Source: a virus. Taken from it: a DNA stretch of 64,000 bases. Under the pieces are notes generated by a model. That model was given only the letters and a program-made list of their open reading frames with translations. It was not told the DNA's origin and did not search any database. Shown here piece after piece: positions 1 to 64,000 of the stretch (within the stretch, counting starts at the first letter, position 1; each line of letters begins with the position of its first letter). Position numbers and translations under genes: made by a program. The stretch lies in the IMG/VR virus record IMGVR_UViG_3300030333_003061, positions 22,118-86,117 of that record; one strand, written 5' to 3'.

Positions 1-415
1 TCAAATAATCATGTAGCATCTCAAATATATTAATATCGTAATCAACGGGAGAGTCTGCATTTGCAGCGCGTTCCCCATTCAGACGAAGCAAATAGTTAGT
101 CGTTCCTGCTCTCTTTAATTTACAAAGATTAAAGATACGCTTCGGAACATCCTTTTGATTCAAAGAAGTCAATATTACTTTACCTCTAAATTGTAGAAGA
201 GTATCTACAATTAAATCTACATTAGGTTTGTAATTAACTTCTTCAATAAGAATACCTGTGGTTGGAGGAATACTAAAATTATCCTCTATATCATATTCAT
301 CTGCATATCTAACTATGTAGTCATCACCAAGAAGTTCTAACGCCTTCGTTGTTTTTCCTGTTCCTGGTTTTCCCACTATTAATATTGGTTTATTTATATA
401 TTGATTTGTTATCAT
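1..415 (-). CDS. AAA+ ATPase, clamp-loader (RFC)-like, runs off the window edge
   Basis: Manual translation MITNQYINKPILIVGKPGTGKTT... shows Walker A GKPGTGKT and Walker B-like ILIEE. Not in the ORF track because it is truncated. Confidence 0.6.
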   Translation of the reverse strand, partial: MITNQYINKPILIVGKPGTGKTTKALELLGDDYIVRYADEYDIEDNFSIPPTTGILIEEVNYKPNVDLIVDTLLQFRGKVILTSLNQKDVPKRIFNLCKLKRAGTTNYLLRLNGERAANADSPVDYDINIFEMLHDYL

Positions 416-644
416 AATCTTTCCTCATGGGTTTTATTGTCATTATATCTTTATATTTTGCAAGGCACTTAGGGCATTCTATAGATAAGAAAAATACTTT
501 ACATTCATTTTCTACACTTATACATGATTGAAAAACAACTTGTAGAAATCCACATTCTTTACAGCCTTCTTTTAATGTTCTATGGGTTTCATTCTCTAAT
601 ATCCGAATATCATCAGCATCAGGTAATTCCCAATCAGGTAGCAT
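390..644 (-). CDS. small Zn-ribbon protein
   Basis: CKEC...CPKC pairs; overlaps its neighbours in an operon. Confidence 0.6.
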   Translation of the reverse strand: MLPDWELPDADDIRILENETHRTLKEGCKECGFLQVVFQSCISVENECKVFFLSIECPKCLAKYKDIMTIKPMRKDYDNKSIYK

Positions 645-1042
645 TATAATTCACCCTTGATTTCTAATATTTTATCTAAGCCTTCAAGTGTATGGTGTTC
701 TCCAGAATCTATAATCTTAATTACTTCTTTGAAACTAGGCCAAACATCTTTTGCGTCAGGTAAATTATCTGGAACTAAATTACACAATTTCCATAGATTA
801 ACTATACCACCAATACTCAAGATTGGTCTTGGTCTGCTCTTGTGTTCCTTCTCTTTATAGTTTCCGCTAATTCCTTTTTGTTCTAGGGTTCTATGTAGCC
901 CTAATATAAAATCTTCACTCCCACGAAAATTAACTCTTACTCTTACTCTATACCCAATATTTGTATTATTGGCTCTTGATACATGTATCTCTGGCTTAGC
1001 CATTGATAACAATATTCCTGTCAGTTGTCCATTATTAAACAT
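644..1042 (-). CDS. single-domain LAGLIDADG-like protein (probably degenerate)
   Basis: N-terminal QLTGILLSMA helix in place of LAGLIDADG, a beta-strand core, and a C-terminal HHTLEGLDKILEIK typical of LAGLIDADG proteins. The catalytic acidic residue is not evident. Confidence 0.5.
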   Translation of the reverse strand: MFNNGQLTGILLSMAKPEIHVSRANNTNIGYRVRVRVNFRGSEDFILGLHRTLEQKGISGNYKEKEHKSRPRPILSIGGIVNLWKLCNLVPDNLPDAKDVWPSFKEVIKIIDSGEHHTLEGLDKILEIKGEL

Positions 1043-1388
1043 TAATATCTACCTCTTCTACACTAATAAATTCATTCTTTGCTCTTAATTGCTTAAGACC
1101 TTCTGAAATAAAATCTATCCATTCTTCATCTATCCCATCTTCAGCATGTGTTTCTTCACCAAAAGGAAATACAAATTTAAATAACCATCCTCTTTGTGTA
1201 TCTAATGCTCTGGCTTTTTCTTCATCTATTTCTTCTGCTAATATCTTAACTGGATTAGCAAATATTTCTACACCCGCCTGTAATACTTCTAAATCTCTAG
1301 CACCCGGTTGTCCATAAAACATAAACGAAAAGACTTTTACTTTAGGCCAATATCTTAATACCTGTTCTAGCGTCATATCATAACTCAT
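1035..1388 (-). CDS. hypothetical protein
   Basis: ORF coupled to neighbours by overlapping start/stop codons. Confidence 0.6.
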   Translation of the reverse strand: MSYDMTLEQVLRYWPKVKVFSFMFYGQPGARDLEVLQAGVEIFANPVKILAEEIDEEKARALDTQRGWLFKFVFPFGEETHAEDGIDEEWIDFISEGLKQLRAKNEFISVEEVDINV

Positions 1389-1861
1389 TGATTACCTCTC
1401 TCCTTTAGATATTGTTTGTAATCTTTAGCCCATTCTCTATTATCTTCCCAATAACCTGATTGATTTCCTAAATCAGTATTTGGAGGCCAATGAGCCGCAG
1501 TTATTCTTTCATCGCCTCTCATTCTAGCATTATCTTCTGCTTCTAAGGCCGCATTACTAACTAAAGTTTCCAACCATTCAGCAACATAATAAGCCAAATC
1601 GTGAGATGTAGGTAAATCCACTTCTTCTTTAATGAGTTTCATAAAGTGAAAACGAGTCATACGCTTTCTATTGACGGGTGGGGGATTTGGAACAATTAAG
1701 TTTCCTTTTTCATCGAGATACGGAACCAATTTTGCATCCATCTTTCTGAATCTGCCCCTAGTTTCATCCCCAACCTTCTTCAAATACGCCACGCCATGCT
1801 CTATTTTAATACACATATAAGGTAGATGTTCTAATAGGGTCATTTTACCCTCTTCTATCAC
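1385..1861 (-). CDS. protein with C-terminal histone-fold-like domain
   Basis: YVAEWLETLVSNAALEAEDNARMRGDERITAAH resembles helix2-loop2-helix3 of archaeal histones. Confidence 0.5.
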   Translation of the reverse strand: MIEEGKMTLLEHLPYMCIKIEHGVAYLKKVGDETRGRFRKMDAKLVPYLDEKGNLIVPNPPPVNRKRMTRFHFMKLIKEEVDLPTSHDLAYYVAEWLETLVSNAALEAEDNARMRGDERITAAHWPPNTDLGNQSGYWEDNREWAKDYKQYLKERGNQ

Positions 1862-3403
1862 TTATATCATCTCCATGAGGTTATCCAGCGTATCAATATC
1901 GGCAGGGTATTTGTCGCGTCTAATTCTCACGCATCGAGGGAATCTAAGTCCAATGTTCCCATCAGCGTCATTAGTCACCAAATCACAAGTCACTTCTAAA
2001 ACTACGCGAGGCAAGAAATAGTAAGTATCTCCTTCATAATAATCTACATTCTTTCTAAGTTCTAAAGTCAACGAATCTAAATCCATGTCAGAAAAGCCTG
2101 TTCCGACTTTACCAACACTAACATATTTATCACCATCTTTTACTGAGATACCATAGGTTCCATATACATTGCCTCTTTTGCCTTCACCATACTTTGCAGA
2201 TGTAATTACTACATCAACAGAGATACGAGGAGGTTTATATTTTAACCATCCTTTACTTCTCTTTCCAGGTTGATAGGCCATATCAGAATCTTTAATCATA
2301 ATTCCTTCAAATCCTCTATCAATTGCTATGTTATATGCTGATTGAATTGTGCCGTTATCAAATCGTTCTGCTCGAAAGTCAGGATAAACTGCACTATCTA
2401 AATACTCTACTCTTGTTGATAGTGGTTCATCTAATACTTCTGTTTCATTCCATTTTAATACATCAAATACTACCATGTATACAGGGCATTCTTCTACTGC
2501 TTTAGCCTTATCCTTTTTGTGAACTCTTTTACCTAACAATTTATGCTCGGCAGGAGAACCGTCTGGATTAACAGGATAGATTTCTGTATCATAAACACCA
2601 CTAACCTTAAAAACTTCATCGTTTAAAATCAATTCAACAATATCAGGATATTGCTCGGTCACAATTTTACCCTTTCTGTTGAAGATAATTACATTATTCT
2701 TTACATCATCCCAATGAATTTGGTATCTATTCCCATCATATTTAATATCAACAATATAATTAGTTGGTCTTTCTTTACCCTTTCGGGCCTTAGCCAACAT
2801 AGGATTAACAAATTGACCATGCGTTAATTTACATTCAGGCGGAACTCCCATTTCTAAAGAACCACATATTTCTGATGCAGAATTATAATCATAATACTTT
2901 TCAATATTACTATCACGGTAATATAATTTCATTGCCTTTAGTGGAACCTTATTGTTCACTCCATTTCTTGGTTTATGTAGCCAATATCTAAGGAACCATT
3001 TCTTTTCTCTAGCACTCATTTTGTTAAGTGATTCAGAAAATAAAGTATAAGCATCACTATTTAATCTGCTACAGTCTAATCGAAGTAATGATAAAAATTC
3101 AAGTAAAGTAATATCAGAATCTTTTTCATTTCCTGCATCTAACTCCTTGACTCCTTCTCCAATATCTCCCCATATACTTGTATAGGTTTCTATCTCATCA
3201 TCAAATACACCAAGAGCATTAGCAATCCATGTTGTTGCTCTTTTACTACCAATATTATTAATAGGATATTCTTGAGATAAAATTAAAATGAGTGATTCTC
3301 TACTATCAAATGTAGACATAGATTCAGATATTGTTTTAGCCTTCATCGTGGGCGTTTGGTTTTCTAAAACCTCACACATACGAGCAAACTTTGCTAGAGT
3401 CAT
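1862..3403 (-). CDS. lig: ATP-dependent DNA ligase (archaeal type)
   Basis: Motif I KYDGNR, III DTE, IIIa VFD, IV EGIMIK, V WLKYK, OB-fold VGTGFSD and motif VI LRFPR. Confidence 0.95.
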   Translation of the reverse strand: MTLAKFARMCEVLENQTPTMKAKTISESMSTFDSRESLILILSQEYPINNIGSKRATTWIANALGVFDDEIETYTSIWGDIGEGVKELDAGNEKDSDITLLEFLSLLRLDCSRLNSDAYTLFSESLNKMSAREKKWFLRYWLHKPRNGVNNKVPLKAMKLYYRDSNIEKYYDYNSASEICGSLEMGVPPECKLTHGQFVNPMLAKARKGKERPTNYIVDIKYDGNRYQIHWDDVKNNVIIFNRKGKIVTEQYPDIVELILNDEVFKVSGVYDTEIYPVNPDGSPAEHKLLGKRVHKKDKAKAVEECPVYMVVFDVLKWNETEVLDEPLSTRVEYLDSAVYPDFRAERFDNGTIQSAYNIAIDRGFEGIMIKDSDMAYQPGKRSKGWLKYKPPRISVDVVITSAKYGEGKRGNVYGTYGISVKDGDKYVSVGKVGTGFSDMDLDSLTLELRKNVDYYEGDTYYFLPRVVLEVTCDLVTNDADGNIGLRFPRCVRIRRDKYPADIDTLDNLMEMI

Positions 3404-3572
3404 TATGAACTCTCCATTATCTTTTTCATCATTTCTTCTGCTTTATTCTTCTTGAAATCTCGCAAACATTTAACTACACAAGGAAAGCAAAAACTTTCAC
3501 TAAATGGTATATCTTTATTATCTATGGTTAATAGTTGTTCTTTATCTTTATTACATCTAAAACATTTCATAT

Positions 3573-3830
3573 TTATTCCTCTTCTGTTCTCATATTATCT
3601 CTTCCAAACATAACATTAATAAATGCTTCTTTGACATTCCCAGAAGAGATTTTTCTTTCGTTGTTGTTTGCATATATATATGCAGTTTCTTTAGATAATC
3701 TTTCTAAAAAGATTTCTACACAATTAGCCATTGTCATATATACTTCTGGCTTAACGAATGTTCCTTCATCAAGTTCATTCTTCAATTTCATCTTCATTAA
3801 ATTCTTGCTTATCTTCATTTTTATCACCAA
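3573..3830 (-). CDS. histone-fold-like protein
   Basis: ~80 aa with a three-helix pattern: ...VKPEVYMTMANCVEIFLERLSKETAYIYANNNERKISSGNVKEAF. Confidence 0.5.
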   Translation of the reverse strand: MVIKMKISKNLMKMKLKNELDEGTFVKPEVYMTMANCVEIFLERLSKETAYIYANNNERKISSGNVKEAFINVMFGRDNMRTEEE

Positions 3831-4023
3831 TTATTTTAGTAAGTGCTCGATGTAATATCTTTGCTTCATCCATATTACATCTAAACCCTTTACCTGTGGG
3901 TTTACCATTATCCCACCATCTTATATCTAAGACATCTGTTTTCCAAAATACTAGAGTTTTTATTATCGCTTCTTTATTCGCATCTCTAGGTATTCTAGCC
4001 CATATTTTTTCTTCATCTGTCAT
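3775..4023 (-). CDS. PC4-like ssDNA-binding / transcription coactivator protein
   Basis: LDIRWW...KPTGKGF signature of the PC4 family. Confidence 0.7.
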   Translation of the reverse strand: MTDEEKIWARIPRDANKEAIIKTLVFWKTDVLDIRWWDNGKPTGKGFRCNMDEAKILHRALTKIIGDKNEDKQEFNEDEIEE

Positions 4024-4432
4024 ATTCTAACTCCTTCCTAAATAAATCTAATTCTTTAGAATTATAGAAGTATTTAGGCGGAGCGAATTCATCAAGCCTA
4101 TTTGCTATCCAAACCGCCCCACCTAAACTACTTACTTGGACAATTTCATATTGCCCAATTTGCCCATCAATAACTTCTTTCGTTTCTATTTCTGGGACTA
4201 AACCATATAGTTTAGTTAATTCAGAACTAACGGCACTCATATTATCTGCAACATATTTGATAATGTGTGCTCGTTGAATTGGAATCTTAGCAGCAACTGT
4301 TATGTTTATTTTACCTGTAAACTCACAGGCTACGCAACCATTACCTCTTTTGCCTTCTTCTACACTACAAACAGGGCAGGGTATTTCAGCAGGTAATGGT
4401 GCTGGAAACTTAACAGTTATCTGTTTGCTCAT
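4013..4432 (-). CDS. hypothetical protein with CxxC...CxxC Zn site
   Basis: CPVC...GCVACEFTG; operonic overlap. Confidence 0.6.
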   Translation of the reverse strand: MSKQITVKFPAPLPAEIPCPVCSVEEGKRGNGCVACEFTGKINITVAAKIPIQRAHIIKYVADNMSAVSSELTKLYGLVPEIETKEVIDGQIGQYEIVQVSSLGGAVWIANRLDEFAPPKYFYNSKELDLFRKELEYDR

Positions 4433-4872
4433 CTTCCATTCACCGTTCTGTAAATTACTGTATAATTAACAGTAATATCATATGGGAAAGTAGGGAAATA
4501 TACTTCTGCCGTTCCATAATTTGGCGCAGTTCCACTACTAAACAACATCCCATTTTGGCTAATATAGCCATCGTTCTCAAAGGTGTAATTATTGAATATT
4601 ACAGTATTATTTACTATCTCAAAACTTAAATGAGTAGCAGTATAATTAAAACTAGAGACCTCCAACCATGTTGTATTAGTTCCTAATACTATTGTTTCAT
4701 AGGTTGAATTGTTTTCATCTCCAACTATAATTGTAAACACACTATTAAGTGTTGTCCATTCATTTATTACTTCTTCATCATCACCAATAATAGGTGGTTC
4801 GGGTATAGCGTCAGCACAACCCGCCATTAAACTTGCTACTATTAATAGCACCATTGTCTTATTTACTTGCAT
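4429..4872 (-). CDS. putative lipoprotein
   Basis: Signal peptide with lipobox LMAGC; several N-x-S/T sequons. Confidence 0.65.
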   Translation of the reverse strand: MQVNKTMVLLIVASLMAGCADAIPEPPIIGDDEEVINEWTTLNSVFTIIVGDENNSTYETIVLGTNTTWLEVSSFNYTATHLSFEIVNNTVIFNNYTFENDGYISQNGMLFSSGTAPNYGTAEVYFPTFPYDITVNYTVIYRTVNGR

Positions 4873-4936
4873 TGTTTTTCCTCCAATCTACAATTCTTTA
4901 TGTGTTCTCTCCAAGGAATAATTTCATCATGAATAC

Positions 4937-5398
4937 TCATTCTTCTTCATCCTCTTTAACCCACATAAATTGACTAAATTCTTGAAAGTGTTCACCGTTT
5001 GGCCCCACTCTAAAGAATATAGACATTTCTTCATTGTTACCAATGACTGTTGCCTTATCTAAGTATCGTTCCCACATACCAATTGTTCTTAAATCCGTTC
5101 CACTAAAATAAGCAGAACCAAATGGATGAGTGTGAATCCACTCTTTCAAAGGAAGTTTCATTCCTGGTAATTGGTCTTCTTGACCTTCAAAAGATACAAA
5201 ACCAGGAGTTCCGACACTAATGAATAATTTATCATTATTATCAATTACTACTTGAACTTCTCTCGGTTTATCAAAGGCTTCTTGAGACATTTCCCAAATC
5301 TTAGAATGGAAAAATATATTCCAATCATGCCCATAAGATTCTTCAATTTGTTCTTTCCAGTCATCTATCTTAATTTGCATTTCGCTATCACCCATCAT
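4937..5398 (-). CDS. JAB/MPN+ (JAMM) metalloprotease
   Basis: RE...WIHTHPFGSAYFSGTD matches E-x(n)-HxH-x7-S-x2-D. The start is probably 5398 or 5380 rather than the track start. Confidence 0.8.
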   Translation of the reverse strand: MMGDSEMQIKIDDWKEQIEESYGHDWNIFFHSKIWEMSQEAFDKPREVQVVIDNNDKLFISVGTPGFVSFEGQEDQLPGMKLPLKEWIHTHPFGSAYFSGTDLRTIGMWERYLDKATVIGNNEEMSIFFRVGPNGEHFQEFSQFMWVKEDEEE

Positions 5399-5730
5399 TG
5401 TATTGACCACCAATATCCAATTATCATTGCACCTATTAATACACAGGTAGTAATTACCCAATCAACTTTTGATGCCATTTCTGTTTCAGGAAAAGGTTCG
5501 CTCTGATAAGGTATATCTTCTACGATATCATCTTCAATAATATCAAAGATTGTTTCTGGCCACTTTTGACCTGTATGACTTCGATATTTACTTCTAACTG
5601 AGGGAACTGTTCTATTTTCCCATCCTGTCGCTATCATCTTCTCAGATGTTTCTTCTAAGGAAAAGCCCTTTTCAGCACACATTTCCATATATTCTACTTG
5701 TTCTTCTGTCCATTTACTCATATAGTTCAC
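5395..5730 (-). CDS. Myb/SANT-like HTH protein with C-terminal transmembrane helix
   Basis: KWTEEQ...RTVPSVRSK; hydrophobic C-terminus WVITTCVLIGAMIIGYWW. Confidence 0.55.
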   Translation of the reverse strand: MNYMSKWTEEQVEYMEMCAEKGFSLEETSEKMIATGWENRTVPSVRSKYRSHTGQKWPETIFDIIEDDIVEDIPYQSEPFPETEMASKVDWVITTCVLIGAMIIGYWWSIQ

Positions 5731-6391
5731 CTTTCAATTTATTTATTTTTGCTCTTATTTTTGCATTTCTTTTTGCTTGTTTTCTTTCCTTTCTGTTTTT
5801 AAGGAATATGTATAGTTTATCCAGCCATGTTAATTTAGTTTCGCCAGGGATAATTTTCACGATTGAATTATTTATCAACGCTGTATGTAAATCAGGGTTA
5901 TACTTTCTTAATCTAGCAAGACGGGTATGACAGCCTTTAACTGACCTACCTAAGTGGTTTGCTACTTTAGTTTGAACTTCTTCATCGGCTGTCCATTGAG
6001 CCACTAAATACTGTTCATCTGCTGTTGTCCATGATTTACCAGAATTTCTGGGTCTTGGCATATTTGACTTTAATGAGAAACTTGCTGCTTCATGGCCTTC
6101 TACTATAGTACCATCTACTTCGGTTTCTTCTTCTAATTCATCAAAGTTAATTATTCCTTCACCATCTAGTGGATTAAATTTAATACCCACAGGAATACCT
6201 GTAGTTCTATTCTTTCTAGTTAATCCGTATTCTTTTAGGATTAAATGTTTTTGTCCATGAACTGCACTCGCAGTTCGCTTATTATCGAATTTTTCATTTA
6301 GTAGTTTTACTACTTCATGAACATCCATTCCTTCTTCTAAAGCAAGATTCATCATGTAATCTTTTTCTTTCTTAGTCCATCTTACAGTCAT
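5714..6391 (-). CDS. protein with two Myb/SANT-like HTH repeats
   Basis: RWTKKE...RTASAV and SWTTADE...LGRSVKGC. Confidence 0.55.
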   Translation of the reverse strand: MTVRWTKKEKDYMMNLALEEGMDVHEVVKLLNEKFDNKRTASAVHGQKHLILKEYGLTRKNRTTGIPVGIKFNPLDGEGIINFDELEEETEVDGTIVEGHEAASFSLKSNMPRPRNSGKSWTTADEQYLVAQWTADEEVQTKVANHLGRSVKGCHTRLARLRKYNPDLHTALINNSIVKIIPGETKLTWLDKLYIFLKNRKERKQAKRNAKIRAKINKLKGELYE

Positions 6392-6963
6392 ATATTAATC
6401 ACCATTTTGTCTTTAATTTGTTCCCCATTATTCCATCTTTGCACCCATTGCGCTCCAATCCCTGCTATTGCAACATGAGTGAAATGTAAGTCTTTCTTAT
6501 CTAATGTATCATTAAATGCTTCACCTTGACAAGAGAATGAACCTTCTGGCCCACTTAGAAAGGTATCACATAGTTTTGGGTCAGCCAAATAACTAATCAA
6601 AGCACCATTTCTCCCTTGCGCTCTTAAGTCAAGCCATTGCGCTTTACAGTTAGATTGAAAGCCTTGCCTATAAACAAGTCGTCTCACATCTAAATTGTCG
6701 GCGCAACAAATAATTAAATCATACCCATTAAGTTGTTTGTCAGTGAGAATGGGATAAGGCAATCTCGTACAAGGATAAGACAATTCCAAACTATTGACCT
6801 TTGCTGCACCTAATTGATGCATTCCAAAGTTCTGATACGATACATTCTTTTCCTCTACAATATCTGGGTCTGCTATTGTAATATCATAGTTATCCGTCTT
6901 TAATAGTAAAGGGGTTAAATAACTACCTATACCACCTACTCCTATAATCAAGATTCTGCGCAT
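6388..6963 (-). CDS. ThiF/MoeB/E1-like adenylyltransferase
   Basis: ILIIGVGGIGS nucleotide-binding loop, DPDIVEEKN..YQ, CADN..R, candidate catalytic Cys in FSCQ. Confidence 0.85.
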   Translation of the reverse strand: MRRILIIGVGGIGSYLTPLLLKTDNYDITIADPDIVEEKNVSYQNFGMHQLGAAKVNSLELSYPCTRLPYPILTDKQLNGYDLIICCADNLDVRRLVYRQGFQSNCKAQWLDLRAQGRNGALISYLADPKLCDTFLSGPEGSFSCQGEAFNDTLDKKDLHFTHVAIAGIGAQWVQRWNNGEQIKDKMVINI

Positions 6964-7092
6964 CCGCAATCCTCTCCTGTACAACCCTTTAAACTCATAA
7001 ACATATTATACCAATACATTGCTGGTTTTTCTGGGTATCTTTCTAAATCTTCCATTTCTTTCGCCATTTTCATATACATTTCTTTTACTTGT

Positions 7093-8055
7093 CTATCCAT
7101 ATCTTACACCTGCTATAAATTGTTCTATTCTCATTCTCTTCAATTCTTTTTTGTTTGTATTTAAAATACCATATAGTTTTCTCATATTATCTCTTAGTCC
7201 TATTTCAGAGCATCCACAACTAGATGCTATTTCTGATTGAGTGTATTCTGGCCACCCGCCTCTTGTTCTCAATAAGCAAGTTATCCAGAATGATGCCGCT
7301 AAATGATTTTTAGAAAAATGCATATTTCTTTCAGTCACTTGAGTATAAACATATTCTGCTATAGTTCTAGTATCAGAAACAAATTCTCTTTCTCTAGTTT
7401 TTGTTCTGAATACATTAGACTGTTTTAATAAATCAACAGTTGCTTTTTCAATCATATTAGGTAAAGAATTCTGATGTAATAACCAAGGCTTCTTTAATTC
7501 TCTAGCAAAATATCTCGCTGCTTTTGATACAGATTGAGGGTTTTCACCATTATTCTTAGCAAGTTCTTGCAATGAAACAGATATACCATTTTCTTTTAGG
7601 ACTAAGAAAACTATTGCGGTTGCTCTAGTTCCTACTGTCCATCTGTAGGTATGTCTATCCTTAAAGAATGTTTTATAATAACTATAGGTTCTTTCCTTTA
7701 GATTATTATTAGGTAGCCATGGAGACAAAATCATATTACATTCTAGAATACCTTTACCCATATTCTTTATAGATTTATCTTGAAGCCAAGATTGATTTCT
7801 TCTTAGTCTAGAAACTAATTTCTTATTCATAGAAGAATCTACTGTTTGACCCATAATTGAACCCAATTCTCCTCTATCTCCTGAGCGAATAATTAATTCA
7901 CCATTTTCCATAGATACATTACTTACAGTTTCTTCAAATAAATGAGAAACCATTACATATCCACAGTCGGAACAAACTCTTTCACCTAACTTATCATCAA
8001 TATAGTTAGATTCACTTTTACATAAATCACATATCATCATGTTATCACAGCCCAA
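7093..8055 (-). CDS. tfb: transcription initiation factor IIB (TFB)
   Basis: N-terminal Zn ribbon CDLC...GERVCSDCGYV followed by two cyclin-like repeats ending TQSEIASSCGCSEIGLR. Confidence 0.85.
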   Translation of the reverse strand: MGCDNMMICDLCKSESNYIDDKLGERVCSDCGYVMVSHLFEETVSNVSMENGELIIRSGDRGELGSIMGQTVDSSMNKKLVSRLRRNQSWLQDKSIKNMGKGILECNMILSPWLPNNNLKERTYSYYKTFFKDRHTYRWTVGTRATAIVFLVLKENGISVSLQELAKNNGENPQSVSKAARYFARELKKPWLLHQNSLPNMIEKATVDLLKQSNVFRTKTREREFVSDTRTIAEYVYTQVTERNMHFSKNHLAASFWITCLLRTRGGWPEYTQSEIASSCGCSEIGLRDNMRKLYGILNTNKKELKRMRIEQFIAGVRYG

Positions 8056-9350
8056 GGAGCATCTTTATCTAAATTATCGAAATCATCAAATCTAGATTCT
8101 ATTCTTCCTTCTCTAACAGGTTTAGGAATATATTTTGCTATAGTATATACTAACTTCAATGTTACATCATCATTTAATAGAGCCAATGCTCTTGCAGCAT
8201 ATTGGTCTCCAACACTAGAGTTATCATGGATATTATCAATACAAATTGGCCCTCTTAGATTCCCATTATAGAATGTATTTTTTAGGTTATGTCTATTTCT
8301 AGGAACATATTCATTCCCTTCAACATGATTTTCTGCAAGTTCTAATTCATAAGATTCTGAAGTAATAAATGCATAGGTCTTAACCTTTTGAATAGCAGTT
8401 TTATATGTAGAATCAATAATTACCCAATCACATAGTTTTCCTCTAATACACATAATCGTGTTCTTTTCAAACTCAAAGAGTTTAATTCTGTTTGGGTATT
8501 TAACCGTTAGACTTTGCATTAATTCTCTTGCTCTATTCTCGACTAACTCTTGTGTTCTATTTTGAGACAAGAATTCCATCATTAGTTTCTCTTGAGATTC
8601 TGATGGAGGCTTCCCCATTAATATTGTCCATATTTTCTTAGGAGATTTATACGCCCACTTCTTCGCTCTAGAATGACCATGATAAAAATAGTTAATGAAT
8701 ACATCTAAATCTTTAATTGATATTGGTGCCCAAACTCCATCTGATATTTCTAATGCGCATTCTTCTGCACTAATCATTTGAGTATTAAGTCTAACTTCTG
8801 TCTTCTCAGAATCACCTGGAATGAAAAACCAATAAGGCGTTCTATTTTCTAATGCATAAGATACATTTTCTGGAAGAGTTATCATCTTAAAAACATAATC
8901 AGTTAAAACTAATCCATCTTTTTCAAAACAAGAACGATACACTCCTCTTGAAAGAGCAATCATCAAGTTTCTTTTTGTCATTCTATTTCCTAATAGATTA
9001 TAGTATGGGTTAGTTTTGTTTATGATAAATGTTGCCGGAGTTCCGTCTTCAAACGGAGAATTAATAAACTTGAATTTTACAGAGAATTCTTTTGGTGCAG
9101 CAGAATAACTTCTACTTCCCCAACCCAAGTTATTTTGTAATTCTTTCTTAATTGAAAGAATCATTGGTTCTCCTTTAGTAGCCTGTCTACTTAGTTTAAT
9201 TGGCCAGACTAATGTTCTATTAATATTTGATAAACTTCTTATTTGATATGTAGACTCAATATTAACTAATGTACTATAATATGTATCTCTTTCGTCATCT
9301 GCAGTATGGATTCTTATTTCTACTTCATAGGAATAAATATAATCATTCAT
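8037..9350 (-). CDS. hypothetical protein (437 aa)
   Basis: Long ORF in the operon; C-terminal RGKL...PICID...GDQYAARALALLND motif. Confidence 0.7.
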   Translation of the reverse strand: MNDYIYSYEVEIRIHTADDERDTYYSTLVNIESTYQIRSLSNINRTLVWPIKLSRQATKGEPMILSIKKELQNNLGWGSRSYSAAPKEFSVKFKFINSPFEDGTPATFIINKTNPYYNLLGNRMTKRNLMIALSRGVYRSCFEKDGLVLTDYVFKMITLPENVSYALENRTPYWFFIPGDSEKTEVRLNTQMISAEECALEISDGVWAPISIKDLDVFINYFYHGHSRAKKWAYKSPKKIWTILMGKPPSESQEKLMMEFLSQNRTQELVENRARELMQSLTVKYPNRIKLFEFEKNTIMCIRGKLCDWVIIDSTYKTAIQKVKTYAFITSESYELELAENHVEGNEYVPRNRHNLKNTFYNGNLRGPICIDNIHDNSSVGDQYAARALALLNDDVTLKLVYTIAKYIPKPVREGRIESRFDDFDNLDKDAPWAVIT

Positions 9351-9631
9351 TCCTCTTCCCCCAAGCCTAAAGTTTTTCTCAAATATTCAGGATTAACTCC
9401 ATCCATATAAATATGGACAATTATTGCTGCTTTAGGCAATCTATAAAAATTAGCCCAAGACATAATCTCTCCTTCAATTTTAGGTCGCTTTAATCCTAAA
9501 GGCTGAGACTTATTATATCCATATCCGTCATTATGCTTAGAAGCATATAGTTTCTTTTCTTTTAGCATATTTCTATAAACTTTAATGAGTTCACTCGTAT
9601 GCAAATTAGTATAAAGTTCTACATCATTCAT
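9347..9631 (-). CDS. hypothetical protein
   Basis: Operonic ATGA overlap. Confidence 0.55.
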   Translation of the reverse strand: MNDVELYTNLHTSELIKVYRNMLKEKKLYASKHNDGYGYNKSQPLGLKRPKIEGEIMSWANFYRLPKAAIIVHIYMDGVNPEYLRKTLGLGEEE

Positions 9632-10068
9632 TTAAAATTCACCGTCACAAATTCTACTTGTTCATTTCTTTTACTCTGAAATATATCCTGTGTTGTTATA
9701 TTAAACAGAATTATTTCCTTTCTTTTCTTTTGAGGATTAAATTTAAACTTCCAATAGATATGATGGTCATTCCATTTTGCCCCTTGAGTTGGAACTCTAA
9801 CCTTTGGCCAGGTTCCATTATAGAATTTTTCTATACTAGAACAATCTTTCAATATTTGTTCATTACTCATATCAGGAAAATACTTTTCCATTCTTTCCAT
9901 AAACTTCGGAGTCATTACGACCCAAAAGAACTGTTTGCTATTAGGCTTAGTTACTTTATGCTCCTCTGAAGAATAAGTAATATACTTTCTAGCACCACAT
10001 GCACTACAAACTAAATTACCCCATTCTAACAAAAAATTATCATTTCCACATTTACATTTCATCTTCAT
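9628..10068 (-). CDS. hypothetical protein with N-terminal Zn ribbon
   Basis: CKCG...VCSACG. Confidence 0.6.
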   Translation of the reverse strand: MKMKCKCGNDNFLLEWGNLVCSACGARKYITYSSEEHKVTKPNSKQFFWVVMTPKFMERMEKYFPDMSNEQILKDCSSIEKFYNGTWPKVRVPTQGAKWNDHHIYWKFKFNPQKKRKEIILFNITTQDIFQSKRNEQVEFVTVNFK

Positions 10069-10444
10069 TCACTTCCTTATATTTCTCTAAATGGTATAGA
10101 TTCACCATTTTTTGATGGAACTCTCCATCGTCTATACATTTTCCGCTTACTATAAATAGTCTGCGTAGATAGCGCAGCAACTCTCTAGGAGTTATTACCT
10201 CATCTATTGCGTCATCAATGGCTCGTATAGTAGCCGAATGTGCTGACACTTTATCATTATAGATATATCTCTCCCACTCATAAACAGTAGGGAGGACATT
10301 CTCTATAGTTTGCACTTCATCTAAGATTGCATCTTTAATGAAGGCAATCTGCTTTGGGGTTTTAATTACATTAAAACTAGATTTCACAAGCACCACCAGC
10401 ACAGGCAGGGTCATTTCCAAAATCTGTATTATCATCATCTTCAT
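10052..10444 (-). CDS. hypothetical protein (true start uncertain, probably downstream of the RNR stop)
   Basis: Open frame filling the gap between RNR and the next gene. The track start overlaps RNR by 68 nt. Confidence 0.45.
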   Translation of the reverse strand: MKMMIIQILEMTLPVLVVLVKSSFNVIKTPKQIAFIKDAILDEVQTIENVLPTVYEWERYIYNDKVSAHSATIRAIDDAIDEVITPRELLRYLRRLFIVSGKCIDDGEFHQKMVNLYHLEKYKEVNEDEM

Positions 10445-12269
10445 AAACCTGTGATAAATCTACATTAGTTAAAGATTGCATCATCTTTTCATAAGTCTCT
10501 TTAGTACATGTTTCAAATGGCGGTTGGTCATATTGTTGCATTTCTGGGAAACAAGACATTCCATTATAGAACCATCTATTTGACCACATCCATTCACCTA
10601 TTTCATCCCATTGGTCTTCTTTAATATAAACCGTAGCAGAAACATTATGGGTATTTTGACCATCTCTATGGCCAGGATTAACCCAATGAATTGTTGCATT
10701 TCTTACTCTTTCTAAGAACATAAAAGCATCTTCGTTTCTATTAGAATCCTTCGCGCTACTTGTGACCGCACCTACGGGTGCTTTTTGTGGTATTTCAATA
10801 ACTGCACCAGATACTTCATCCCATACATCATCCTTAACTAATTCAGGATGATTAAACTTAAGATAAGTATAAATTGGTTCCATCTTATTTACTCTAATTC
10901 TTCTAATATAATGAGGCGCATGCCAAGCATGAATACCTGATGAAGAACCTAATACACAAGATGCTGTTCCTGATGGTTTAATACATGTGACTCTTGAAGC
11001 CTCATTAATACCAATTATATTTGCTACTCTAGTATTTTCAGCCTTAGCCTTATGAACAGTTCCTGTTACATCTAATCCTACAGTAGCATTACTAGCAAGT
11101 CCTGTCATAGATACACCTAATAAAGCATCCTTTTCAGTTGTTGTCTGCCAAATATCTCTTAAATAATGGAAGTCAGTATAAGACGCTTGTAGTGTTCCTA
11201 AGAAAGTTGCCGCTTTAACTCTTGCATCTAAGTCTTCTTGATTCTCAACATTAGAAGCATTTATTTCTGTTAAATTACAAAATTGATAAGGTCTTAAGGC
11301 TATCTCACAACAAGGATTGGTTCCCCAATCTTTATCATTTGAGAAATAAACTCCAGGTTCTCCTTGACCTCCTCTTCTAATTCTATCCCATAGCATATCA
11401 AAAATAGGCTTCTTAATTTTATGTCGTAGAATAACTGCTGAATTGTTTGCTCTAAATCTCTGTGATTGAGTTTGCTGCCAATCTAATCCTGCTTTACAAT
11501 TAGTCATTTCTAAATCATCCATACTAAATAATGAAATTAATGCTGCTCTACGAATACCACCTGCTAATACTGCATCTGCAATATGACACATAATATCATG
11601 ACATTCTAAAGTTGTTAATTGCTCACCATCATTTTTAAGTTGAAGCATACTTTCAATAAGAACAAGACATTTTCTTAATGGTTGAGGGCCAGGGGCTTTT
11701 CCACCACTAGTTTTTAATATAGCACCTTTTGGTCTAATATCATCATAAATAAATCTAGGTGTTTGAGTTAATTCGCCTGTATAAGAACGGAATAATTCTT
11801 TAACTGCATCAGCCCATCCCATAATAGAATCTTCAATAACTATTTTTCTAGTTCTATTTGGATTAGGTTTACGAATTTCGGGCAACATTCTAACATGATG
11901 TTTTTGAACCGAATAACCTACTCCTGTTCCACCTAATAATAAAAACATTGCTTCGTGAAAACACGCTACATCATCTACAGGCATATAAGCACAATTGTAA
12001 ACACGATTAGGTGATAATTCAATTGGTTTACCTGCAAATTGCATTGAACGCATTGAAGGCAGTATTTTACGAGGTATAACATAGTTAGCATAAATCCCCT
12101 TAATCTCTTCAAGGAATTCAGGGTCATGGTCTGCAAATTTCTTTAAATGCATTTCCATATTTCTATTACACACTTCTTCCCAAGTTTCTTTTCTGTTTTC
12201 TTCTGGCAACCATTTTGCATATTTCATATATACAGTTATGTCGCTTAATATTTTGTTTGATAGTTCCAT
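10377..12269 (-). CDS. nrdJ: class II (adenosylcobalamin-dependent) ribonucleotide reductase
   Basis: YNCA, GTGVG, GGIRRAA, finger loop TNPCCEI, FCNLTE, IKPSGT, C-terminal CAGGACEI. Confidence 0.95.
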   Translation of the reverse strand: MELSNKILSDITVYMKYAKWLPEENRKETWEEVCNRNMEMHLKKFADHDPEFLEEIKGIYANYVIPRKILPSMRSMQFAGKPIELSPNRVYNCAYMPVDDVACFHEAMFLLLGGTGVGYSVQKHHVRMLPEIRKPNPNRTRKIVIEDSIMGWADAVKELFRSYTGELTQTPRFIYDDIRPKGAILKTSGGKAPGPQPLRKCLVLIESMLQLKNDGEQLTTLECHDIMCHIADAVLAGGIRRAALISLFSMDDLEMTNCKAGLDWQQTQSQRFRANNSAVILRHKIKKPIFDMLWDRIRRGGQGEPGVYFSNDKDWGTNPCCEIALRPYQFCNLTEINASNVENQEDLDARVKAATFLGTLQASYTDFHYLRDIWQTTTEKDALLGVSMTGLASNATVGLDVTGTVHKAKAENTRVANIIGINEASRVTCIKPSGTASCVLGSSSGIHAWHAPHYIRRIRVNKMEPIYTYLKFNHPELVKDDVWDEVSGAVIEIPQKAPVGAVTSSAKDSNRNEDAFMFLERVRNATIHWVNPGHRDGQNTHNVSATVYIKEDQWDEIGEWMWSNRWFYNGMSCFPEMQQYDQPPFETCTKETYEKMMQSLTNVDLSQVYEDDDNTDFGNDPACAGGACEI

Positions 12270-12272
12270 TTT

Positions 12273-12656
12273 CTAGCACCTTACCTGTTTTCTATATGGC
12301 ATTTCTGATAAATTGGAAAATGCCGAAATCCAATCCCCATTTCTTCTAATAGTCCATTCCTTTTCTACCCTTATTTTCCAATTGGGAAAAGTGGAATAGG
12401 CTTCTTCTCCCATTTTTTCATAGAGTTCATTAAAATCTCTATATTCTAATCCATCAAAATCAAAGACTGTGTTACCTTCACAAACTATTACTGCCTTTTT
12501 GCTAATTGCTAAGACATAACCAACAGGGTAAAAGTCGGCTCTAATTAGTGCTAAGTCTTGATATGTATTGTAGTTTTGCAGATTCCAACCGAATATTTCA
12601 AATATTTTCCCTATCAATTGTTTCTGCGCGTAATTCTCGTTGTCGTCTAAATTCAT
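12273..12656 (-). CDS. hypothetical protein
   Basis: ORF with GGAGG RBS. Confidence 0.6.
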   Translation of the reverse strand: MNLDDNENYAQKQLIGKIFEIFGWNLQNYNTYQDLALIRADFYPVGYVLAISKKAVIVCEGNTVFDFDGLEYRDFNELYEKMGEEAYSTFPNWKIRVEKEWTIRRNGDWISAFSNLSEMPYRKQVRC

Positions 12657-12682
12657 TCATTCTGCCTCCAATGATGAGAGGA

Positions 12683-12705
12683 GAGAGCATGGAGGCTATG
12701 CTCTC
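12683..12705 (-). terminator. stem-loop downstream of the Ubl gene
   Basis: GAGAGCAT-ggaggct-ATGCTCTC inverted repeat in the intergenic gap. Confidence 0.4.
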
Positions 12706-12737
12706 AACCCCTCAAAATTCTGACTATCATTAACGGC

Positions 12738-12938
12738 TTAATAGCCGCCAACGATAGCAGGTGTTAGGTCAACTGATTCAACAGTATCCCAATTTACATC
12801 TGAGATTACTTCTCTAGATGTTAATTCACCGTCAATAAAGACCCAATGTGTAGGATGGTCATTGATTTGCTCAATAACTTCCGTTTGGGTAACTTCAAGT
12901 TCTGTATGTCCTGTTTCATTAATTATTGTTAATAACAT
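12738..12938 (-). CDS. ubiquitin-like (beta-grasp, SAMP/ThiS/MoaD-like) protein with a 1-residue C-terminal extension
   Basis: 66 aa; WVFIDGE...VDLTPAIVGG-Y* closely matches ThiS/MoaD/SAMP C-termini; GGAGTGA RBS before ATG 12938. Confidence 0.7.
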   Translation of the reverse strand: MLLTIINETGHTELEVTQTEVIEQINDHPTHWVFIDGELTSREVISDVNWDTVESVDLTPAIVGGY

Positions 12939-12960
12939 TCTGTTTCTCACTCCGATTGTC

Positions 12961-13203
12961 TTAGTTTGTGGAGTCCTCGGCGGGTATTAAACCTTGCGCA
13001 CGACTCTCAATCAATCTAGATGTTAATAGATTGATAGTTTCTTCATATCTAATTACAAGCATATTCAGTTGGTTTGCCTGATTTACTGCGGCTTGATAGC
13101 CAGCAGATAATTGCTGCAATTGTCCTTGCATTTCTGCATTTGCAGAAGAAAGTGCCTCTACTTCCTTCTCCAAATCCTTTTTTGTTTTCTTTTCTTCTGT
13201 CAT
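12961..13203 (-). CDS. coiled-coil hypothetical protein
   Basis: Heptad-like A/Q/L-rich sequence. Confidence 0.6.
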   Translation of the reverse strand: MTEEKKTKKDLEKEVEALSSANAEMQGQLQQLSAGYQAAVNQANQLNMLVIRYEETINLLTSRLIESRAQGLIPAEDSTN

Positions 13204-13204
13204 T

Positions 13205-14377
13205 TTATCCCCACCTTGCAGTTTTTAGCAAAGTAATTTGGTTGCTCGCTTCATCTTTAGTAAGATTATCTAAATCCCCCTCATAGCCTAATTTAACTAA
13301 GTAGTTTTTTTGTTTCTCAGTTGCTTCTGCTATTGTTTTTTCTCCATTAAAAATACTATGTAATTTAGCGAGTTGTTTATCTGTTAGAATTGTGCCTCTA
13401 ATCATCTTAGCCTTCACATCTTTTAAGAAGTTTTCTTCCCAAGAATCTCGACCCTGTTCAGGAATAAACGGATTTACTCCGAAGTATTCACAGGCTTCGA
13501 TAAAAGCGGGTTCGTGTTGAATGTCCTCAATAGTAGAAACCATTTTTTCTCTTCTTTCTATCTGAGCCTTCTTGATATCCGCTTGTTTTTCATCGTGTTT
13601 TTTCAGGGTGTCCATACGAGTCTTCTCAAAATCTAGTTCTTTTTGCACAGCCTTTTCAGCCTGTTCTAACTGAAGATAGAATTTCATTAAATCCATCCAT
13701 AATGATTGATTAGGAAAACCTCTAGTGTTTATCTGTGCTTTAGGATTTTCAGGATGATTCCATCTCCAAACGATTGAAGCCATCTTATATCCGGTATCAC
13801 CAAATGAACCTGTTGCTCTCTTTCTAATGAATGTCTTAGGTCTTCTCATTCTTAATGCTGAATCATAATAATATCCATCTTTGCGAACATTAACTCTTAA
13901 ATCCATATCTTTTACTGCTTCAAACATTTCAATAAAATGGTCGCCGTGAACATTCCACCATGCGTTCTTTTTCAAAGCATGGACTCTAACTTCAATCCAC
14001 TCATCAATCATTTCATCTGTAATCTGTTCATCATTAAGACCTGTTTCTTCACGAATAGCACGAAGAATTAGATAAGAATTAATGTGGTCTGAACCAACAC
14101 ATTCTCTAACATCAGTTTCAGTATTATGAATCTCAAAATGATATGTAATAGTATGACCACATAAACAATAATATGGATGACCATTAGTATAAGCAGGTGG
14201 TGTTGAACCTACTTCATCCCACCATACCTTTCCTGTTGCTATCCATTCATGTTTAGCATCATCATAATTATCTGCTTTAGATAGTGATACCATTCTTTCT
14301 TTTAATTTTCTATCCCAACGACCATTAGTTAATGCTCGCTTAGGGCTTATTTCTATATCTGTCATTTTAATCACCAT
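13205..14377 (-). CDS. hypothetical protein with metal-binding motif
   Basis: YCLCGH...VGSDHI; C-terminal ATEKQKNYL..LGY...LTKDEAS module. Confidence 0.7.
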   Translation of the reverse strand: MVIKMTDIEISPKRALTNGRWDRKLKERMVSLSKADNYDDAKHEWIATGKVWWDEVGSTPPAYTNGHPYYCLCGHTITYHFEIHNTETDVRECVGSDHINSYLILRAIREETGLNDEQITDEMIDEWIEVRVHALKKNAWWNVHGDHFIEMFEAVKDMDLRVNVRKDGYYYDSALRMRRPKTFIRKRATGSFGDTGYKMASIVWRWNHPENPKAQINTRGFPNQSLWMDLMKFYLQLEQAEKAVQKELDFEKTRMDTLKKHDEKQADIKKAQIERREKMVSTIEDIQHEPAFIEACEYFGVNPFIPEQGRDSWEENFLKDVKAKMIRGTILTDKQLAKLHSIFNGEKTIAEATEKQKNYLVKLGYEGDLDNLTKDEASNQITLLKTARWG

Positions 14378-14610
14378 TTACTCTTGGGTTTTTTCTTTTC
14401 AAGATAGGCTTGTTTTCTTCTAATAGCCTTTCTTTCAGTTTTACCCTTTCGTCTAATGACTCTTGCTTTTTTACTCTTTGATAATTTCTTCATTTTCTTT
14501 CACCTTTTTATTATATCTATTTTCACATTGAATACAAACCCAACATAAAGTTCTACCATTAGCAAATCCTTTAGTAATTCGTTTGCATTTTACATTGCTG
14601 CATACCCAAG

Positions 14611-14880
14611 TCATTCTTCTTCACTACTGAAATCTGATTCTGATACATCAAAATATGTTAAATTATTAACATAGTTTATTATATCTTTTAGACCTGTTGC
14701 GACTATTTCGTTTGTAATTACTTTAACTAATGCAGGTGTAGTTTTCACACCATACATATCAAACATATCAGGATTCATTTCATAATAAACCGATTCCCAA
14801 TTTAATGTCGTATTTCGTAGGAAATTTCGCGCACTTCTACAAGGCACACAATTGTCTGTGCTTAATAAAAGAAACTTCAT
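14611..14880 (-). CDS. glutaredoxin/thioredoxin-like protein
   Basis: CVPC active site and cis-Pro motif GVKTTP; a plausible reductant for NrdJ. Confidence 0.75.
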   Translation of the reverse strand: MKFLLLSTDNCVPCRSARNFLRNTTLNWESVYYEMNPDMFDMYGVKTTPALVKVITNEIVATGLKDIINYVNNLTYFDVSESDFSSEEE

Positions 14881-15209
14881 TCTTCTTCACCTTGCCTTTT
14901 CATTATGGAATTAAATTCTCTAGTTAATGCTTTAATCGTGTAATATATTGATGTTACACTCTTATGGTTTTGTTCTTTACCAATTGAATATAAACTATCC
15001 ATCGTTTCTAATGCTTCAACTGTTAACTTTTCATCAGCATTAAGTTTACTTCTATCTATCCCATAGATTCCCCATTCTGCATCAGTAAATATTCCAGCAA
15101 CAGACGCACATCTACATCTATTTCCGGCTTCTCCATGACCTCCGGCATTTTTACTATACATTCCGTAATCATTTTCTTTAGTATGCGCATATCTTTCTTT
15201 ATGAATCAT
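14877..15209 (-). CDS. hypothetical protein
   Basis: Operonic ORF. Confidence 0.55.
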   Translation of the reverse strand: MIHKERYAHTKENDYGMYSKNAGGHGEAGNRCRCASVAGIFTDAEWGIYGIDRSKLNADEKLTVEALETMDSLYSIGKEQNHKSVTSIYYTIKALTREFNSIMKRQGEEE

Positions 15210-15539
15210 TCTTCCTCTCCCTCTATTCTAATAGAATGATAACACAAATGGGTTATCACATTATTTAGCCATTCTTCATTATTTATATTATAAGACATAA
15301 GCAATTCTAATATCTGCTCCATGCCTTCATCTATTCCTTCTTTCTTAATTACTGCTCTTACTATTTCATTTGTTTCCATTATTCCAACTCCTTTGGTTCC
15401 ATAAAATCTACTGCATCTCTAACTTTTAATCTCCATTCTTCTGCTATTTCTGAATGATTTTCTCTTAAGTATTTCATTAATGCTTCATACATATATTCTG
15501 CACCATAATTCATTACGCCTGGTTCTTTAACTCTCATAA

Positions 15540-15791
15540 TCATCCCATTCTTTCAAACATTCTTTGTTCACTAAGATGATTACTCAATAATTCATCTATC
15601 TTTTCAAATAGTGATTCAGCGCATCCCCCAATACATTTTCTATATAATCCTAGCCATATAGTATAATGTCTATTAATTACAACTTTAGGCAAATCTGTTT
15701 CTGCTTCAATTGTAATCATAATTGGAGGCATATTCTCATCATCTATTATTTTATAAGTTATTTCTCTCTTGGTTACTTCTTCTTGTTTCAT
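15540..15791 (-). CDS. hypothetical protein
   Basis: Operonic ORF. Confidence 0.55.
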   Translation of the reverse strand: MKQEEVTKREITYKIIDDENMPPIMITIEAETDLPKVVINRHYTIWLGLYRKCIGGCAESLFEKIDELLSNHLSEQRMFERMG

Positions 15792-16192
15792 TGCACACCA
15801 TCTCCAATAGTATCCTTTAATCTTTCTTCTTGGTCAAAGGTATTCTTTTGAATCTCAATATCATTCTCTAATGTTTTGAGACGCATTTTGGCCGCATCTA
15901 CAACCTGTGCTTCTTTTAATATTGTCCACTTAGGTAAAGTCTCAAACTCTACCTTTAGCACTAAATCTCTAGAAATGGATACATGTCCATTATCTGTTTC
16001 TAAATTGATATAGGACTGAGCCATTGGTGTATTAAGATAAGACTGAAATCCTTCAGCGATTTCAATAGTATCTAAATAACTTTCTGCTTCTCTATATTTG
16101 TCCAAACTATACCAAACTTTCATCTTTGTTCTATTTTCTTTTTTCCAATTCTTCATCTTACTTCTCTCCTTATCGTTCTGTCTTAGCGGCAC
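15788..16192 (-). CDS. hypothetical protein
   Basis: Operonic ORF; start uncertain. Confidence 0.55.
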   Translation of the reverse strand: MPLRQNDKERSKMKNWKKENRTKMKVWYSLDKYREAESYLDTIEIAEGFQSYLNTPMAQSYINLETDNGHVSISRDLVLKVEFETLPKWTILKEAQVVDAAKMRLKTLENDIEIQKNTFDQEERLKDTIGDGVQ

Positions 16193-16200
16193 ATATAAAC

Positions 16201-16317
16201 CTAGTGCCTGAGACTTTCAAACCATTTACTAATTATACAATCACATTCTATCGGAATGTATTCAGCAACGGATATTTGTTTCATTATTACTCCATCTACA
16301 CATTTATCACATTTCAT
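16201..16317 (-). CDS. small Cys-rich protein (38 aa)
   Basis: Manual translation MKCDKCVDG...IECDC... Confidence 0.45.
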   Translation of the reverse strand: MKCDKCVDGVIMKQISVAEYIPIECDCIISKWFESLRH

Positions 16318-16318
16318 T

Positions 16319-16831
16319 TTAATCAACCTTCTCCCACCATTCGGGAACATTTGTTTTCCAATTTGCTATATGCTTTTTATCATGTATATAATACATACGA
16401 TATTTTTCGACAGTAGAAAGATTATCAAAATCTTCTATTTGTCGACATAGCATATTAGGTGCTATTGCTACAGCAAATGGAGTAAGTTGTGTATCGGGTA
16501 AATAATCAATTAATTTATTTACCTCGTCTTCTACCTTTTTAAAGGTCAGTTGGCATTTGTGAGTTTTATTATAACGGATAGTATATTCTTCACATAATGC
16601 TTTGAAGTGTTCTATAAGCCACATAAGATTCTGTCTAGATTTACCTGCCCATACAGTGCATGGATGTAAAGAATGAGACATACGATATGGGCCATTAAAA
16701 TTACGCAAAGTCATACAAGCAGAAATCATCTGCAGACTTTCTAATGGCATTTTAACTATATGCTTATCATTCATCATTTGGGCTGCTAATTTAGGGTTTT
16801 CATCTAATATAAATATATTCATTATTATCAC
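16319..16831 (-). CDS. pyrimidine-dimer DNA glycosylase (DenV/endonuclease V-like)
   Basis: MNIFILD.NP..AA...DKHIVKMPLE..QM and HPCTVW signature. Confidence 0.8.
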   Translation of the reverse strand: MIIMNIFILDENPKLAAQMMNDKHIVKMPLESLQMISACMTLRNFNGPYRMSHSLHPCTVWAGKSRQNLMWLIEHFKALCEEYTIRYNKTHKCQLTFKKVEDEVNKLIDYLPDTQLTPFAVAIAPNMLCRQIEDFDNLSTVEKYRMYYIHDKKHIANWKTNVPEWWEKVD

Positions 16832-17174
16832 CTTTGAATGTAATAGAGAAGAATAAGAAGTGTTATGAGGACTCCTTTACCAAAACTAATCTATAAGTGC
16901 ATAATACCTGAGACCTTGGCGTGAATACTTATTGATTAGACAAGGATAGTTTAATTCTTTTTATCTTGGCAAACTCTACTCAATATAACATTAGAAACAC
17001 CAATTACGCATACGGCTGCAATGGAACGGGCAATAAGAAAATACCGTATTCTCCCGTCTAATGTTTTGAGTGTAAATGTGGGCCTTTCACCCAACTTGAT
17101 AGGTTTTCTCCACACTTCCTATTAAGTGATACCTAGGCTGAAAAAAGTTAGTAAAAACCAGCCTTTGGAGTGTA

Positions 17175-17261
17175 TGGTTGCGAGGATGGGATTTGAACCC
17201 ATGAAGCACTACGCACAGAATCTTAAGTCCTGCTCCTTTGACCAAACTCGGATACCTCGCA
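17175..17261 (-). tRNA. tRNA-Leu (anticodon UAA) with encoded CCA
   Basis: Acceptor TGCGAGG/CCTCGCA, anticodon arm CAGGA-CTTAAGA-TTCTG, long variable arm, T arm GGTTCAAATCC, 3' ACCA. Confidence 0.9.
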
Positions 17262-17274
17262 TTAAAGAGTATAA

Positions 17275-17883
17275 TCACTCTTTCAACTGAACTAGAAGTA
17301 ATATCAAATAACCAATTAGGTCTTTGATTACATCTTCATCAGATTCAAGAATATCTTTACCCTGCATAAGTCTATTCAACTTATCATCAATTCTAACCTT
17401 AATCTGTTCTTGTGCATCAGACTTTGAAAAGATTCTAATTGGTGCAATTGCTGAATCACCATATGCTTCATTCTTCTTTAGAAGGAAATACATAATTGAT
17501 TTACATTCATTTTCTATTTGTCTTTGAGTGTTAGTCAATCCTTTACTACTTGTATGTAATACAACCTTTGTAGTAGGTTCCTTCTTTGATTTTGTTCCAT
17601 ATACATCATTAAAATCTTCAGCATATTGCTTATACAATTTCTTGTAATCAACTTCTTTCTTAACCTTTTTCTTTCTTCCTGAACCCTTACTTTTATGCTT
17701 GTAAGGTAATTCACCTTTCTTTTGAAGTGCGTTTATTTTCATATAACAAGCCGCACTACTTCGCTTCAATTTCTTTGCTATTACTGATACTGATGTTCCT
17801 TCATTGAACATTTCAATCAGTGTCTTTATATCTTTGTTTGTCCATTTTTTATTCATTTTAACACCTTTGTTAAATAACTCCAT
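17275..17883 (-). CDS. N-terminal HTH fused to a DUF1599/nucleotide-modification-associated-like domain
   Basis: KWTNKD...IAKKLKRS, then KKNEAYGDS...RIDDKLNRL...EDVIKDLIGY. Confidence 0.65.
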   Translation of the reverse strand: MELFNKGVKMNKKWTNKDIKTLIEMFNEGTSVSVIAKKLKRSSAACYMKINALQKKGELPYKHKSKGSGRKKKVKKEVDYKKLYKQYAEDFNDVYGTKSKKEPTTKVVLHTSSKGLTNTQRQIENECKSIMYFLLKKNEAYGDSAIAPIRIFSKSDAQEQIKVRIDDKLNRLMQGKDILESDEDVIKDLIGYLILLLVQLKE

Positions 17884-18028
17884 TGGAAGGTAATTCCAGC
17901 CCGAACATTCTCATAACTTTCTACTCCCATAAGAATGTTGATTCTGCCCACTTTTCCCCATAAAGGTGGGAACATTCTTACCAATTATCGTTATGATTCT
18001 CGTTTCTTACATTTCCAGCCCTCTGAGG

Positions 18029-18055
18029 GGATGGATGGATGGATGGATGGATGGA
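18029..18055. repeat. (GGAT)n microsatellite, ~6.75 copies
   Basis: ggatggatggatggatggatggatgga. Confidence 0.9.
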
Positions 18056-18646
18056 GTAGTATATAGATATAAGAATAATAAGAATATAATAAATATATAA
18101 TATCTTATCACTTATTCCTACTTTTCTGCCTAACTTCTTACCACTTATGTTTCTACCCCAAAGTAGAAACGAGAAACTGGGCAGATTCTAATCACTTTTT
18201 GGATGCCATATCAATATTAATATTAATATAGAATATTCAATACTGATATTGATAGTAATATAGAATATTAAATTAATATCTACTGACAAGAATACATGTT
18301 ACGGCAGTTACTGATTAACATTGTAACTTATTACGCCATTACATAGGTTTCATTCATATATTGATTAGGAATTAATCGCTTTCTTGAAGCAATTGTAGGA
18401 ATTGACTCTTACAGTATAAGGAGAGTCGTAGACACATATATACTGGCCGCCCTCGCTGATGGCCTGTGCGATATATAACGCAATTCCTTACCATATGGTA
18501 AGAATACTTTGTCATTGAATTACCTGAAAAAAGTGGAAAGGCCGAGAACAGGCGATACATCATGTAAATCATGTTGTAAAGTTTTATACGCCCATTCTCG
18601 ACCCTTCGCGTTAGTCAGCACCGAAAGAACTATTCAGGAGGAAGAA

Positions 18647-19150
18647 TCACTCCTCCTCCGTGTAATCATAATCGCCGCAATCAGCGAGTCCAGCAAGAGA
18701 ACCATCCCATTCTCCCTCTCGGAAGAGTTCTGTTGCTGCCTTTCGTGCCTTTGTTGCTAGGCTGTTTGCATAATCGTCTGCATCTACATATACAGGCGAA
18801 CCCTTTGATTTACCATGCTTTCTTAGCAATGGTTGGGAATATTGCTGTGTTTCTGTGAAAAAGGTGTGTGCTGCTGCACGAATCTCATCACAAGCCGAAT
18901 CTACTACTGCGCGAGCAGCAGCAGGTAAAATACCTTGATTTCCTCTCTTCCAAGGATAACCTGGGTATGGCTTTAACATTCCCTTAATTGAGGTAGTCAA
19001 AGACTCTCTCGTTCCTTCATTGTTATTTCCTGTTTCTACTAGCATTCTTGCTAGTGAAACTACATCTGATGGAATGGCCTGAACTTCGCTATCGCCGTCA
19101 AGCATTCCATTTACCTTTATTACTACTGAATCCCATTCAATTTGTTCCAT
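18647..19150 (-). CDS. hypothetical protein, HGKS-motif paralog 1
   Basis: GGTGAT RBS before MEQIEWD; aligns by eye with the 19646 ORF. Confidence 0.75.
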   Translation of the reverse strand: MEQIEWDSVVIKVNGMLDGDSEVQAIPSDVVSLARMLVETGNNNEGTRESLTTSIKGMLKPYPGYPWKRGNQGILPAAARAVVDSACDEIRAAAHTFFTETQQYSQPLLRKHGKSKGSPVYVDADDYANSLATKARKAATELFREGEWDGSLAGLADCGDYDYTEEE

Positions 19151-19199
19151 AATATCACCTTTGTTGTTTCTTCCTGAGCCTTTCGGGGCTACTATAGGG

Positions 19200-19248
19200 A
19201 GGATATGATACACATATAAAGGGGTCTGAGCAAAGTAGAACCATATGG
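19200..19248 (-). promoter_or_regulatory. cassette promoter (CCATATGG-TACTTTG...TATA-like)
   Basis: Minus strand CCATATGGTTCTACTTTGCTCAGACCCCTTTATATGTG; TATA-like box ~25 nt upstream of the inferred transcript start. Confidence 0.5.
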
Positions 19249-19545
19249 TAATGAAGTAATTTTAAGGTGGATTCTTGAAGGCTTAGGAAAAACGGGCGTT
19301 TTTATTCTCAGCATAGGTAATGAATCCGCACTTGTAGAACAGAGAGTGCTAATTAACATCGGTTATTTTTAACATAAATACTGTCTCACCTTTAGACAGC
19401 GTTAATTAACAACCATATGGTCTCATGGCAGCAAGTGTGCCATGAGAATGAAAGTATAGCGATAGCGTACTAAATATGCCTTAAGGTAGTCATTAATGAC
19501 AAATACGGCTTCGCCTTTATTGGTCATTACCATTCCCTTATGACA

Positions 19546-19605
19546 CCATATGGTAGCATACTTTGTGAAAACTACCTTATAGGTGTCTATAACATATCTA
19601 ATAAC
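19546..19605 (+). promoter_or_regulatory. cassette promoter
   Basis: TACTTTGTGAAAACTACCTTATAGGTGTCTATAACATATCTAATAAC; similar sequences occur at 21176 and 22930. Confidence 0.55.
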
Positions 19606-19645
19606 GGTGGGGCAACACCACAAAAAACACAAGGAAAGTGATATT

Positions 19646-20233
19646 ATGGCTGATTACAGTATGGAAGATAGTAAATGGAACGACAGAAAAGCGACTGTCG
19701 GGGCTTGGTTTGAAGCAAACCCCGATTTAGCCAAAGAGGAAGATAGAGAAGCCCTTGCAAACGGGTTTTTCCGAATTGGCGACAATTACCCAGAAAACAG
19801 AATGAAGTATTGGACTTCGATAACAAGTCTATTCGCTGGACTGAGTAATTCACCATTAGGGCCGGGCCGAGCATCAAACCTCACAGTAGCCCAAAAGTCT
19901 CAATTAGACCTATACATCTCTGAGTATGAAGAAGATGCAGTGGCGCAATATGAGTCAAACCCTAAATTGCGAGCAACCGCAAGACAACACGGAAAGTCTG
20001 GTGGTATGTTTTACCATCTAATGGAGAATGGAGCGCAAGAATACGCAAAGAGCGAAGCGAAGGCTGAGAGAGCATTCCTCATCAAGGCATTCAATTCCGC
20101 CCATAAGGGTGATAACGAGGCTATGTATCTATGGCCTACTATACCGTCAGAAGACGGTGAATCACAGATTCTGGACTTTAATGCTGATGGGTCGCCAAAT
20201 GTGACCTATGTAGCAATACAGGAGGAGGAGTGA
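19646..20233 (+). CDS. hypothetical protein, HGKS-motif paralog 2
   Basis: AGTGAT RBS before MADYSMEDSKW; RQHGKSGG motif shared with the 18647 ORF. Confidence 0.75.
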   Translation: MADYSMEDSKWNDRKATVGAWFEANPDLAKEEDREALANGFFRIGDNYPENRMKYWTSITSLFAGLSNSPLGPGRASNLTVAQKSQLDLYISEYEEDAVAQYESNPKLRATARQHGKSGGMFYHLMENGAQEYAKSEAKAERAFLIKAFNSAHKGDNEAMYLWPTIPSEDGESQILDFNADGSPNVTYVAIQEEE

Positions 20234-20258
20234 TTTAGTGGTTTGTTGCCCCACCACC

Positions 20259-20276
20259 ACCCTTCGGGGTCTTTTT
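20259..20276 (+). terminator. cUUCGg hairpin plus T-tract
   Basis: ACCC-TTCG-GGGT-CTTTTT; the same hairpin occurs at 21445. Confidence 0.6.
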
Positions 20277-21221
20277 ACAAAGTATGACCATATGGAACGG
20301 TTACCAAAGGATTTAGGGGTTTAATGCAATTAAATACTCCGTTGCGACTGATAAGGTAGCAATCTTTGGTTATAGTTCCTTAAGGTATGATAAAAATACT
20401 TTTTATTCTACCATATGGTCATGCGTTAGCATTATGACCAGACGGGGTGAATTTACGGAAAAGTATTGGATTCATATTATTATTGTAGTTATTACTTTTC
20501 AAGTAATCTTTTATTTTATTATTATGTGAATCATATTTTCCTATTACCATATGGTAGAGGGTGTCCTGTGGTATTTTTAGGTTTTTAATGTAATTAAATA
20601 ATCCGTCTAAAGACGATAGTATTGCAAAATACCTGTGGACACTTCGACCAGATGAGGATGTTAAAAAGAATTTTACACTACCATATGGATGATAGTCCCC
20701 GCAGCAACTTAAGGTGTCACTAAGTATCGGAGATACTTACTTATCTCGTATCATGTTCGCTTACTTTATTCAAAACTATATAATATTCATTATTATTATT
20801 TAACTAAAGCAACCTCTCATTCTTCTACTTCGTAGTAACTCGAACCATATGGTAATATGACAGATTGGCGCGAAAGTAATCATCAAAGACAATTGATTAC
20901 TGAGCATGGGCCAATCTAAATTAACCCCAGGTTGTGCTTCTAAACTTCTAATAACCACTCTCTGCTCCGTTGGAGAGTGTCTTCTATTCCTATCGTCATA
21001 TTTGTATTAGACGCTTAGAACCATATGGTCTGATAATAGGTTGAATCTCTATCAACTCTTTACAGTATCCCAAATGAGGATATTCTTCGTAGAAGCGAAA
21101 GACCCGACACTATCGTTCTTCGTAGAGTTAACACTCTTCTTTCACTTCTACTTCAGAATACACCATATGGTTCTATACTATGTGGAAGAACCTCATTAGC
21201 GTCTATATCATATCTATTAAT

Positions 21222-21462
21222 GTCGGAGGCATCCGGCACGATGTGGCTGAATAACACCCTTTCTAACGGTGTAAGGCATGATTATTGGGGTTTAGCGACC
21301 CACCGAGTCGGCTCGACTAAAGAGAAGGCAGGACAACGACCTTAGCGGGTTAATAATCAGTAGGGGCGAGTTAAGCGATATATTAACCAGTATAAAGTTA
21401 GAACTCATGCAACTTATAGGTGAGAGAAATCAAACCCTATCATCACCCTTCGGGGTTTTTTA
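21222..21462 (+). ncRNA. putative structured ncRNA (~240 nt)
   Basis: Preceded by the cassette promoter, followed by ACCCTTCGGGGTTTTTT, no ORF in the track, and internal stems (GTCGGA/TCCGGC, TGATTATT/AATAATCA, GTTAA/TTAAC). Confidence 0.55.
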
Positions 21463-22976
21463 ACAAAGTAGAACCATATGGTGGCAGTGCTGCATTTTAA
21501 TAGAATATTTAATGTAATTAAATTATGCGTGGCAAAATGATAATTATGCTTCAAATGACAGCATGCCGACCTGAAGGAATAGGGATGTTAAAAAGAATTT
21601 TATACTACCATATGGAACAGTGGAGAAACAGGAAGATATGCTTCTGCTTTATGAAGGTTAGTAATTAATGTAATTAATACAATATCTAGCATGTATAATG
21701 AGAATGAAATGACTCTGGGCTTCGTATGATAATAGAAGAACAGATTCATGAATGAACTTATATTGCGGTCATAAAGCGGAGCAGAGGCTTCGCTGTTTAT
21801 CCCTTGTTCCCTACCGCTTTTTACTCCCAAACTGAGGTTACATATAATCTACGAGATATTATCTCTGTTCGTTGCTCATTGCTACCATTCGACACTGCCA
21901 TTCATACTACTTATCATTGCACTCATTCTGTGTCTCATTATACCATTCGCTTAACGAACCCGTTATTAGAACCATATGGATGATAGTCCTTATGGGGGTT
22001 ATCCCCCTATCTCCAGCGAGATAGCCGAATTAAATGCAAAAGACTAAAGCCTCAAAGGAATGAAACTCAAGGGTTTCACCTGCCACAATAATCGTGGCAA
22101 GTTTCATTTCTTTTACATTTACCACTTCCATATGGTTCTGTGGTTTATTCATAGATAAAAAAGATGAGCAATAAACAACAATGTTTTGGTGCAGCAGCAC
22201 CAATAATGCTGCATAAAACTTGTTGTGCGAATCAAAACAATTAAAGAATAAATAGGTTGGATAGGGGTGAACCAGAAAACTTGCGGTATCAAGGGGCTTT
22301 TCGCTTATTAAAGGTATTCATTTCGCTGCGTATCCTTGCGATAAATACCATTAATTGCTGAATTATAAATAAATTATTAATAGTCGCCTCCTTGCTACCA
22401 TATGGCAAGGAGATGATAAAAAAAGGCTCTATAGGGTTACTCAACACTTAAGTAATCAATCAATCTTCATCTTCATCGTATAGCATTTTTTTATTACCTC
22501 CTGAAAGTCCCTATAGGGTTGCTCTTCCTACTGAAGCAACCATATGGTCATACAGTATATACTCTGACCAAAACCCAATGGGGTATATTACTTGTGATAT
22601 TGTCTTGTCTTGATGACATATTGACATTATTGCTATTTAGTTACATTATCACATAACCATATGGAAAGAAACATTCTACTGAGGACAAAGAATAATAGGG
22701 TGATAAGTAGAAACGATGGAGTTATAATAATAACATGGGTGTAGTGAGATGTTGTCTCTTCCCCTTTGGGGTTTAATATACTAATTACATTATGTATCTT
22801 ACCATATGGGTGATAATCCCCAGCAGCGGGTCTTTATCGAAACTTACCAATTAAAGTGCACACGCCGTTGTTTAACAACCCCACCTAACCAAGTGCAACT
22901 TCCTTGGTAAGTTTCTGACCATATGGTGTTACTTTGCTAAACACCCTATATTAGTGTCGTTTACTTATCTATTAAT

Positions 22977-23082
22977 GGTTGGTGGGTGAGAAAGGTGTTG
23001 ACTCCTCAATTCCATTCCATAAACGGCTGAATGGTCGTAGGAAATGGCTCTTTGGGTTGTAGTCCTGTTCTCACCCATCACC
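22977..23082 (+). ncRNA. putative small ncRNA (~105 nt) closed by a terminal stem
   Basis: Cassette promoter upstream; ends pair GGTGGGTGAGAA / TTCTCACCCATC. Confidence 0.5.
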
Positions 23083-23242
23083 GCTTGAATCTTGAGGCTC
23101 TTTACAAAGTTGAACCATATGGTAGAATACTTTGTCAATGATGCCTCAAGCGAGGACTTATTTCATTATGGGTGCTTTATTAAAGAACCCACATACAGGG
23201 CATTTACCGTAGAATTGCAATTCATAAGAGCATACCGTGCAT

Positions 23243-23509
23243 TTACTCACTATCTTTTTCATCTTCTATAACCTCCACTATCATATTTAACAATTCTTCA
23301 TAATCAAATGTTTCACTACAATTACTACAATAATATGACCCGAGTTCTGAATCTAAATAATCCGAATAACCATATTCTAACTGAAAGGAATCTTCTACTT
23401 TAATAGGGAAAACCTCAGTTATTTGAAATACTGTTTCTTCTAATTGTATATCACACGGTTCATTAGGGTCGCTCTTATCTGCTATCTTACATTGAAACTT
23501 ATATTTCAT
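23243..23509 (-). CDS. small acidic Cys-containing protein
   Basis: FQC...PC...YYCSNC; last gene of the 3-gene cassette. Confidence 0.6.
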   Translation of the reverse strand: MKYKFQCKIADKSDPNEPCDIQLEETVFQITEVFPIKVEDSFQLEYGYSDYLDSELGSYYCSNCSETFDYEELLNMIVEVIEDEKDSE

Positions 23510-23703
23510 TCCTCTTCACCTTCTATTACATCCATAATATCCCAATGCTTAAATTGATTATTATTAATATATGTCCAATCGGTTCTTTTGTCTATATTCT
23601 CTATACGATACAATAGAACCCCAACATCTGTCATTACTTCTTCTGTGACTATTACAATTCTATCATTATGCTTATTCTTTAATTTCATTCCTTCTTTAAA
23701 CAT
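23506..23703 (-). CDS. small hypothetical protein (SH3/KOW-like beta pattern)
   Basis: MFKEGMKLKNK...IVIVTE...LYRIE. Confidence 0.55.
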   Translation of the reverse strand: MFKEGMKLKNKHNDRIVIVTEEVMTDVGVLLYRIENIDKRTDWTYINNNQFKHWDIMDVIEGEEE

Positions 23704-23901
23704 TTACTCACCCGACTTCTCAATGTATTCATTCAATGCTACTGATAACTCAGTCATTACTGTGGATAGGTCATCACCAGATACTCTCAATTTATTTATT
23801 GCTAATACCAATGCGCTACCCGACTTCATATGTTTTAATTCAATAACATATTTAGGGTCATTTATTTGCTGAATAATAGTATTCGTTTCCTCAGTGCTCA
23901 T
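23704..23901 (-). CDS. small hypothetical protein
   Basis: Apparently leaderless first gene after the cassette promoter at 23905-23960. Confidence 0.55.
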   Translation of the reverse strand: MSTEETNTIIQQINDPKYVIELKHMKSGSALVLAINKLRVSGDDLSTVMTELSVALNEYIEKSGE

Positions 23902-24151
23902 GTTATAAGGAGAAAAGAAGACCCTTATGAGGTATTAGTAACAAAGTCTACTACCATATGCTTTGTGCGAATTTTTTTCTTTTTCTTTTAATGTGCGTTT
24001 TTTCTTCTCTTGGCTTAATATTTTAATCAGCAGAACTCAAGAATTATATGTTAGGCGTGTGTGGTATAGAATACAGACGGGGCTATACCTCAATTGTTGA
24101 TAATTAACGATAGAGAAAAAAACGCGCCCTGAATGTAAGGAGATACAGATA

Positions 24152-24307
24152 ATGGCTAAATGTGAAGTTAATCAGTGTTATGCAACTAATTGCAGGTATA
24201 ATAGTAATCATCAGTGTATTCGTGACACAGTCATAATTAAAGAGAATGGTGCGTGTGCTTATTTTATTACACCTGAAGATTGGAAGAGTAAAGTATTAAG
24301 AGAATAA
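24152..24307 (+). CDS. DUF1540-like Cys-rich protein (51 aa)
   Basis: Manual translation C-YATN-C-RYN-SNHQ-C...GACAYF; AGGAG RBS. Confidence 0.55.
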   Translation: MAKCEVNQCYATNCRYNSNHQCIRDTVIIKENGACAYFITPEDWKSKVLRE

Positions 24308-24405
24308 TATCTTATTCTGGGAATGCATTGAATAAAAGAAATAAAAAAACGCAAGTGGCAAATAAATTACGGGCCAAATTTTCGGTTTTAATGGTTGAAT
24401 ATATT

Positions 24406-24654
24406 ATGACATGGTATTCAGTAGTTAGGAAATCGTCTATAGGAGATAAGTTCCTTAAAAATAGAGTTCGTATATACTATGAAAGGTTAAGATTGGCTAA
24501 ATGGATTAGAGATATGGACATTAATAGGCAAAATAAAAGTATTACAGTATATGTATATCCTGATACCGTTGGATTATTAATTGGAATAAGAGGAGAAACA
24601 GTAAATAAGTTATCAGAATCCATGGGTTGGACAATTAATATTAGAGGAAGATAA
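24406..24654 (+). CDS. KH-domain protein with MxW tag
   Basis: Starts MTWYSVVRK; VYPDTVGLLIGIRGETVNKL is a KH GxxG loop. Confidence 0.65.
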   Translation: MTWYSVVRKSSIGDKFLKNRVRIYYERLRLAKWIRDMDINRQNKSITVYVYPDTVGLLIGIRGETVNKLSESMGWTINIRGR

Positions 24655-24655
24655 T

Positions 24656-25852
24656 ATGTCGATGTATAAGGCTATGATGGAACTCCAGAAAAAGGAGAGA
24701 AAAACGCCCAATCCTTATGTTAGAAATCAAAAGAAATACAAACCCCATCATTCGCCGCCAAAAAATATAGATTTAATTTCTGACGAAAGAACAGATGATG
24801 ACAAAATGGAAATAATACTTGATGAACTTTGGGAATTAGTTCAAACAGGTTATATAAAAGATGATTACGGTGAAATATGGGATGCTGAACAAAAGCCAGG
24901 GCAAATATCGTTTAATGAATGGGTGGAAAATAATTATATAACAGATGAAGATATATTCGAAATATATCAAGATGTTATTGAAGATGTTTTTAGAGAAAAA
25001 GGGGTAGATGAAGCAGTAAAATGGTGGGATAGCGCGAAAATAAGAATGTTTGTTCCTCCATCTACTGCTAGAGGTAGAGAGATTGGAGACTCTTTAGAAG
25101 GATTTAGTCCTACTAGAGAAGTTAAGGTAAAAGATGAAAGAAGTGATGATGGAGCATATATACATGCAAATGAAACAGGAGACCTTAGACCACAAGGAGA
25201 GCAATTAGTGCCTATTGGAGCAAGTGATTACAATAAAAATAAAAAACAGGATTTAGTAACATTTGTTAATTCTACATTAGGAAAAGCAAAAGAAAAGTTT
25301 ACTAATAATATTATTGGGCCAAATAAAGAAGTTAATGTAATAATTTATACTCATTGTGATGATAAATTACCTGATGGGGTAGCAGTAAAAGTATTAGAAT
25401 TAATAAAGCGTGGTCATCAATTTGGTAAAATTAAAATGGATAAATATGGAGATTATGTCCAGGGCCATAAAAGAAAACAATATGAAATTGAAAGAGAAGA
25501 AGAATATCCAGAAAGGCCAAATATAACGGAAAGAGATAGATTAACAGGAAGGGCAAGATGGAAAAACGAACCAACAAGTGAAGACAGAAAAAAAGAAGGT
25601 TGGCAAAAAGTATTAGAAACAACAAATCCATCTTTACAAGACACTAAAGATATTACAGTAACTAGCAGAATAATTAGGACACAGAAAGGTAGTGATAGAC
25701 AATATAAAAATTATGTTATGATAGTTCAAGGAGATTATCCATTGTTTATGGCAGGAATAAGAGTTAATTGGGATATGGATGCAGATGAACGAACATTAAC
25801 TGAAACAGAACCTTTCATTAATGAAGAAGTATTAAATTGGAGGAAATGGTAA
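24656..25852 (+). CDS. hypothetical protein (398 aa)
   Basis: Long ORF in the operon. Confidence 0.7.
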   Translation: MSMYKAMMELQKKERKTPNPYVRNQKKYKPHHSPPKNIDLISDERTDDDKMEIILDELWELVQTGYIKDDYGEIWDAEQKPGQISFNEWVENNYITDEDIFEIYQDVIEDVFREKGVDEAVKWWDSAKIRMFVPPSTARGREIGDSLEGFSPTREVKVKDERSDDGAYIHANETGDLRPQGEQLVPIGASDYNKNKKQDLVTFVNSTLGKAKEKFTNNIIGPNKEVNVIIYTHCDDKLPDGVAVKVLELIKRGHQFGKIKMDKYGDYVQGHKRKQYEIEREEEYPERPNITERDRLTGRARWKNEPTSEDRKKEGWQKVLETTNPSLQDTKDITVTSRIIRTQKGSDRQYKNYVMIVQGDYPLFMAGIRVNWDMDADERTLTETEPFINEEVLNWRKW

Positions 25853-26245
25853 ATGGATTGGAAAGAACTAATAAAGAATGTAGATTTTGGTGGTAGTCAA
25901 GGTAGAGCCGATAGAAAGAAAAACATACCTGAAAAACCTACAAATCCCTTTTCTAAGAAAAAGGTAAGACCTAGCGGAAATAGAGTAGATAATACTGTTC
26001 CTAAAGGTAAAATTCCTCATAATAAATGTGATTCTTGGCCCGATTGTAGAAATAATGCTACTAAGTATTGTTATGTTTGTTGCATGAAAGCCTGTGATGA
26101 ATGTTATCCTTTATTTGGTGGTGGTCATCCTAGTAGACCATTTGATGGAGACCCAGATTATTATGAGCATTGTAATATTGATTCAGTAACAGGTGAATCA
26201 AAAGAAGTAGAAGAAGATAAATATTCATCAGGAAAGGATTGGTGA
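25853..26245 (+). CDS. MxW-tagged Zn-finger protein
   Basis: MDWKELIK; CDSWPDC...CYVCCMKACDEC. Confidence 0.65.
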   Translation: MDWKELIKNVDFGGSQGRADRKKNIPEKPTNPFSKKKVRPSGNRVDNTVPKGKIPHNKCDSWPDCRNNATKYCYVCCMKACDECYPLFGGGHPSRPFDGDPDYYEHCNIDSVTGESKEVEEDKYSSGKDW

Positions 26246-26249
26246 TTAT

Positions 26250-26783
26250 ATGAAATGGTTTGAATTAATAAAAAGACAAAGACCTAGAAAGCGTAGATAT
26301 AAGCCTGTGGCTAATATATTTGAAGGAGAAAAAATTCGTGATGAAGAAAGAATTGACCAACAAAAGAAAGAAGGCAGAAAGGGAAGTCCTTTCAAAAGAA
26401 CAGGTCTTGAAGGAAGAGATATTCAAGATAGAAAAGAAAAGTTTGAATTACAAAGGCAAAGAACGCATCATAATCCAAGAAATGTTTCTGCCGAATTAGG
26501 TGGAAGAAGTCGAGGAGGATTTTATGGAAAAGAAGAAGGAACTTCTAGAACACAAACTCCTAAAGGTAGATGCGCAATGTGCTCAAAAGCAATAAGTAAA
26601 AATAGTTCTTGGAAGAGAGAAGATAGGTTATTAACTACAGGAGAAATAGGAAGAATGAGATATTGTTATAGATGCATGAAAGAATTAGGTGGCCCTAAAG
26701 GATTTGTTAAAGACAAGAGCCTTTCTGGTAGGTCTACTGATGAGTTAAGTGCAATGCAAAGAGCAAGGCAGGGTAAAGAATGA
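26250..26783 (+). CDS. MxW-tagged basic protein with CxxC pairs
   Basis: MKWFELIK; CAMC...CYRC. Confidence 0.65.
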   Translation: MKWFELIKRQRPRKRRYKPVANIFEGEKIRDEERIDQQKKEGRKGSPFKRTGLEGRDIQDRKEKFELQRQRTHHNPRNVSAELGGRSRGGFYGKEEGTSRTQTPKGRCAMCSKAISKNSSWKREDRLLTTGEIGRMRYCYRCMKELGGPKGFVKDKSLSGRSTDELSAMQRARQGKE

Positions 26784-27112
26784 ATTGGTGGGAAATATTA
26801 AAATTGGCAAAAAAAGGCCAAGAATTAAAGTCTTTTAAGAAAGCCCTAAAAAAGAAATGGCAGGGGAATATTGTTTTTGAAGAAGTTAAAGGTAAAGGGC
26901 AAAAAAAGAGCCATCATCATAAATTACGAGTTACTGACACAATGACAGGAAATGACATTTATCCATTAGTTATTTCTAAATCTCCAAGGTCGACAGGTAG
27001 ACATTCATTAAAATTTAGAGATATTAGAAGAATGTTTCTACAAGAACACAAAGTAGATTTGAATGAACTATATCCTGACAAAAAGAAGAAAAAGAAAGGT
27101 AAGGATGATTAA
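26780..27112 (+). CDS. MxW-tagged basic protein, possibly HicA-like
   Basis: MNWWEILK; SHHHKLRV...VISKSPRS...DIRR pattern. Confidence 0.5.
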   Translation: MNWWEILKLAKKGQELKSFKKALKKKWQGNIVFEEVKGKGQKKSHHHKLRVTDTMTGNDIYPLVISKSPRSTGRHSLKFRDIRRMFLQEHKVDLNELYPDKKKKKKGKDD

Positions 27113-27442
27113 ATGAAGTGGTTTGATTTTATCAAAAAGAGATTCGATTCTAGAGATTTAGATGTAACAGATTTTAATTTACCTGAACCTCCGCATTCTA
27201 CAGGAACTCCAGATGTTAGATGGGAAGATAGAATAGCAGAAAATATTGAAAGAAAGAAAAACTTACAACCTATTGTTATAGAAGAAGGTGGTGAAGAATG
27301 CCCACCAGGAGAATTATGGTGTGAACAACATCAAGAATGTGAAAGTGAGAAATATTGGTTAACTCATAATAGGCATCTAACAGCAGAAGAAGTTGAAAAT
27401 CAAAAGCAATTTGAATCTAGTGGTAAACTGAGTGATAAATGA
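27113..27442 (+). CDS. MxW-tagged hypothetical protein
   Basis: MKWFDFIK; CPPGELWCEQHQEC. Confidence 0.6.
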   Translation: MKWFDFIKKRFDSRDLDVTDFNLPEPPHSTGTPDVRWEDRIAENIERKKNLQPIVIEEGGEECPPGELWCEQHQECESEKYWLTHNRHLTAEEVENQKQFESSGKLSDK

Positions 27443-28167
27443 TGAATTGGATGAAATTACTTAAAAGACGGGGAGATGTAGAAATACATCAAACTAGTGG
27501 TGGTAAAGAAGCAGGTTCATTTACCCCAGGTTTTCATCCAGACCCAAGGGAAAAAAGAACAATTAAATTATATTTAAAAGAAATAAAGGAAATATACACT
27601 TTCTTATATGGAAGAGCACCAACAGATAAAGAATTGGAACAACACTTTTTGGAAACATTATACCACGAATCAGGACATGCAGCCCATGAAGATGTAGAAA
27701 AACCTACAGCAGCAGACCCAAAGGGATGGAATATGATGGAAGGTAATACCAAAAATGTATTTGATAAAGAATGGGTTGCCTTTTCTACTCAATTTCCAGA
27801 TAAACCATATTATGTAATGATTGGATTAATGAATCATGGATTTATTAATGAGTATGCTAAACAAGTATTTGGTAAGATAGCACGATGGTTAAATAAAATG
27901 ATTCCTGATAACTATAATAGGCGAGACCAGTCAGAAAGAGGAGCATGGGGTGATGACTTACTTTACGAAATGAGAAACAAATTACTAACTTTACATTACA
28001 AGTATGGTAAGGTAGAATCTTCAGCAGGAAGATTTGTAGACTTAAATGCAGCAAATGTTCCAAAGACAAAGAAAGAAGCACTAGAAATGTATGGGGAAGA
28101 ACATAAAGATTTCATTAAAACTTTAAGATTGCCTGGAAGTTTAGATAGAAAGAATCCTTGGAGTTAA
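27439..28167 (+). CDS. MxW-tagged zincin-like (HExxH) protein
   Basis: MNWMKLLK; TLYHESGHAAHE with downstream E in KEWVAF. Confidence 0.65.
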   Translation: MMNWMKLLKRRGDVEIHQTSGGKEAGSFTPGFHPDPREKRTIKLYLKEIKEIYTFLYGRAPTDKELEQHFLETLYHESGHAAHEDVEKPTAADPKGWNMMEGNTKNVFDKEWVAFSTQFPDKPYYVMIGLMNHGFINEYAKQVFGKIARWLNKMIPDNYNRRDQSERGAWGDDLLYEMRNKLLTLHYKYGKVESSAGRFVDLNAANVPKTKKEALEMYGEEHKDFIKTLRLPGSLDRKNPWS

Positions 28168-28171
28168 TATT

Positions 28172-28546
28172 ATGTCTTGGTTTGGTATACTAAAAGCAGA
28201 ATTAGCAAAACCTGCTGTAGATGTTACTACAGGTAAAAGTCCTACTGAAGAATGTTGTAGTAAAACAATTGAATATATGAAATCAAAAGGAACGACTGGT
28301 ATACAAGGTTATATAAGAATTAATCAGAACCTACCTGTATCTGATGATAATATTGAATGGCGAGGAAATGCGCCTCTTGATGAATTAAATTGTGAGTTTA
28401 TTTATGAATGGCTAGAACAAGCAGCATTGAGTGACCGTGGAATGAATCGTACAAAGGTAAAAGCGAGAATGGCGAAATACAAAGACTTTTTGGATTATTG
28501 GGATAAATGCATGAAAGAGAAAGGAAATGCGGGAATGGAATTATGA
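28172..28546 (+). CDS. MxW-tagged protein with CC...C...C domain
   Basis: MSWFGILK; EECC...LNCE...WDKC. Confidence 0.65.
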   Translation: MSWFGILKAELAKPAVDVTTGKSPTEECCSKTIEYMKSKGTTGIQGYIRINQNLPVSDDNIEWRGNAPLDELNCEFIYEWLEQAALSDRGMNRTKVKARMAKYKDFLDYWDKCMKEKGNAGMEL

Positions 28547-29307
28547 CTTGGTTTACTGTTCTAAAAATGCCTAATCCTTTTGGTGGAAATTGGCAAACTT
28601 TAACAAGTTCTGAATATTATACAATGGATGATAATAATAAACAAGTTTATCATAATGCTATGCAAAGTTTTTATCAAAGACAAATTAAAAGAGCAGTTAC
28701 ACCAAGAAAAGCAGGTCAAGCCCCACCTGCAACAGATGACCAAATTAGAGGACTTAGAGAATTGTCTAGATTCCATGAAAGACAAAAGGACAGAATTAAG
28801 TTTGATAGTCCTAAAGATAACTATTATTCTTTAGATGAAGAAAAAGATAGAACAATGTATAAACCACGATATGATGCAGTTGAGAGAATGCCTCATACTA
28901 CTAAAGAAATGTATGATAAATATTCAAGAGAGGAAAAAATGAAGTATTGGGGTCGGTTGGCTGAAAAGATAAAAAGCGAATATGGACAAACAGATACAGT
29001 AGCATTTGCGAAAAAGATGTATCGGAGAATGGCAAACAATCCAAATTATAATCCACCATTTGAAGGAGATAAATCAACTAGAGAAGAATATGGAGATAAA
29101 CATAGGTTTAGAGATGTTAGCGAGTATGATAATTTTACAGATGAAGAAAAAAGAAAATATCATCTAAGAATGAGAGATAGAGCAAAGAAAGTAAACAAAA
29201 AAGATGAGATGAATTTTCATGGTAAAATGCATAGGCGAATAGACAATAATAGTCCTTTACCCACTTATCCTACACCTGAAGCACAAAAGGAGGCAGAAGA
29301 AGAATGA
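28543..29307 (+). CDS. MxW-tagged protein with three internal repeats
   Basis: MTWFTVLK; EY.....EK.KY repeats. Confidence 0.65.
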   Translation: MTWFTVLKMPNPFGGNWQTLTSSEYYTMDDNNKQVYHNAMQSFYQRQIKRAVTPRKAGQAPPATDDQIRGLRELSRFHERQKDRIKFDSPKDNYYSLDEEKDRTMYKPRYDAVERMPHTTKEMYDKYSREEKMKYWGRLAEKIKSEYGQTDTVAFAKKMYRRMANNPNYNPPFEGDKSTREEYGDKHRFRDVSEYDNFTDEEKRKYHLRMRDRAKKVNKKDEMNFHGKMHRRIDNNSPLPTYPTPEAQKEAEEE

Positions 29308-29663
29308 CTTGGTTTGATTTAGTTAAATCTGCAGAGATGAAAGAGTTTGAAATGCTCGCAAATAAATATGCAGATAAAGGAGATATGGTTCATTTAGATT
29401 ATCTTAGAAAGAAACATGGTAAAAGAAGCAATGAATTTTATGAAGCACTAAATATACAGATAACAAAGTATCTACAAGAAGAGCAAGATTGGCGTTCATT
29501 ACAAGATATTGCAAAGTCAATTAAAGAACAAAACCCTGGACTTAAGGACAAAGAAGAAAATCTAGAATCATTTTTAAGAAAAAGGTTGGAAACAATGAAT
29601 CTTACAACTAAGCAAGAAAGAGGCGTTGGAAGAACCGGAAAGAAAACATATTACAAGGTGTGA
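29304..29663 (+). CDS. MxW-tagged protein, possible winged helix
   Basis: MTWFDLVK; C-terminal ...GVGRTGKKTYYKV wing. Confidence 0.6.
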   Translation: MTWFDLVKSAEMKEFEMLANKYADKGDMVHLDYLRKKHGKRSNEFYEALNIQITKYLQEEQDWRSLQDIAKSIKEQNPGLKDKEENLESFLRKRLETMNLTTKQERGVGRTGKKTYYKV

Positions 29664-31726
29664 TTATTATGCCAGGCCAAATAAGAGTAATAGAATATCT
29701 TAATGAAGACCAGGTTCAAAAGATTTGGTATGAAAGAGTAGGTAAATTTTTAGGTTTTCCTGAATCTGGCGCAAATGCACTTTGGCCAAAAAATAGTGAA
29801 AGATATGGTGGTGATGGAACTACTATTTGGAGGCTCTTTTCGGGAGATGCTAGATTTCAAACTAAAACATGGTTAGGTTTTGGTGAAGGCTTACAATCAA
29901 ATGAAGCAATACCCTTAATGACCAGAACAGTAGCAGACACTGGAGATAAAGTAGTTTTTCTTGCTGGAGTATATGGTATAAATGAGGCAATGAGAACATA
30001 TTTAACAGCAGGAGGTAAAGAAGTTAGAAGAGGAAAACCATTAAAGGAATTAGTTTCTGCATATAAATTATTAAATCCTAATATAGAACCCGACCCTGTG
30101 CCGGAAGACCAAACAAGACTTGAAGATTTTGATGAAGAAGTTTCATGGGCTAAAGATGAAATGGAAGGATTTAAGAAACCTATAACTGACGAAGGAGAAA
30201 TAGTAATATCTGACCAAGAAAAAAGAATGGAATTAATGGCATTACTTCAAGAATTAGAACCTGGAAATTTATTTGATGAAACTCAAGCAGATATATTAGG
30301 AAGGTATGGTAATAATTGGATAATGTTAAGAATGTTTCCACCAAAAGACCAATATGCAAATATCCACTATAATAAATATATTTCTAATGGGTTTGTTAAG
30401 TTTGATGATTATGCAGATAAATTAATTAAGTTTTTAGATAGACAAATAACACTTGGAAATACCGGATTTACTAAAATCAATGAATATTTTAAAAGGATTG
30501 TAAAAGATGGCCCAAATTTAGGCGGCACAACAGGAGGAGCATTTTGGATGATTAGACCACCGAATAACAACAAACAGATATTAGAAATGTTTGGCGCATA
30601 TGAACAATTACCACTACAAAAAACATTCTTTGGAACAATTAAGAAATCAGATGTTAATTGGCAAAATATATTAAAGGCTGAAATGGCTCCAGCAGACGGC
30701 TCTCCACCTGATGATGAAGATGAAAAAGAAGATGAATATGATTACGCAAAGCCAGAAAAAGAAGAATTAGAAGATGGATTAAAGAGAATTAAACCATACG
30801 CAAGAGAAAGAGGAGATACCTTTATTATAGACGGAAAAGAGGAAACAGAAGGTGAATGGAAAAATTCTCCATTAGGGCAACAAGAAGTAGTAACAATGAA
30901 TTGGGAAGATTCCTGTTGTCAGAAATTAAAAGAAGATTTAATTAAACTGTATACTGTAGAATTAGACAATAGAAAGAAAGACATACATGAGGATAGAATT
31001 AGGCAAACTATATCAAACATGTCTTGTGCAGAATTGAGCGAATACATGGAACCTCCAACTGTAGCACCAAATAATTTTACAAATTTAAGATTTTTCGGAA
31101 TACTAGCAGGTGATTTAGACGGGGCTTTAAGGGAAGCATTTGATATACAAGGAATGGATGTTCATAGGTATTTATATGAGCAATATACTAAATGTTTAGA
31201 ATATCATCTCTCTAGTGTAATTAAGCCTCCTTCTGAATCAACTGACCCAGTAAAAGAAAAGTTAGATGTTCCAACAGGAGATATAGTTGTAGAAAGAGAT
31301 GTTCCTCCACATAGAGAATTTGAAGGATTTAGTTTTGATACTGGAACTTCAGATAAAGGTGAATTAACTGAAGACGAAAAGACTGAATATGAACGCATGA
31401 GAGAACAAGTCATTCACGGAAAACGAAAAGACACAAAAGACGATACATTCCAAGAAGAAGAAATGGCTCAACCAATGCAAGAAGAATGGTGGAGACAACA
31501 ACAACAAGATAGATTGATGCCATCAAAAGATAAATTTTTAAATGTATGGAATATGACTGTAAAAGGAATGAGAAATATACCATCAACGGTAAATAATGTT
31601 AAGAATGCAATTGAATGGCGAGATGCCAATGTAAGAGATAGATTTGGTTTTAGTGAACAACAATGGGCATATCTTTATAATAATTTTGAGAAAATACATG
31701 AAAAATATATGGGGTCGGGTTACTAA
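29660..31726 (+). CDS. large multidomain hypothetical protein with internal WxxILK tag
   Basis: 688 aa; internal VNWQNILKAE followed by a CC...C...C domain. Confidence 0.7.
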   Translation: MIIMPGQIRVIEYLNEDQVQKIWYERVGKFLGFPESGANALWPKNSERYGGDGTTIWRLFSGDARFQTKTWLGFGEGLQSNEAIPLMTRTVADTGDKVVFLAGVYGINEAMRTYLTAGGKEVRRGKPLKELVSAYKLLNPNIEPDPVPEDQTRLEDFDEEVSWAKDEMEGFKKPITDEGEIVISDQEKRMELMALLQELEPGNLFDETQADILGRYGNNWIMLRMFPPKDQYANIHYNKYISNGFVKFDDYADKLIKFLDRQITLGNTGFTKINEYFKRIVKDGPNLGGTTGGAFWMIRPPNNNKQILEMFGAYEQLPLQKTFFGTIKKSDVNWQNILKAEMAPADGSPPDDEDEKEDEYDYAKPEKEELEDGLKRIKPYARERGDTFIIDGKEETEGEWKNSPLGQQEVVTMNWEDSCCQKLKEDLIKLYTVELDNRKKDIHEDRIRQTISNMSCAELSEYMEPPTVAPNNFTNLRFFGILAGDLDGALREAFDIQGMDVHRYLYEQYTKCLEYHLSSVIKPPSESTDPVKEKLDVPTGDIVVERDVPPHREFEGFSFDTGTSDKGELTEDEKTEYERMREQVIHGKRKDTKDDTFQEEEMAQPMQEEWWRQQQQDRLMPSKDKFLNVWNMTVKGMRNIPSTVNNVKNAIEWRDANVRDRFGFSEQQWAYLYNNFEKIHEKYMGSGY

Positions 31727-32301
31727 TGACAATAGAATACCCAAATACAATTTTTGCTGAAGTAGAAATATATGAATTATGGAATAAACAACATGAGGAA
31801 GACCCTAAGAATTATATTAAATTTGAAATGAGAAAAGATAGAGTGCATTTATCATCACAATCTAGATTTCCTGGTATTTATTATGCGGCATTTAAGGATG
31901 GTAAAATCATTGCTTATTCTGGATGGAGAGAAGAACCGACTTTCTTTAGAATGAGTGGAACAAGGGTAGCAGAACACATGAAAAGAAAAGGTGTAGCGAA
32001 AACATTAATTGGAAAGAAAATAGAAGTAATTAATTCATCAAAGAAACCATCAATGGTGATTTTTAATAATGTAGATATTGCAGAAGCATGGAAAGAATCA
32101 TGGAAAAAATTAGGATGGGTTCCTCTTTCTGAACAATCAACTAAAGATAAACTTAGAGAAGTAACAGGAGATGATGAAATATATTTAATGTATCAAGATA
32201 AAGAAGATTCTTCTTTTGCATATTTCCCTTCTGGCTTTAATAAATCATGGGCAATCTTAACTAACTTTGAGAATCATATACTAAGATATGAGGGATTATG
32301 A
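31726..32301 (+). CDS. GNAT-family acetyltransferase
   Basis: GTRVAEHMKRKGVAKTLI matches acetyl-CoA motif A; WKKLGW matches motif B. Confidence 0.7.
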   Translation: MTIEYPNTIFAEVEIYELWNKQHEEDPKNYIKFEMRKDRVHLSSQSRFPGIYYAAFKDGKIIAYSGWREEPTFFRMSGTRVAEHMKRKGVAKTLIGKKIEVINSSKKPSMVIFNNVDIAEAWKESWKKLGWVPLSEQSTKDKLREVTGDDEIYLMYQDKEDSSFAYFPSGFNKSWAILTNFENHILRYEGL

Positions 32302-32432
32302 TGAATTGGTGGAATATAATTAAAGAAGGTGGAGCAGTAAGTTTTGGTGGTCATGGTGGTGGTAACCAAAGCGCATTATTCAACATAAGTTATGGAGAAA
32401 AGGAGGAAGAAGAAGATGCCGAAGAAAACTAA
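32298..32432 (+). CDS. MxW-tagged 44-aa peptide
   Basis: Manual translation MMNWWNIIKEGGAVSFGGHGGG...EEEEDAEEN. Confidence 0.55.
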   Translation: MMNWWNIIKEGGAVSFGGHGGGNQSALFNISYGEKEEEEDAEEN

Positions 32433-33573
32433 ATCAACTAAGAAATCTAGAATTACAATAGAAAGAGATGGTAATGAAGTTGAACAAGTGTTTGACCAAG
32501 CCAAGTTTAAGAAATCATTTGATAAGTGGAAGGATGATTGTGCAGCATCAGGTGAAGACCTTAGAATGAAAACAAACACGAATTCATTATTGGATATGGT
32601 TGCTAATCATGGTAAAACACATAGACCTCAAACAAAAGATAAAAATGCCATTGGTGCATCAGAAGTAGTTAAGAAATTATCTGAAATTCTAGATAACGAA
32701 GAAGGAATAGAAGAACCAGACCAAAAGTTCATTGATGACGCAATTAAGCAATTAGAAGAAATAGAAAAGGAAAATAATCCTAGAAATATATTATTTACAA
32801 TACCAATTGTTTCAAGAGTAAATAGAAAAACTTTAGAATATGATGAAGACACAGATGTTGTACAGATATATGGTCATTATAGAACTCCAGATTATGTTAA
32901 ATTTAGAAACTTAAAAGCAAAACTGAGAGAAAATGTAGACAAAGAAGATATGCCTCCTGCACCGACTAGTTGGTGGGATAAAGATAAAGATAAAGCAAAA
33001 CCTCCTCTTTGGCAAGCATTGTTTGCTGATGGTGATGGTGATGTTGTTTCCAAAGGATTATTACCAGTATTACGAGAAGCAGCAGAAATGGTAGATGATG
33101 ATAACATTAAATTACAACACTTAAGATTAAGAATTAAAGATAGTGGTTCTGGTGCTACAGCAAAAGATTTATGGTCAATTCCTGAAGTTCAAAAATGGGT
33201 TAAACAACAAGTAGGAAAGGAAAATAATCCAGGTGTAGGTATAAATAAAACTTCAGGAAACTTTAGAGATTCTCATTATGCTGAAACTGCTATGCCTAGT
33301 GTTAAATTCCCTGTTAAGTCAATTAGAGAAAGTAATTTCATAAAAGACTTAGCAGGATTTGAAGATATAGTAGGTAATTTAATTACTTATTCTGTTATTA
33401 TAACTAGAAGGCAGATGAGAAATCTTGCTATATTAGCGGGTTGTAAGAAAAGACCAGGCAAAGATACAGTTTATATGCCTGGAGTAGCAGAAGAAGATAA
33501 AGTAGTAGAAGAAGATAAAGAGTCTGACACAAAATTGAAAATGGATTGGCGAACAGTATTAAAGGGGAATTAA
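32416..33573 (+). CDS. hypothetical protein with C-terminal MDWRTVLK tag
   Basis: Long ORF ending ...KMDWRTVLKGN. Confidence 0.7.
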   Translation: MPKKTKSTKKSRITIERDGNEVEQVFDQAKFKKSFDKWKDDCAASGEDLRMKTNTNSLLDMVANHGKTHRPQTKDKNAIGASEVVKKLSEILDNEEGIEEPDQKFIDDAIKQLEEIEKENNPRNILFTIPIVSRVNRKTLEYDEDTDVVQIYGHYRTPDYVKFRNLKAKLRENVDKEDMPPAPTSWWDKDKDKAKPPLWQALFADGDGDVVSKGLLPVLREAAEMVDDDNIKLQHLRLRIKDSGSGATAKDLWSIPEVQKWVKQQVGKENNPGVGINKTSGNFRDSHYAETAMPSVKFPVKSIRESNFIKDLAGFEDIVGNLITYSVIITRRQMRNLAILAGCKKRPGKDTVYMPGVAEEDKVVEEDKESDTKLKMDWRTVLKGN

Positions 33574-33574
33574 T

Positions 33575-33805
33575 ATGACTTGGATGAAAATAATAAAACA
33601 GGAACAATTAATTCAACAAACATATAAACAATTTAAGGAACAAAATGCACATCTTTGGGCAGAAGCATCACAATTAGCAGGACAAGGAGAAATTGCAACA
33701 TTAGACTCTATAGTTTTAAGCGCAATTAAAGAAAATCTAAACAAACCAAATATGATGGAGATTGTTAAGATAACAGCAGAAAACTATATATTAAAGGATT
33801 GGTAA
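33575..33805 (+). CDS. MxW-tagged small protein
   Basis: MTWMKIIK. Confidence 0.6.
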   Translation: MTWMKIIKQEQLIQQTYKQFKEQNAHLWAEASQLAGQGEIATLDSIVLSAIKENLNKPNMMEIVKITAENYILKDW

Positions 33806-34464
33806 ATATGGTGAAGAGAAAGAGATGTAAATTCTGTAATCACGAAGACCGTGATGATTTAGAAGCACAGTTAGAAACATTGGCTATTGCAGCAGATGAT
33901 TTAGATAAACAGATGAATTGGCCTAGTGGAACTTCTGCTAGGCATCAGAGGAATCACATGGGAGATTATGTGGATGCGTCTAATCCTAGATGTAATCTAT
34001 GCACCCATGAATTAAGACCGATGTTAGAAGAAAAATTGAGTGAAGGAGATATTACTCCTAATGCAGTAGCATTGATGGTAGAATGTAGCGAAGAACAAGT
34101 AAAGCGACATATGACGAAGCATCTCCAACCACTCGTTCAAAAATCGGCAGCAAACATTATAGCGAGGAAAGAAGTAGACGAAATCGAGTCACTATCCCGA
34201 AACATAACTAGGCTTGAACAAAAAATTGATGTATTATTCGACCAAGAAGAAATGCACCCTAAGTATGTTGATAGTTTGACTAAACTTGCAAAGGAGATAA
34301 GAGAAAGCCTAAGATATCTTATGGAGTTCAAAGGAAAACTCGTTCATAAAAGGCAAGACACAGTTATTGTAGCGCAAATGCAAATAGTTCAAGAGGTATT
34401 AGCACAGAATCACCCTCAAGTTTGGTTAGATGTTAAAAGTAAAATGGAGGAGAAGTTACAATGA
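33799..34464 (+). CDS. putative terminase small subunit / DNA-binding protein
   Basis: Two CxxCxH...HxxxH HTH-like repeats plus a coiled coil; lies upstream of TerL. Confidence 0.45.
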   Translation: MVNMVKRKRCKFCNHEDRDDLEAQLETLAIAADDLDKQMNWPSGTSARHQRNHMGDYVDASNPRCNLCTHELRPMLEEKLSEGDITPNAVALMVECSEEQVKRHMTKHLQPLVQKSAANIIARKEVDEIESLSRNITRLEQKIDVLFDQEEMHPKYVDSLTKLAKEIRESLRYLMEFKGKLVHKRQDTVIVAQMQIVQEVLAQNHPQVWLDVKSKMEEKLQ

Positions 34465-34787
34465 GTTGGGAAAATATTATGAAAATAAGAGTTAATTGGG
34501 ATAAAGATAAGGCTTGGCCTAGTCCTGATACTTGGTATGAGGATATGGATACGGTAATATACATAGGAATGGTATTTGAAGATTTATTTGGGCTTGGAAC
34601 TGGTGGTGAATCCGTTTGGTATTATATTACTAAACCTTACAAATATACACCTGAATACACAGTGTTGCGAGAGGCTGCTTTAAAATTAAATTTAGATGCA
34701 GAAGGACTTGATAATTGGATGGATAAAAATAATGTTCATTACATTGATGAACTAGAACAGAGAATAAAAGAAGGTGATTTACAATGA
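34461..34787 (+). CDS. MxW-tagged hypothetical protein
   Basis: MSWENIMK. Confidence 0.6.
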   Translation: MSWENIMKIRVNWDKDKAWPSPDTWYEDMDTVIYIGMVFEDLFGLGTGGESVWYYITKPYKYTPEYTVLREAALKLNLDAEGLDNWMDKNNVHYIDELEQRIKEGDLQ

Positions 34788-34854
34788 GGCCAACAACCTG
34801 CTCAATGTTTCTTACTTGTTTAAGAGAAATCTTTGAAGGCATGGAGGAATTAGA

Positions 34855-35016
34855 ATGAGTTGGGAATTAACATTAAAAGCATTGCGTTGCCCTTCTTGTG
34901 GTCAAAAGACTTTAGAAACTGTTAAACATGATAGATTTGAAAGACAGGGATTAAGAAGAAAAGATAGGGGAATTATGGAATGCACAAAATGTGGCCATAG
35001 AGAAGTATTTAGGTGA
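34855..35016 (+). CDS. MxW-tagged Zn-ribbon peptide (53 aa)
   Basis: Manual translation MSWELTLKALRCPSCG...ECTKCGH. Confidence 0.6.
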   Translation: MSWELTLKALRCPSCGQKTLETVKHDRFERQGLRRKDRGIMECTKCGHREVFR

Positions 35017-35405
35017 GAACAATGGATAAAATATGGGAAGAGACTATTAAGAAAGATTGCGGTTGTAGCAACTGCGAATGTGGAAATATGAAAAAGGCTA
35101 TATTAAAGCCAAGACCACCAAGAATAAAAACTGCACCTAAAACTAATCCAACGGTTGCTCAACCAACTGATAACAACCCTGATGATGACGATGATTATGA
35201 ATCATTACCTGAGAGATGTATGTGTAATTGGCCTAAATGTAAAAGAAAGGCAAGGTGGGGTTGTAGATGGTGTTCTGCTAGAATGTGTAATTATCATCAT
35301 GCTCAAGTAACAGATAGAAAGGTAGGAATACCGGGAACAAGTGCTTCAGAAATACATAACTTTGGAACAGGCACTTGTGTAGGAGAAGAATGGGTGTGGG
35401 ATTAA
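35013..35405 (+). CDS. Cys-rich Zn-finger protein with variant tag
   Basis: MDKIWEETIKK; C-terminal Cys/His cluster resembling that of the 25853 ORF. Confidence 0.6.
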   Translation: MRTMDKIWEETIKKDCGCSNCECGNMKKAILKPRPPRIKTAPKTNPTVAQPTDNNPDDDDDYESLPERCMCNWPKCKRKARWGCRWCSARMCNYHHAQVTDRKVGIPGTSASEIHNFGTGTCVGEEWVWD

Positions 35406-35545
35406 TGTCTTGGAAAAAGATATTAAAAGAAGATGAAGGATTAGGAGATACAGTATCTAGGATTACTAAAAGACTTGGAATAAAAGAATGTAAACCTTGT
35501 GCTGCTAGAAAGAAAAAATTAAACAGGATGGTGAAATATAAATGA
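35405..35545 (+). CDS. MxW-tagged 46-aa peptide
   Basis: Manual translation MSWKKILKEDEGLGDTV...CKPCAARKKKLN. Confidence 0.6.
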   Translation: MSWKKILKEDEGLGDTVSRITKRLGIKECKPCAARKKKLNRMVKYK

Positions 35546-36552
35546 CACATTGGTTTTCTGTATTAAAGATGCCTTGGGATGCTAGAAGAAGAGGTTGGAA
35601 GAAAGCCACTTATTGGGAGGCTAATCCAGAAGCAATCAAATATTGGGTAATGGATAATTCTGTTGGTGCATCTGCTATTCTTCCACAACAAGGATATGAA
35701 GGAATGGAACTATTTAGCAATAAATTAGTTAATCCTACATTTGACCCACCACATGACCTTCCAACAAATAGATGGAATCCTCGTCAATATTTAGAAGACG
35801 GTAGAGTAGGCATCTTCGCAGTATTTAATTGGAGAAGTGAACAATTAGTTCAAAAATGGGAAGTAATGCAGTTAAGTTCTGATGACCCAGATGCTGGCGC
35901 AGAAATGCATGGAGCATTTACAGGAGCAATTACTCTTGAATTACAACCAGACCATATCGGATTAATGGTAACTCAAGTTGCCCCTTACAATAAAGAGGCC
36001 CAAAAAGTAGAATGGAAAGATGCTAAGATGGAAGTGGATATATTCTATCCTAGAGATTCTACTTGGTTTGGTGAAGGAAGGGCAAGAGATGCACAAAGAT
36101 ATGGTGGAGAAAGAGCAAGAACCGGAGGATTAGAAACATTAACAAATGCGGAAGGTGCAATACTTTGGATATATACAAACATTAAAAATTTAAAAGAGAA
36201 AAGAAGTGCATTGGCTGATTTTAATTTAGGTAGCACTGATAAAACAGAAAATAAAAGATTAGAAGGTTTGTTTCAAAGAGGATTCTTTAGGTCATCTGGC
36301 CGAGACCAATATGAAGGCGGAGAAGAAAAGAGAGCATTACCTATTATATCAGATAAAGGTAAGGCACATGCTCCTGAAATGACTAGAGACCAATTCTTTA
36401 GTAAATTTAGAACTGAAGTAATGAATAACCCTAATGAATTATTAGTCTTAAAAGACCACGGAGAATGGGTTGACCCTGAAATAGGTTTTGATGTTGCAGT
36501 AGAACAAGAAGATAGAAGACCAGATTATATGAGAAGAATGGAAGATGACTGA
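35542..36552 (+). CDS. MxW-tagged hypothetical protein
   Basis: MTHWFSVLK. Confidence 0.7.
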   Translation: MTHWFSVLKMPWDARRRGWKKATYWEANPEAIKYWVMDNSVGASAILPQQGYEGMELFSNKLVNPTFDPPHDLPTNRWNPRQYLEDGRVGIFAVFNWRSEQLVQKWEVMQLSSDDPDAGAEMHGAFTGAITLELQPDHIGLMVTQVAPYNKEAQKVEWKDAKMEVDIFYPRDSTWFGEGRARDAQRYGGERARTGGLETLTNAEGAILWIYTNIKNLKEKRSALADFNLGSTDKTENKRLEGLFQRGFFRSSGRDQYEGGEEKRALPIISDKGKAHAPEMTRDQFFSKFRTEVMNNPNELLVLKDHGEWVDPEIGFDVAVEQEDRRPDYMRRMEDD

Positions 36553-38560
36553 AATGACTTGGTTAGAACTTCTTAAGGCAATTCCTGCACCAGCAGAAAT
36601 AGAAGGAAATTTAATGTCTGAAGAAGGTCTAAATAGAATTGCGTTAGAATTTGAAAGAGCATTAGAATCAGGAGAAACTAGAAATCTTAGAACATCAAGA
36701 AAAAAGATAGAACAGTTTGCTGCTGGCGAAACAGGGGGTATATCTGGAGATATAGCAGAAGAAATTATTGAACGCGCTAAGAGAGCCAAAGAAACATTAG
36801 ATGAATTGTTTAAAGATAGAGACGCACAAGGAAAAGAACTTGGCCCTAGAACTACACCAAAAATTACTGATGAGTTATTAACTGAAGCCATATCTGAATA
36901 TAATGATGGTAACAAAGAAAAATTAATTAATTGGCTTGGAGAGAATAAGGAAAATAGACACACTAAATCAAGACAAAGGATTCTTAGAAATAATAGAGAA
37001 GCAATTAGAAATTTACCAACAGATGACGATGATTTATTTTATGTAACATTTAAACAAGGAACAAAATATGTAACACAACCTACTCCTAGTGATGAACCTT
37101 TTTCTATAGATGATGCAAAACAGGCTTTCTCTGAAATAGAAGGAATAGAAATTGAAGAAGACAAGTCAATCATTCCACCAGAAAGAATGAATAAATCTGA
37201 GTATACTAAATTTGAAAATGTAATAGAACAATTAAAAGCAGATAAGAAATCTGTATATAAATTAAAAGGTAAAAGAATCCCTTCTACCTTATGGAGTGTA
37301 GTAGGAGATGAATTAAGTTCTGATGAAATCAGACAAAAAGAAAGATTTGAAGAAGATGGTGTAGTAGCATACAGAGGTAATGTAACTACTTCTCAACAAG
37401 TATTAGATTATTTTGAATTATTAACTAAAAAGGGTTGGGGTAATAAAACTATATTTATGCCAGATAGTATTCTTAGTCAGAAAAAAGATTCACAAGCAAT
37501 GAATTCAATAATAGGAGGAGGGCAAACTGGAGGATGGGGTGCTCAAAAAACTATATCAACAAATTTAAAAACAATATTACAAAATCCTACTTTTGATACA
37601 CAAAAAATGTTAGAAACAAAAGAAACAGAACGATTAATGATTCCTCAACAATTAAGAAAATTAATTGCTGGAAATGAAATGGATGAGGAAACTAAAGAAT
37701 TAATTGGAAGAGCACAAATAACTTCAGATGAACTTAATAATCTAAGAACGGCAGCACAAAAAACTGGCCCGTCTAAATATATTGATTGGCCCAAATTCCA
37801 AAAAGTAATACAATCAAGAAAAAATGCAACATTAAAAGATTCCTTTGATAAATTACAAGGAGCAATGGGCGGAGTAATGGAAAATTTATTTAATGAAGAA
37901 GAAGTTAAATTCTTTGAAGGACTTAAAGGTAAAACAGAAGATGAAGTAGAAGAAGAAATTTCTGAATTTTATGGTGTTGATGAAGATACTGTATTAGACA
38001 GTGAAGTTACCATTCCAACTAGAAGAATAGTAAGAGCAGAGAATATATTTGTTCCCACATCAGCATCACACTATAAATTAGATACTTCACATGCTCATAG
38101 AGATAGAGATACATTTACTAGAGTATTTAGAACATTTAGAAATAATAAGTATTCAATTGATGTAGAAGGGGAACCGATAGAATCAGCAGATGAACAAACA
38201 AATGTTAAAAGTTTAGCAGGGACTGGAGTTCTTGATTTAATTATGGATATAGATTTTTATTATCACAGGAAGTTAATAGAAGAATGGAATAATGTATTAG
38301 ATGAAGAAGACAATACAAGACGAGATGAATTAATAATAGAATTATTACCTAAATTAAAAGAAGAATATCCAAAAATAATTGAGGCTTTAGTTACAGCAAC
38401 AAATGATAAAATGAATCACATTATACAGAATAGAGAAGATTATATAAAAGCAATGCGATTTAAGGTAAAAGGAAAAAGGAAAAAGCAAACATATGAAATC
38501 TTAAATAAATTATCGGAAAAGAATTTAATAGTTAAAATAGGAAGTGATGGAAATGAGTAG
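36545..38560 (+). CDS. large MxW-tagged helical protein
   Basis: MTEMTWLELLKA; 671 aa. Confidence 0.75.
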   Translation: MTEMTWLELLKAIPAPAEIEGNLMSEEGLNRIALEFERALESGETRNLRTSRKKIEQFAAGETGGISGDIAEEIIERAKRAKETLDELFKDRDAQGKELGPRTTPKITDELLTEAISEYNDGNKEKLINWLGENKENRHTKSRQRILRNNREAIRNLPTDDDDLFYVTFKQGTKYVTQPTPSDEPFSIDDAKQAFSEIEGIEIEEDKSIIPPERMNKSEYTKFENVIEQLKADKKSVYKLKGKRIPSTLWSVVGDELSSDEIRQKERFEEDGVVAYRGNVTTSQQVLDYFELLTKKGWGNKTIFMPDSILSQKKDSQAMNSIIGGGQTGGWGAQKTISTNLKTILQNPTFDTQKMLETKETERLMIPQQLRKLIAGNEMDEETKELIGRAQITSDELNNLRTAAQKTGPSKYIDWPKFQKVIQSRKNATLKDSFDKLQGAMGGVMENLFNEEEVKFFEGLKGKTEDEVEEEISEFYGVDEDTVLDSEVTIPTRRIVRAENIFVPTSASHYKLDTSHAHRDRDTFTRVFRTFRNNKYSIDVEGEPIESADEQTNVKSLAGTGVLDLIMDIDFYYHRKLIEEWNNVLDEEDNTRRDELIIELLPKLKEEYPKIIEALVTATNDKMNHIIQNREDYIKAMRFKVKGKRKKQTYEILNKLSEKNLIVKIGSDGNE

Positions 38561-41030
38561 ATTAAAAGATTATATTGCATTGAGCACCGATGAATTTGAG
38601 AATAAATATGGTGATGAAGCCTATGATGAAACTAGAGAGTTAGCCAGAAAGACAAACTATAATGCTTCTTTGGTTATTCCAATAATGCGAGAAGAAAGAG
38701 AAAGAAGAATCGCTGATGGGGCAACAGAACAAGAAGCCGATAAAAACATCAGAAGAATTCTTAAGAGAAAAGCATTTAGTGAAGAATTTATATCAAGATA
38801 TATTACAGCCTTACAAGGAACTAAGGTAGAAGGCTTTGGAGATTTAATTGAAACATTTGATATAACCTATTACGGCGAGCCACTTAAAGCAAGTGATTTA
38901 GAAGGAGAATTAAACACTAAAAAATTAGTTATTCCTGAAGGAATGGAAGATGTTATTAAACAAACTATTAAAACTTTAAATATTGATGAAAAGTATCAAG
39001 GGGCAATAGAACAAATTCTTTCTGAATTAGATAAACCAAAGGATATGATAAGTGTTAGTTATTCTCCTGCAGATATTGTTGATACAATTAATCCAGTGAA
39101 AACAGAAGATAGAAAGGAATTTTATGATTTTTGGGAAGAAATACATCCATTATTTGATGATTTATATAAAGCAGTAGAAAATGTCATTAGGGATTGGCAA
39201 GGTGTATCAAAAGAACTTAATGAAGAAGGGGGCTATAAGGAAGAAATGACTTTACCCGAACCATTGAAAGAGAGCGATGAATTTGTTGAGTTAGAAAAGG
39301 AAATGATTGCTTTAACTAAACTATTCAAGAAAATGAAAGGAATGAATTATGTTGCCGAAGTAGAACCGTTAAGTTTCAAACTACATAGTAGGCATGATGA
39401 TGAAATACATATTAATGTTATTGAGATGATTAAAGATGAAATTTTAAGTTTACCTATTTTTGACGCAATAGATTCTGACCCAGGATTAGATGAAGAAGAT
39501 GATGAAGTTCCTGAACCATCACCAACCTTTGAAGGAGAAGATGATGAACAAGGCGGAGGACAAACAAATATTGGTGGAACTCCAGATTTTGACCCACATG
39601 GAAATTTAAGTCCTAATGCAATACATCAAATTGAAAGAGCAGAAAAGTTGTATAAAACAATACATCATGTTGACCCCCTTACTGCTGTAGCACAAATGAA
39701 AAATAAATTCAAAAGAGGAGCATTTACAAGTAGAACATATACAAAATTCATTGCTGAAATGGAAAGTCAAATGAAAGACTTAGGTTCTATGAATCCTGAT
39801 ATGATAGACCAATTATGGGAATTAATGGAAGACTTAAAGGAAGCAGAAGAAGAATTAGTAGAAGTCTCTCAAGAAGAATATCATGTTCCTTTAACTTCTG
39901 AAATGACTAAAGTATTAAATATGTCTAGAGAAGAAAAGATAGATAACATTGCAGATATAGATGATTTCCATGAAAAGTTATTAGATGCAGTTCAAGATAT
40001 TGTAGAAACCGAAGATGATAAATCAATGTCTCCATGGATAACAGAATTTATTGATACAAGAGAAAGCGTTTCTAGTGAATATGATTTAGGAGATGAAGCA
40101 GGAGAATCAACACCAAGAATGGCTAGGTATCAAACAGGAAAAACTGGTATGCCTAGACCTTTAGGTAAATATATGGATTCTATTACTGAATTATTAAGAA
40201 TAATTAATGAATATTATGTTGTTCCTGCACATAGTCACTTTTTGCCATTTGAAACAATTCCAAAACATTTAGATTCTAAATTCTTATCTCAAATTAAAAT
40301 TGCTGGCCCAGATAGTTTATATCAATTATTAGAATTTGGATTTTATAGCACAAGTGCACAAATGATAGATATGCATGAAATTAATCATATTAATGAATAT
40401 TTAGATATGATGAAAAATCCAACAGAAATAGATATGAAAGACGCAGTTATAATTTCAGAAAAATTATTAGATGTATTGGATGATATATTTGATGAGCGAT
40501 TTAAAGAAAATGACAAAAAACTTTTGAGTAAAGTTCTTGTCGGAATAGCCAATAAAAATAATGTTGAAGCAAAAGACATTACCTTAGAAGGAGAAAGCAT
40601 AGTTGAACTATCTAAGGGATATAGTAGAAAAAAGCATACTTCATCTTATTTCTTACTAATTAAATTACTTCGTCATTACAAAGACTTATTCTTGAAAGAT
40701 TCTAAAAAGAAAGAACCTATGGAAAAATTCTATGAATTATTAGAAGGAGTGAGAAACCCACTATTACTATCCCAACAAAGAGATATATTAATAGCACATG
40801 ACGAAATAAGAAAAATGTCTGATAAACCAATACATTATGCCTATAAAAATTTAGATGATTATGATGATATTAATAATACAATTGATTTAATTAAGAGCAA
40901 ATATAAACAAGATATTACAGCAACAGATATAACTTCAATAGTTACTGAATTTGATAGTATTAATTCTATTTCGAAGAAACATGGATTAGGAGAAGAAGTA
41001 ATTTACCATATTAAGGGGTTGTATAGATGA
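38544..41030 (+). CDS. large acidic hypothetical protein
   Basis: 828 aa; C-terminal HTH-like ISKKHGLGEEVIYHIK. Confidence 0.75.
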   Translation: MMEMSRLKDYIALSTDEFENKYGDEAYDETRELARKTNYNASLVIPIMREERERRIADGATEQEADKNIRRILKRKAFSEEFISRYITALQGTKVEGFGDLIETFDITYYGEPLKASDLEGELNTKKLVIPEGMEDVIKQTIKTLNIDEKYQGAIEQILSELDKPKDMISVSYSPADIVDTINPVKTEDRKEFYDFWEEIHPLFDDLYKAVENVIRDWQGVSKELNEEGGYKEEMTLPEPLKESDEFVELEKEMIALTKLFKKMKGMNYVAEVEPLSFKLHSRHDDEIHINVIEMIKDEILSLPIFDAIDSDPGLDEEDDEVPEPSPTFEGEDDEQGGGQTNIGGTPDFDPHGNLSPNAIHQIERAEKLYKTIHHVDPLTAVAQMKNKFKRGAFTSRTYTKFIAEMESQMKDLGSMNPDMIDQLWELMEDLKEAEEELVEVSQEEYHVPLTSEMTKVLNMSREEKIDNIADIDDFHEKLLDAVQDIVETEDDKSMSPWITEFIDTRESVSSEYDLGDEAGESTPRMARYQTGKTGMPRPLGKYMDSITELLRIINEYYVVPAHSHFLPFETIPKHLDSKFLSQIKIAGPDSLYQLLEFGFYSTSAQMIDMHEINHINEYLDMMKNPTEIDMKDAVIISEKLLDVLDDIFDERFKENDKKLLSKVLVGIANKNNVEAKDITLEGESIVELSKGYSRKKHTSSYFLLIKLLRHYKDLFLKDSKKKEPMEKFYELLEGVRNPLLLSQQRDILIAHDEIRKMSDKPIHYAYKNLDDYDDINNTIDLIKSKYKQDITATDITSIVTEFDSINSISKKHGLGEEVIYHIKGLYR

Positions 41031-41446
41031 GTTGGGAAAACATATTAAAGGCCAGAGGAAACTCTAAACATTTAAGTGTGTTCAAAGTATCAGAAGATGT
41101 TAGAAATGCTACAAGAAAATGGTCAAAAAAAGTTCAGCCAGGAAATTCTTTTTTCATTAGACATATTCGTAAAGCCATTATTCCTATATTAGAAGATATA
41201 TTAATGCCGAAATTGGAACCTACTATAAACCTAACGCGAAAAAAAGATGAATCAGATGATAATTATAAAAGAAGAAGAGTAATTCAAACCCAAAGAGTAA
41301 TTACTATATTTATTAATAAACATTTTAATCTCAAAGAAGCAGAAATAAGTAAATTTGATAAGACAATATTTAATGAATTAATGAGCCATCCAGATTGGAA
41401 TGTTACAGGAAAAACTGCTCATGTTGCGGATTTCGTGAGAGTATGA
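41027..41446 (+). CDS. MxW-tagged basic protein
   Basis: MSWENILK. Confidence 0.6.
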   Translation: MSWENILKARGNSKHLSVFKVSEDVRNATRKWSKKVQPGNSFFIRHIRKAIIPILEDILMPKLEPTINLTRKKDESDDNYKRRRVIQTQRVITIFINKHFNLKEAEISKFDKTIFNELMSHPDWNVTGKTAHVADFVRV

Positions 41447-41501
41447 TAAAAAGGATTTGGGATTTTATTTATGGAGTATGGTGTTTAGGGAGGTTTAGAC
41501 C

Positions 41502-41762
41502 ATGAAACAATGGATGATTAGAAAATTAATTTCATTTATGGGTAGCACCTATGTTTGGTTAGATAAAAAATTAGAACATCCTGATGGCCCAGTTCTAGGT
41601 TTAAAGATTGATGATGATTTTGCAGGTATGAGTAGATATGAATTATGCTGTCATATTGAAGATAAGTTTGCTTTAGATAGAAATTCGTTTTGGGAATTAG
41701 AATCGACACAAAAAATTAGATTTTGTTGCCAAACTGCTAGAAATATATTGGGAAAGAAATGA
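41502..41762 (+). CDS. hypothetical protein
   Basis: GGAGG RBS. Confidence 0.55.
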   Translation: MKQWMIRKLISFMGSTYVWLDKKLEHPDGPVLGLKIDDDFAGMSRYELCCHIEDKFALDRNSFWELESTQKIRFCCQTARNILGKK

Positions 41763-41913
41763 AAAAAGAATGGGATATAGATTGGGAATACTGGAACGCA
41801 CAAGTGGAAGGATTCAAAGCACTTAAAAAGAAAAAGAAACTTTGGCGTGACCACAAAAATGAAAACAAAGAAATAGTTGATAAAATATATGAATGGTTTT
41901 GGGAGGTTGGAGA

Positions 41914-42267
41914 ATGACTTGGATGGAAGTATTAAAAGGAATAGAAACTGAATGGATTTCAGATTGTTGTAATACTGTAAGCCGAAGTATTATAAATGAT
42001 TTTAAAGGAACAGGAACCAATGAATGGGATAAATGGATAAAATTTGTTAAAGAATCTACACTTAATGGTAATTGTGAAGAACTATTAGAAGAATTAAATA
42101 AAATAGAAGACCATAACGGAATGGAATATTTCCAAAACGAATATTTGGATGGAATTACACTAACAAGCGGTGAAATAGCAGACTTATATTTACGACTAAG
42201 AGATTACACTAGAGATTATGAAGAATGCATAGAAGACTTAACGGGCTTAGACCACAGATTTAGATGA
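41914..42267 (+). CDS. MxW-tagged protein with CC...C...C domain
   Basis: MTWMEVLK; SDCC...NCEEL...YEEC. Confidence 0.6.
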   Translation: MTWMEVLKGIETEWISDCCNTVSRSIINDFKGTGTNEWDKWIKFVKESTLNGNCEELLEELNKIEDHNGMEYFQNEYLDGITLTSGEIADLYLRLRDYTRDYEECIEDLTGLDHRFR

Positions 42268-42278
42268 GAGGGATTAAT

Positions 42279-42563
42279 ATGGATTGGTTTAAATTAATTA
42301 AAACAAGAAGAGGTAAAAGACTTGACCATAATATGGAAAGAATACTTAGAGAAAAATTAACTACTCCAATGTCTACTTATCAAATTATTGGTCTTCTTTC
42401 TGACGGGATTCGTGAAATAAATGACGGAAGAAAACTAACAAATCAAAGACCATTATCTACTAGAGGAATACCTGATAGGTTATCATTGCCTCATATGCTT
42501 AAAGTGCATCCTAATATACGGATAATACCAGGACACACAGCAGAATATGTTTGGGAGGAATAA
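42279..42563 (+). CDS. MxW-tagged protein, possible winged helix
   Basis: MDWFKLIK; PMSTYQI...LKVHPNI. Confidence 0.6.
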   Translation: MDWFKLIKTRRGKRLDHNMERILREKLTTPMSTYQIIGLLSDGIREINDGRKLTNQRPLSTRGIPDRLSLPHMLKVHPNIRIIPGHTAEYVWEE

Positions 42564-42566
42564 TAT

Positions 42567-42947
42567 ATGACTTGGTTTGAAACAATTAAAAAATCCAAAG
42601 TGGATTTATTTATAGAAAGATATTTACAATTCAATGCTGATGTTAGAGGTCTTCATGGAACAGTAAAAAACCCTGAAGGATTTTTACCAAATCATGTTGT
42701 TACTGCTAATGAAGATAATGTAAATGATAGAATTAGAGAAGTAATTAAAAATTATAAGTCTATTCTTAAATTGGGAACAAGAGGACAAACTATTGGAGAT
42801 GCTAATTATGATAAGTCAAAGCCTATCGGGTATCAAGTTAAAATTACACCGGAAGAAAGAAAACAATATGAAGAATTTATACAAGATTTAGAAGATTTGA
42901 TTAAAACAGAATCTAAGTATGATAATTGGAAAAAGGAGAATGAATGA
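42567..42947 (+). CDS. MxW-tagged hypothetical protein
   Basis: MTWFETIK. Confidence 0.6.
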   Translation: MTWFETIKKSKVDLFIERYLQFNADVRGLHGTVKNPEGFLPNHVVTANEDNVNDRIREVIKNYKSILKLGTRGQTIGDANYDKSKPIGYQVKITPEERKQYEEFIQDLEDLIKTESKYDNWKKENE

Positions 42948-44388
42948 TATGACTGAATTAGAAAATCTTAATTTTGCTCACCAAATGGATATGGAGTTAT
43001 CTAAGAATTCATTTCCTTATTTCTTTAAAAATGTATTAGGTATGATGTATCCTAAATATATGGAAGAGTGGTTAAATACAATGGAAACTACAGATAGAAC
43101 AGTAATTGTTTGTAGTCGTGACCACGGAAAATCTGTATTTATGCATTCATGGGTTGTTTGGAATTTAGTATTCCAAGAGCCACCATTTCAAATGCTATAT
43201 ATTTCATCTAACCAAAAGCAGACATTAGTTCACATGAGAGAAATAGATAGAATGTTTAATATTCCTCAATTAAAGAAATTCAGACCATCAAGAGGATGGG
43301 CTATTGGTAACATTACATTAACTAATGGTAACTCTGTTCTTGAAAGGTCAGTAGGTTCTCAGATTCGTGGTCTTCACCCTCAAGAAATTATCATTGATGA
43401 CCCTCTAAAAGAGTTCAGTTTAGTAGGTATTCAAAGAGTCACAGATTGGTTCTTTGGTGATATGATTCCAACACTTCACCATACTGCTTCATTAAGAATG
43501 ATAGGAACACCATTTACTTATACTGACATTTTCTCACAATTAGAAGAAAATCAAGCATATACTGTAAGGAAATATCCATGTTTAGATTCAATGAATGAAC
43601 CACTATGGCCAGAAAGATGGAATTATGAAGCACTAATGCAAAGAAAAGCAGAAATTGGCTCTTTAAAGTTTACAAGAGAATATTTATGCATACCTGTTTC
43701 TACAGGAACTGCGTTATTTTCTCAAGACCATCTATTAAATGCTAAAAATGAACATGCTATGCTTAAATTGGGTCATAGAAAAGAAAAAGGATATAGATAT
43801 TATGTTGGCGTTGACCCTGCAATTTCTACAGATGGAGATTACAATGTAATAATGGTATTAGAGGTAGATGATAACCAAAATAAAACAATTGTTCATGTGG
43901 ATAGAGCAAAAAATGTGCAATTTAGAGAAAATATTGATAAATTACGGCTAATTGGTCAAATATTCCAACCAGAGGTAGTATTATATGAAACAAATACTTT
44001 CGCAAAAGCCTTTACACAGGAATTACGCTCAGTTTCGGACTTAAATGTTAGAGATTTCAACACAACTAGAAGAAAAAAGCAAGAAATTATCCTAAATCTA
44101 CAAATGAACTTTGAAAACGGTAAAATTCATCTCCCTTATGCTGATAATAATAGTAAAAAGATGACTAATGCTTTAATTGAAGAACTTTCGATGTTCTCCA
44201 TCACAGAATCCGGCAAGTTTGAAGGAGTGGGTGCGCATGATGATTTGGTTATGGGTCTTGCTTTAGCAAATGCAGCCTCACAGACTCCAACAGAAGCATT
44301 TATGCTCCTTGACGACATGGAGATATTTGATGCTCCACAGTCGCCTCAAATCGGGCTTCCGCAGGGTATTATGGGGCTGAATTTTTAA
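42940..44388 (+). CDS. terL: terminase large subunit
   Basis: Walker A SRDHGKS, Walker B IIIDD, motif III IGTP, RNase H-like YVGVDPA...HDDLV. Confidence 0.92.
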   Translation: MNDMTELENLNFAHQMDMELSKNSFPYFFKNVLGMMYPKYMEEWLNTMETTDRTVIVCSRDHGKSVFMHSWVVWNLVFQEPPFQMLYISSNQKQTLVHMREIDRMFNIPQLKKFRPSRGWAIGNITLTNGNSVLERSVGSQIRGLHPQEIIIDDPLKEFSLVGIQRVTDWFFGDMIPTLHHTASLRMIGTPFTYTDIFSQLEENQAYTVRKYPCLDSMNEPLWPERWNYEALMQRKAEIGSLKFTREYLCIPVSTGTALFSQDHLLNAKNEHAMLKLGHRKEKGYRYYVGVDPAISTDGDYNVIMVLEVDDNQNKTIVHVDRAKNVQFRENIDKLRLIGQIFQPEVVLYETNTFAKAFTQELRSVSDLNVRDFNTTRRKKQEIILNLQMNFENGKIHLPYADNNSKKMTNALIEELSMFSITESGKFEGVGAHDDLVMGLALANAASQTPTEAFMLLDDMEIFDAPQSPQIGLPQGIMGLNF

Positions 44389-44393
44389 GCCAG

Positions 44394-45725
44394 GTGATTA
44401 TTATGGTTAAATTAACAGAAGAGGCTCTTAATGATGAGATAGAAGAGAATGAAGATGAGACTGAGATATTAGAAACATTGAAGCCTAAAGTCCAAGAATT
44501 AGAAAACCTTAAAGAAACACTAAATAGAGGATGGTTAGATAATAAACCAATTAGAGACCACGAATCTATAGCAAAGGAATATTCCGATAGATTCAATTTA
44601 AATTTAACTGATGCAAAGAAGCAATTATTTTCATATCCTGAACAATATGAGATTCAAGGAAAAGATATACCTTCAGTCATTAAAGAAATGAGAAATTATA
44701 GAAGGACACTAAAAGGGGAAACTAAAATTCAGTTTACTAAATCAATAGATAATTTAATTGATGGATACACTGACCATTTAGAGAAGTGTATGGATAGTAT
44801 TTATTGGATTAGAAAATATAAAGTCCCCTTAACCCAAATGAATAATAGTGAATATCATCTTAGAAAATTAAGCACTATAACAAAGGAAGAGGATAAGAGA
44901 AATATAATAGATTTATTATGTAAACATTGGGAATTACAATTGAATAGAAAACACTTAGATTATGGCCCTGAATATGCACTACTTACTAAAAAAATGAATA
45001 TAACTAAAAAGGCATATAAGAAGGCTTTGAAAGATACAGTTATAGGCAGGTCACCTAAAGAGGAGATTCGTAAGAGTATTCTAAAAGCGGTATGCGAAAA
45101 TCCAGGAATATCATCTAGACAAATCCATGATTCATTACCTAAAAAGTTGTATAATAGAACCTCTCCAATAATTATATCTAAACTTGCTAAAGACCAAAAC
45201 ATAACACAAGTAGATGGCGCGTATTATAAAATTAATGATGATATTAAGAAAAACATTTGGGCTTATACAGCAGCATTCATAGATTCTGATGGTTATATTA
45301 CAATGGATAAAAACCATAATCCTAGAGTTGGATTAGTAGCAACAGGAAATAGAGGAAAAGCATTTATGATGGAAATGCATAAATCATTAGGTATGGGTAG
45401 ATTACATTTAGACCAAAAATCTCCTCAAGATACAAGACCCGTAAATAGATTGAATTTTTATTCTGCAAAAGATGTAGAAAAATTACTTAAAAAATGTAGG
45501 CCTCATTTTAAAATGAAAGGTTCTAATGCGGATGTTTTATTAGAATTAATTAAAATAAAGAAACATAATAAAAAGGAAGATTGGTATAATCAAAGAAAAG
45601 ATGAATTATTTAAATTAATGAAATATTATAATCACAGTGATAATAAGAAGTTTAACTGGAATGAATGGGATATTGATATAAATGATATTAACAAACTTGA
45701 AGCGAATAGTAAAATGGATTTCTAG
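44394..45725 (+). CDS. LAGLIDADG endonuclease-domain protein with long N-terminal helical/HTH region
   Basis: WAYTAAFIDSDGYI motif; ENPGISSRQI HTH just upstream. Confidence 0.7.
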   Translation: MIIMVKLTEEALNDEIEENEDETEILETLKPKVQELENLKETLNRGWLDNKPIRDHESIAKEYSDRFNLNLTDAKKQLFSYPEQYEIQGKDIPSVIKEMRNYRRTLKGETKIQFTKSIDNLIDGYTDHLEKCMDSIYWIRKYKVPLTQMNNSEYHLRKLSTITKEEDKRNIIDLLCKHWELQLNRKHLDYGPEYALLTKKMNITKKAYKKALKDTVIGRSPKEEIRKSILKAVCENPGISSRQIHDSLPKKLYNRTSPIIISKLAKDQNITQVDGAYYKINDDIKKNIWAYTAAFIDSDGYITMDKNHNPRVGLVATGNRGKAFMMEMHKSLGMGRLHLDQKSPQDTRPVNRLNFYSAKDVEKLLKKCRPHFKMKGSNADVLLELIKIKKHNKKEDWYNQRKDELFKLMKYYNHSDNKKFNWNEWDIDINDINKLEANSKMDF

Positions 45726-45778
45726 AACAGCACAAATTTATTTAGAATGGTGGATTTATATTTATATGGAGGGATAAT

Positions 45779-47428
45779 ATGGTAGAAGAAAAAAGGACAT
45801 TTTCATTAGGAAACTTGTTTAGAAGACAAACTCCTAAACCAAAGGATAAAGAAGTATTTAATCCTGGTATTCAGGAAAAGAATAATGCTTATATGATTAC
45901 ATCGCCTATATTATATCATGTAGCACAACAATCAGTAATCGTAAGAACATGCACAACTCAATTAAAGAATGAAATCTTTAGAAGAGGATATACATGGGAA
46001 GAAAAGTTTGTTCAGAAGTGTAAAGATTGTGGTGCAGAACATGATTCTCCAGTAGAAGAATGTAAAGACTGTAGTTCTAGAAACTTAGTTAAACCTGATA
46101 AAAAACAACTTAAGTATGCTCATAAATTTTTAGATGGATATGTAAATAAATCAGAACAAATGTTTATTGATGTCTTAAAAGAATTAGAAGACGATTTGAA
46201 TATAATGGATGATGCATATATCATATTAGTTAAAGAATATTTCTTAGATGCTAATGGCGATATTAGAATGCATAGGATTAAAGAAATGTATAGGGGCGAC
46301 CCTGTAACTATGGCTTTATACACAGATGAAGATGGAACCAAAGGAACTTCTGGATTTACTTGTATTAGACACAGAAATATGATTTCTGAAGAAGACGGTA
46401 ATTCTTGTGAATATTGTGGTGAAAAACTATATCCAGTTTATTATGTTAATAGAGCACATGGAGAGGAACAATATTATTTGCAAGGAGAAGTATTACACTT
46501 TAGTAAATATAATCCAAGTAGGCTTTATGGATTATCTCCTGTATTGACATTATGGAATCATATTACTACTTTAATTGCCATGGAAAATTATGTAAATTCT
46601 TCATATTCTAAGGCTAGAATGCCTAGAGGATTATTAGCAGTTCAAACTAGAAATATTGATTCCATGAAATCCTTTTGGCGTGGAGTCAAAGAAAAGATGG
46701 AACAAGACCCTCATTTCATACCTGTTATGGGAATAGAGGCAGAAAACGGTAAAGGTTCTATTGAATGGATTAAGTTCTTAGATAGTCTAAAAGAGATGGA
46801 TTATATTTCTGTTAAAGACGACCTTAGAGATAGAATATCAGGTTTTTATGGTGTTAGTAAAGTATTCATGTCAGACAATTCTGCTAGTGGTGGTTTGAAT
46901 AATGAAGGTATGCAGATATTGGTGACTAATAGAGCAGTTGAGATGGCTCAAACAATATGGAATAATTATGTATTTCCATTCATTACTAAAGAGTTTGGTG
47001 TTACTGATTGGGAACTTAAATTACCACCATCAGAAGAAGAAGATGAATTATTTAGAATTAGATTAAGAGAATTAGAAGTTCAAGTTGCTGCTTCAATTAA
47101 GAATTTAGGATTTGAAGTAGAAATGGATGATGAAGGGAGATTTTCTTATCATAAGCCTCCACCTGAACCTCAAGGAAAACCTAAAGGTGAAGAAGAACAA
47201 ATTGAGCGTGACCCCTATGCTGGAACAAATATAGACCAACAACATTTAGGTGAAATGATGGAACAAGGAAATAGACCAACACAAGAAGAAGCGGGAGCAC
47301 CTGCAAAAGTAAAAGCAACAAGGAATAAACCAAGTTCAAGCACAGGGCCAGATAAGAGATTTACCGGATTACCAGCAGAAGCAGGTAATCAAAATGTAGA
47401 TAAAAGAACGGAGAGAAGAGTAGGATGA
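45779..47428 (+). CDS. portal protein
   Basis: Position after TerL; HFSKY...YGLSP, ARMPRGLL and ISGFYGV portal-like motifs; Zn-ribbon insertions. Confidence 0.85.
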   Translation: MVEEKRTFSLGNLFRRQTPKPKDKEVFNPGIQEKNNAYMITSPILYHVAQQSVIVRTCTTQLKNEIFRRGYTWEEKFVQKCKDCGAEHDSPVEECKDCSSRNLVKPDKKQLKYAHKFLDGYVNKSEQMFIDVLKELEDDLNIMDDAYIILVKEYFLDANGDIRMHRIKEMYRGDPVTMALYTDEDGTKGTSGFTCIRHRNMISEEDGNSCEYCGEKLYPVYYVNRAHGEEQYYLQGEVLHFSKYNPSRLYGLSPVLTLWNHITTLIAMENYVNSSYSKARMPRGLLAVQTRNIDSMKSFWRGVKEKMEQDPHFIPVMGIEAENGKGSIEWIKFLDSLKEMDYISVKDDLRDRISGFYGVSKVFMSDNSASGGLNNEGMQILVTNRAVEMAQTIWNNYVFPFITKEFGVTDWELKLPPSEEEDELFRIRLRELEVQVAASIKNLGFEVEMDDEGRFSYHKPPPEPQGKPKGEEEQIERDPYAGTNIDQQHLGEMMEQGNRPTQEEAGAPAKVKATRNKPSSSTGPDKRFTGLPAEAGNQNVDKRTERRVG

Positions 47429-47928
47429 ATGAGTGGTTTAATGTAGTTAAAGCCAGAAAGTATTATACTTTTGAGAATAGTGTTCCTCAGATGTATCATT
47501 TCTTAACAAGACTATTTGCGCCAGAAGAGAAAAGAAACCCAGCATTTCATAAGAAATATAAATCATGGATTGAACTTGATACAAATGACCAAGCGAGAAT
47601 AGTAGAGAAATTCATAAGAATGGATAAACAAAGAGAAGAAGCAGAAAAACAAACTAACCCTCGATGGTGGAGTCATAGTTATATTCCAGGAATTATTGTG
47701 GAATTTATGAATGACGGATATCCAATAGTTAATGAAGCCGAATTCCAACATTGGAGAAAATCGGCAATAGCAGAAAGAGAAGATGAAAATAATAATACTA
47801 GAGCACCTGCTGGAATGGGAGGATATAGTAATTGGTCATGGTTCCAAAGAAATTTGTATAAAGAATTAAAGGAAATATTTAGAAGAAACATTCCTACATC
47901 TAGAGGATATAAAAGAAGAAGTGATTAA
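47425..47928 (+). CDS. MxW-tagged hypothetical protein
   Basis: MNEWFNVVK. Confidence 0.6.
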   Translation: MNEWFNVVKARKYYTFENSVPQMYHFLTRLFAPEEKRNPAFHKKYKSWIELDTNDQARIVEKFIRMDKQREEAEKQTNPRWWSHSYIPGIIVEFMNDGYPIVNEAEFQHWRKSAIAEREDENNNTRAPAGMGGYSNWSWFQRNLYKELKEIFRRNIPTSRGYKRRSD

Positions 47929-48133
47929 GATGACAGAAAAAACTGTAAGAGAATTAGAAAGGGAACTTTCTATAGCAAAGAAAAAAGAACGCATGTCTAA
48001 TACAACAAAAGAACATGTGAATAGGGATTATGGTGTAATAGGCCCACAAGCAGTAAAGAAAGAAAGACCAGAATCGGGAGATACTCCTGATTATATCGCA
48101 CTTCCTAGTAGGAAGAAAGGAAGAGCAATTTAG
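47921..48133 (+). CDS. small hypothetical protein
   Basis: Operonic ORF. Confidence 0.55.
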   Translation: MIKMTEKTVRELERELSIAKKKERMSNTTKEHVNRDYGVIGPQAVKKERPESGDTPDYIALPSRKKGRAI

Positions 48134-48141
48134 GTGATACA

Positions 48142-49629
48142 ATGAACTTTATGGAAATATTATGGAATCAAGATAGTATTACCATAGAGAAAGCAAGTAC
48201 CACATTAGATGAAATAATGTCTTTAATTGGTAAACAAAAAGCAGTAAGTATGGGAATTACTAGAAAAGACTTACGAAAGCAATTAGAACAATGGGGAAAA
48301 GATTTTCAAACTTCTGAAAATAAACCAATGATATTTTGGTCTGATGCAGACATTAGTGCTCCTGATTTAAGTATGGGAAAAACCACTACTAGGAGAGCAA
48401 TTAAACCAAGAATTAATAATCCTTCATTTATGATAGATGCATTGATTCAAATAAAAACAGCAGATAATACCACAATTATTGATAAAATAATTAGTCTTCT
48501 TAGTGATAGGAAATCTAAAACAAAAAGAATACCAAGGGGCCAAGAAGACCCATATACAACAAGTGGAAAGGTTGGAGACAAAGAAATTAGAGAGTATAAT
48601 AATCAAGAAGACCCTCTACATGATTTATTAGATAAAATAGATAAAGGACATAATTATAGAAGAGATAGAAAATTACTTAGAGAGTTAATAGACAATAAAG
48701 TATTATCTAGTCATTATTTATCATTGGTATCGCAAGCACTATATGGAGAAAGTAAAAAAGTTCATCCAAGAATAATTGATTTACTAAGAAAACCAAAAGT
48801 ATACCAAGAATTTATGAGTTTCCTAAAATCACAAGGGAAGAATTTACCAAGAGAAGATGCTATGAGGGCTGCATTAGGAATGTTAGAAGGAAGAGCATCT
48901 TCAAATAAAAGAATAGTAGATTTATTGATTAATAGACCAGATGATTATAGGTTTAATGAATCAATGTATGATGGACATTTAGATATCATTAACTCTATAT
49001 TAAATAGAAATTTAGAAACTTTAGATGAAAGAATAGACCCAATAGCAGCAGAAGCAAACAATTATTGGGATGTTTTATTAGAAGAGATAAGAGAAGATTA
49101 TAATAATTTATCTAGACAACAAAAAAGAAAAACATCATCAGAACAGTTTGAAGGAAATAAGATAACTAATCTCATAAAAGAAATTCTTGAGGACATTCAA
49201 GACTTAGAACGCACACAAAAGGCAAAAGAAAAATTAATAGAAATAGGACAATCTAATGGTAAAAGTGGAACTATAAATAATACTGAATATGATGCAATGA
49301 TGGAAAAAGTTAACACATTAAAACAAACATATTATTTTAATAAATATACTGATGATGCACAAAGAAGAATGAATGATAGTGCTCCTGGAAAAAGGACAAT
49401 GCCCAAGAAAAAGAAAACTAATAATTTAGAGCGTCAAATAATTTCAAGATATCGAGAAATTAAAAGATTACTTAATGATGTAAAAAGAGAAAGGAATATA
49501 AAAACAGATTCTGATGTTGACTCTATGTTAAATGTAAGTAGAGATAGAGAAATATCTAGATACAACGATGCTTTAAGAGCAATTAGAGAACAATTCCCAA
49601 GAATAAATTTTGGAGATGAAGAAGAATGA
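48142..49629 (+). CDS. hypothetical helical protein (495 aa)
   Basis: GGTGAT RBS; long ORF. Confidence 0.7.
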   Translation: MNFMEILWNQDSITIEKASTTLDEIMSLIGKQKAVSMGITRKDLRKQLEQWGKDFQTSENKPMIFWSDADISAPDLSMGKTTTRRAIKPRINNPSFMIDALIQIKTADNTTIIDKIISLLSDRKSKTKRIPRGQEDPYTTSGKVGDKEIREYNNQEDPLHDLLDKIDKGHNYRRDRKLLRELIDNKVLSSHYLSLVSQALYGESKKVHPRIIDLLRKPKVYQEFMSFLKSQGKNLPREDAMRAALGMLEGRASSNKRIVDLLINRPDDYRFNESMYDGHLDIINSILNRNLETLDERIDPIAAEANNYWDVLLEEIREDYNNLSRQQKRKTSSEQFEGNKITNLIKEILEDIQDLERTQKAKEKLIEIGQSNGKSGTINNTEYDAMMEKVNTLKQTYYFNKYTDDAQRRMNDSAPGKRTMPKKKKTNNLERQIISRYREIKRLLNDVKRERNIKTDSDVDSMLNVSRDREISRYNDALRAIREQFPRINFGDEEE

Positions 49630-49973
49630 GATGGACTTATGAACTTAAAAAAGAAGATGGTGACATTTTTGATAAGACTAGCCCTAAACAGAAAAAGAAG
49701 TTGAAAAAATTATTACAATCAACTCAACCAACTGAATATATGGGCCAAGATTTTACAAAATTAGGAGACCTTCTTGATGAACTAAAAGGACTAGGTGTGA
49801 ATAAATCATCTAAAAAAATGCAGAAGAAATTTGAAGGTTTTGAAGAAGCAAATTTAGATATGGTTGCAGCAGCATCTGAATTAAGAAAAGAATATGAAAT
49901 TCTATATCGTCAATTACGAGGAATGATATATCCAAAGAGTAAAGGCGATTTAGGAGATGAGAAAGATGAGTGA
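49626..49973 (+). CDS. MxW-tagged hypothetical protein
   Basis: MRWTYELK. Confidence 0.6.
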   Translation: MRWTYELKKEDGDIFDKTSPKQKKKLKKLLQSTQPTEYMGQDFTKLGDLLDELKGLGVNKSSKKMQKKFEGFEEANLDMVAAASELRKEYEILYRQLRGMIYPKSKGDLGDEKDE

Positions 49974-50208
49974 AGAAAACGAAAGCGAAATGATGTTACT
50001 AATGAAAGAATTAGTAAACAAGGTAAAACAGTTAGAAAAGGCTGTTTATGATAAAGACAATCTTTTGATGAAATCAGGATATGTAGTGGTTGATTCCCCA
50101 ACTCCTAGAATATCAGGTGGAGATATTAATGTTGAAACTGATAAGATTGCAAAGATGGAATGGGAACAAATAAATGAAATGGTTTCTAGAATAGAAGGTG
50201 GTTATTGA
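49966..50208 (+). CDS. small head-module protein
   Basis: C-terminus (KMEWEQINEMV) resembles the scaffold C-terminus (EMSWTDIHNVI). Confidence 0.55.
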   Translation: MSEENESEMMLLMKELVNKVKQLEKAVYDKDNLLMKSGYVVVDSPTPRISGGDINVETDKIAKMEWEQINEMVSRIEGGY

Positions 50209-50423
50209 TGGTAGAAAAGGTAACAAGAGAAGAAAGAATGGCAACATTATTGAAAGAAGCAGCAGAAAAGGCAATAGAGATATTGAATGCTAATGATTTC
50301 AATGAAGATGATTTAACTGGTGAAGAAGTTAAAATGACTAAGCCTAAAGCAGAAAAGGTTTCTGATGCTAAAGGCGGAGATGAACAGGCAGACAACAGAA
50401 CCAGTAGAGATGTTAAAGAGTGA
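50205..50423 (+). CDS. small acidic protein
   Basis: Operonic ORF. Confidence 0.55.
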   Translation: MMVEKVTREERMATLLKEAAEKAIEILNANDFNEDDLTGEEVKMTKPKAEKVSDAKGGDEQADNRTSRDVKE

Positions 50424-50427
50424 TTAA

Positions 50428-52944
50428 ATGGTTGAAACCGGAGTCTTTGTTGAGAAGAAAACAGGTGCTATGGCGAAGCGTGTCCTTGATTTTTATGAGG
50501 ATGTTCGCTATAAATATCTATCTGCTTTAGAGGACAAGAAAGAATACGGTAATGACTGGAAAAAGTCAATTAAGAAGATTAGAGAAGACTTTGATGGACT
50601 TGGAGATTTCAGCGCAGAAATGAAAAAATACCTTGATGAAGACAATGTATTCAATGATGAAGTTAATAATCCTGAATCGAATGCTGCTGAAAAATTATAT
50701 AATTCAATAAAAAGAATGCGCTTTAATTCAGATGAAATTAATGACCCCTTCGCTAAACAAATGGGAGATAAGGTTGTTGAAACACTTGTAAAGAATCCTT
50801 CTGTTTATGCTATGTTCATCCACTACGCTCTACGCGCACACGCGCACAGCATTAAAGAAGAAGCATGGAAAGCCCACGATTTGAAGCCGGATGAGATTAC
50901 ACAAGGGGCTAAAGGTTTAGACCTCAAATTAGAAGATATACCTCTTTATATTACTGAACACTATGGCGACAATGCAGATACTACTAGAGTTAAAGGTAAG
51001 TTTAATGGAGCATTAAAATTATTAGAAAAAGTATACATGGAAGAAAATACAAAAGATAATTGGGATGCGCTTTTAGCATTAGATATATCTAAGTCTGAAG
51101 ATGAGGATGATGATAAAGAAGAAAAATCAGAAATAGATTTTATTGTTCCTAATAAACCAATGTATAGAATATTTGAAATAGACGACATGAAAGAATTAAA
51201 AGGTTTTAGTGGAGAATACTTAGTTCAAGAAAAATTTGATGGTATTAGAATACAAATTCATAAGTCTGATAAGAAAGTTAAAATTTACACATATAATGAG
51301 AAAGACATAACTAATAAATGTAAGGATATTGTCGAAAAGGTAGAACAAAAAAGATTTGGCGATATGATATTAGATGCTGAATTAATTTTGTATGATGGCG
51401 ATGAACCTTTACATAGAGCAGATACAATAGCACATCTGTTTAAGGATAAATATAAAGATGCTACATTAAAGGCAAGAATTTTTGATATAATGAATCATGA
51501 TGGAAAAGACCTTACTGATTCTCCATTAAGAGAAAGAATAAATATTCTATTCTATCAGTTATCTCCTGGTTCATCTGATTTATTTAATTTCCCTTCAAAG
51601 AAAAACTCTAGGATTGCAGATTCATTAAGTGAAATAGAAAAATACGCTAAAGATATAATGGAATCTAAAACATCAGAAGGAGTAGTAATAAAGGACATAG
51701 AATCAACATACTATCTAGGTAATAAAAAGAATCCTAAGTGGGTTAAATGGAAGAAGTTCGTAGACTTAGATGTAATTGTATTAGATAAGAAAAAGACAAA
51801 ATCAAATCTTTATTCATATACTGTTGGTGTTGGCCCTCTTAGTGGTGAAGAAAGTAGGGAACACAATGGAACAGAATTTGAAGGAAAAACATATTTACCT
51901 GTAGGTAAAGCCCTTAACACTAAAGAGGTTGTTAGTATCGGTTCAATCATTAGAGTTAAAGTAGACGAAGTGAGAAGAAAAGGAACTGGATATAGTCTTT
52001 ATTCTGCAAAGGTAATTGAAATACCTGAAGTAGAAACACCAGAGAAACTTATTACTTTAGAATTATTATCAAAAGAAGGAAGAAAGTCTCTTAAGTATGA
52101 TGTTCAGGATGCTTTAACTAAATATACTATAACAGATGGAATTCATGGTGAAGCAGATATTATAATGAAATCAGATTATGAAGGATTTACTATCTATGGG
52201 TTTGAAGGAGATTCTTTAATGGAGAAAAATGCTTTAGCAGATATTGATTTATGGAAAGAACAATTAACGGAAATGATGAAATCTCATACATCTGATGCAA
52301 GAGTTGCAGTTAAAAACTTTTTAAGAAAAGAAGGAAAACCAATGGAAGTAAAAGACATATTTGAATTTATGTCTAAAGATAAACCAGAATTAGTAGAAAA
52401 ATTATGGGAAGGCAAAATGAATAAATTTACAAAATGGATGGATGATTATGATGATTTTATTAGAGTATCAGCAACTACATATAAAGATAATGAATTAAAA
52501 ATAATTAAAGACGATGAACCATCAGAAAAAGAAGGAAAATATAGATTATATGTTAGAAAAGATAATAACATAGAATTACTCATTAATTACAAAGGCAAAT
52601 CAATGGCATGGATAATTGATATTGACGACACAGAAGATATTTATAACTTATTTGGAAAAGCCGGTAAGTTTCCTGCTCAAGTCGCAGAAAAGAGTCAACC
52701 TGATAAATTATTAGATAAAGGAAATATAATATTGGGTGTCCAAAAGCATGGTTATCACGAATATAAAATAGACGGAGACAAATTTAAGACTAGACTTCAC
52801 TTTAGAGTTGTTCCTATCAAAGACGAAGATAAATGGATAGTATGGACAGGATTTAAACAGAAGATGCTAGATTCAAAAGAAGACAAAGGAATATGGGATA
52901 TTGCAGAAGACAGGCATAAAAAGTTAGCCATGCAAATCGCTTAA
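50428..52944 (+). CDS. second ATP-dependent DNA ligase-domain protein within the head module
   Basis: QEKFDGIRIQ, LDAE, IFDI, EGVVIKD, WVKWKK, an OB fold, plus extra N- and C-terminal domains. Confidence 0.85.
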   Translation: MVETGVFVEKKTGAMAKRVLDFYEDVRYKYLSALEDKKEYGNDWKKSIKKIREDFDGLGDFSAEMKKYLDEDNVFNDEVNNPESNAAEKLYNSIKRMRFNSDEINDPFAKQMGDKVVETLVKNPSVYAMFIHYALRAHAHSIKEEAWKAHDLKPDEITQGAKGLDLKLEDIPLYITEHYGDNADTTRVKGKFNGALKLLEKVYMEENTKDNWDALLALDISKSEDEDDDKEEKSEIDFIVPNKPMYRIFEIDDMKELKGFSGEYLVQEKFDGIRIQIHKSDKKVKIYTYNEKDITNKCKDIVEKVEQKRFGDMILDAELILYDGDEPLHRADTIAHLFKDKYKDATLKARIFDIMNHDGKDLTDSPLRERINILFYQLSPGSSDLFNFPSKKNSRIADSLSEIEKYAKDIMESKTSEGVVIKDIESTYYLGNKKNPKWVKWKKFVDLDVIVLDKKKTKSNLYSYTVGVGPLSGEESREHNGTEFEGKTYLPVGKALNTKEVVSIGSIIRVKVDEVRRKGTGYSLYSAKVIEIPEVETPEKLITLELLSKEGRKSLKYDVQDALTKYTITDGIHGEADIIMKSDYEGFTIYGFEGDSLMEKNALADIDLWKEQLTEMMKSHTSDARVAVKNFLRKEGKPMEVKDIFEFMSKDKPELVEKLWEGKMNKFTKWMDDYDDFIRVSATTYKDNELKIIKDDEPSEKEGKYRLYVRKDNNIELLINYKGKSMAWIIDIDDTEDIYNLFGKAGKFPAQVAEKSQPDKLLDKGNIILGVQKHGYHEYKIDGDKFKTRLHFRVVPIKDEDKWIVWTGFKQKMLDSKEDKGIWDIAEDRHKKLAMQIA

Positions 52945-52983
52945 TGACGCTGAGTTCATATAGTCAAAGAGGAGTGGGAGATT

Positions 52984-54192
52984 GTGTCCGAATTAGGATT
53001 AGTGAAAAGTGATACTAATGGTGACTTTGATATATTAAAATCAGATGAACTAATAATTGGTGGATATGCTTCTATTGAAATTGTAGATAAACAAAATGAC
53101 CTTATTACTCTTAGTGCATTAAATGAAGCAGTTAAGAAATATATGGAAGTAAAGAAATATAGAAATGTAATGTCAAATCATTCAAATGTTCAAGTCGGAG
53201 ATGTTATAGAAAAATATAGAGATAAAAATGGAACGCTTCATAAAACACAAGTAGATGATGTAGGATTTTATGTTGTAATTAAATTAAGAGACGACATTGA
53301 AAAAGCAAAAGAAATTTCTAGAGGAATTAGAAAAGGAACATTACGCTCATTTAGTATAGGTGGTCAAGCACTATCAAAAAGAAAGAAAACTAGCCCTGAT
53401 ATTGGCGAGTATAATGAAATAGATAAATTAGAACTCCATGAAGTCACAATTTGTGAAAAAGGAATAAACCCTGAAGCGAAATTTGACATTCTGAAGGAGG
53501 ATAACGAAATGACTGAGAGATTGGAAAAAGCGTTAGAGGAACTTAACGACCTTATGAAGGAAGTTAATGAACTTAAGAAAGAAGAAGGCACAGACCCTGA
53601 TTTGTCTGGTAGTGAAGAACTAATGGAAGAATCAATGGATGATGCTAGCGTAGAAGCAATGGATAATGATGAAGAAGAGTCGTCAGACGATGAATCATAT
53701 GAAGCCATGAATAACTACGATGATGAACAGAAAATGAGAACAGGGCCAGAAGGCCCAGTAGAACATGGTTATGGCGAAGATTTGGCTGCAGGAAAGAAAC
53801 ACTCTCAAGCAGGCCAAATAGGTCAATTATACAAAGAATGGCAGAACGAAGATTTTGCTACTCTTGACCTATCTACTGAAAATGTAGAAAAAGCCTATGA
53901 AGCGTTTAAGGCTGAACAATTAGAAAAGATGGCCTATGATACTTTGAAGACCAAGTTTGCTGAAAGGTTTGCTAATGAGCAATCTGTCCGAAAGGCTGAT
54001 GTTGCACGAAGCGAATATGACGCTAAGAACGAAGTTGAATCTCTAAAGGAAGAATTTGCTTCCTTAAGAAAGAGCCTAACAGAACAATCAAATGAGATTG
54101 TTAAGGCTCAAACAATTGAGGTTCCTGACTTTGATGTTAGTGAAATGTCTTGGACAGACATTCATAATGTCATTAGCCAGTTTGAGGAGTGA
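52984..54192 (+). CDS. HK97-type prohead protease fused to scaffold domain
   Basis: IGGYASIEIVDKQND, H in SNH, FSIGG, LHEVTICEKGINPEA; acidic coiled-coil C-terminus. Confidence 0.88.
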   Translation: MSELGLVKSDTNGDFDILKSDELIIGGYASIEIVDKQNDLITLSALNEAVKKYMEVKKYRNVMSNHSNVQVGDVIEKYRDKNGTLHKTQVDDVGFYVVIKLRDDIEKAKEISRGIRKGTLRSFSIGGQALSKRKKTSPDIGEYNEIDKLELHEVTICEKGINPEAKFDILKEDNEMTERLEKALEELNDLMKEVNELKKEEGTDPDLSGSEELMEESMDDASVEAMDNDEEESSDDESYEAMNNYDDEQKMRTGPEGPVEHGYGEDLAAGKKHSQAGQIGQLYKEWQNEDFATLDLSTENVEKAYEAFKAEQLEKMAYDTLKTKFAERFANEQSVRKADVARSEYDAKNEVESLKEEFASLRKSLTEQSNEIVKAQTIEVPDFDVSEMSWTDIHNVISQFEE

Positions 54193-54197
54193 TTAAG

Positions 54198-55574
54198 ATG
54201 AGTAATTACATTAAGACAATGAAAGACTTAGAATCCGCTACCTACGGAGTTCGTGGGGGAAGCGGTAATGCTTTGTTAAAGAGCGCAGGTGTTGTTTCGT
54301 GGGGTTCTTCGGGAACAGGACACGATACCGATGTTGCTGGTTTATCCGGTGCTTCGGGCCTTGCTGACTTGTATAACAGGGCTTATGGACAAAAAGTATG
54401 GTCAATGCTAAACCAAGAGGTTAATGCTTTGGCTATGTTAGCAAAGAGGCCATATACCACTAGTGGATGGCGAGTGCTAAAGAAGAGAGCAGAAGGTGGT
54501 TCAGGTTCAACCTTCGATGTTTCATTAAGTGGAGCAGCAACCGCAAGAGGCGTTGATGCACCATCTGCTGATAATATCGGTGGTGTTGCTGAGAACGCAT
54601 CTTTAGGAACAGGTAATGATATTCCGGCCATTACGCCAGAATACACTAAGTTATTTACCAGCCCAAAGACTGTGGCTCATTTGTTTGAGTTCTCAGAATT
54701 GGCTCTTGAAATGGCTAAGATTGATGACGGCGTAGGTGATTTACGCGCATTAATCCGTGAAGACATGGGTAAGCATCATGCAGAAGTTCAGAATAAGATG
54801 CTTCTTATGCCATTAGAGGCATATGACCAAGTTATCACAGGTAGCGATAACCGCGTTAATATCAACAAGAATTACACTTCATTGTTGAAGGTTGTTGCTT
54901 CAAGTCAAGAAATGGAAGCAATGGTTGATGCGTCAATGTTGGATGATTCAACATCTAGCACAGGCGGTCTAACTGCTACTCTTAGCACTATTTATGGTGC
55001 AACAGACAGGCAATTAGTCGGTAATGCGTATAACCCATCTTTCCTTGATGCTGAAGTAGATTTCGGTGATGGATATGCAGCAGGTAATGCTCGCGTATTA
55101 ACTTTAACCATCATTAATGATATGCTACGAAGGCTAAGAGAAAACGGTGGTTCACCAAAGGTTATCTTAACTGGATATGATACTATTCAGCATCTAGGTG
55201 ACCTATTGCAAGCCCAAGAAAGATTTATGGATAGAAAAGAGGTAATTCCTACACATGGCGGTGTTCGTGGTGTAAAGGGTAGAGAAGTCGGTTTTAGAGT
55301 CGCTACCTATTACGACATACCAATCATTCCTTGTAAGGATATGCCTAAGACTGGAAATGGTTCTAACAAGTTAAGTGATATTCTTATCCTTGATACAGAC
55401 CATCTATGGTTAAGTGTGTTGAAGCCAACTCAATACTTTGAGGATGGAATTGACCATGGAAACCCATTTGGTGTTGGAACTCTAGGTAATCAAGCAATGT
55501 ATCGAACAATTGCTGAAACAGGTTGTTCCTTCTTTAAGGGGCAGGGTAAGATTACCAACATTACCAGCGCATGA
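54198..55574 (+). CDS. major capsid protein (HK97 fold)
   Basis: Follows the protease; ~458 aa; PKVILTGYDT, TYYDIPIIP, ILDTDHL motifs; strong RBS and highly expressed codon style. Confidence 0.85.
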   Translation: MSNYIKTMKDLESATYGVRGGSGNALLKSAGVVSWGSSGTGHDTDVAGLSGASGLADLYNRAYGQKVWSMLNQEVNALAMLAKRPYTTSGWRVLKKRAEGGSGSTFDVSLSGAATARGVDAPSADNIGGVAENASLGTGNDIPAITPEYTKLFTSPKTVAHLFEFSELALEMAKIDDGVGDLRALIREDMGKHHAEVQNKMLLMPLEAYDQVITGSDNRVNINKNYTSLLKVVASSQEMEAMVDASMLDDSTSSTGGLTATLSTIYGATDRQLVGNAYNPSFLDAEVDFGDGYAAGNARVLTLTIINDMLRRLRENGGSPKVILTGYDTIQHLGDLLQAQERFMDRKEVIPTHGGVRGVKGREVGFRVATYYDIPIIPCKDMPKTGNGSNKLSDILILDTDHLWLSVLKPTQYFEDGIDHGNPFGVGTLGNQAMYRTIAETGCSFFKGQGKITNITSA

Positions 55575-55593
55575 AGTTAAAAGGTGATAAAAG

Positions 55594-55950
55594 ATGGCTT
55601 TAGCATATACAGTAACAACACTTGCAGACCATAAAGGCATTACTGCTCCAAAAGCAGTTGGTGACGAATATGTGGTTGATGCGGTTATAGATGTAACATC
55701 ACATGTAGCGGCGGGTGCAGTAATACCTGCTTCTCAGTTTGGTTTATCTACAATCCATGCAGCGTGTATTACAGGACATGAAGGAGCAAATCATCGTTAT
55801 CCTAATATCGAAACTACTAGTGGCGGGGTTTATGAGTCGTCAACATCATTAGCATTAATGTTCACATCATTAGATGGAACAAATGCAACAATCGCTAATG
55901 ATGGCGACCCAACCTGTGCTGTTAGAGTCCGTGTTTGGGGCAACCTTTGA
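55594..55950 (+). CDS. putative capsid decoration/cement protein
   Basis: Small beta-rich ORF directly after MCP and before a terminator hairpin. Confidence 0.5.
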   Translation: MALAYTVTTLADHKGITAPKAVGDEYVVDAVIDVTSHVAAGAVIPASQFGLSTIHAACITGHEGANHRYPNIETTSGGVYESSTSLALMFTSLDGTNATIANDGDPTCAVRVRVWGNL

Positions 55951-55959
55951 TTGTTATAT

Positions 55960-55993
55960 GTGGCCTTTGACCCCTTCGGGGGTCATTGGTCAC
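55960..55993 (+). terminator. cUUCGg stem-loop after the capsid genes
   Basis: TGACCCC-TTCG-GGGGTCA extended by GTGGCC/GGTCAC. Confidence 0.65.
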
Positions 55994-56019
55994 TAAAAAG
56001 CGTAAGCATTGGTGATAAT

Positions 56020-56385
56020 ATGACACAAATAGAATTAAGCGAAAAAGGATTTCCTATTACATTATCTACTAAATCACATTCTAAAGTTAGTTTTGGTGAA
56101 AAAACTGAAATTGACGCGAAAGAAGCATTGGTATATTTAGGCGACAATAGATTCAAAATTACTTTTGTCCCTTCTGATAAGAAAGTCCTAAGAACTTGCA
56201 ATAAACATCAAACTGCATGGCTCAAGAAAGAGTTTAATGTTAAAGGTGATATTGACAAAGTATTAAAGAAAATGTTTCCTGATAGCGGTATCAAAAAAGT
56301 AATGAAACCTGTATTGAAGGAAAAGAAGACAGTAGAAGAAAAGCCAAAGGTTAGCAAAGAACCTAAAAAGGAAACGATGGGTTAA
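56020..56385 (+). CDS. Lys-rich hypothetical protein
   Basis: GGTGAT RBS before MTQIEL. Confidence 0.6.
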   Translation: MTQIELSEKGFPITLSTKSHSKVSFGEKTEIDAKEALVYLGDNRFKITFVPSDKKVLRTCNKHQTAWLKKEFNVKGDIDKVLKKMFPDSGIKKVMKPVLKEKKTVEEKPKVSKEPKKETMG

Positions 56386-56426
56386 TATGCACTACCCATC
56401 TTGGACACAATGAAGGAGATACTTAA

Positions 56427-56738
56427 ATGTCAGGCGGTTGTAATAATACAGGTGTTTTAACTGTTTCAGGTTCTGGAACGGCATCAACACAAGCCATTAC
56501 TGGTCGAATTAGAATACAATCTATTAAGGTCAGTAATGATGCAGCAGTGGATAAAACAGTAACTTTCTATGATGGAACAGCAAATACTGCAACAAAGATA
56601 CATGAGGCTCATGTCGGTGCAGTAAATGAAAACTATGATTTTGATTTTCATGGTTCAATTGCTATTAATGGGGTATTCGTTGAAGTTACAGGTAGCGGAA
56701 GCAATAGTGGGGTAAGTTTCTCAATTCAATATTTCTGA
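56427..56738 (+). CDS. small beta-rich putative virion protein
   Basis: G/S/T-rich beta pattern. Confidence 0.55.
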   Translation: MSGGCNNTGVLTVSGSGTASTQAITGRIRIQSIKVSNDAAVDKTVTFYDGTANTATKIHEAHVGAVNENYDFDFHGSIAINGVFVEVTGSGSNSGVSFSIQYF

Positions 56739-56746
56739 GGGATATA

Positions 56747-57148
56747 ATGCCAGCACTAGAAAAAGACACAAAACTCGTAATGACGATATTATTCGTTGGT
56801 GCGATTAGCGGAACCAATGTTTACTTTTACGGTAAATATGGAAGCATGATTGCTTTTGGTGAATACGCCCATGCGTTAATATTTGGGCTAATGACCATAG
56901 GAGCAATCTTAGCAATGAAAGCCATATTTGATTTGGCTTTGAATGATAGAATAGAAATGCTTCTATTAGATAGAAGAATTTCTGCTTATTGGGCTAAAAA
57001 GCAAAGAGATGAACAACAAAGAGAAAAGATTAGACAAAGTATGTATCAGAACACTCAAGTTCAATCAGGATATATGCCTGTTCCTCCTATGCCTGTTCAG
57101 CCAGAAGAACCTAGAGTTCCAACATCATTTTTAGCACAAATAGAGTAG
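56747..57148 (+). CDS. membrane protein (2 TM helices)
   Basis: LVMTILFVGAISG and ALIFGLMTIGAILAM, followed by a coiled coil and a Pro-rich tail. Confidence 0.65.
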   Translation: MPALEKDTKLVMTILFVGAISGTNVYFYGKYGSMIAFGEYAHALIFGLMTIGAILAMKAIFDLALNDRIEMLLLDRRISAYWAKKQRDEQQREKIRQSMYQNTQVQSGYMPVPPMPVQPEEPRVPTSFLAQIE

Positions 57149-57156
57149 TGAGATAA

Positions 57157-57384
57157 ATGCTTGAAGCAATAACAATGGGCTTTGATGAAACAACATTAGC
57201 CTATGATTTGCAAAGAGCGCATTCTGCTGATATTTGGTTTTTAAGAGCCAGATACTTCTTTTGGGGAACAGTATCTACAATTGTTGGTTTTTTCGTAGGA
57301 CATGCTTTACCCTCCTTTGGGATAAATGTTTATCAAGAAGCATGGGAGGGCTTCATATCAATTTGGCATCATCTTGTGGGGTGA
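57157..57384 (+). CDS. small membrane protein
   Basis: FFWGTVSTIVGFFVG hydrophobic segment. Confidence 0.6.
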   Translation: MLEAITMGFDETTLAYDLQRAHSADIWFLRARYFFWGTVSTIVGFFVGHALPSFGINVYQEAWEGFISIWHHLVG

Positions 57385-57388
57385 ATAA

Positions 57389-58057
57389 ATGTCATTAATG
57401 ACTGGTTTCGTCATAATAATGATAGAAAAAGCAGGAGCATTATGGAGAAGAATTCATGCAATTCCTTTTGGTGTATATGGGGCTACACAAGTAGGAAAAA
57501 CAACATTACATCATCAAATGAGAACAAGAGGAGAAGTTCCAGATATTAAAGAAAGAACAGTAGGTCGAGGCAGGGCGACTAGAAAATCAATTAAAATAGA
57601 TGGAGATTTACATACAATTAAAACATCAGATATTGGAGGAGAAACTCTTTATTGGGGCGAATGGCTTAAAGATATGAGAACAAGAAAAGTCAAATATATT
57701 ATTTTTATGATTGATGATAGACACATGGATAAACATTATGATATAGAACAACAATTATGTTGGAGTTTTTTAGTCGATACAATATGTTCCCCTTATTGGG
57801 ATGCAATAAATAGAAAGCATAGAAAAAAAGCACATGATTATCCCCTTGCTGTAGGTTTATGGGCAAATAAATTTGATTTATGGAAAGACAAATATCCTTA
57901 TGATGATATACAAAAACACCCAATATTTGAATCATTCAAAGACGGAATGGCTAAATTAAATGATAGAGGAATCCCTTGTTTCAAATATATAGTAAGTGCA
58001 AAATCAGATTCAGAAATGGTATATAGAGGAATAGCAACAATGGTGGATGATTATTAG
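57389..58057 (+). CDS. Ras-superfamily (Arf/Rab-like) small GTPase
   Basis: G1 GATQVGKT, G2 T (ERTVG), G3 DIGG, G4 NKFD, G5 SAK; hydrophobic N-terminal helix. Confidence 0.85.
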   Translation: MSLMTGFVIIMIEKAGALWRRIHAIPFGVYGATQVGKTTLHHQMRTRGEVPDIKERTVGRGRATRKSIKIDGDLHTIKTSDIGGETLYWGEWLKDMRTRKVKYIIFMIDDRHMDKHYDIEQQLCWSFLVDTICSPYWDAINRKHRKKAHDYPLAVGLWANKFDLWKDKYPYDDIQKHPIFESFKDGMAKLNDRGIPCFKYIVSAKSDSEMVYRGIATMVDDY

Positions 58058-58133
58058 GTGATAAAATGAATACGACAAGATTTTTAGAAGAAAATACATC
58101 AATAATAGATTTTTATTTACGGAGGAATTATTT

Positions 58134-58805
58134 ATGAGTATGCAATATAATCCTCCTTCATTAATTGGTGCTACTAATGCTACTGCTACTAATCCATTTT
58201 TACCACCAATTAAATTTGCTCGCGCTGCTGGCGGAGTAATGAATTATGATTATAAGAGTAACAAGCCAAAGAAACAAGTAAAAGAAATGATTTCTATTCT
58301 ATGGCCAGAAAAGAAAAGATTCCTTAAGATTCCATATGGGTTTAAATTCAATACAAGAGATAGATGTGTTGTTTGTGGAACTCATAAAAGATGGGATGCT
58401 TCTGACCCAATGAGGCCAACAATACCACTTCATAAAGTTAGAAAGGGTTATCCAATGAGAGGAACTTATTGTGATAAACATGCAGCATTACATAGACAAT
58501 ATGAAATGTTAGAACAACAAATAATAGCCGATGAACATGGCTTAGAATTTTCTTCATACATTCCTAAACCTAAAGTGCCTAAAATGTTGCAATCAGCACC
58601 GCTAACTTCATTAAGGCAATCCGATATCGAGGCATTGAGTGAGGTTGGCTGGACAATAAGACCCCCACAAATGCAATCAGAAACATTAGAAGATGAAATG
58701 TTTAGATTAACAATTGAAACTCAAGCAATTAATAGAAGAATATTAAAACTAATTACAGATGGTGCAGAAGTAATTCCTCAAAAAATCGAAGAGGAGGTAG
58801 AATAA
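58134..58805 (+). CDS. hypothetical protein with Zn finger
   Basis: CVVCG...YCDKH. Confidence 0.65.
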   Translation: MSMQYNPPSLIGATNATATNPFLPPIKFARAAGGVMNYDYKSNKPKKQVKEMISILWPEKKRFLKIPYGFKFNTRDRCVVCGTHKRWDASDPMRPTIPLHKVRKGYPMRGTYCDKHAALHRQYEMLEQQIIADEHGLEFSSYIPKPKVPKMLQSAPLTSLRQSDIEALSEVGWTIRPPQMQSETLEDEMFRLTIETQAINRRILKLITDGAEVIPQKIEEEVE

Positions 58806-58806
58806 T

Positions 58807-59514
58807 ATGGGTTTATTTGGAACAAGTAATAGAGCGTTATCTAATCAGATAACATCTCAAGGACAATCAGATTTTAAGGTAATGAATAATTTATTAACAT
58901 TACAAGATAATCATGTTGAAGAATTCTTTCAATATCATGGCGAAGCATTTTTATCATCTTTTGAAAAATTATTTGAAGATGTAATAGAAAGAGTAGTAAG
59001 CCAAATGCTAACTAAACTAAAATTTGTTAGTAATTCTAATGGAGAAATTTCTGTTCATTCAGATGCTCTTAGAGAATATGAAACAATTACTGCTGAAAAT
59101 ATCCAATTAGATTTACAAACTCTTTTAGCCTCTGCATTAAATACAGAAGTTATTATGCAAAGAAAAATGGCTAAACAGCAATATCTTGAGGCACAAGGTT
59201 TTTCTACATCACAAATGCCTCAAACACAACAAGTGCAACAACAACCAAATATGGCTAATCCTCAAGGTCTAGCCCCATCACAGATTCAAGGAAGTAATGC
59301 GGGGGTTGCTGCTAATAACATGATGATGCAACAACAAGCAGCATTCAATAATACTAGTGGCTATCCTGTTCCGCCGTCAGGTTATGACCAAATGAACAAT
59401 CCATATTGGATTGACCCAATGACCGGACAACCAACATATACCCCACCTGCTAGCGGTTTGGGCTTAGGTAATGCTATTAGTAAAGGATTGGCCTGGGCTT
59501 CTTGGTTAGCATGA
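58807..59514 (+). CDS. Gln-rich hypothetical protein
   Basis: MGLFG start, Q/N/P low-complexity region, amphipathic C-terminus. Confidence 0.65.
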   Translation: MGLFGTSNRALSNQITSQGQSDFKVMNNLLTLQDNHVEEFFQYHGEAFLSSFEKLFEDVIERVVSQMLTKLKFVSNSNGEISVHSDALREYETITAENIQLDLQTLLASALNTEVIMQRKMAKQQYLEAQGFSTSQMPQTQQVQQQPNMANPQGLAPSQIQGSNAGVAANNMMMQQQAAFNNTSGYPVPPSGYDQMNNPYWIDPMTGQPTYTPPASGLGLGNAISKGLAWASWLA

Positions 59515-59524
59515 GTGGAGTAAT

Positions 59525-61366
59525 ATGGACATTAAAATACCTAATCAATTTAAGGTGCATAATCGCACCTATAATTTAGGTGAAGACATAGAACTCACTA
59601 GGTCTAATTTAGAGGGAAATCCCTCTAATCATGCACTATTTAAGTATATGTTAAAATATCTTATGGCTCCAATGGATAATAAATTGGATAAAGTTTCTAA
59701 TAGTATGAAAATGCTATTAAAACCTGAAGTCCTAGAGAGGGCTTCTGGTTATACCCATGATATGGATATAGATGCAGAAGAATATGAAAAGCATATTAAA
59801 TATGCATGGGAAGAATTAAGCGAATCTGTCATGTATTCATCTGAGTCAGCACTTGATTCAGAAGGCAAAGAAGCAGAAAAAGATGGAGAAAAAATAACTA
59901 TTGAAGGAGGATTGTTATATATTTTATCACAGCAAGGATGGCTACAATCTCAAGAAAAAGAATTAATTGATAAAATAATAAGGGCAATGCCTGAAAGAGG
60001 AAAAAGAGAACCATTTAAAGAAATACTAGATACTGTAGATGATTCAGGAAAGCCCTCTATTGGTAGAATAGGACAACAAAAAATAATGGGATACAGAACA
60101 GGAGAAAGAGCATCTAAATTAATGAATGCAGCAAACTATAAGCAATTATTCTATCCTGTAATAGATTTATTAAAAACAGTAAAGGTTGAAGAAAAACCAA
60201 ATGAAAAGATTGGTAAGATAGATAATAAGAAAATCATAGAATACAAACATTATCCAAAACCAAGACAAATAGATGGAAATAAAATATTAGATTCATCAGA
60301 TATTATTATTCATTTCGATAATGCATTTTCTGCTCTTAGAAAAGAATACGGTATGTCAATGAAAATGGAAAGACTTACATCAGATGATGAAATAGAAAAT
60401 ATGTTAAATGGTGAAATATTAAAATATGATTGGAACCTTGATGAATCAAACTTATTAGATGCAGAAGGATTACCAACAAAACAATATGCCATTGGTGAAT
60501 TAAACCCTGATGAACAATTAACTGAATGGAAAAGGAGAAATTGGGATTATGATTCAGAAGGGCTTTCTAATGAAGAAATATATTATGCTAGAAGAATTAA
60601 TTTAAAATTAGAATATGATAAACAATTAGATAAAGGAGAAATAGAAAAAGAATTATTATTTAATTTATATTTATATAGAATAATTAGTAAAGATAAAATG
60701 AAACAATATATAGATTTTGGAAAATATGGAGACCAAGGCTTTGATTTTACAGAACCTGAATATAAAGTAATGGGAAAGGTTTTAGAAGATAAAGAAAACA
60801 GAACAGGCATTGAACAAAAATTACATCAACAATATACAATTCATGGAATATCCAAAATTAATGAAAGGGAAGCAAAAAGATTAAGAGGAGAAAATAAGAG
60901 TCTTATTCAAGGATTACCAGATAGTCAATTTTCTGATAGGAAACTCTTTGATAATATATCAGACCCTGATATTTCAAAAATAGATTTAAGAAATGCAGAA
61001 AATGTAGGTGAGTTTAGAGAAGAATTACATAAAGCAATTACTCCTGGAACAGAAGGAAAATTAAAATTTTCAATAGGAATAATGGCTACAAAATCTCATG
61101 GCGGTCATGTATTATTATCTGTGGAATTTATCCCAAAAGTAAAAGGGCCATATGCTGATTATCACGCAAAAACATTTGCTGAAAGAGGAAAAGAAAAAGT
61201 CATACCTTCAAATTTAAAACCAAGTCAAATAAAAAATCAACCTTCTTTAGCAGCAAGAGGAGGACAAAACTTATGGTATGAAGGCATACCAAATGCATTA
61301 ATGTTTCTATATTATATCAAAAAGCAACTAACAAGATTAAATAAAATGGTGAAGCCTTATGTCTAG
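59525..61366 (+). CDS. hypothetical protein (613 aa)
   Basis: Long ORF in the morphogenesis arm. Confidence 0.7.
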   Translation: MDIKIPNQFKVHNRTYNLGEDIELTRSNLEGNPSNHALFKYMLKYLMAPMDNKLDKVSNSMKMLLKPEVLERASGYTHDMDIDAEEYEKHIKYAWEELSESVMYSSESALDSEGKEAEKDGEKITIEGGLLYILSQQGWLQSQEKELIDKIIRAMPERGKREPFKEILDTVDDSGKPSIGRIGQQKIMGYRTGERASKLMNAANYKQLFYPVIDLLKTVKVEEKPNEKIGKIDNKKIIEYKHYPKPRQIDGNKILDSSDIIIHFDNAFSALRKEYGMSMKMERLTSDDEIENMLNGEILKYDWNLDESNLLDAEGLPTKQYAIGELNPDEQLTEWKRRNWDYDSEGLSNEEIYYARRINLKLEYDKQLDKGEIEKELLFNLYLYRIISKDKMKQYIDFGKYGDQGFDFTEPEYKVMGKVLEDKENRTGIEQKLHQQYTIHGISKINEREAKRLRGENKSLIQGLPDSQFSDRKLFDNISDPDISKIDLRNAENVGEFREELHKAITPGTEGKLKFSIGIMATKSHGGHVLLSVEFIPKVKGPYADYHAKTFAERGKEKVIPSNLKPSQIKNQPSLAARGGQNLWYEGIPNALMFLYYIKKQLTRLNKMVKPYV

Positions 61367-62483
61367 ATTAAAGTCGTCAAGTGATTTTACTGGTATTAAT
61401 CCTAATTATACCAACGGGAAAGGGTATTATACTACCCATGTTGATGTGTCTGATTTACTTCAGATTACTCCATCAACAGATGCAGACGGTGATGGTGATT
61501 TTTCATATTTCACTACTTCGTCTACTCCATCTAAAGCAATGGTGGGAAAAATAATAAAGAAAGTAGAAGGAAAGATTGATAACTGGATTAAGCAATCTTA
61601 TAGACCTGAAATAATTGAAAACGAAGTTCATAACTTTGAATCAGGTAGATTTGTAATATATCCAGCAGTTCACTGGAAAGATTATCTTGGGTTTATTCAA
61701 TTAACATATCCTAAGTTAAGAAAGGTAATTAAATTAGAAGTATATCAAGGGGATGAATGGAAAAACCTTGCTTCTGCTAGTGTTAAATATACTCCCCCTG
61801 CTTCTGCTACTACACCTGCATTTACACTTAAATTATTAGTTGCTGGATATACTTTCACATTAACTAAGGGAAATTCTAATGGGTTCTATGATGTTTATGG
61901 ACAAAAAACAACTGTTTCTCAAATATGCGATGCAATAAATGAGGTATTTCCTCACGATACTGCTCAATTTACAGGAGAAACTTCTCCAAAAACAACAACA
62001 GAAGACGGCGGCACAACGAAAAATGTTTCTGATTTCTTTTATGCTTCTCCTGCTAGTGATGGAAAATCGGTTGAAATTTCTTCTCTATTACCATCTGATG
62101 CTGGAAGTATTTGTTCAATTATCGAAACCATTGATGGAACGGCTGTGACTACTAATTTCACAGATAATGAAGATTCTGGTAGAAATGAAGATTGGTGGGT
62201 AATAGGCTCAGAAGGAAAGATATTCTTCAAAAAGGAATGGCCTTTCCTAAAGAACAATTCAGTTAGGGTAACTTATATTACAGGCGCATCTAGAGTTCCA
62301 GCAGAAATACACGATGCTGCAACTAAAATGGTTGCCGCTGAAATATTAGTACATGATGATAATAGTATTTTAATTGCCGAAACAGGGGCTAATATAGATT
62401 TGAAAACTAAGCATGATATTTTAATGCAAGAGGCAAATGATTTAATTAAGGGTAAACAAAACCTATTACATTTAATTGATTAA
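61359..62483 (+). CDS. head-tail adaptor/connector protein
   Basis: YTTHVDVSDLL...KVEGKIDNW and VRVTYITG...VPAEIHDAATKMVA adaptor-like pattern with a large insertion. Confidence 0.6.
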   Translation: MSRLKSSSDFTGINPNYTNGKGYYTTHVDVSDLLQITPSTDADGDGDFSYFTTSSTPSKAMVGKIIKKVEGKIDNWIKQSYRPEIIENEVHNFESGRFVIYPAVHWKDYLGFIQLTYPKLRKVIKLEVYQGDEWKNLASASVKYTPPASATTPAFTLKLLVAGYTFTLTKGNSNGFYDVYGQKTTVSQICDAINEVFPHDTAQFTGETSPKTTTEDGGTTKNVSDFFYASPASDGKSVEISSLLPSDAGSICSIIETIDGTAVTTNFTDNEDSGRNEDWWVIGSEGKIFFKKEWPFLKNNSVRVTYITGASRVPAEIHDAATKMVAAEILVHDDNSILIAETGANIDLKTKHDILMQEANDLIKGKQNLLHLID

Positions 62484-62491
62484 GTGATAGT

Positions 62492-62692
62492 ATGGACAAA
62501 ACAATTGCTTTTAAGCAGTTTCTGCAAAAAGAAGAAGAAATTAATAATATACTTAAAAATTCAGAATTTGGTGATTTTTCACTTAGCACAGAAGCAGTAA
62601 AAGAAGAGGCAATTAAAAAATATATTGAAGCAATGGAAAAGAAAACCATTGATATGATAGACGAGTATATGATGAGGTTTTTGCGTGGATGA
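62492..62692 (+). CDS. small hypothetical protein
   Basis: Operonic ORF. Confidence 0.5.
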   Translation: MDKTIAFKQFLQKEEEINNILKNSEFGDFSLSTEAVKEEAIKKYIEAMEKKTIDMIDEYMMRFLRG

Positions 62693-63221
62693 GGTTGAGT
62701 TTATTATTCGCTTGCTAAGTGATAATTGGTCTAACGCCAGCACAATAGCAGCAGGTAAAAAGAATGTTAAACAAGCAAATGGAAATGCTTGGACATATAC
62801 TCCGACACCATTATTTATAGATATTCGTTCATTAGAACCTGGAAGAGGTAAAAGGGTAGATTTAGACGAAAAGGCAGTTATTATAGTTTCAGAAGATAGT
62901 GCTAGCGTTTCACACCCAACAATTGATAGAGCCGTAAGAAATGAAGAGTATGGTTTTACCCTTCATTTACGAGTATTGCACCGTAGAGATTACACTGAAC
63001 TAACATATTCCCGCAGACTACTGCAAGTTTTATATCAAATGGCTCGCCACATCTTAGAGAAGAACGGGCTTAGGCCGAAGGTTTATGATGATTCAGACGC
63101 ATTAGAAGCAAGCGCGGAATTAATTGAGATTACAGGAAGAAGTGAAGCCAATGATAGAGGAAAGAGATTATTGGGTTATAGGATTCCTGTTACCATGAAA
63201 AGGTTTGGAAGAGCCATATAG
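62685..63221 (+). CDS. putative tail-completion/terminator protein
   Basis: Size and position between the adaptor and the tail gene. Confidence 0.45.
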   Translation: MDEVEFIIRLLSDNWSNASTIAAGKKNVKQANGNAWTYTPTPLFIDIRSLEPGRGKRVDLDEKAVIIVSEDSASVSHPTIDRAVRNEEYGFTLHLRVLHRRDYTELTYSRRLLQVLYQMARHILEKNGLRPKVYDDSDALEASAELIEITGRSEANDRGKRLLGYRIPVTMKRFGRAI

Positions 63222-63240
63222 TAAGTAAGTAAGTGATATA

Positions 63241-64000
63241 ATGGTATTAAACGAAGTATATACAGGTGCAGGATTATCTGCAACTTTGATACCGGAAGCA
63301 GAATTTCCGGTTCATGCAGCATTTGGAACAGAAATAGGGGGAACTGGAGAAGTTACCCTAAATACAGCAAACGACCAGAAAGAATTGACTTGGACTTTAA
63401 GTTCAGAACCAGCATCAAATAGATTGGTTCCTAATATTTACAAAGGTTGCATGGCTAAATTAGAATCATTTAAAGATGCTAGTATGGGCGGTGCAGCAGG
63501 AGAAGCAGTTTCTACTCAAACATTAATGATTAAAGGTAATACTGCCAATACAATACAATTTCATACTGCTTTAGATAGTGTAGGTACTTATGAATATAAA
63601 TGCACTATTCTTTCTTATGGCGCACCATCATATGCTCCTTCAGTAGTAAATAATACTGCAACTCTATTATCAGATAATTGGCTAGGATTAGTCAATACAA
63701 TTACTCCACCAACTGTTGATGCAGAAATGAAACAAATGAATCTAGCATTAGGTGGAACAAGAAATTTTGGATTCCAACTAAAAGGGGCAGAAACATTAGG
63801 AGAAGCATCAATTGATGTATCTCTTAACAATGGTTCTTGGCTCTATTATGCATTAGGTAAAATGACTTTTACTGCTACCCAAGATGGTTCAGTAACTTTA
63901 AACAGCACAGGGGATGATGCTCCTGCAAATGGTAATGTTTATTTTGATGCAGATAATCATACATTACATAGATATGAAACTCATTTATTACCTCCAAGAT
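63241..64000 (+). CDS. putative tail tube/major tail protein, runs off the window edge
   Basis: Open frame from ATG 63241 (MVLNEVYTGAG...); GSWLYYALG motif reminiscent of archaeal virus tail tube proteins. Confidence 0.55.
   Translation, partial: MVLNEVYTGAGLSATLIPEAEFPVHAAFGTEIGGTGEVTLNTANDQKELTWTLSSEPASNRLVPNIYKGCMAKLESFKDASMGGAAGEAVSTQTLMIKGNTANTIQFHTALDSVGTYEYKCTILSYGAPSYAPSVVNNTATLLSDNWLGLVNTITPPTVDAEMKQMNLALGGTRNFGFQLKGAETLGEASIDVSLNNGSWLYYALGKMTFTATQDGSVTLNSTGDDAPANGNVYFDADNHTLHRYETHLLPPR

What the first reader, a model, noticed from the sequence alone, without database searches (positions are those of the whole stretch)
4937..12938. Viral ubiquitin-like conjugation set: Ubl (GG-Y), E1/ThiF and JAB protease
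Seen: a beta-grasp-like 66-aa ORF ending VGG-Y, an E1-like enzyme and a JAMM protease in the same minus-strand arm, interleaved with TFB and RNR. Established: a residue after GG must be removed by a JAB-type protease before E1 adenylation, and archaeal SAMPylation needs only E1 and JAMM. No sulfur-pathway genes are visible in the window. Inference: the virus tags host or viral proteins, or jams host Ubl-based defence.
Basis: partly seen in the sequence, partly recalled or inferred. Interest (0 to 1): 0.8.

Follow-up and report, generated by a model that had tools for sequence, protein, structure and literature searches.

The report
Virus-encoded ubiquitin-like tagging kit
An abundant ocean virus of archaea carries a three-part ubiquitin-like system (small tag protein, activating enzyme, trimming protease), and its host archaea carry a diverged, apparently undescribed version that makes the tag as polyubiquitin-like tandem repeats.

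Summary
The minus-strand arm encodes three proteins. One is a 66-aa beta-grasp protein ending AIVGG-Y. One is a compact (191 aa) ThiF/E1-fold enzyme. One is a JAMM protease with the complete E..HxHx7Sx2D motif.

The three genes co-occur in the same order in 50 of 53 related viral loci; the other three loci are truncated. They are also present in 3 of 3 near-complete relatives picked by capsid gene alone.

In all 53 loci the tag ends in an invariant GG followed by 0, 1 or 2 unconstrained residues.

New here: the tag, the E1 and the JAMM each have diverged homologues in the chromosomes of the host order, Poseidoniales (Marine Group II). There the tag is made as two or three tandem units, each ending in GG. 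It is also found fused to the E1 or to an unknown Cys-bearing domain. The E1 and JAMM genes are always adjacent and are sometimes fused.

This architecture requires cleavage after GG. It links tag, E1 and protease functionally.

Protein conjugation, SAMP-like and without an E2, is the best reading (about 0.6) but is not shown. A sulfur-carrier role (about 0.2) is not excluded.

I found no paper describing this system in magroviruses or in Poseidoniales.

The parts
12738..12938 (-). Ubl precursor, 66 aa. Beta-grasp fold; invariant motifs N-E-T-G-H-T and H-P-T-H-W; C-terminus AIVGG followed by one removable Tyr.
   Evidence: ORF and SD-like site. Conserved in 53 viral loci, with GG followed by 0-2 variable residues. 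Beta-grasp model with pLDDT 89.7 and beta-grasp-only structural neighbours.
6388..6963 (-). Compact E1-like adenylating enzyme, 191 aa. Carries GxGGxGS, D32/D34, K55, D89-N90 and R94. C145 is invariant within an S-x-S-C-Q motif in a flexible loop. It has no rhodanese domain and no CxxC zinc motifs.
   Evidence: Pfam ThiF above the cut-off. Alignment of 27 homologues. Profile against PDB: UBA5 at 1e-10, then MccB, Cap2, Uba4 and MoeB. Model pLDDT 90.7, with the loop at residues 137-155 at low confidence. Foldseek finds the E1 fold. Groups with the host compact E1s, apart from the hosts' canonical E1.
4937..5398 (-). JAMM/MPN+ metalloprotease, 147-153 aa from ATG (174 aa from an upstream TTG). 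Predicted to trim the Ubl after GG and probably to remove conjugates.
   Evidence: E41 and HxHx7Sx2D are invariant in 29 homologues. A family profile hits AMSH-LP, STAMBP, Sst2 and an Rpn11-like protein. Present in every related locus that is long enough, including loci whose Ubl already ends at GG.
8037..9350 (-). Conserved 437-aa protein of unknown fold between Ubl and E1, with invariant C370 in the motif G-P-I-C-I-D-N. A possible partner or target; membership in the system is unproven.
   Evidence: Present in all related loci that are long enough. Alignment A6. No Pfam, PDB or Atlas relative. Resembles the host X domain only in a short motif; hhalign probability 0.6-6%.
12273..12656 (-). 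Conserved 127-aa protein directly downstream of the Ubl. Every homologue ends in an invariant C-terminal Cys (...R-C). Its role is unknown.
   Evidence: Found in about 40 of 53 loci. Alignment A8. No Pfam, PDB or Atlas relative.
7093..8055 (-). Viral TFB (TFIIB-like) gene lying next to the E1. Context only, not shown to be part of the system.
   Evidence: TFIIB zinc ribbon and NCBIfam TFIIB matches. Conserved next to the E1 in the viruses. A TFB gene lies next to the host operon in only 1 of 12 host loci.
10377..12269 (-). Class II (B12-dependent, RTPR-like) ribonucleotide reductase lying between the Ubl and p437. Not part of the system.
   Evidence: phrog_367 at 3e-125 and TIGR02505 at 6e-76. 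Absent from about nine related loci that keep Ubl, E1 and JAB.

Best explanation
The virus, a magrovirus-type tailed virus of Poseidoniales archaea, encodes a self-contained ubiquitin-like modifier pathway. The proposed steps are:
1. The Ubl is made as a precursor ending GG-Tyr.
2. The JAMM protease cuts after the second Gly.
3. The compact E1 adenylates the exposed Gly carboxylate using ATP.
4. The Ubl probably passes to the invariant Cys145 of the E1 as a thioester.
5. The Ubl is then attached to lysines of viral or host proteins without a dedicated E2, as in archaeal SAMPylation and eukaryotic urmylation.
6. The JAMM also reverses the modification.

The pathway is an anciently diverged copy of a chromosomal system of the host lineage. 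In the host the same tag is produced as polyubiquitin-like tandem repeats and as fusions.

Shown: the folds, the catalytic motifs, the invariant GG boundary, gene co-occurrence, fusions between the components, and homology to the host system.

Inferred: cleavage by the JAMM, adenylation, the thioester, and above all the final acceptor being protein.
For: (1) The folds and motifs of all three proteins are as expected.

(2) GG is invariant and what follows it is unconstrained. In 53 viral loci the ending is GG plus 0, 1 or 2 residues of any kind. Over 110 representative relatives, 112 of 121 unit ends are GG. They are followed by nothing, by short tails, by another unit, or by another domain.

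(3) Fusions link the components. There are tri-Ubl and di-Ubl proteins in which each unit ends in its own (V/L)VGG, Ubl-Ubl-E1 and Ubl-E1 fusions, and Ubl-X fusions. There is also an E1-JAMM fusion protein of 429 aa directly downstream of a Ubl gene.

(4) Co-occurrence is strong. In viruses the three genes are together in 50 of 50 informative loci and in 3 of 3 near-complete genomes picked by capsid gene. In hosts, E1 and JAMM are adjacent in 12 of 12 loci. Across 121 host genomes the counts are 59 with both Ubl and JAMM, 11 with JAMM only, 1 with Ubl only and 50 with neither.

(5) The JAMM is kept in viral loci whose Ubl already ends at GG (L018, L021, L022, L025). It therefore does more than trim tails.

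(6) Tandem-repeat precursors fit a tag that is consumed stoichiometrically. They fit a recycled sulfur carrier less well (inference).

(7) The compact E1 has no rhodanese domain. The viral genome shows no rhodanese, no PP-loop sulfurtransferase and no other sulfur-pathway family. Each of three host genomes checked also has a separate canonical E1 of 390-410 aa, so the compact system is an additional pathway. Iyer et al. 2006 note that sulfur-type Ubl/E1/JAB operons have E1-rhodanese fusions, whereas the conjugation-type ones never do (PMC1779556).

(8) There is an experimental precedent for the cleavage logic. In Type I Bub systems the JAMM-E1 fusion BubCD cuts the Ubl-E2 fusion BubAB right after the conserved Gly (PMC11601596).
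Against: No conjugate has been observed and no E2 or E3 was identified.

The E1 is unusually small. It has Tyr (His in hosts) where canonical E1s have the phosphate-binding Arg of the N-x-x-R-Q motif. It also lacks the CxxC zinc motifs, so its chemistry may differ from that of known E1s.

The Ubl has no conserved lysine, and the window's copy has none at all. Chains through a fixed lysine are therefore unlikely.

The C-terminal motif (hydrophobic-P-x-hydrophobic-V-G-G) looks as much like ThiS/MoaD as like ubiquitin. The structure search cannot separate the two classes, because the Z scores are tied.

The gene next to the Ubl encodes a protein with an invariant C-terminal Cys. That could be a sulfur-relay feature.

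JAMM proteases also serve sulfur-carrier pathways.
Confidence: 0.6

Rival explanations
1. Sulfur carrier. After trimming by the JAMM, the Ubl is adenylated by the E1 and converted to a C-terminal thiocarboxylate by a host sulfur donor. It then delivers sulfur to a biosynthetic reaction, such as tRNA or nucleotide thiolation or cofactor synthesis, as in ThiS, MoaD, TtuB, CysO and QbsE. The JAMM matures the carrier or releases an adduct, like QbsD or Mec+.
For: The Ubl tail is ThiS/MoaD-like, and the beta-grasp hits to MoaD, ThiS, CysO and TtuB are tied with the ubiquitin-type hits. Bacterial ThiS/MoaD + E1 + JAB operons are tied to sulfur chemistry (PMC1779556). No E2 was found. The adjacent p127 has an invariant C-terminal Cys. 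The Ubl has no conserved Lys.
Against: No rhodanese domain is present on the E1 or anywhere else in the viral genome. No PP-loop thiolase, MoaE, ThiG, cysteine synthase or desulfurase appeared among the Pfam hits. Hosts already have a canonical E1 for such pathways. Tandem tri-Ubl precursors and very high conservation of the tag (60-89%, the best-conserved gene of the module) are unusual for a recycled carrier. The Ubl matches neither Pfam ThiS nor any solved carrier by sequence.
Confidence: 0.2
2. Interference with the host's own homologous Ubl system rather than independent tagging. The viral JAMM would strip host conjugates or mis-process host poly-Ubl. The viral Ubl and E1 would act as decoys that titrate host components.
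For: The host order carries homologues of all three proteins. Viral and host versions share the family-specific motifs: T-G-H in the Ubl, W-L-D-L-R and S-C-Q in the E1, and the full JAMM motif.
Against: The virus keeps a complete set with all catalytic residues intact, and its Ubl is under the strongest conservation in the module. Viral E1s form one clade on a long stem (96/97 support, stem length 2.5), at about 30% identity to host E1s. That fits an orthogonal pathway better than mimicry. A decoy would not need an active E1.
Confidence: 0.12
3. A ThiF-like ligase acting on something other than protein. The E1 would adenylate the Ubl C-terminus (or another carboxylate) to form an amide or ester with a small molecule or nucleic acid, as MccB, PaaA and AclA-type ThiF enzymes do in peptide natural-product pathways.
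For: The E1 profile and model also match MccB, PaaA and AclA at 1e-9. The E1 lacks several canonical E1 features.
Against: The substrate is a well-folded 66-aa beta-grasp, not a short peptide. The GG boundary, the poly-Ubl precursors and the JAMM partnership are hallmarks of Ubl systems. No other natural-product enzymes appear in the module.
Confidence: 0.05

Closest known systems
Archaeal SAMPylation (SAMP1-3, UbaA, HvJAMM1 of Haloferax volcanii)
   Same: A beta-grasp tag with C-terminal GG, a single E1 with no E2 or E3, and a JAMM that cuts both linear fusions and conjugates (PMC4443979 abstract). Both occur in Euryarchaeota-type hosts.
   Different: The E1 is 185-200 aa. It lacks the CxxC zinc motifs and has Tyr or His in place of the motif Arg. 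The NCBIfam UbaA model scores 20.7 bits against a cut-off of 450. In the tree the E1 separates from the hosts' canonical E1. The Ubl is a sequence family of its own. The system is virus-encoded, and the host relatives are poly-Ubl precursors.
Type I Bub (6E.1) systems: BubAB (Ubl-E2 fusion) and BubCD (JAMM-E1 fusion)
   Same: A peptidase-E1 fusion and a Ubl made as a fusion precursor that is cut right after the conserved Gly. Ubls have 1-3 beta-grasp domains (PMC11601596). Host relatives here have an E1-JAMM fusion and Ubl-X fusions.
   Different: Bub systems have an E2 and a DUF6527 serine protease, work through oxyesters, and their E1 lacks a catalytic Cys. Here there is an invariant Cys, no E2 was detected, the domain order is E1 then JAMM, and each tandem unit ends in its own GG. 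The BubCD sequence match is weak (6e-4). Bub is a bacterial defence system, whereas this is on an archaeal chromosome and in a virus.
Eukaryotic polyubiquitin and ubiquitin-fusion genes
   Same: Head-to-tail units that each end in GG, a capping residue after the last unit, and fusions of the tag to unrelated proteins. All of these need endoproteolytic maturation (established knowledge of UBB/UBC and UBA52/RPS27A).
   Different: No sequence relation. The units are joined by 4-6-aa linkers. The likely processing enzyme is a JAMM rather than a UCH or USP. The viral copies are single units.
Sulfur-carrier sets with a JAMM (QbsC/D/E and PdtF/G/H; CysO-Mec+)
   Same: A ThiS-like tag whose extra C-terminal residues are removed by a JAMM before activation by the E1 (my own knowledge for QbsD/QbsE). 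The operon types are listed in PMC1779556, Table 1 rows 4a-4d.
   Different: In those systems the E1 is fused to rhodanese and sulfur-using enzymes share the operon. Neither is present here.
Lambda/T1 phage tail assembly proteins TAPI (Ubl) and TAPK (JAB-NlpC/P60)
   Same: A virus-encoded beta-grasp protein with a C-terminal Gly, partnered with a JAB peptidase (PMC1779556).
   Different: That set has no E1 and lies in the tail module. Here the genes lie in the replication/expression arm together with an E1.
E1-like genes reported in archaeal viruses (RaFAH survey; Asgard virus Nidhogg)
   Same: ThiF/MoeB-type genes have been noted as common in archaeal viruses, with speculation about ubiquitination (PMC8276007; 10.1101/2021.07.29.454249).
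   Different: Only the E1 was reported. No cognate Ubl, JAMM partner, GG-tail pattern or host poly-Ubl system was described. Three magrovirus papers do not mention any of these genes.

Membership tests
Ubiquitin-like beta-grasp modifiers/carriers (Ub, SAMP, Urm1, ThiS, MoaD) | Beta-grasp fold | tested here: met
   AF2 model with pLDDT 89.7 and the b-b-a-b-b-(a)-b order. Foldseek ranks ubiquitin and NEDD8 first. VIA-align gives Z 5.3-4.1 to Fubi, a bacterial Ubl, ISG15, MoaD, ThiS, CysO, TtuB, SAMP1 and Urm1.
Ubiquitin-like beta-grasp modifiers/carriers (Ub, SAMP, Urm1, ThiS, MoaD) | Conserved C-terminal Gly-Gly that is, or becomes, the free C-terminus | tested here: met
   GG is invariant in 53 viral loci and followed by 0-2 variable residues. 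112 of 121 unit ends are GG across 110 representative relatives.
Ubiquitin-like beta-grasp modifiers/carriers (Ub, SAMP, Urm1, ThiS, MoaD) | Sequence membership in a named family (Pfam ThiS or ubiquitin; solved relatives) | tested here: not met
   No Pfam, PHROG, NCBIfam or PADLOC family at E<=1. The profile finds no solved Ubl.
E1-like adenylating enzymes (ThiF/MoeB/UBA, PF00899) | Family model above the curated threshold, and the E1 fold | tested here: met
   50.2 bits against 28.1. Foldseek: UBA5 at 2.5e-11 and MoeB/ThiF at TM 0.75 over the whole protein.
E1-like adenylating enzymes (ThiF/MoeB/UBA, PF00899) | Nucleotide-binding GxGGxG, ribose-binding Asp, Lys, and the Mg-binding Asp of the D-N-x-x-x-R motif | tested here: met
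   G8xG10G11xG13, D32/D34, K55 and D89-N90...R94 are invariant in 27 sequences. The D-N motif aligns to cvDNfeaR of UBA5.
E1-like adenylating enzymes (ThiF/MoeB/UBA, PF00899) | Phosphate-binding Arg of the N-x-x-R-Q/L motif | tested here: not met
   The position is Tyr43 in the viruses (aligned to Arg of UBA5 N-M-N-R-L) and His in the host compact E1s.
E1-like adenylating enzymes (ThiF/MoeB/UBA, PF00899) | Catalytic Cys on a mobile loop after the adenylation core | tested here: inconclusive
   C145 is invariant within S-x-S-C-Q, in the only low-confidence loop of the model (residues 137-155). The same S-C-Q motif occurs in host E1s. Its equivalence to the crossover-loop Cys was not verified by superposition.
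JAMM/MPN+ metalloproteases | E...H-x-H-x(7)-S-x(2)-D zinc and catalytic motif | tested here: met
   E41, H83, H85, S93 and D96 are invariant in 29 sequences.
JAMM/MPN+ metalloproteases | Family model above the curated threshold | tested here: not met
   Prok-JAB scores 17.5 bits against a cut-off of 25. The family profile does reach AMSH-LP, STAMBP, Sst2 and an Rpn11-like protein at 4e-4 to 5e-3.
Archaeal SAMPylation (SAMP/UbaA/HvJAMM1) | E1 orthologous to UbaA | tested here: not met
   NF047750 scores 20.7 bits against a cut-off of 450. The compact E1 clade separates from the hosts' canonical E1 with 100/100 support.
Archaeal SAMPylation (SAMP/UbaA/HvJAMM1) | Isopeptide conjugates formed without an E2 or E3 | not testable with these tools
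   No E2 was found (the PADLOC E1-E2 models match only through their E1 part; UQ_con gave no match, but its control rang nowhere). Conjugates require experiment.
Bacterial Bub (6E) / Bil / CBASS Cap2-Cap3 | E2 domain in the operon or fused to the E1 or Ubl | tested here: inconclusive
   No E2 was detected in the virus. The host X domain fused to the Ubl carries an invariant Cys, but it has no Pfam or PDB relative.
Bacterial Bub (6E) / Bil / CBASS Cap2-Cap3 | DUF6527 (BubE) protease, or the tandem IAD-AAD E1 of BilD | not tested
   Not searched for specifically. The E1 here is a single adenylation domain of 191 aa.
JAMM-assisted sulfur-carrier pathways (QbsCDE/PdtFGH, CysO-Mec+) | E1 fused to, or accompanied by, a rhodanese domain | tested here: not met
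   No rhodanese in six frames of the 86-kb genome; the control rang in 13 of 14 genomes. The E1 ends right after the adenylation domain.
JAMM-assisted sulfur-carrier pathways (QbsCDE/PdtFGH, CysO-Mec+) | A sulfur-using partner enzyme in the gene set | tested here: inconclusive
   None appeared among the Pfam hits of 82 ORFs plus 10 large ORFs of the plus arm. No ATP_bind_3 match either. However, p437 and p127 have unknown folds, and the remaining structural-arm ORFs were not scanned individually.

The most novel reading that the evidence does not exclude
Poseidoniales archaea, among the most abundant microbes of the surface ocean, possess an unrecognised ubiquitin-like protein-tagging system with polyubiquitin-style tandem precursors and a minimal E1. 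Their magroviruses captured it long ago and run an orthogonal copy as a core early function to re-programme the infected cell. One example would be marking host proteins, possibly transcription factors that the viral TFB replaces, for turnover. This would be the first complete virus-encoded Ubl conjugation pathway outside eukaryotic viruses.
Probability: 0.2. Interest if true: 0.9.

Novelty: new variant of a known kind. Interest (0 to 1): 0.75.

Why it matters
Ubl/E1/JAMM triads are known from archaea (SAMPs) and from bacterial defence systems. A complete, conserved triad as a core module of an abundant archaeal virus group has not been described in the literature I could search.

The follow-up also found a host-side system that independently arrived at the polyubiquitin gene design. 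It has tandem GG-terminated units, a capping residue, and fusions to other proteins.

The E1 is one of the smallest full E1 folds (about 185-190 aa). That makes it an attractive minimal model for Ubl activation.

If conjugation is confirmed, several things follow. Virus-driven protein tagging could be studied directly in a major marine host-virus pair. The case would bear on how ubiquitin-type precursor processing evolved before eukaryotes. It would also give function to three of the conserved 'hypothetical' genes of magroviruses.

Tried and rejected
The genomic context of distant relatives therefore came from the search for related loci, the listing of cluster members and the genome search.
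- A single-protein scan of viral contigs with the E1 found nothing. The same was true for P0011 and P0001. This is a limit of the exact-pattern pre-filter: tblastn on the loci fetched with the Ubl found the E1 in 50 of them.
- tblastn of the E1 against GenBank phage records gave no match.
- The ESM Atlas gave no usable hit for p127 and only chance-level hits (0.81) for p437. A cluster at 0.76 that carries UQ_con in 13% of its members is not evidence.
- PDB profile searches for p437, p127 and the host X domain found nothing meaningful.
- The idea that viral p437 is the counterpart of the host X domain rests on a recurring short motif (I-C-I-D...G-D-Q...A-L-L-N-D against I-C-I...D...A-L-x-D-D). 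hhalign probability is only 0.6-6%, so I do not claim it.
- I checked for a functional link between the system and TFB. A TFB gene lies next to the host operon in only 1 of 12 host loci, so there is no support from synteny.
- The WD40 rows at the top of the JAB profile search are repeat artefacts; every single stretch has E>100.
- No RNA holder was listed among public runs for the 8-kb stretch. This says nothing about expression.
- A second structure job went to the E1, so no model of the JAB, p437 or p127 could be made. No complex prediction is offered by the tools.

Full report
**What is in the window**

The window is 64 kb of an 86,117-bp IMG/VR virus record that is 92% complete. It has two divergent gene arms. 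It encodes a terminase, a portal protein, an HK97/SU10-type capsid protein, family B DNA polymerase, RFC, two ATP-dependent ligases and a TFB. This is the gene content of a tailed archaeal virus of the magrovirus type. Its class II RNR matches what Philosof et al. report for magrovirus group B (PMC5434244).

**The observation**

- *The small ORF (12738-12938).* It starts at an ATG preceded by GGAGTGA and encodes 66 aa ending TPAIVGG-Y. It matches no family in Pfam, PHROGs, NCBIfam or PADLOC, and no solved protein by sequence. An AlphaFold2 model built on 21 homologues is confident (pLDDT 89.7) and is a beta-grasp. Foldseek puts ubiquitin and NEDD8 first. An independent aligner returns almost only beta-grasp proteins of both the modifier and the sulfur-carrier classes, at tied Z scores of 5.3-4.1.
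- *The E1-like protein (6388-6963).* It passes the Pfam ThiF threshold. Its model has pLDDT 90.7, and the whole 191-residue chain superposes on UBA5, UBA3, Cap2, ThiF and MoeB.
- *The protease (4937-5398).* It is below the Pfam threshold. However, the full JAMM motif, E41...H83-x-H85-x7-S93-x2-D96, is invariant in 29 homologues. The family profile reaches AMSH-LP, STAMBP, Sst2 and an Rpn11-like protein.

**More than chance**

A scan of IMG/VR with the Ubl gave 53 loci at 60-89% identity, on contigs of up to 98 kb. Fifty of them also carry the E1 and the JAMM on the same strand and in the same order. The usual order is p390 - Ubl - p127 - (RNR) - p437 - TFB - E1 - JAMM. The three exceptions end before the position where the genes would lie.

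To remove the dependence on the Ubl query, I picked relatives by the capsid gene. I then searched the five longest records. The three that are at least 90% complete and one that is 75% complete have all three genes. A 57% fragment lacks all three.

The Ubl is the best-conserved protein of the module, better conserved than the RNR.

**The C-terminus**

In all 53 loci the protein ends (P/Q)-A-(I/V)-(V/I)-G-G. This is followed by nothing (5 loci), by one residue (C, Y, F, N, Q or I), or by two residues (SQ, HY, WA, GY, NY, KL, QY, SC, SY, NL, TE, NC, CY, AF, NV, AI, NI or SL). An invariant boundary followed by free sequence is the signature of a tag whose working end is the second Gly.

The JAMM is kept in loci whose Ubl already ends at GG (L018, L021, L022, L025). 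Tail trimming therefore cannot be its only job.

**Wider relatives and the host**

A profile of the Ubl searched against 1.84 billion representative proteins found 137 clusters. Their sequences include:

- proteins of three or two tandem Ubl units, each unit ending in its own (V/L)VGG, joined by 4-6-residue linkers, with a 1-4-residue cap after the last unit (P0001, P0008, P0009, P0020, P0021, P0024, P0026, P0055);
- Ubl-Ubl-E1 and Ubl-E1 fusions whose E1 part has the same compact form and motifs (P0011, P0036);
- Ubl fused to an unknown domain X (P0013, P0061, P0031, P0042).

Over all complete units, 112 of 121 end in GG.

The named members of these clusters are Candidatus Poseidoniales and Poseidoniaceae MAG proteins, on contigs of up to 789 kb and 2.0 Mb. 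The tri-Ubl gene was found in 32 species-level genomes of that kind.

Locus L087 shows a plainly cellular context: an ABC transporter, glycosyltransferases, GDP-mannose dehydratase, a radical-SAM enzyme and a phosphate transporter. Within it, a Ubl-Ubl-E1 fusion is followed by an overlapping JAMM gene and a small 81-aa gene.

In 12 of 12 host loci fetched, the compact E1 and the JAMM are adjacent on one strand. In L092 and L094 they are one 409-429-aa E1-JAMM protein directly after a Ubl gene that ends LVGG-E.

The viral JAMM profile hits 70 of 121 sampled genomes of the host order, and the viral Ubl profile hits 60. The cross-tabulation is 59 with both, 11 with JAMM only, 1 with Ubl only and 50 with neither. 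The Fisher p-value of 7e-22 is inflated because the genomes are related.

Each of three host genomes checked also has a canonical ThiF/MoeB of 390-410 aa. In a maximum-likelihood tree the compact E1s of viruses and hosts form one clade apart from the canonical ones (100/100 support). The viral E1s are monophyletic (96/97) on a long stem. This points to one old transfer followed by long separate evolution. The direction of the transfer is not resolved.

**How it most likely works**

*Shown.* The folds; the catalytic motifs of the E1 (GxGGxGS, D32/D34, K55, D89-N90, R94) and of the JAMM; an invariant Cys145 in S-x-S-C-Q in the only flexible loop of the E1 model, with the same S-C-Q motif in host E1s; the GG boundary; and fusions joining Ubl to E1 and E1 to JAMM.

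*Inferred.* The JAMM cuts after GG. Poly-Ubl and Ubl fusions cannot work otherwise, and the JAMM is the only peptidase in the set. In Type I Bub systems a JAMM-E1 fusion has been shown to cut a Ubl-E2 fusion right after the conserved Gly (PMC11601596). The E1 then adenylates the Gly and probably forms a Cys145 thioester.

*The last step.* For the final acceptor I favour protein lysines without an E2, as in SAMPylation, at about 0.6. My reasons are:

- tandem precursors suit a tag that is consumed;
- the tag is conserved like a protein with many partners;
- the E1 has no rhodanese, and the virus has no recognisable sulfur-pathway gene;
- the host keeps a separate canonical E1;
- Iyer et al. 2006 found rhodanese fusions in sulfur-type Ubl/E1/JAB operons but never in conjugation-type ones (PMC1779556).

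**What speaks against this reading**

- No conjugate has been seen and no E2 was found.
- The E1 is minimal. It has Tyr (His in hosts) in place of the motif Arg, and no zinc motifs.
- The Ubl has no conserved Lys.
- Its tail is as ThiS/MoaD-like as it is ubiquitin-like.
- The neighbouring p127 ends in an invariant Cys. That could belong to a sulfur relay.

The sulfur-carrier reading therefore keeps about 0.2. Interference with the host's homologous system gets about 0.12. A non-protein ligation gets about 0.05.

**Comparison with known systems**

The system works most like archaeal SAMPylation. In its precursor logic it resembles Type I Bub systems and eukaryotic polyubiquitin.

It is not an orthologue of UbaA (20.7 bits against a cut-off of 450). 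Its Ubl belongs to no named sequence family. No E2 or Bub/Bil-specific component was found.

Two papers had noted ThiF/MoeB genes in archaeal viruses and speculated about ubiquitination (PMC8276007; the Asgard virus preprint). Neither reports the tag or the protease. Three magrovirus papers mention none of the three genes. Searches linking Poseidoniales or magroviruses with ubiquitin-like, ThiF, JAMM or MoeB found nothing relevant.

**Verdict**

The follow-up adds a host-side poly-Ubl system. I rate this a new variant of a known kind, with interest 0.75.

Noticed in passing
window 4937-4945, 9347-9352, 14877-14880, 15206-15209, 23506-23509, 29304-29307, 49626-49629 and others: Twelve of 122 predicted proteins of the genome end in ...EE or ...EEE, including the JAMM, whose G-E-E-E end is conserved in 28 of 29 homologues. 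In most cases the stop overlaps the next gene's start as GA(A/G)GA(A/G)GAATGA. The acidic tails therefore look like an embedded Shine-Dalgarno-like site plus an ATGA overlap for translational coupling. After the JAMM the overlapping ATG opens only a 25-codon ORF.
   Followed up: partly
window 12273-12656 (-): The p127 family, directly downstream of the Ubl, ends in an invariant C-terminal Cys (...R-C) in all 20 aligned homologues. W24, D41-F42-Y43, W93 and W101 are also invariant. No known relative was found. A terminal Cys recalls sulfur-relay arms (DsrC/TusE), but this was not tested.
   Followed up: partly
window 12683-12705 (-): An 8-bp hairpin (GAGAGCAT / ATGCTCTC with a 7-nt loop) lies between the Ubl stop and the p127 start. 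It might raise the level of Ubl transcript relative to downstream genes. I did not fold it or compare it across relatives.
   Followed up: no
L093:10937-14947 (host genome G105, contig C1): A 1336-aa ORF carrying the H-D-S-F-G-T-H motif typical of T7-like single-subunit RNA polymerases lies 2 kb from a compact Ubl-JAMM-74aa-X-E1 cluster in a Poseidoniales-type genome. The Ubl of that cluster ends VFG instead of VGG. This may be an integrated element.
   Followed up: no
L055:13652-13990 (-) and L055:13449-13625 (-), outside the window (genome 13.4-14.0 kb): The viral genome encodes a PemK/MazF-like toxin-fold protein (Pfam E 4e-16) next to a DUF2061 membrane protein (5e-21). They lie between the two halves of a split family B DNA polymerase region.
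   Followed up: no
host loci L087:11586-11831, L092:8416-8661, L095:8739-8978, L097, L099, L094: A small, roughly 80-aa acidic protein follows the JAMM gene in most host operons (34-38% identity between genera). It may be a fourth component. No viral counterpart was detected.
   Followed up: partly
L065 and L070 (genome contigs): Two contigs carrying the Poseidoniales tri-Ubl gene sit in MAGs labelled Salipiger bermudensis and Rhodobiaceae. They are probably mis-binned archaeal contigs. One JGI record names the tri-Ubl 'archaellum component FlaG', which is probably a misannotation.
   Followed up: no
window 5395-5730 and 5714-6391 (-): Two Myb/SANT-like small proteins lie between the E1 and the JAMM. 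One has weak PHROG hits to transcriptional regulators. They are poorly conserved among relatives, so the spacing between E1 and JAMM varies.
   Followed up: partly

Follow-up and report, generated by a model that had tools for sequence, protein, structure and literature searches.

PeSL (promoter-early stem-loop) cassettes are known from the hyperplastic regions of T4-type phages (Arbiol et al. 2010, PMC2839356; Comeau et al. 2014, PMC4122927). For the haloarchaeal myovirus HGTV-1, a conserved motif of TATA element and inverted repeat is reported before most ORFs of one part of the genome, likened by its authors to PeSLs and proposed to act in both transcription and shuffling (Sencilo et al. 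2013, as summarised in PMC3950731). In the crenarchaeal viruses SIRV2, SMV2 and SIFV2, consensus early regulatory sequences precede anti-defence genes, and some of these elements contain inverted repeats at the BRE which are thought to bind a repressor (PMC11065993).

The locus considered here belongs to a magrovirus, that is, an ocean-abundant tailed virus of marine group II archaea. Its genome (86,117 bp, 92% complete) comprises a 64-kb window, by which we mean the whole stretch of DNA that was analysed, and another 22 kb; the portal is halovirus-like, closest to those of haloarchaeal viruses, and the virus encodes a TFB homolog of its own as well as a pair of ATP ligases. Portal and TFB accord with transcription of the archaeal type. 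Within the window lies an array of a short palindrome, CCATATGG (usually ACCATATGGT), which, with a probability that we place at roughly 65%, forms the middle of a symmetric boundary element that separates self-contained expression cassettes.

With the PeSLs this array shares a short composite intergenic element of promoter and stem-loop, present in many copies across a variable small-gene block, such that each gene is a transcriptionally isolated module and the element marks the breakpoints of insertion, deletion and replacement between related viruses. The magrovirus promoter is archaeal, however, with a TATA-like box ~25 nt upstream of the start, whereas that of PeSLs is sigma-70; moreover, since its core is an invariant palindromic 10-mer with a hairpin on each side, the magrovirus element, unlike a PeSL, works in both orientations. 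It also differs in that whole-cassette inversions are common and in that the payloads of the clade are mostly gene-less folded units or RNA genes. We call the PeSL promoter/stem-loop cassette the nearest known kind and the magrovirus array a variant of it; the description of the array as a new repeat-unit system, as given in an earlier, sequence-only reading, was thus too strong in light of the PeSLs and of the PeSL-like motif in HGTV-1 (PMC2839356, PMC3950731). HGTV-1 is likewise a tailed virus of archaea in which a motif of TATA-like box and inverted repeat recurs, but this motif has no known sequence relation to ACCATATGGT, and the first 50 kb of its genome contains no over-represented palindrome. 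The crenarchaeal viruses, like the magrovirus, have a near-identical promoter region with conserved flanks ahead of many small, fast-evolving single genes, but their elements are directional, with no cassette inversion described at them, whereas the magrovirus joints are symmetric and stand at both ends of a unit. Integrons (attC) and shufflons are similar in being arrays of exchangeable units with imperfect-palindrome or hairpin borders at which reordering or inversion occurs; the magrovirus, in contrast, has no integrase or invertase, its core is fully symmetric and its arrays are stable at at least 95% identity. Furthermore, integron cassettes are promoterless, while magrovirus units carry their own promoter.

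The palindrome array and its units

The window contains 22 exact copies of CCATATGG, of which 21 lie at 18491-23122 and one at 58332, against a chance expectation of 0.81 (sd 0.88; maximum 4 in 100 dinucleotide shuffles). There are no additional copies in the remaining 22 kb, such that the genome-wide count is 22 in 86,117 bp. The cluster, its start-to-start spacings of 117-750 bp and the outlying copy, all reported from the sequence alone, were reproduced, as was the placement of the array where two gene arms diverge: both the coding strand and the GC skew switch there, the latter at its minimum. One-mismatch variants number 21 in 64 kb, which is the chance level, and conservation of the palindrome is therefore all-or-none. 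The site, usually in the longer form ACCATATGGT, is a 10-bp dyad of perfect symmetry that does not vary among copies or relatives. The unstranded copies are as follows.

18491-18498, copy 1; hairpin GGTAA..CTTTG..TTACC as right arm; pA cassette, 3' end
19241-19248, copy 2; left arm (CTTTG on the minus strand) toward the pA promoter
19413-19420, copy 3; exact match
19546-19553, copy 4; 5' boundary of the pB cassette
20288-20295, copy 5; 3' boundary of the pB cassette; left arm GGTC..CAAAG..GACC
20411-20418, copy 6; exact match
20547-20554, copy 7; exact match
20681-20688, copy 8; exact match
20845-20852, copy 9; exact match
21021-21028, copy 10; exact match
21163-21170, copy 11; 5' boundary of the manA-like RNA cassette
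21474-21481, copy 12; 3' boundary of the manA-like RNA cassette
21608-21615, copy 13; exact match
21972-21979, copy 14; exact match
22128-22135, copy 15; exact match
22398-22405, copy 16; exact match
22540-22547, copy 17; hairpins on both sides, GGTCA/TGACC and GGTTGCT/AGCAACC
22657-22664, copy 18; exact match
22802-22809, copy 19; exact match
22919-22926, copy 20; 5' boundary of unit 20
23115-23122, copy 21; CAAAG left, CTTTG right; 3' boundary of unit 20 and of the minus-strand three-gene cassette
23954-23961, one-mismatch copy CCATATGC; minus-strand reading GCATATGG and TAGACTTTGT; 5' boundary of the minus-strand three-gene cassette

Between these copies lie ~20 small units, made up of two protein genes, one manA-like RNA gene and many gene-less folded units.

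18647-19150, minus, gene pA, 167 aa; all-helical, acidic EEE tail; no known family
19646-20233, plus, gene pB, 195 aa; distant pA paralog (blastp E 8e-6)
20259-20289, plus, 3' module of the pB cassette; GC hairpin ACCC-TTCG-GGGT, then a T-run, then the CAAAG arm into the palindrome
20288-20418, unstranded, unit 5; homologous family with units 7 and 12
20547-20688, unstranded, unit 7; same family; possible minus-strand promoter after copy 8
21222-21450, plus, manA-like structured RNA; RF01745, 44 bits, E 4e-9, under the gathering score of 55.2
21474-21615, unstranded, unit 12; same family; minus-strand CC-CTATTC 23 nt after copy 13
21972-22135, unstranded, unit 14; gene-less, folded (z -3.8/-5.3)
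23243-23901, minus, three-gene cassette between copy 21 and the degenerate copy; ORFs of 88, 65 and 65 aa

Homologs of pA are present within most motif arrays. Apart from the pA and pB units, the array units contain no ORF of at least 60 aa, in keeping with the earlier description of the short units as non-coding; that nearly all of them are strongly self-complementary was overstated, since z is at or below -2 on one strand in 10 of 18 units. The folding is nonetheless stronger than in control segments, with a mean z for unit interiors of -1.96 on the plus strand and -1.81 on the minus strand, against -0.3 in control segments, and with five of the 18 at or below -3. Units 5, 7 and 12 have in common a covarying outer stem and a TTAATGYAATTAA hairpin, whilst unit 14 is kept in five relatives at 72-89% identity, in either orientation and at differing array positions, with one compensatory stem change among them. 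We think that the 16 gene-less units are small RNA genes or decayed cassettes.

The double hairpin and the RNA ends

The full element has the form [GGT..CAAAG..ACC]ATAT[GGT..CTTTG..ACC], with the palindrome at its centre. In other words, each arm, read outward on either strand, consists of a GGT-stem, a loop with CTTTG and a stem-ACC, and the stems covary. A Watson-Crick stem of at least 4 from the GG foot is present in 335 of 722 half-sites (50 of 722 when shuffled), and CTTTG lies in a hairpin loop in 311 of them (controls ~1%), with 66 different stem sequences. Of 224 promoter sides, 200 carry a CTTTG arm, as do 145 of the 181 gene-3' sides. In relatives the hairpin is followed by ACC-YTAWA, with the ATG of leaderless genes at +27 to +32 in 115 of 304 cases; ORF starts peak 47-48 nt past the motif and stops 30-60 nt ahead of it. 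The promoter modules in the window, together with one canonical hairpin on the minus strand, are these.

19552-19583, plus, pB promoter; hairpin GGTAG-catactttgtgaaaa-CTACC, then TATA-like TTATAGG
21169-21221, plus, unit 11 promoter; hairpin GGTTCT..AGAACC, TATA-like TCATTAG
22509-22541, minus, canonical hairpin GGTTGCT/AGCAACC and CTATAGGG, reading into unit 16; then only an 8-codon ORF
22925-22953, plus, unit 20 promoter; hairpin GGTGTT-actttgcta-AACACC and CTATATTA; start predicted by analogy at ~22975-22977

The unit 11 module has a conserved block at -21 to -1 in common with pB. Metatranscriptome contigs, which as assemblies resolve neither strand nor exact ends, start at 19606 (three runs, two samples) and 21222 (two runs, one sample), in each case 30 nt past the hairpin foot and 53 nt downstream of the palindrome. 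From these ends and the TATA-like box it follows that units have their own internal promoters. The contigs cover pA (18608-19176), pB (19606-20223, depth 189) and the manA-like RNA, leaving the palindromes uncovered; the only one to cross a palindrome (18445-18599) has a depth of 3 against 52 for the adjacent gene. The library may contain DNA, yet depth is zero on both flanking arms. Since just 11 of the window's 42 half-sites have the hairpin, five have CTTTG in the loop and ~5 the canonical CC-YTAWA box, the promoter model is demonstrated for the four long cassettes, not the 16 short units.

Excision of RNAs or ssDNA hairpins at the palindrome, as had been suggested, finds no support in these internal RNA 5' ends, and the palindrome does not act as an RNA cleavage site. 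What survives of the proposed modular library of structured RNAs is a conserved modular array with at least one structured RNA gene, the manA-like one; nothing supported a platform for replication, packaging or injection, and the view that the array is not CRISPR was upheld.

Shuffling among relatives and the rival explanations

Equivalent palindrome arrays are found at 68 IMG/VR and 39 metagenome loci, in many independent assemblies, such that the array is not an assembly artefact, and whole genomes of five relatives each carry a single 3.5-6 kb cluster of 8-23 copies. The comparison of relatives that the sequence-only reading had proposed came out positive: units are gained, lost, reordered and inverted, with breakpoints at CCATATGG. 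The flanks are collinear, but the pB and manA cassettes and unit 14 have been turned round or have changed place, and their ends fall 0-2 nt from the motif. In a comparison of 14 genomes, 47% of the ends of inverted blocks are no more than 3 nt away from a motif edge (null 2.4%) and 13 inverted blocks have all four ends on motif edges. All 17 array pairs from separate assemblies with at least 95% identity are collinear, so rearrangements are seen only at ~70-90% identity.

It is possible, if on balance doubtful, that the palindrome is chiefly the operator of a putative dimeric regulator encoded by the virus, whether Aca-like repressor or activator, with shuffling as a by-product; such a regulator would jointly switch the whole early or anti-defence cassette block, and is compatible with a boundary element. 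The perfect invariant dyad, with its one-mismatch variants at chance level, accords with an operator, as do the restriction of the motif to one gene block per genome just upstream of promoters, the HTH protein (17275-17883) which adjoins the array and is collinear in relatives, and the regulatory sequences that archaeal viruses place before small early anti-defence genes (PMC11065993). It also counts against the boundary element that an 8-mer conserved without exception is more than a terminator or a joint for recombination would seem to require; this points to a putative protein that binds it specifically. However, the spacing between palindrome and TATA-like box differs by over one helical turn (hairpins are mostly 19-30 nt), which argues against a phased activator site; the site is found equally at gene 3' ends and between gene-less units, and the stem covariation speaks for a nucleic-acid structure and not only a duplex site.

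Dedicated site-specific recombination of the shufflon or integron kind, in which a recombinase that escaped recognition would cleave at the symmetric core and rearrange units during infection, we consider unlikely. Breakpoints do fall exactly at the core, whose symmetry would permit both inversion and excision, its conservation is all-or-none, and the covarying arms resemble attC and REP sites; but no tyrosine or serine recombinase, Y1 transposase or Hjc was found in the 92%-complete genome, the closest arrays are collinear, and the arms differ more in sequence and spacing than a classical recombinase site would allow.

More improbable still is that the repeats are origin-recognition sites (ORB-like iterons) of a viral replication origin. 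The CCA..TGG dyad may loosely resemble ORB cores. The array does sit at the GC-skew minimum and strand switch, and magroviruses encode an archaeal-type replisome (PMC5434244), but the coding-strand change explains the skew switch equally well, and the repeats keep to the edges of genes, with TATA-like boxes and start codons at set distances; they extend over 3.5-6 kb, are interspersed with expressed genes and number 8 to 23 among relatives.

That the palindromes pair in a long precursor RNA or ssDNA, their 8-bp stems being unit excision sites, is barely credible: every copy can pair with every other, RNA processing and circularisation at helices occur in archaea, one RNA run has a circular unitig (21314-21448) and mismatches on the CTTTG strand are G.T in 17 cases against A.C in 5, but the RNA contig ends lie inside units, the circular junction is off the palindrome, the sole crossing contig is shallow, and each strand bears units that have TATA-like boxes and T-runs of their own.

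Proposed working of the boundary element

At the 5' end of a cassette, the foot of the hairpin (ACC) abuts an archaeal TATA-like box, YTAWA. If the palindrome is the centre of a symmetric boundary element, transcription by the archaeal RNA polymerase of the host, presumably assisted by TBP and TFB, the latter perhaps the virus's own, would start ~28-30 nt past that foot. On the 3' side a GC hairpin and T-run would be followed by the mirror-image arm. With this layout each cassette would have its own start and stop signals and inverted arms at both ends, and the double hairpin may insulate neighbours both ways, as a terminator/attenuator or as the site of a dimeric protein. The array cassettes occupy the variable region between the diverging replication arm and structural arm of the magrovirus. 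Since the joint is symmetric and is the sole sequence common to all of them, recombination there, probably by general (RadA-type) machinery and not by a dedicated enzyme, can invert, move, delete or insert cassettes intact.

The palindrome array and the virus that carries it

The 21 copies of the 8-bp palindrome CCATATGG that the sequence-only reading had reported are reproduced exactly, both in their coordinates (18491-23122) and in their spacings. The window contains 22 copies in all, the other lying at 58332, and the remaining 22 kb of the 86,117-bp IMG/VR record, of which the window is bases 22118-86117, are without a further one. In dinucleotide shuffles of the window 0.81 copies are expected on average and never more than 4 are found, and CCATATGG is the commonest 8-bp palindrome of the genome, even though it is 50% G+C in a genome of 33% G+C. 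The majority of copies extend to the 10-bp dyad ACCATATGGT, and one-mismatch variants of the 8-mer are no more frequent than chance. Such all-or-none conservation of the 10-mer suggests a putative specific binding protein. An operator role for the palindrome is therefore compatible with the reading preferred here, in which each copy forms the centre of a boundary element, and the two may coexist. Restriction-site avoidance was rejected, CATATG occurring 24 times outside the motif against ca 29 expected.

Both GC skew and coding strand switch at the array. This position would favour an origin built on archaeal ORB repeats, which flank an AT-rich unwinding element and are bound by Orc1/Cdc6; the geometry of the array relative to the genes argues otherwise, and the origin model fits poorly. 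Nor is the array a CRISPR, as had already been recognised. Set against direct repeats of 23-50 bp with short unique spacers and cas genes or a leader, the repeat is a palindrome of 8-10 bp, the units (unit n being the stretch between copies n and n+1) are of 117-750 bp and include expressed genes, and Rfam scans give no CRISPR family. An array of tRNAs or other known RNAs was likewise rejected, since ARAGORN, and Rfam at its gathering threshold, gave only a tRNA-Leu(UAA) at 17175-17261 (minus strand), just to the left of the array. The earlier view that nearly all units are strongly self-complementary is overstated: on average the unit interiors fold better than controls (z of -1.96/-1.81 against -0.3), but only about half of them are individually notable.

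The closest cultured relatives of the portal protein are those of the haloarchaeal siphoviruses HCTV-5 and HVTV-1 (31% identity), followed by that of a Methanomassiliicoccales virus; no DNA similarity to cultured phages was found. An ORF at 7093-8055 (minus strand) encodes a TFB/TFIIB homolog (320 aa) that has both a zinc ribbon and a cyclin core. A profile built from its family finds human TFIIB (E 1.7e-8) as well as the core and zinc ribbon of Pyrococcus TFB. This protein, which could redirect the host RNA polymerase to viral promoters, has just 13 homologs among 5.8 billion proteins, all on related marine contigs. Two ligase genes are present:

1862-3403, minus strand, ATP-dependent DNA ligase
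50428-52944, plus strand, larger ATP-dependent DNA ligase (838 aa), in the structural arm just 3' of the portal gene

Halovirus-like morphogenetic genes together with two ATP-dependent ligases, one inside the structural module, are the hallmark of magroviruses (PMC5434244), and the position of the larger ligase in the structural arm agrees with magrovirus groups A and B. By its portal and its two ligases the virus is thus a magrovirus, that is, a virus of marine group II archaea. Portal kinship, TFB homolog and ligases together make the archaeal transcription machinery the relevant one.

Several other genes lie beside the array. Adjoining it, and collinear in relatives, is a putative regulator of 202 aa (17275-17883, minus strand) with an N-terminal GcrA/MerR-like HTH seen in matches to PDB profiles; its C-terminal domain is strongly conserved, with YGDS...RIDDKLxR...DLxGY motifs, and matched no family. 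All of its 802 homologs are unnamed, and no recombinase domain was detected in it. Also just to the left is a pyrimidine-dimer DNA glycosylase (16319-16831, minus strand; PF03013, E 1e-9), and the second ORF of the plus arm beside the array, a 108-aa protein at 24328-24654 (plus strand), has a weak KH-domain match (PF07650, E 1e-4) and is a possible single-strand nucleic-acid binder.

Architecture and transcription of the proposed boundary element

A pattern scan of IMG/VR gave 68 loci with the motif, mostly in clusters of 4-23 copies, and a protein-guided scan of metagenomes gave 39 additional loci, many holding 15-22. In the whole records of five relatives, three of them 100% complete by CheckV, a single cluster of 3.5-6 kb holds every copy bar at most one. 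Among the matches listed from 596 Gb of cellular genomes the full dyad occurs singly, at about the number expected by chance on a rough estimate, and no locus has more than three copies of CCATATGG.

In relatives whose units bear ORFs, start codons peak sharply 47-48 nt 3' of the motif, and the peak of stop codons is 30-60 nt 5' of it. The order of elements is a GC hairpin with a T-run; GGTnnn..CAAAG..nnnACC; ATAT; GGTnnn..CTTTG..nnnACC; YTAWA; ca 25 nt; ATG. In other words, the 8-mer has ATAT at its centre, with the foot (the GGT/ACC base) of one hairpin to the left and that of another to the right. An uninterrupted Watson-Crick stem of at least 4 bp from the GG foot is present at 335 of the 722 half-sites, each being one arm of a palindrome, compared with 50 in shuffled sequence and with 17% of GGT sites elsewhere, and CTTTG is found in the loop at 311 of the 722 (controls ca 1%). 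Stems of at least 5 bp have 66 different sequences; since the left and right stems of one element are unlike each other, covariation occurs within each hairpin. The hairpins vary in length, mostly between 19 and 30 nt, and the part downstream is fixed, ACC being followed by C/T-T-A-T/A-A, with an ATG at +27 to +32 in 115 of 304 cases. This is the spacing of an archaeal TATA box that serves leaderless mRNAs.

Over all loci, the CTTTG arm stands at both ends of ORF-bearing cassettes, cassettes being units with their own expression signals (200 of 224 promoter sides and 145 of 181 3' sides), and at only 30% of half-sites facing units without an ORF. In this window the hairpin is present at only 11 of 42 half-sites and the CTTTG loop at only 5, most short units being without a CTTTG hairpin. 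Stem mismatches are asymmetric on the CTTTG strand (G.T 17 against A.C 5; G.A 25 against C.T 5), which, with small numbers and base-composition skew as a possible confounder, hints that the hairpin forms in a single strand, either RNA or unwound DNA.

The best-supported reading of these features is that the symmetric boundary element makes each unit a self-contained module that works in either orientation. A promoter would lie at one end of the unit and a terminator at the other, with inverted arms bracketing it, and we infer from the PeSLs of T4-type phages, by analogy, that the double hairpin would attenuate read-through from both sides. Moreover, because the core is identical on both strands, the element would also be a joint for the exchange and flipping of modules.

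Two other promoter types were considered and dropped. A Bacteroidota promoter (TAnnTTTG) was the first idea for the TACTTTGT flank, and was abandoned once an archaeal host was indicated by the portal, by the TFB homolog and by the RNA starts; a T7-like single-subunit RNA polymerase promoter for the conserved -21 to -1 block of units 4 and 11 was set aside as no such polymerase is seen and the block is common to paralogous units only. Separately, mini-hairpins such as GGC-ATTAA-GCC, in which a covarying 4-bp stem containing G+C closes a loop of ATTAA/TTAAT, occur in the related arrays L067, L069 and L010 and in others, as well as at 21669-21681 here; they are about six times commoner within arrays than outside (1.80 against 0.29 per 10 kb).

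Contigs from one study (two samples, four metatranscriptomic runs) represent parts of the array. They include pA, the gene of unit 1 (contig 18608-19176, depth 52), pB, the gene of unit 4 (19606-20223, depth 189), and unit 11 (contigs from 21222, depth up to 632), and depth is zero or near zero over most of both flanking arms. A contig starts exactly at 19606 in three runs from both samples and exactly at 21222 in two runs from one sample, each position being 30 nt past the hairpin foot and 53 nt past the palindrome; these assembled contigs fix neither strand nor exact ends, and a 5' loss of 1-3 nt would move the start to the ATG position of leaderless relatives. The palindromes thus precede the transcripts and are not at RNA ends, and one of them is crossed only by a low-depth contig (18445-18599, depth 3). 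This tells against the earlier proposal of RNAs cut out at the palindrome, as both contig starts are internal to units and neither is at CCAUAUGG, and such an RNA-processing model fits poorly. On the short units at 20342-21009 and 21678-23013 the four runs gave no contigs, which are a kind of data unable to show absence.

In one RNA run (X5) a circular unitig of depth 119 covers 21314-21448, its sequence passing from 21448 to 21314 with a 30-nt (k-1) overlap. It could represent the 3' part of the RNA of unit 11 in the form of a 135-nt circle, or an artefact of assembly or reverse transcription; its junction is not at a palindrome. The 5' leader (19606-19621) and 3' trailer (20238-20255) of the pB mRNA have the potential for a 16-bp duplex (cofold -36.9 kcal/mol), and a weaker equivalent joins 19150-19195 with 18600-18649 in the pA mRNA (minus strand; -27.6 kcal/mol). 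These could be end-to-end closing stems, of the kind that archaea use for RNA processing or circularisation.

Contents and shuffling of the cassettes

The two genes of the array, pA (18647-19150, minus strand) and pB (19646-20233, plus strand), are paralogous (blastp E 8e-6), and most loci with the motif carry members of their family, often more than one. The proteins have an acidic tail and are modelled as all-helical (pLDDT 84); searches of Pfam, PHROG, PDB sequences, Foldseek PDB/BFVD and Atlas gave no lead to function, and peptide patterns of pB had no match in IMG/VR. Unit 11 matches the manA RNA model RF01745 with 44 bits (E 4e-9; gathering score 55.2), position 1 of the model match being 21222, and the arrays of five relatives hold full-length matches of 39-50 bits. 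As these scores are significant and below the curated cut-off, unit 11 is treated as a divergent relative of manA.

Units 4, 11 and 20 have a common promoter block. In unit 16 a canonical hairpin plus CTATAGGG on the minus strand leads into just eight codons, and mini-ORFs sought downstream of canonical promoters did not fall into any clear class of micro-proteins. A covarying outer stem is common to the homologous units 5, 7 and 12, and unit 14 is kept at 72-89% identity in five relatives with one compensatory change. The units are mostly unconserved even where the pA of relatives is 90% identical, and the short units of the window have almost no BLAST matches among IMG/VR relatives, so that closer relatives from metagenomes had to be used.

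When loci are oriented by pA, the two flanking arms are collinear and the cassettes are not. The expectation that relatives would differ by reordering and inversion with breakpoints at the palindrome is borne out, alignments ending 0-2 nt from it in both genomes. Thus, among the related loci (L-numbers), inversion affects the pB cassette in L196 and L199 (it is direct in L200 and L202), the manA cassette in L196, L193 and L229, and unit 14 in L200 and L202; in L202 unit 14 also lies at the opposite end of the array. Between L196 and L199 (86-89% identity) several blocks of one to three units are inverted, with ends on palindromes. Of 202 intra-array alignments across 14 genomes, 58 are inverted, 47% of the ends of inverted blocks are within 3 nt of a motif edge (2.4% expected) and 13 inverted alignments have all four ends on motif edges. 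Array pairs of at least 95% identity from separate assemblies are collinear in all 17 cases, and no tyrosine recombinase (PF00589), serine recombinase (PF00239), Y1 transposase (PF01797) or Hjc resolvase is detectable in the genome. For these reasons the shuffling is read as occasional recombination on an evolutionary time scale, and not as programmed switching.

Known systems and the meaning for magroviruses

The nearest likeness is to the PeSLs of T4-type phages, composite promoter/stem-loop elements of hyperplastic regions that mediate modular shuffling (PMC2839356, PMC4122927). Recombination between adjacent PeSLs also gives excised mini-circles. The magrovirus element similarly joins a promoter to a stem-loop, the foot abutting YTAWA and RNA 5' ends or ATGs lying 27-32 nt on; it is concentrated in one block of variable units of 3.5-6 kb per genome, and breakpoints between relatives fall within it. 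PeSLs, however, contain a sigma-70-like early promoter (-35/-10, AT-rich upstream), whereas here there is an archaeal TATA-like box ca 25 nt upstream of the start. Given this promoter type and the TFB homolog, the element works like a PeSL and is not a member by descent. Within archaeal viruses, a TATA-plus-inverted-repeat motif of the halovirus HGTV-1 has been reported and likened to PeSLs (PMC3950731), and crenarchaeal viruses have conserved early regulatory sequences 5' of anti-defence genes (PMC11065993). From all three the magrovirus element differs in its invariant palindromic core, the hairpin on each side, the frequency of whole-cassette inversion and, in this clade, a mostly gene-less cargo that includes an RNA gene. 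The first 50 kb of HVTV-1 and HGTV-1 contain no equivalent palindrome arrays.

Integrons have the IntI tyrosine integrase and promoterless cassettes expressed from a common Pc, whereas here PF00589 has no match and cassettes have their own promoters. Shufflons and invertases depend on Rci tyrosine or Hin/Gin serine recombinases, neither of which was detected (PF00589, PF00239), and here arrays of at least 95% identity are collinear; REP/BIME with RAYT and IS200/IS605 have a Y1 HUH transposase that recognises hairpins, and PF01797 has no match. The magrovirus literature searched makes no mention of the motif, or of a promoter, palindrome or other cis-regulatory signal, and the top-ranked literature matches to the 10-mer include no relevant paper.

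A bolder proposal, which we consider improbable, is that the double-hairpin palindrome is the recognition site of a structure-guided recombination or insulation machinery of archaeal viruses that keeps a plug-and-play library, the cargo in this clade being mostly small non-coding RNAs (manA-like and hairpin RNAs) and not proteins. The pA/pB family, always found inside arrays, would be a candidate part of such machinery. If true, the system would resemble an integron whose cargo is RNA genes, possibly for anti-defence RNAs.

In the surface ocean magroviruses rank with the most abundant viruses of archaea and, to our knowledge, neither they nor their hosts have been cultured. The element supplies a promoter architecture, with starts supported by metatranscriptome contigs, for magroviruses and by implication for marine group II archaea, and clusters of ACCATATGGT are a simple sequence handle for locating the variable early/accessory block of magroviruses in metagenomes. 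The element is also a clear archaeal counterpart of PeSL-type modular shuffling, its symmetric joint letting cassettes work both ways round. Moreover, the gene-less cassettes, including the conserved manA-like RNA, suggest that part of the accessory cargo is RNA which, if true, would also account for some of the manA RNAs labelled 'uncultivated marine'.

Follow-up and report, generated by a model that had tools for sequence, protein, structure and literature searches.

The 64,000-nucleotide window analyzed here (the whole stretch of DNA, positions 22,118 to 86,117 of the virus record IMGVR_UViG_3300030333_003061) contains five intervals with inverted terminal repeats, raising the question of what these units are and what joins and moves them. 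A first-pass annotation had regarded them as self-contained exchangeable cassettes that are integron- or shufflon-like in logic. The five intervals are probably autonomous expression modules in a palindrome-jointed array of a magrovirus-like archaeal virus—the palindrome being the point at which modules are flipped, moved, gained, and lost.

As judged by size and gene content, the 86 kb genome can be placed as a magrovirus-like archaeal virus. It encodes PolB, RFC, a TFIIB zinc ribbon, and ERCC4; its structural arm holds a second ligase, and the nearest relatives of its portal are found in Haloarcula tailed viruses. Magroviruses feature genomes of 65–100 kb with a halovirus-like structural block, an archaeal-type replication block, two ATP-dependent ligases—one of them in the structural block—and a LAGLIDADG gene in the structural block (Philosof et al. 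2017, PMC5434244). All of these features that were tested (size, both blocks, ligases, and a LAGLIDADG-like ORF) are present here. The record is judged 92% complete, and the array is located where the replication arm (minus strand) and the structural arm (plus strand) diverge.

The window contains 22 copies of the palindrome CCATATGG, 21 of them inside 18491–23122, where 0.81 copies are expected and shuffled sequences reach a maximum of 4; in the whole 86-kb record, a single copy lies outside the cluster. The joint is an invariant palindrome of 8–10 letters, neighboring modules being separated by exactly one copy, at an irregular spacing of 117–750 bp, and plain sites have these 8–10 bp in common and no more. 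The 21 exact sites compare with one single-mismatch copy at a unit boundary; two further one-mismatch copies sit within units. The 8-mer is predicted to be kept exact through recognition by a protein. In approximately 16 of the 21 units, no ORF of at least 60 aa is called. The extended form CCATATGG-N-TACTWTG occurs eight times (18491+, 19248−, 19546+, 20295−, 21163+, 21481−, 22919+, and 23115+) with 0 matches expected. The first-pass annotation had placed these eight ends correctly, including the left arm CAAAGTTGAA that site 23115 carries besides its right arm; the five armed intervals are, however, merely a subset of approximately 21 site-to-site units, the others being bounded by plain sites or other arm types. 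The modules and their parts are as follows.

18491–23961, no strand: whole array, 21 exact CCATATGG sites and one terminal variant, bounding approximately 21 units
18491–19248, minus: u1, F0a protein p188, CDS 18647–19150 from ATG
19231–19248, minus: u1 promoter arm, with TATA-like CCTTTATATG at 19213–19222
18491–18511, minus: u1 terminator-side arm
19546–20295, plus: u4, F0b protein p216, CDS 19646–20233
19546–19565, plus: u4 promoter arm, with TATA-like CCTTATAGG at 19575–19583 and start at approximately 19606
19606–19617, plus: u4 5′ arm, pairing with 20244–20255
20259–20270, plus: u4 3′ hairpin and T-run, with arm at 20278–20295
21163–21481, plus: u11, promoter arm and manA-like RNA 21222–21450
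21445–21456, plus: u11 3′ hairpin and T-run, with arm at 21464–21481
21972–22135, no strand: u14, ORF-less, 164 bp
22540–22664, no strand: u17, absent from one population variant
22919–23122, plus: u20, promoter arm and TATA-like CCTATATTAG, ORF-less, with closing stem GGTGGGTGAGAA/TTCTCACCCATCACC
23105–23122, plus: u20 3′ arm
23115–23961, minus: u21, four ORFs (23158–23262, 23243–23509, 23506–23703, and 23704–23901)
23923–23932 (plus-strand coordinates), minus: u21 promoter, TATA-like CCTCATAAGG, approximately 26 nt before the ATG
23942–23947, minus: u21 right-end arm CAAAGT, with variant site CCATATGC at 23954–23961

An arm consists of one half of ACCATATGGT and a short hairpin with ACTTTG in the loop. 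What had been described as a word motif also pairs: the arm spacer is complementary to the sequence 3′ of ACTTTG (GGTNNN...N′N′N′ACC), and 51 of 288 arms contain their own hexamer complement, against 6.4 with permuted partners (maximum 17). The hexamers concerned are of 19 different kinds, and the stems covary. The window hairpins are short (4–7 bp) and clear at only approximately one-third of site sides; stems of at least 5 bp are found at 17% of site sides as opposed to 5% of control GGT positions. In the window and in five relatives, armed sides lead to a TATA or a terminator.

The modules are archaeal-type transcription units and share one layout: an arm, a TATA-like CCTYATAWR directly after the hairpin, a start approximately 26 nt on, then the cargo, followed by a GC hairpin with T-run and a second arm in mirror image. 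The promoter-like block noticed at first pass corresponds to repeat family D9, and the identical terminal hairpin ACCCTTCGGGGT with T-run of two cassettes (u4 and u11) to family D2; the proposal of self-contained cassettes, each served by its own promoter and terminator and found in either orientation, is borne out. All run evidence, DNA as well as RNA, consists of contigs rather than reads, and both RNA runs stem from one sample. Two metatranscriptome contigs with depths of 189 and 80 begin at 19606, the predicted start of u4, 26.5 nt downstream of the center of its TATA-like box. Two contigs cover u1 (18608–19176 and 18602–19159). A second candidate TATA box of u1 is excluded because the RNA contig extends to 19176. 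With a contig of depth 119 in u11, expression is observed for three cargoes. For u20, no RNA contig was found among the run contigs, and most ORF-less units have no RNA among the contigs of the two runs.

The cargo comprises two paralogous proteins, the manA-like RNA, a second ORF-less unit, and a likely leaderless four-ORF operon. Interval 21163–21481 had been listed as containing no ORF; it holds an RNA that matches Rfam RF01745 over its full length with 44.0 bits (E 3e-10). As this score is below the gathering score of 55.2, the RNA is manA-like and not a certified manA member. It recurs in the arrays of three relatives at 32–46.5 bits. In addition, a circular 135-nt form is suggested in u11, with its junction (21314/21448) away from any site. 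The fifth interval has minus-strand genes as first read—four ORFs, however, not three, and a right end that is the imperfect site CCATATGC. Its ORF 23158–23262 (minus) encodes 34 aa with a CxxC...CxxC pattern, and the TATA-like box lies approximately 26 nt upstream of the operon's ATG, which makes the operon likely leaderless.

The replication and structural arms are collinear in approximately 15 relatives, while module order and orientation vary; gene-level maps agree. The units of the window and of three relatives (L156, L160, and L162), whose array flanks are collinear, are arranged as follows.

Window: u4+ u7+ u9+ u10+ u11+ u13+ u14+ u15+
L156: u13− u15− u14+ u11− u4− u7− u9−
L160: u11+ u13+ u14− u4+
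L162: u13− u11+ u4+ u14−

Fixed order and orientation across relatives had been named at first pass as the finding that would favor simple repeats over mobility; since neither is fixed—modules are moved and flipped—that finding is not made here, and the cassettes appear exchangeable as proposed. Whole-unit matches end at sites: u4 (19544–20295) and u11 (21162–21481) match L156 inverted, and u14 (21971–22138) is found in both orientations in five relatives with 73–89% identity. Overall, 23 of 60 match ends are located within 3 nt of a site edge, in contrast to 6.9% at random. Unit u1 adjoins the HTH gene in unchanged relative orientation in 13 of 13 mapped relatives. Within the natural population, u17 is deleted from site to site, as one DNA contig runs from 22537 straight on to 22655, where 10 nt fit both sides of the junction, and population contigs lose similarity at 19544, 20407, and 20410, beside sites 19546 and 20411. 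Each genome carries one array, with 12–16 sites in five relatives, and 17 of 18 records picked independently of the palindrome carry an array of 4–24 sites. As judged from these alignments and contigs, the modules are shuffled with breaks at the palindrome.

The palindrome would, hence, be the point where modules flipped, moved, were gained, and were lost, in related viruses compared with one another as well as inside a population. Its core is its own reverse complement, so that one site can join to any other in either orientation, which accounts for flips and deletions alike. The joining would be performed by virus-encoded enzymes; candidates in the record are two ATP-dependent ligases, an XPF/ERCC4-type nuclease, a PD-(D/E)XK nuclease, and an I-CreI-like LAGLIDADG protein.

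Alternatively, ACCATATGGT may serve regulation only, as operator or insulator of one virus DNA-binding protein, with shuffling incidental to approximately 20 identical short repeats. The near-constant distance between site and TATA-like box at every armed promoter, the bracketing of both unit ends in insulator fashion, and the confinement of high-depth RNA contigs (50–190) to units without crossing a site all fit this reading, as does the presence of one candidate binder next to the array.

17275–17883, minus: p202, GcrA/winged-helix-like HTH N-domain and a strongly conserved C-domain

Against solved structures, the HTH of p202 matches a GcrA-like DNA-binding domain with E 5e-4 to 3e-7, and the p202 gene adjoins the array on the replication-arm side in five of five relatives mapped by gene family, which makes p202 a candidate site binder. 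However, ORF-less units lacking a promoter block are also site-bounded, sites follow terminators where no inward-facing promoter exists, and 21 exact copies with hardly any degenerate ones are unusual for operators. Moreover, homology ends within 3 nt of the 8–10-bp repeat far above chance, and such repeats are very short for homologous recombination. A regulation-only role is, hence, possible but rather unlikely. The same pattern could also arise, with no dedicated system, from microhomology or replication slippage where a protein-binding site is repeated.

A more specific version of enzymatic joining centers on the LAGLIDADG protein.

44394–45725, plus: LAGLIDADG-like ORF, 443 aa, between large terminase and portal

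This ORF features a single LAGLIDADG motif, with consensus YTAAFIDSDGYITMD, and its C-domain is I-CreI-like; the motif AAFIDSDG is invariant across 23 sequences. The profile aligns only weakly to I-CreI and I-CvuI (E 0.003–0.1) over the whole domain; no Pfam LAGLIDADG_1 or LAGLIDADG_3 match was found for the ORF. For the LAGLIDADG gene of magroviruses, the family was assigned through profile–profile searches (PMC5434244). The protein co-occurs with the array in 35 of 35 informative records, this one included, a count confounded by shared ancestry, and is a candidate palindrome-specific nuclease. Homodimeric I-CreI-type enzymes cut sites that are palindromic or nearly so, leaving 3′ overhangs of 4 nt. 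A domesticated homodimeric enzyme, conserved in these viruses, might cut its own genome at ACC/ATAT/GGT, so that approximately 20 sites would all yield the same self-complementary 4-nt ends; the ATP-dependent ligases of the virus would rejoin these in any order and orientation, and accessory expression modules would be reshuffled, exchanged, and captured by a cut-and-religate system that the virus itself encodes, with the ACTTTG-loop hairpin arms marking or regulating the choice of joints. This scheme is a tentative and quite improbable one. I-CreI sites are approximately 22 bp long and occur once per genome beside or inside the enzyme's own gene, whereas here 10 bp are conserved in approximately 20 copies and the candidate gene is 21 kb off; the likeness consists in a single-LAGLIDADG-motif protein encoded by the virus.

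Folded sites worked on by a dedicated enzyme, whether a tyrosine or serine recombinase or an HUH nuclease, would explain the inverted ends, the hairpin-capable arms with conserved loop and covarying stems, and the site-bounded flips and losses. The first-pass annotation saw no recombinase in the window, and none of the tyrosine, serine, Y1, or viral Rep type is found in the 86-kb record either: PF00589 (Phage_integrase), PF00239 (Resolvase), PF01797 (Y1_Tnp), and PF02407 (Viral_Rep) give no match at E ≤ 1, and the Pfam families listed for 88 ORFs include none of these types. As, in addition, each cassette is transcribed from a promoter of its own and coding ends are not swapped by the flips, the suggestion of integron or shufflon machinery is very improbable. 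Replication origin iterons, partition sites, or packaging sites could explain a single cluster per genome that coincides with the strand switch and the cumulative GC-skew minimum; this is scarcely credible with irregularly spaced sites exactly at unit boundaries, 4–24 sites and scrambled unit content across relatives, and AT-rich tandem repeats at 18203–18266, just outside the array, that form a better origin-like stretch. An RNA-level role, with the copies processed or paired within a long transcript of the array—any two copies can mutually pair, a low-depth RNA contig spans site 18491, and a circular form is suggested in u11—is highly unlikely, as armed promoters inside the left site and T-runs before the right site keep the sites outside the main transcripts, contigs of depth 50–190 begin and end in units, and the circle junction is not at a site.

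No description of such palindrome-joined shuffled modules was found in the literature searched. The closest known system is the PeSL (promoter-early stem-loop), a mobile regulatory cassette of T4-type phages whose shuffling was proposed to be an incidental by-product of repeats (Arbiol et al. 2010, PMC2839356; Comeau et al. 2014, PMC4122927). In both, a composite of stem-loop and promoter is repeated among small non-essential genes of a hyperplastic region—here between conserved arms—units have their own promoter and terminator, and it is at the repeats that relatives differ by insertions, deletions, and replacements. In contrast to the approximately 50 bp sigma-70 promoter of PeSL, the shared element here is an exact 8–10-bp palindrome, and the promoters are of the archaeal TATA type, not the sigma-70 type of T4 phages. 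Units here occur in both orientations, flip singly, mostly lack a called ORF of at least 60 aa, and form a single array in each genome. Excised mini-circles have been physically demonstrated for PeSL; the contigs of public runs show no circular DNA joint for this array, which does not speak against such circles. Integrons likewise are arrays of exchangeable cassettes between imperfectly conserved, foldable recombination sites, but their cassettes are promoterless, in one orientation, and served by a common promoter, and the joint here is an exact palindrome, not attC; no IntI-type integrase was found in the record (PF00589, E ≤ 1). Shufflons and invertible segments (Rci, Hin/Gin/Cin, and the phiCh1 int1 region) have inverted-repeat-flanked segments in either orientation. 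This feature is shared; here, however, no invertase is found in the record, flips move whole transcription units, and order and number change too. Hairpin elements of the IS200/IS605 or Rep (HUH) type differ by their nucleases, of which Y1_Tnp and Viral_Rep have no match here at E ≤ 1.

Magroviruses are among the most abundant surface-ocean viruses, and the magrovirus literature searched is silent on promoters and on such repeats. The array provides the first concrete model of how magrovirus promoters and terminators are built, with one RNA-supported start, and a defined hot spot of accessory-gene and small-RNA exchange with a sharp joint sequence and a candidate enzyme. Should virus enzymes cut and rejoin the joint, modules of a viral genome would be shuffled without a classical recombinase. 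The invariant palindrome would also offer a handle for finding and comparing the accessory gene pool of uncultured archaeal viruses.

The array at 18491–23961 occupies the gap between a left gene arm on the minus strand and a right gene arm on the plus strand. It consists of approximately 21 units jointed by the 8-mer palindrome CCATATGG, which occurs in 22 copies in the window, 21 of them inside 18491–23122 (shuffled sequence: 0.81 expected, maximum 4). Besides these 21 exact sites, the array carries one-mismatch copies, one at a unit boundary (CCATATGC, 23954–23961) and two within units. An A precedes 20 of the 21 sites and a T follows 14 of them; hence, the full joint is ACCATATGGT. The first-pass annotation had listed five intervals with armed ends. 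At these ends, the extended word CCATATGG-N-TACTWTG is matched eight times against zero expected, each time precisely at a listed end, and site statistics and extended-word counts thus confirm the observation. Its count of three genes in the last interval has to be raised to four ORFs: the overlooked one (23158–23262, minus strand) encodes a zinc-ribbon-like protein of 34 aa with a CxxC...CxxC pattern at the cassette end. The elements discussed here are as follows.

17275–17883, minus strand: p202, HTH protein adjoining the array
18491–19248, minus strand: unit u1 with gene p188
19546–20295, plus strand: unit u4 with gene p216
21163–21481, plus strand: unit u11 with a manA-like RNA
21972–22135: unit u14
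22540–22664: unit u17
22919–23122: unit u20
23115–23961, minus strand: unit u21

Just outside the array, the stretch 18030–18266 features a (GGAT)n run at approximately 18033–18055 and, at 18203–18266, an AT-rich tandem pair of 32-bp copies containing an internal palindrome; this stretch is more origin-like than the array.

Fixed order and orientation across relatives had been named as the mark of simple repeats rather than mobile units; both differ across relatives, and the changes sit at the palindrome. Five viral contigs have collinear flanks at the gene level, each with a single cluster (12–16 sites). The gene-level maps are oriented with the neighboring HTH gene on the minus strand.

Gene order in the array (a and b, families F0a of p188 and F0b of p216; F6, a further family)
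Window: a(-) b(+) manA(+) F6(-)
G002: a(-) b(-) manA(-) F6(-)
G003: a(-) F6(+) manA(+) b(-)
G001, G004, G005: a(-) manA(+) b(+) F6(+)

The order of the b and manA cassettes is retained in G002, each cassette being inverted individually. The DNA-level unit maps stem from closer metagenome relatives, the p188 of which is 90–93% identical.

Unit order and orientation in closer relatives
Window: u4+ u7+ u9+ u10+ u11+ u13+ u14+ u15+
L153: u10+ u4+ u11- u14+
L156: u13- u15- u14+ u11- u4- u7- u9-
L160: u11+ u13+ u14- u4+
L162: u13- u11+ u4+ u14-
L159: u13- u4- u10-

The flanks 17000–19303 and 23701–24415 are collinear in the closest relatives. Unit u4 (19544–20295) corresponds to 11217–10464 of L156, inverted and with match ends at sites, and u11 (21162–21481) to 10472–10138 of the same locus, likewise inverted and with one site common to u4. 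Unit u14 (21971–22138, no ORF) is matched at 73–89% in five relatives and in both orientations. The small ORF-less units have matches in closer relatives only, and no DNA match was found in the distant relatives G001–G005. Match ends lie at most 3 nt from a site edge in 23 of 60 cases, versus 6.9% for random positions. DNA contigs of two other samples were likewise compared with the window. One joins 22537 to 22655 and thereby lacks one unit, precisely that from site 22540 to site 22657 (10 nt fit either side). Similarity of contigs ceases at 19544, 20407, and 20410, adjoining sites 19546 and 20411, and 40 to 52% of the DNA contigs continue into unlike sequence. Because unit maps differ, match ends cluster at sites, and population contigs break there, order and orientation are not fixed, and the palindrome is the place of change.

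Two classes emerge when arms from the window and five relatives are aligned. In promoter arms, the sequence is CCATATGG-T-N(3-6)-ACTTTG-N(6-11)-ACC-TYATAWR. In terminator arms, this word is followed toward the unit by an A-run and a terminator GC hairpin, so that the sense strand shows hairpin, T-run, and A-CAAAGT-N-CCATATGG. The arm spacer is complementary to the bases after ACTTTG (GGTNNN...N′N′N′ACC). The exact complement of the arm's own first hexamer is present in 51 of 288 arms from many contigs (permuted partners: mean 6.4, maximum 17), and this excess, spread over 19 hexamers, indicates that the arm stems covary around a fixed loop word. In the window, the stems are short, 5 to 6 bp at armed sites, and at least 5 bp are reached at 17% of all site sides versus 5% of control positions.

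CCTYATAWR is read as a putative archaeal TATA box. In the u21 operon (start 23901, minus strand), the predicted box is centered approximately 26 nt upstream of the ATG, and its mRNA would therefore be leaderless. The box of u4 (19575–19583) predicts a start at G 19606, and RNA contigs of two metatranscriptome runs start at this base (19606–20223, depth 189; 19606–20058, depth 80). The p188 gene is covered by the RNA contig 18608–19176 (depth 52), which by reaching 19176 fits the first TATA-like box (start at approximately 19190) and not the second (approximately 19167), and the manA-like unit is covered at depth 119. Both runs come from one marine sample, and contigs cannot prove ends; the RNA contigs support one start, 19606, and do not amount to a map of starts. 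For u20 and most small units, no RNA contigs were found in these two runs of one sample.

The 5′ end of the p216 transcript (GGTGGGGCAACA, 19606–19617) is complementary to the 12 nt just upstream of the terminator hairpin (20244–20255), and u20, an ORF-less unit with a closing stem of 12 bp, has a similar pairing. One DNA contig from another sample, possibly from a relative, omits 77 nt at 19565–19643, that is, the p216 promoter and 5′ leader (depth 28, the short side just 22 nt). The word TTAATGYAATTAA(A/T) lies 33 to 57 nt past the left site of four ORF-less units (20320–20333, 20584–20597, 21508–21521, and 21664–21677) and once at 10361–10374 (minus strand), after the ribonucleotide reductase gene. 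It is absent from all of the approximately 180 related loci examined and may represent a second promoter or operator type.

The proteins p188 and p216 are paralogues; their family has a conserved HGKSGG motif, and most mapped relatives carry it in two copies. The predicted fold of p216 is confident (pLDDT 91.5). Foldseek found no PDB match at E≤0.001, a single unnamed homologue came from the viral library, and a wide structural search gave nothing informative (Z≤6.2, covering the N-terminal three-helix part alone). No close p216 relatives were found in viral contigs. The u11 RNA matches the manA family in full length (RF01745, E 3e-10) at 44 bits, under the gathering score of 55.2, and is also found inside site-bounded units of three relatives. 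The manA motif is known as a 5′-UTR element from marine metagenomes, T4-like cyanophages, and two gamma-proteobacteria (PMC2864571); the u11 copy, in contrast, is a stand-alone unit. Within it (21314–21448, plus strand), the RNA contig of depth 119 is 165 nt long and reads 21355..21448 followed by 21314..21384. As 165 nt equals a 135-nt circle plus k-1 (k=31), part of this RNA may be circular; the read order may also stem from a library artefact or from DNA duplicated in tandem in the strain concerned. The 3′ joint of the putative circle falls on the final base of the 5′ strand of the terminator stem, directly before the TTCG loop, and neither visual inspection of the junction nor the predicted fold (z -0.9) shows an evident BHB-type processing motif.

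The window spans bases 22118–86117 of its source record, an IMG/VR virus record that comprises 86,117 bp, is judged 92% complete, and has a portal closest to those of Haloarcula tailed viruses (29–31% identity). Its gene blocks are listed below.

Left arm, minus strand: family B DNA polymerase, RFC-like clamp loader, TFIIB zinc ribbon, ERCC4 with HhH, PD-(D/E)XK nuclease
Left arm, further: ThiF, MazG, PemK/MazF-like protein, ribonucleotide reductase, ATP-dependent ligase
Right arm, plus strand: large terminase, portal, second ligase, prohead protease, capsid protein

In the left arm of G000 (outside the window or at its start), one ORF is matched by the PemK/MazF-like toxin family (E 4e-16) and another by ERCC4 plus HhH. 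The layout is that described for magroviruses: two gene blocks, of which the structural one contains a LAGLIDADG gene and one of two ligases (PMC5434244).

Integron- or shufflon-type machinery, to the logic of which the first-pass annotation had likened the array, is not supported, as regards both enzyme and cassette design. The whole record has no match to Phage_integrase, Resolvase, Y1_Tnp, or Viral_Rep at E≤1, and these four are absent among the Pfam families listed for 88 ORFs (six weak left-arm families aside). The exchangeability of the cassettes, with changes at the palindrome, stands. Two proteins are candidates for recognizing the site. The first is p202, a protein with 802 homologues, the gene of which adjoins the array in the five relatives with gene-family maps. 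DNA-binding domains of the GcrA and winged-helix types are matched by its N-terminal domain, and its model is poor overall (pLDDT 66), with confidence in the N-terminal HTH alone. The C-terminal half (KNxxYGDS...RIDDKLNRL...DLIGYL) is almost invariant in 37 diverse homologues and is also present without the array in more distant viruses; the loci of these distant relatives have no arrays and no other enriched palindrome.

The second candidate is a 443-aa ORF (44394–45725) between the large terminase and the portal, with more than 1000 homologues, the best 120 at 55–98% identity. It features a single invariant LAGLIDADG-type motif, AAFIDSDG, its profile has weak, domain-long alignments with I-CreI and I-CvuI (E 0.003–0.1), and PHROGs assigns it as a homing-type endonuclease; Pfam LAGLIDADG_1 and LAGLIDADG_3 give no match. 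Single-motif LAGLIDADG enzymes form homodimers, act on palindromic or near-palindromic DNA, and produce 3′ overhangs of 4 nt. A LAGLIDADG-like homodimer cutting ACC-ATAT-GGT would leave every joint with the same self-complementary ends, so that the two viral ligases could rejoin them in any order or orientation. A LAGLIDADG gene is named at the same place in magroviruses, group C of which lacks it (PMC5434244).

Of 18 long records picked by the 443-aa gene alone, 17 have a site cluster (4–24 sites), and 17 of 19 records picked by the palindrome word have the gene. The remaining gene-picked record, G013 (L392–L396), is a 93-kb relative rated 99% complete with a single site; it is rejected as a counter-example, as its contig stops right at the strand switch, the expected position of the array. 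The array thus seems to break assemblies, and completeness estimates can hide its loss. G025 and G041, the palindrome-picked records lacking the gene, are unrelated viruses with no portal match and scattered sites at control level. With these exceptions explained, no record with array or gene alone was found among the 18 and 19 records. Shared descent would give the same co-occurrence, and no variant palindrome exists among the arrays; the case for the LAGLIDADG-like protein and the ligases acting on the palindrome joints is circumstantial only.

The palindrome-jointed array is real and, within the searchable literature, undescribed. Megablast of the array region against the phage GenBank collection gave no match, the 8-mer has unrelated uses only among the full-text matches listed, and the magrovirus paper PMC5434244 and one of two later ones contain no mention of repeats, palindromes, or promoters, the other later one speaking of repeats solely as assembly and terminal repeats. 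A genome-contig scan for two sites 117–147 bp apart showed no magrovirus-type array among the matches listed (at least 120), and hosts may still have some; the paired sites were rejected as chance pairs, CRISPR repeats (L299, L193), and coding repeats. The nearest described system is that of the promoter-early stem-loop cassettes (PeSLs), composites of a terminator stem-loop and an early promoter repeated in hyperplastic regions of T4-type phages (PMC2839356, PMC4122927). It is at these repeats that mini-circles form and that insertions, deletions, and replacements occur. The array shares this logic but differs in several respects: its shared core is an exact short palindrome, its promoters are archaeal, its units sit and flip in either orientation, most of them lack an ORF, and all lie in one array. 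Within the searchable literature, this is promoter–terminator cassette shuffling of a previously undescribed form.
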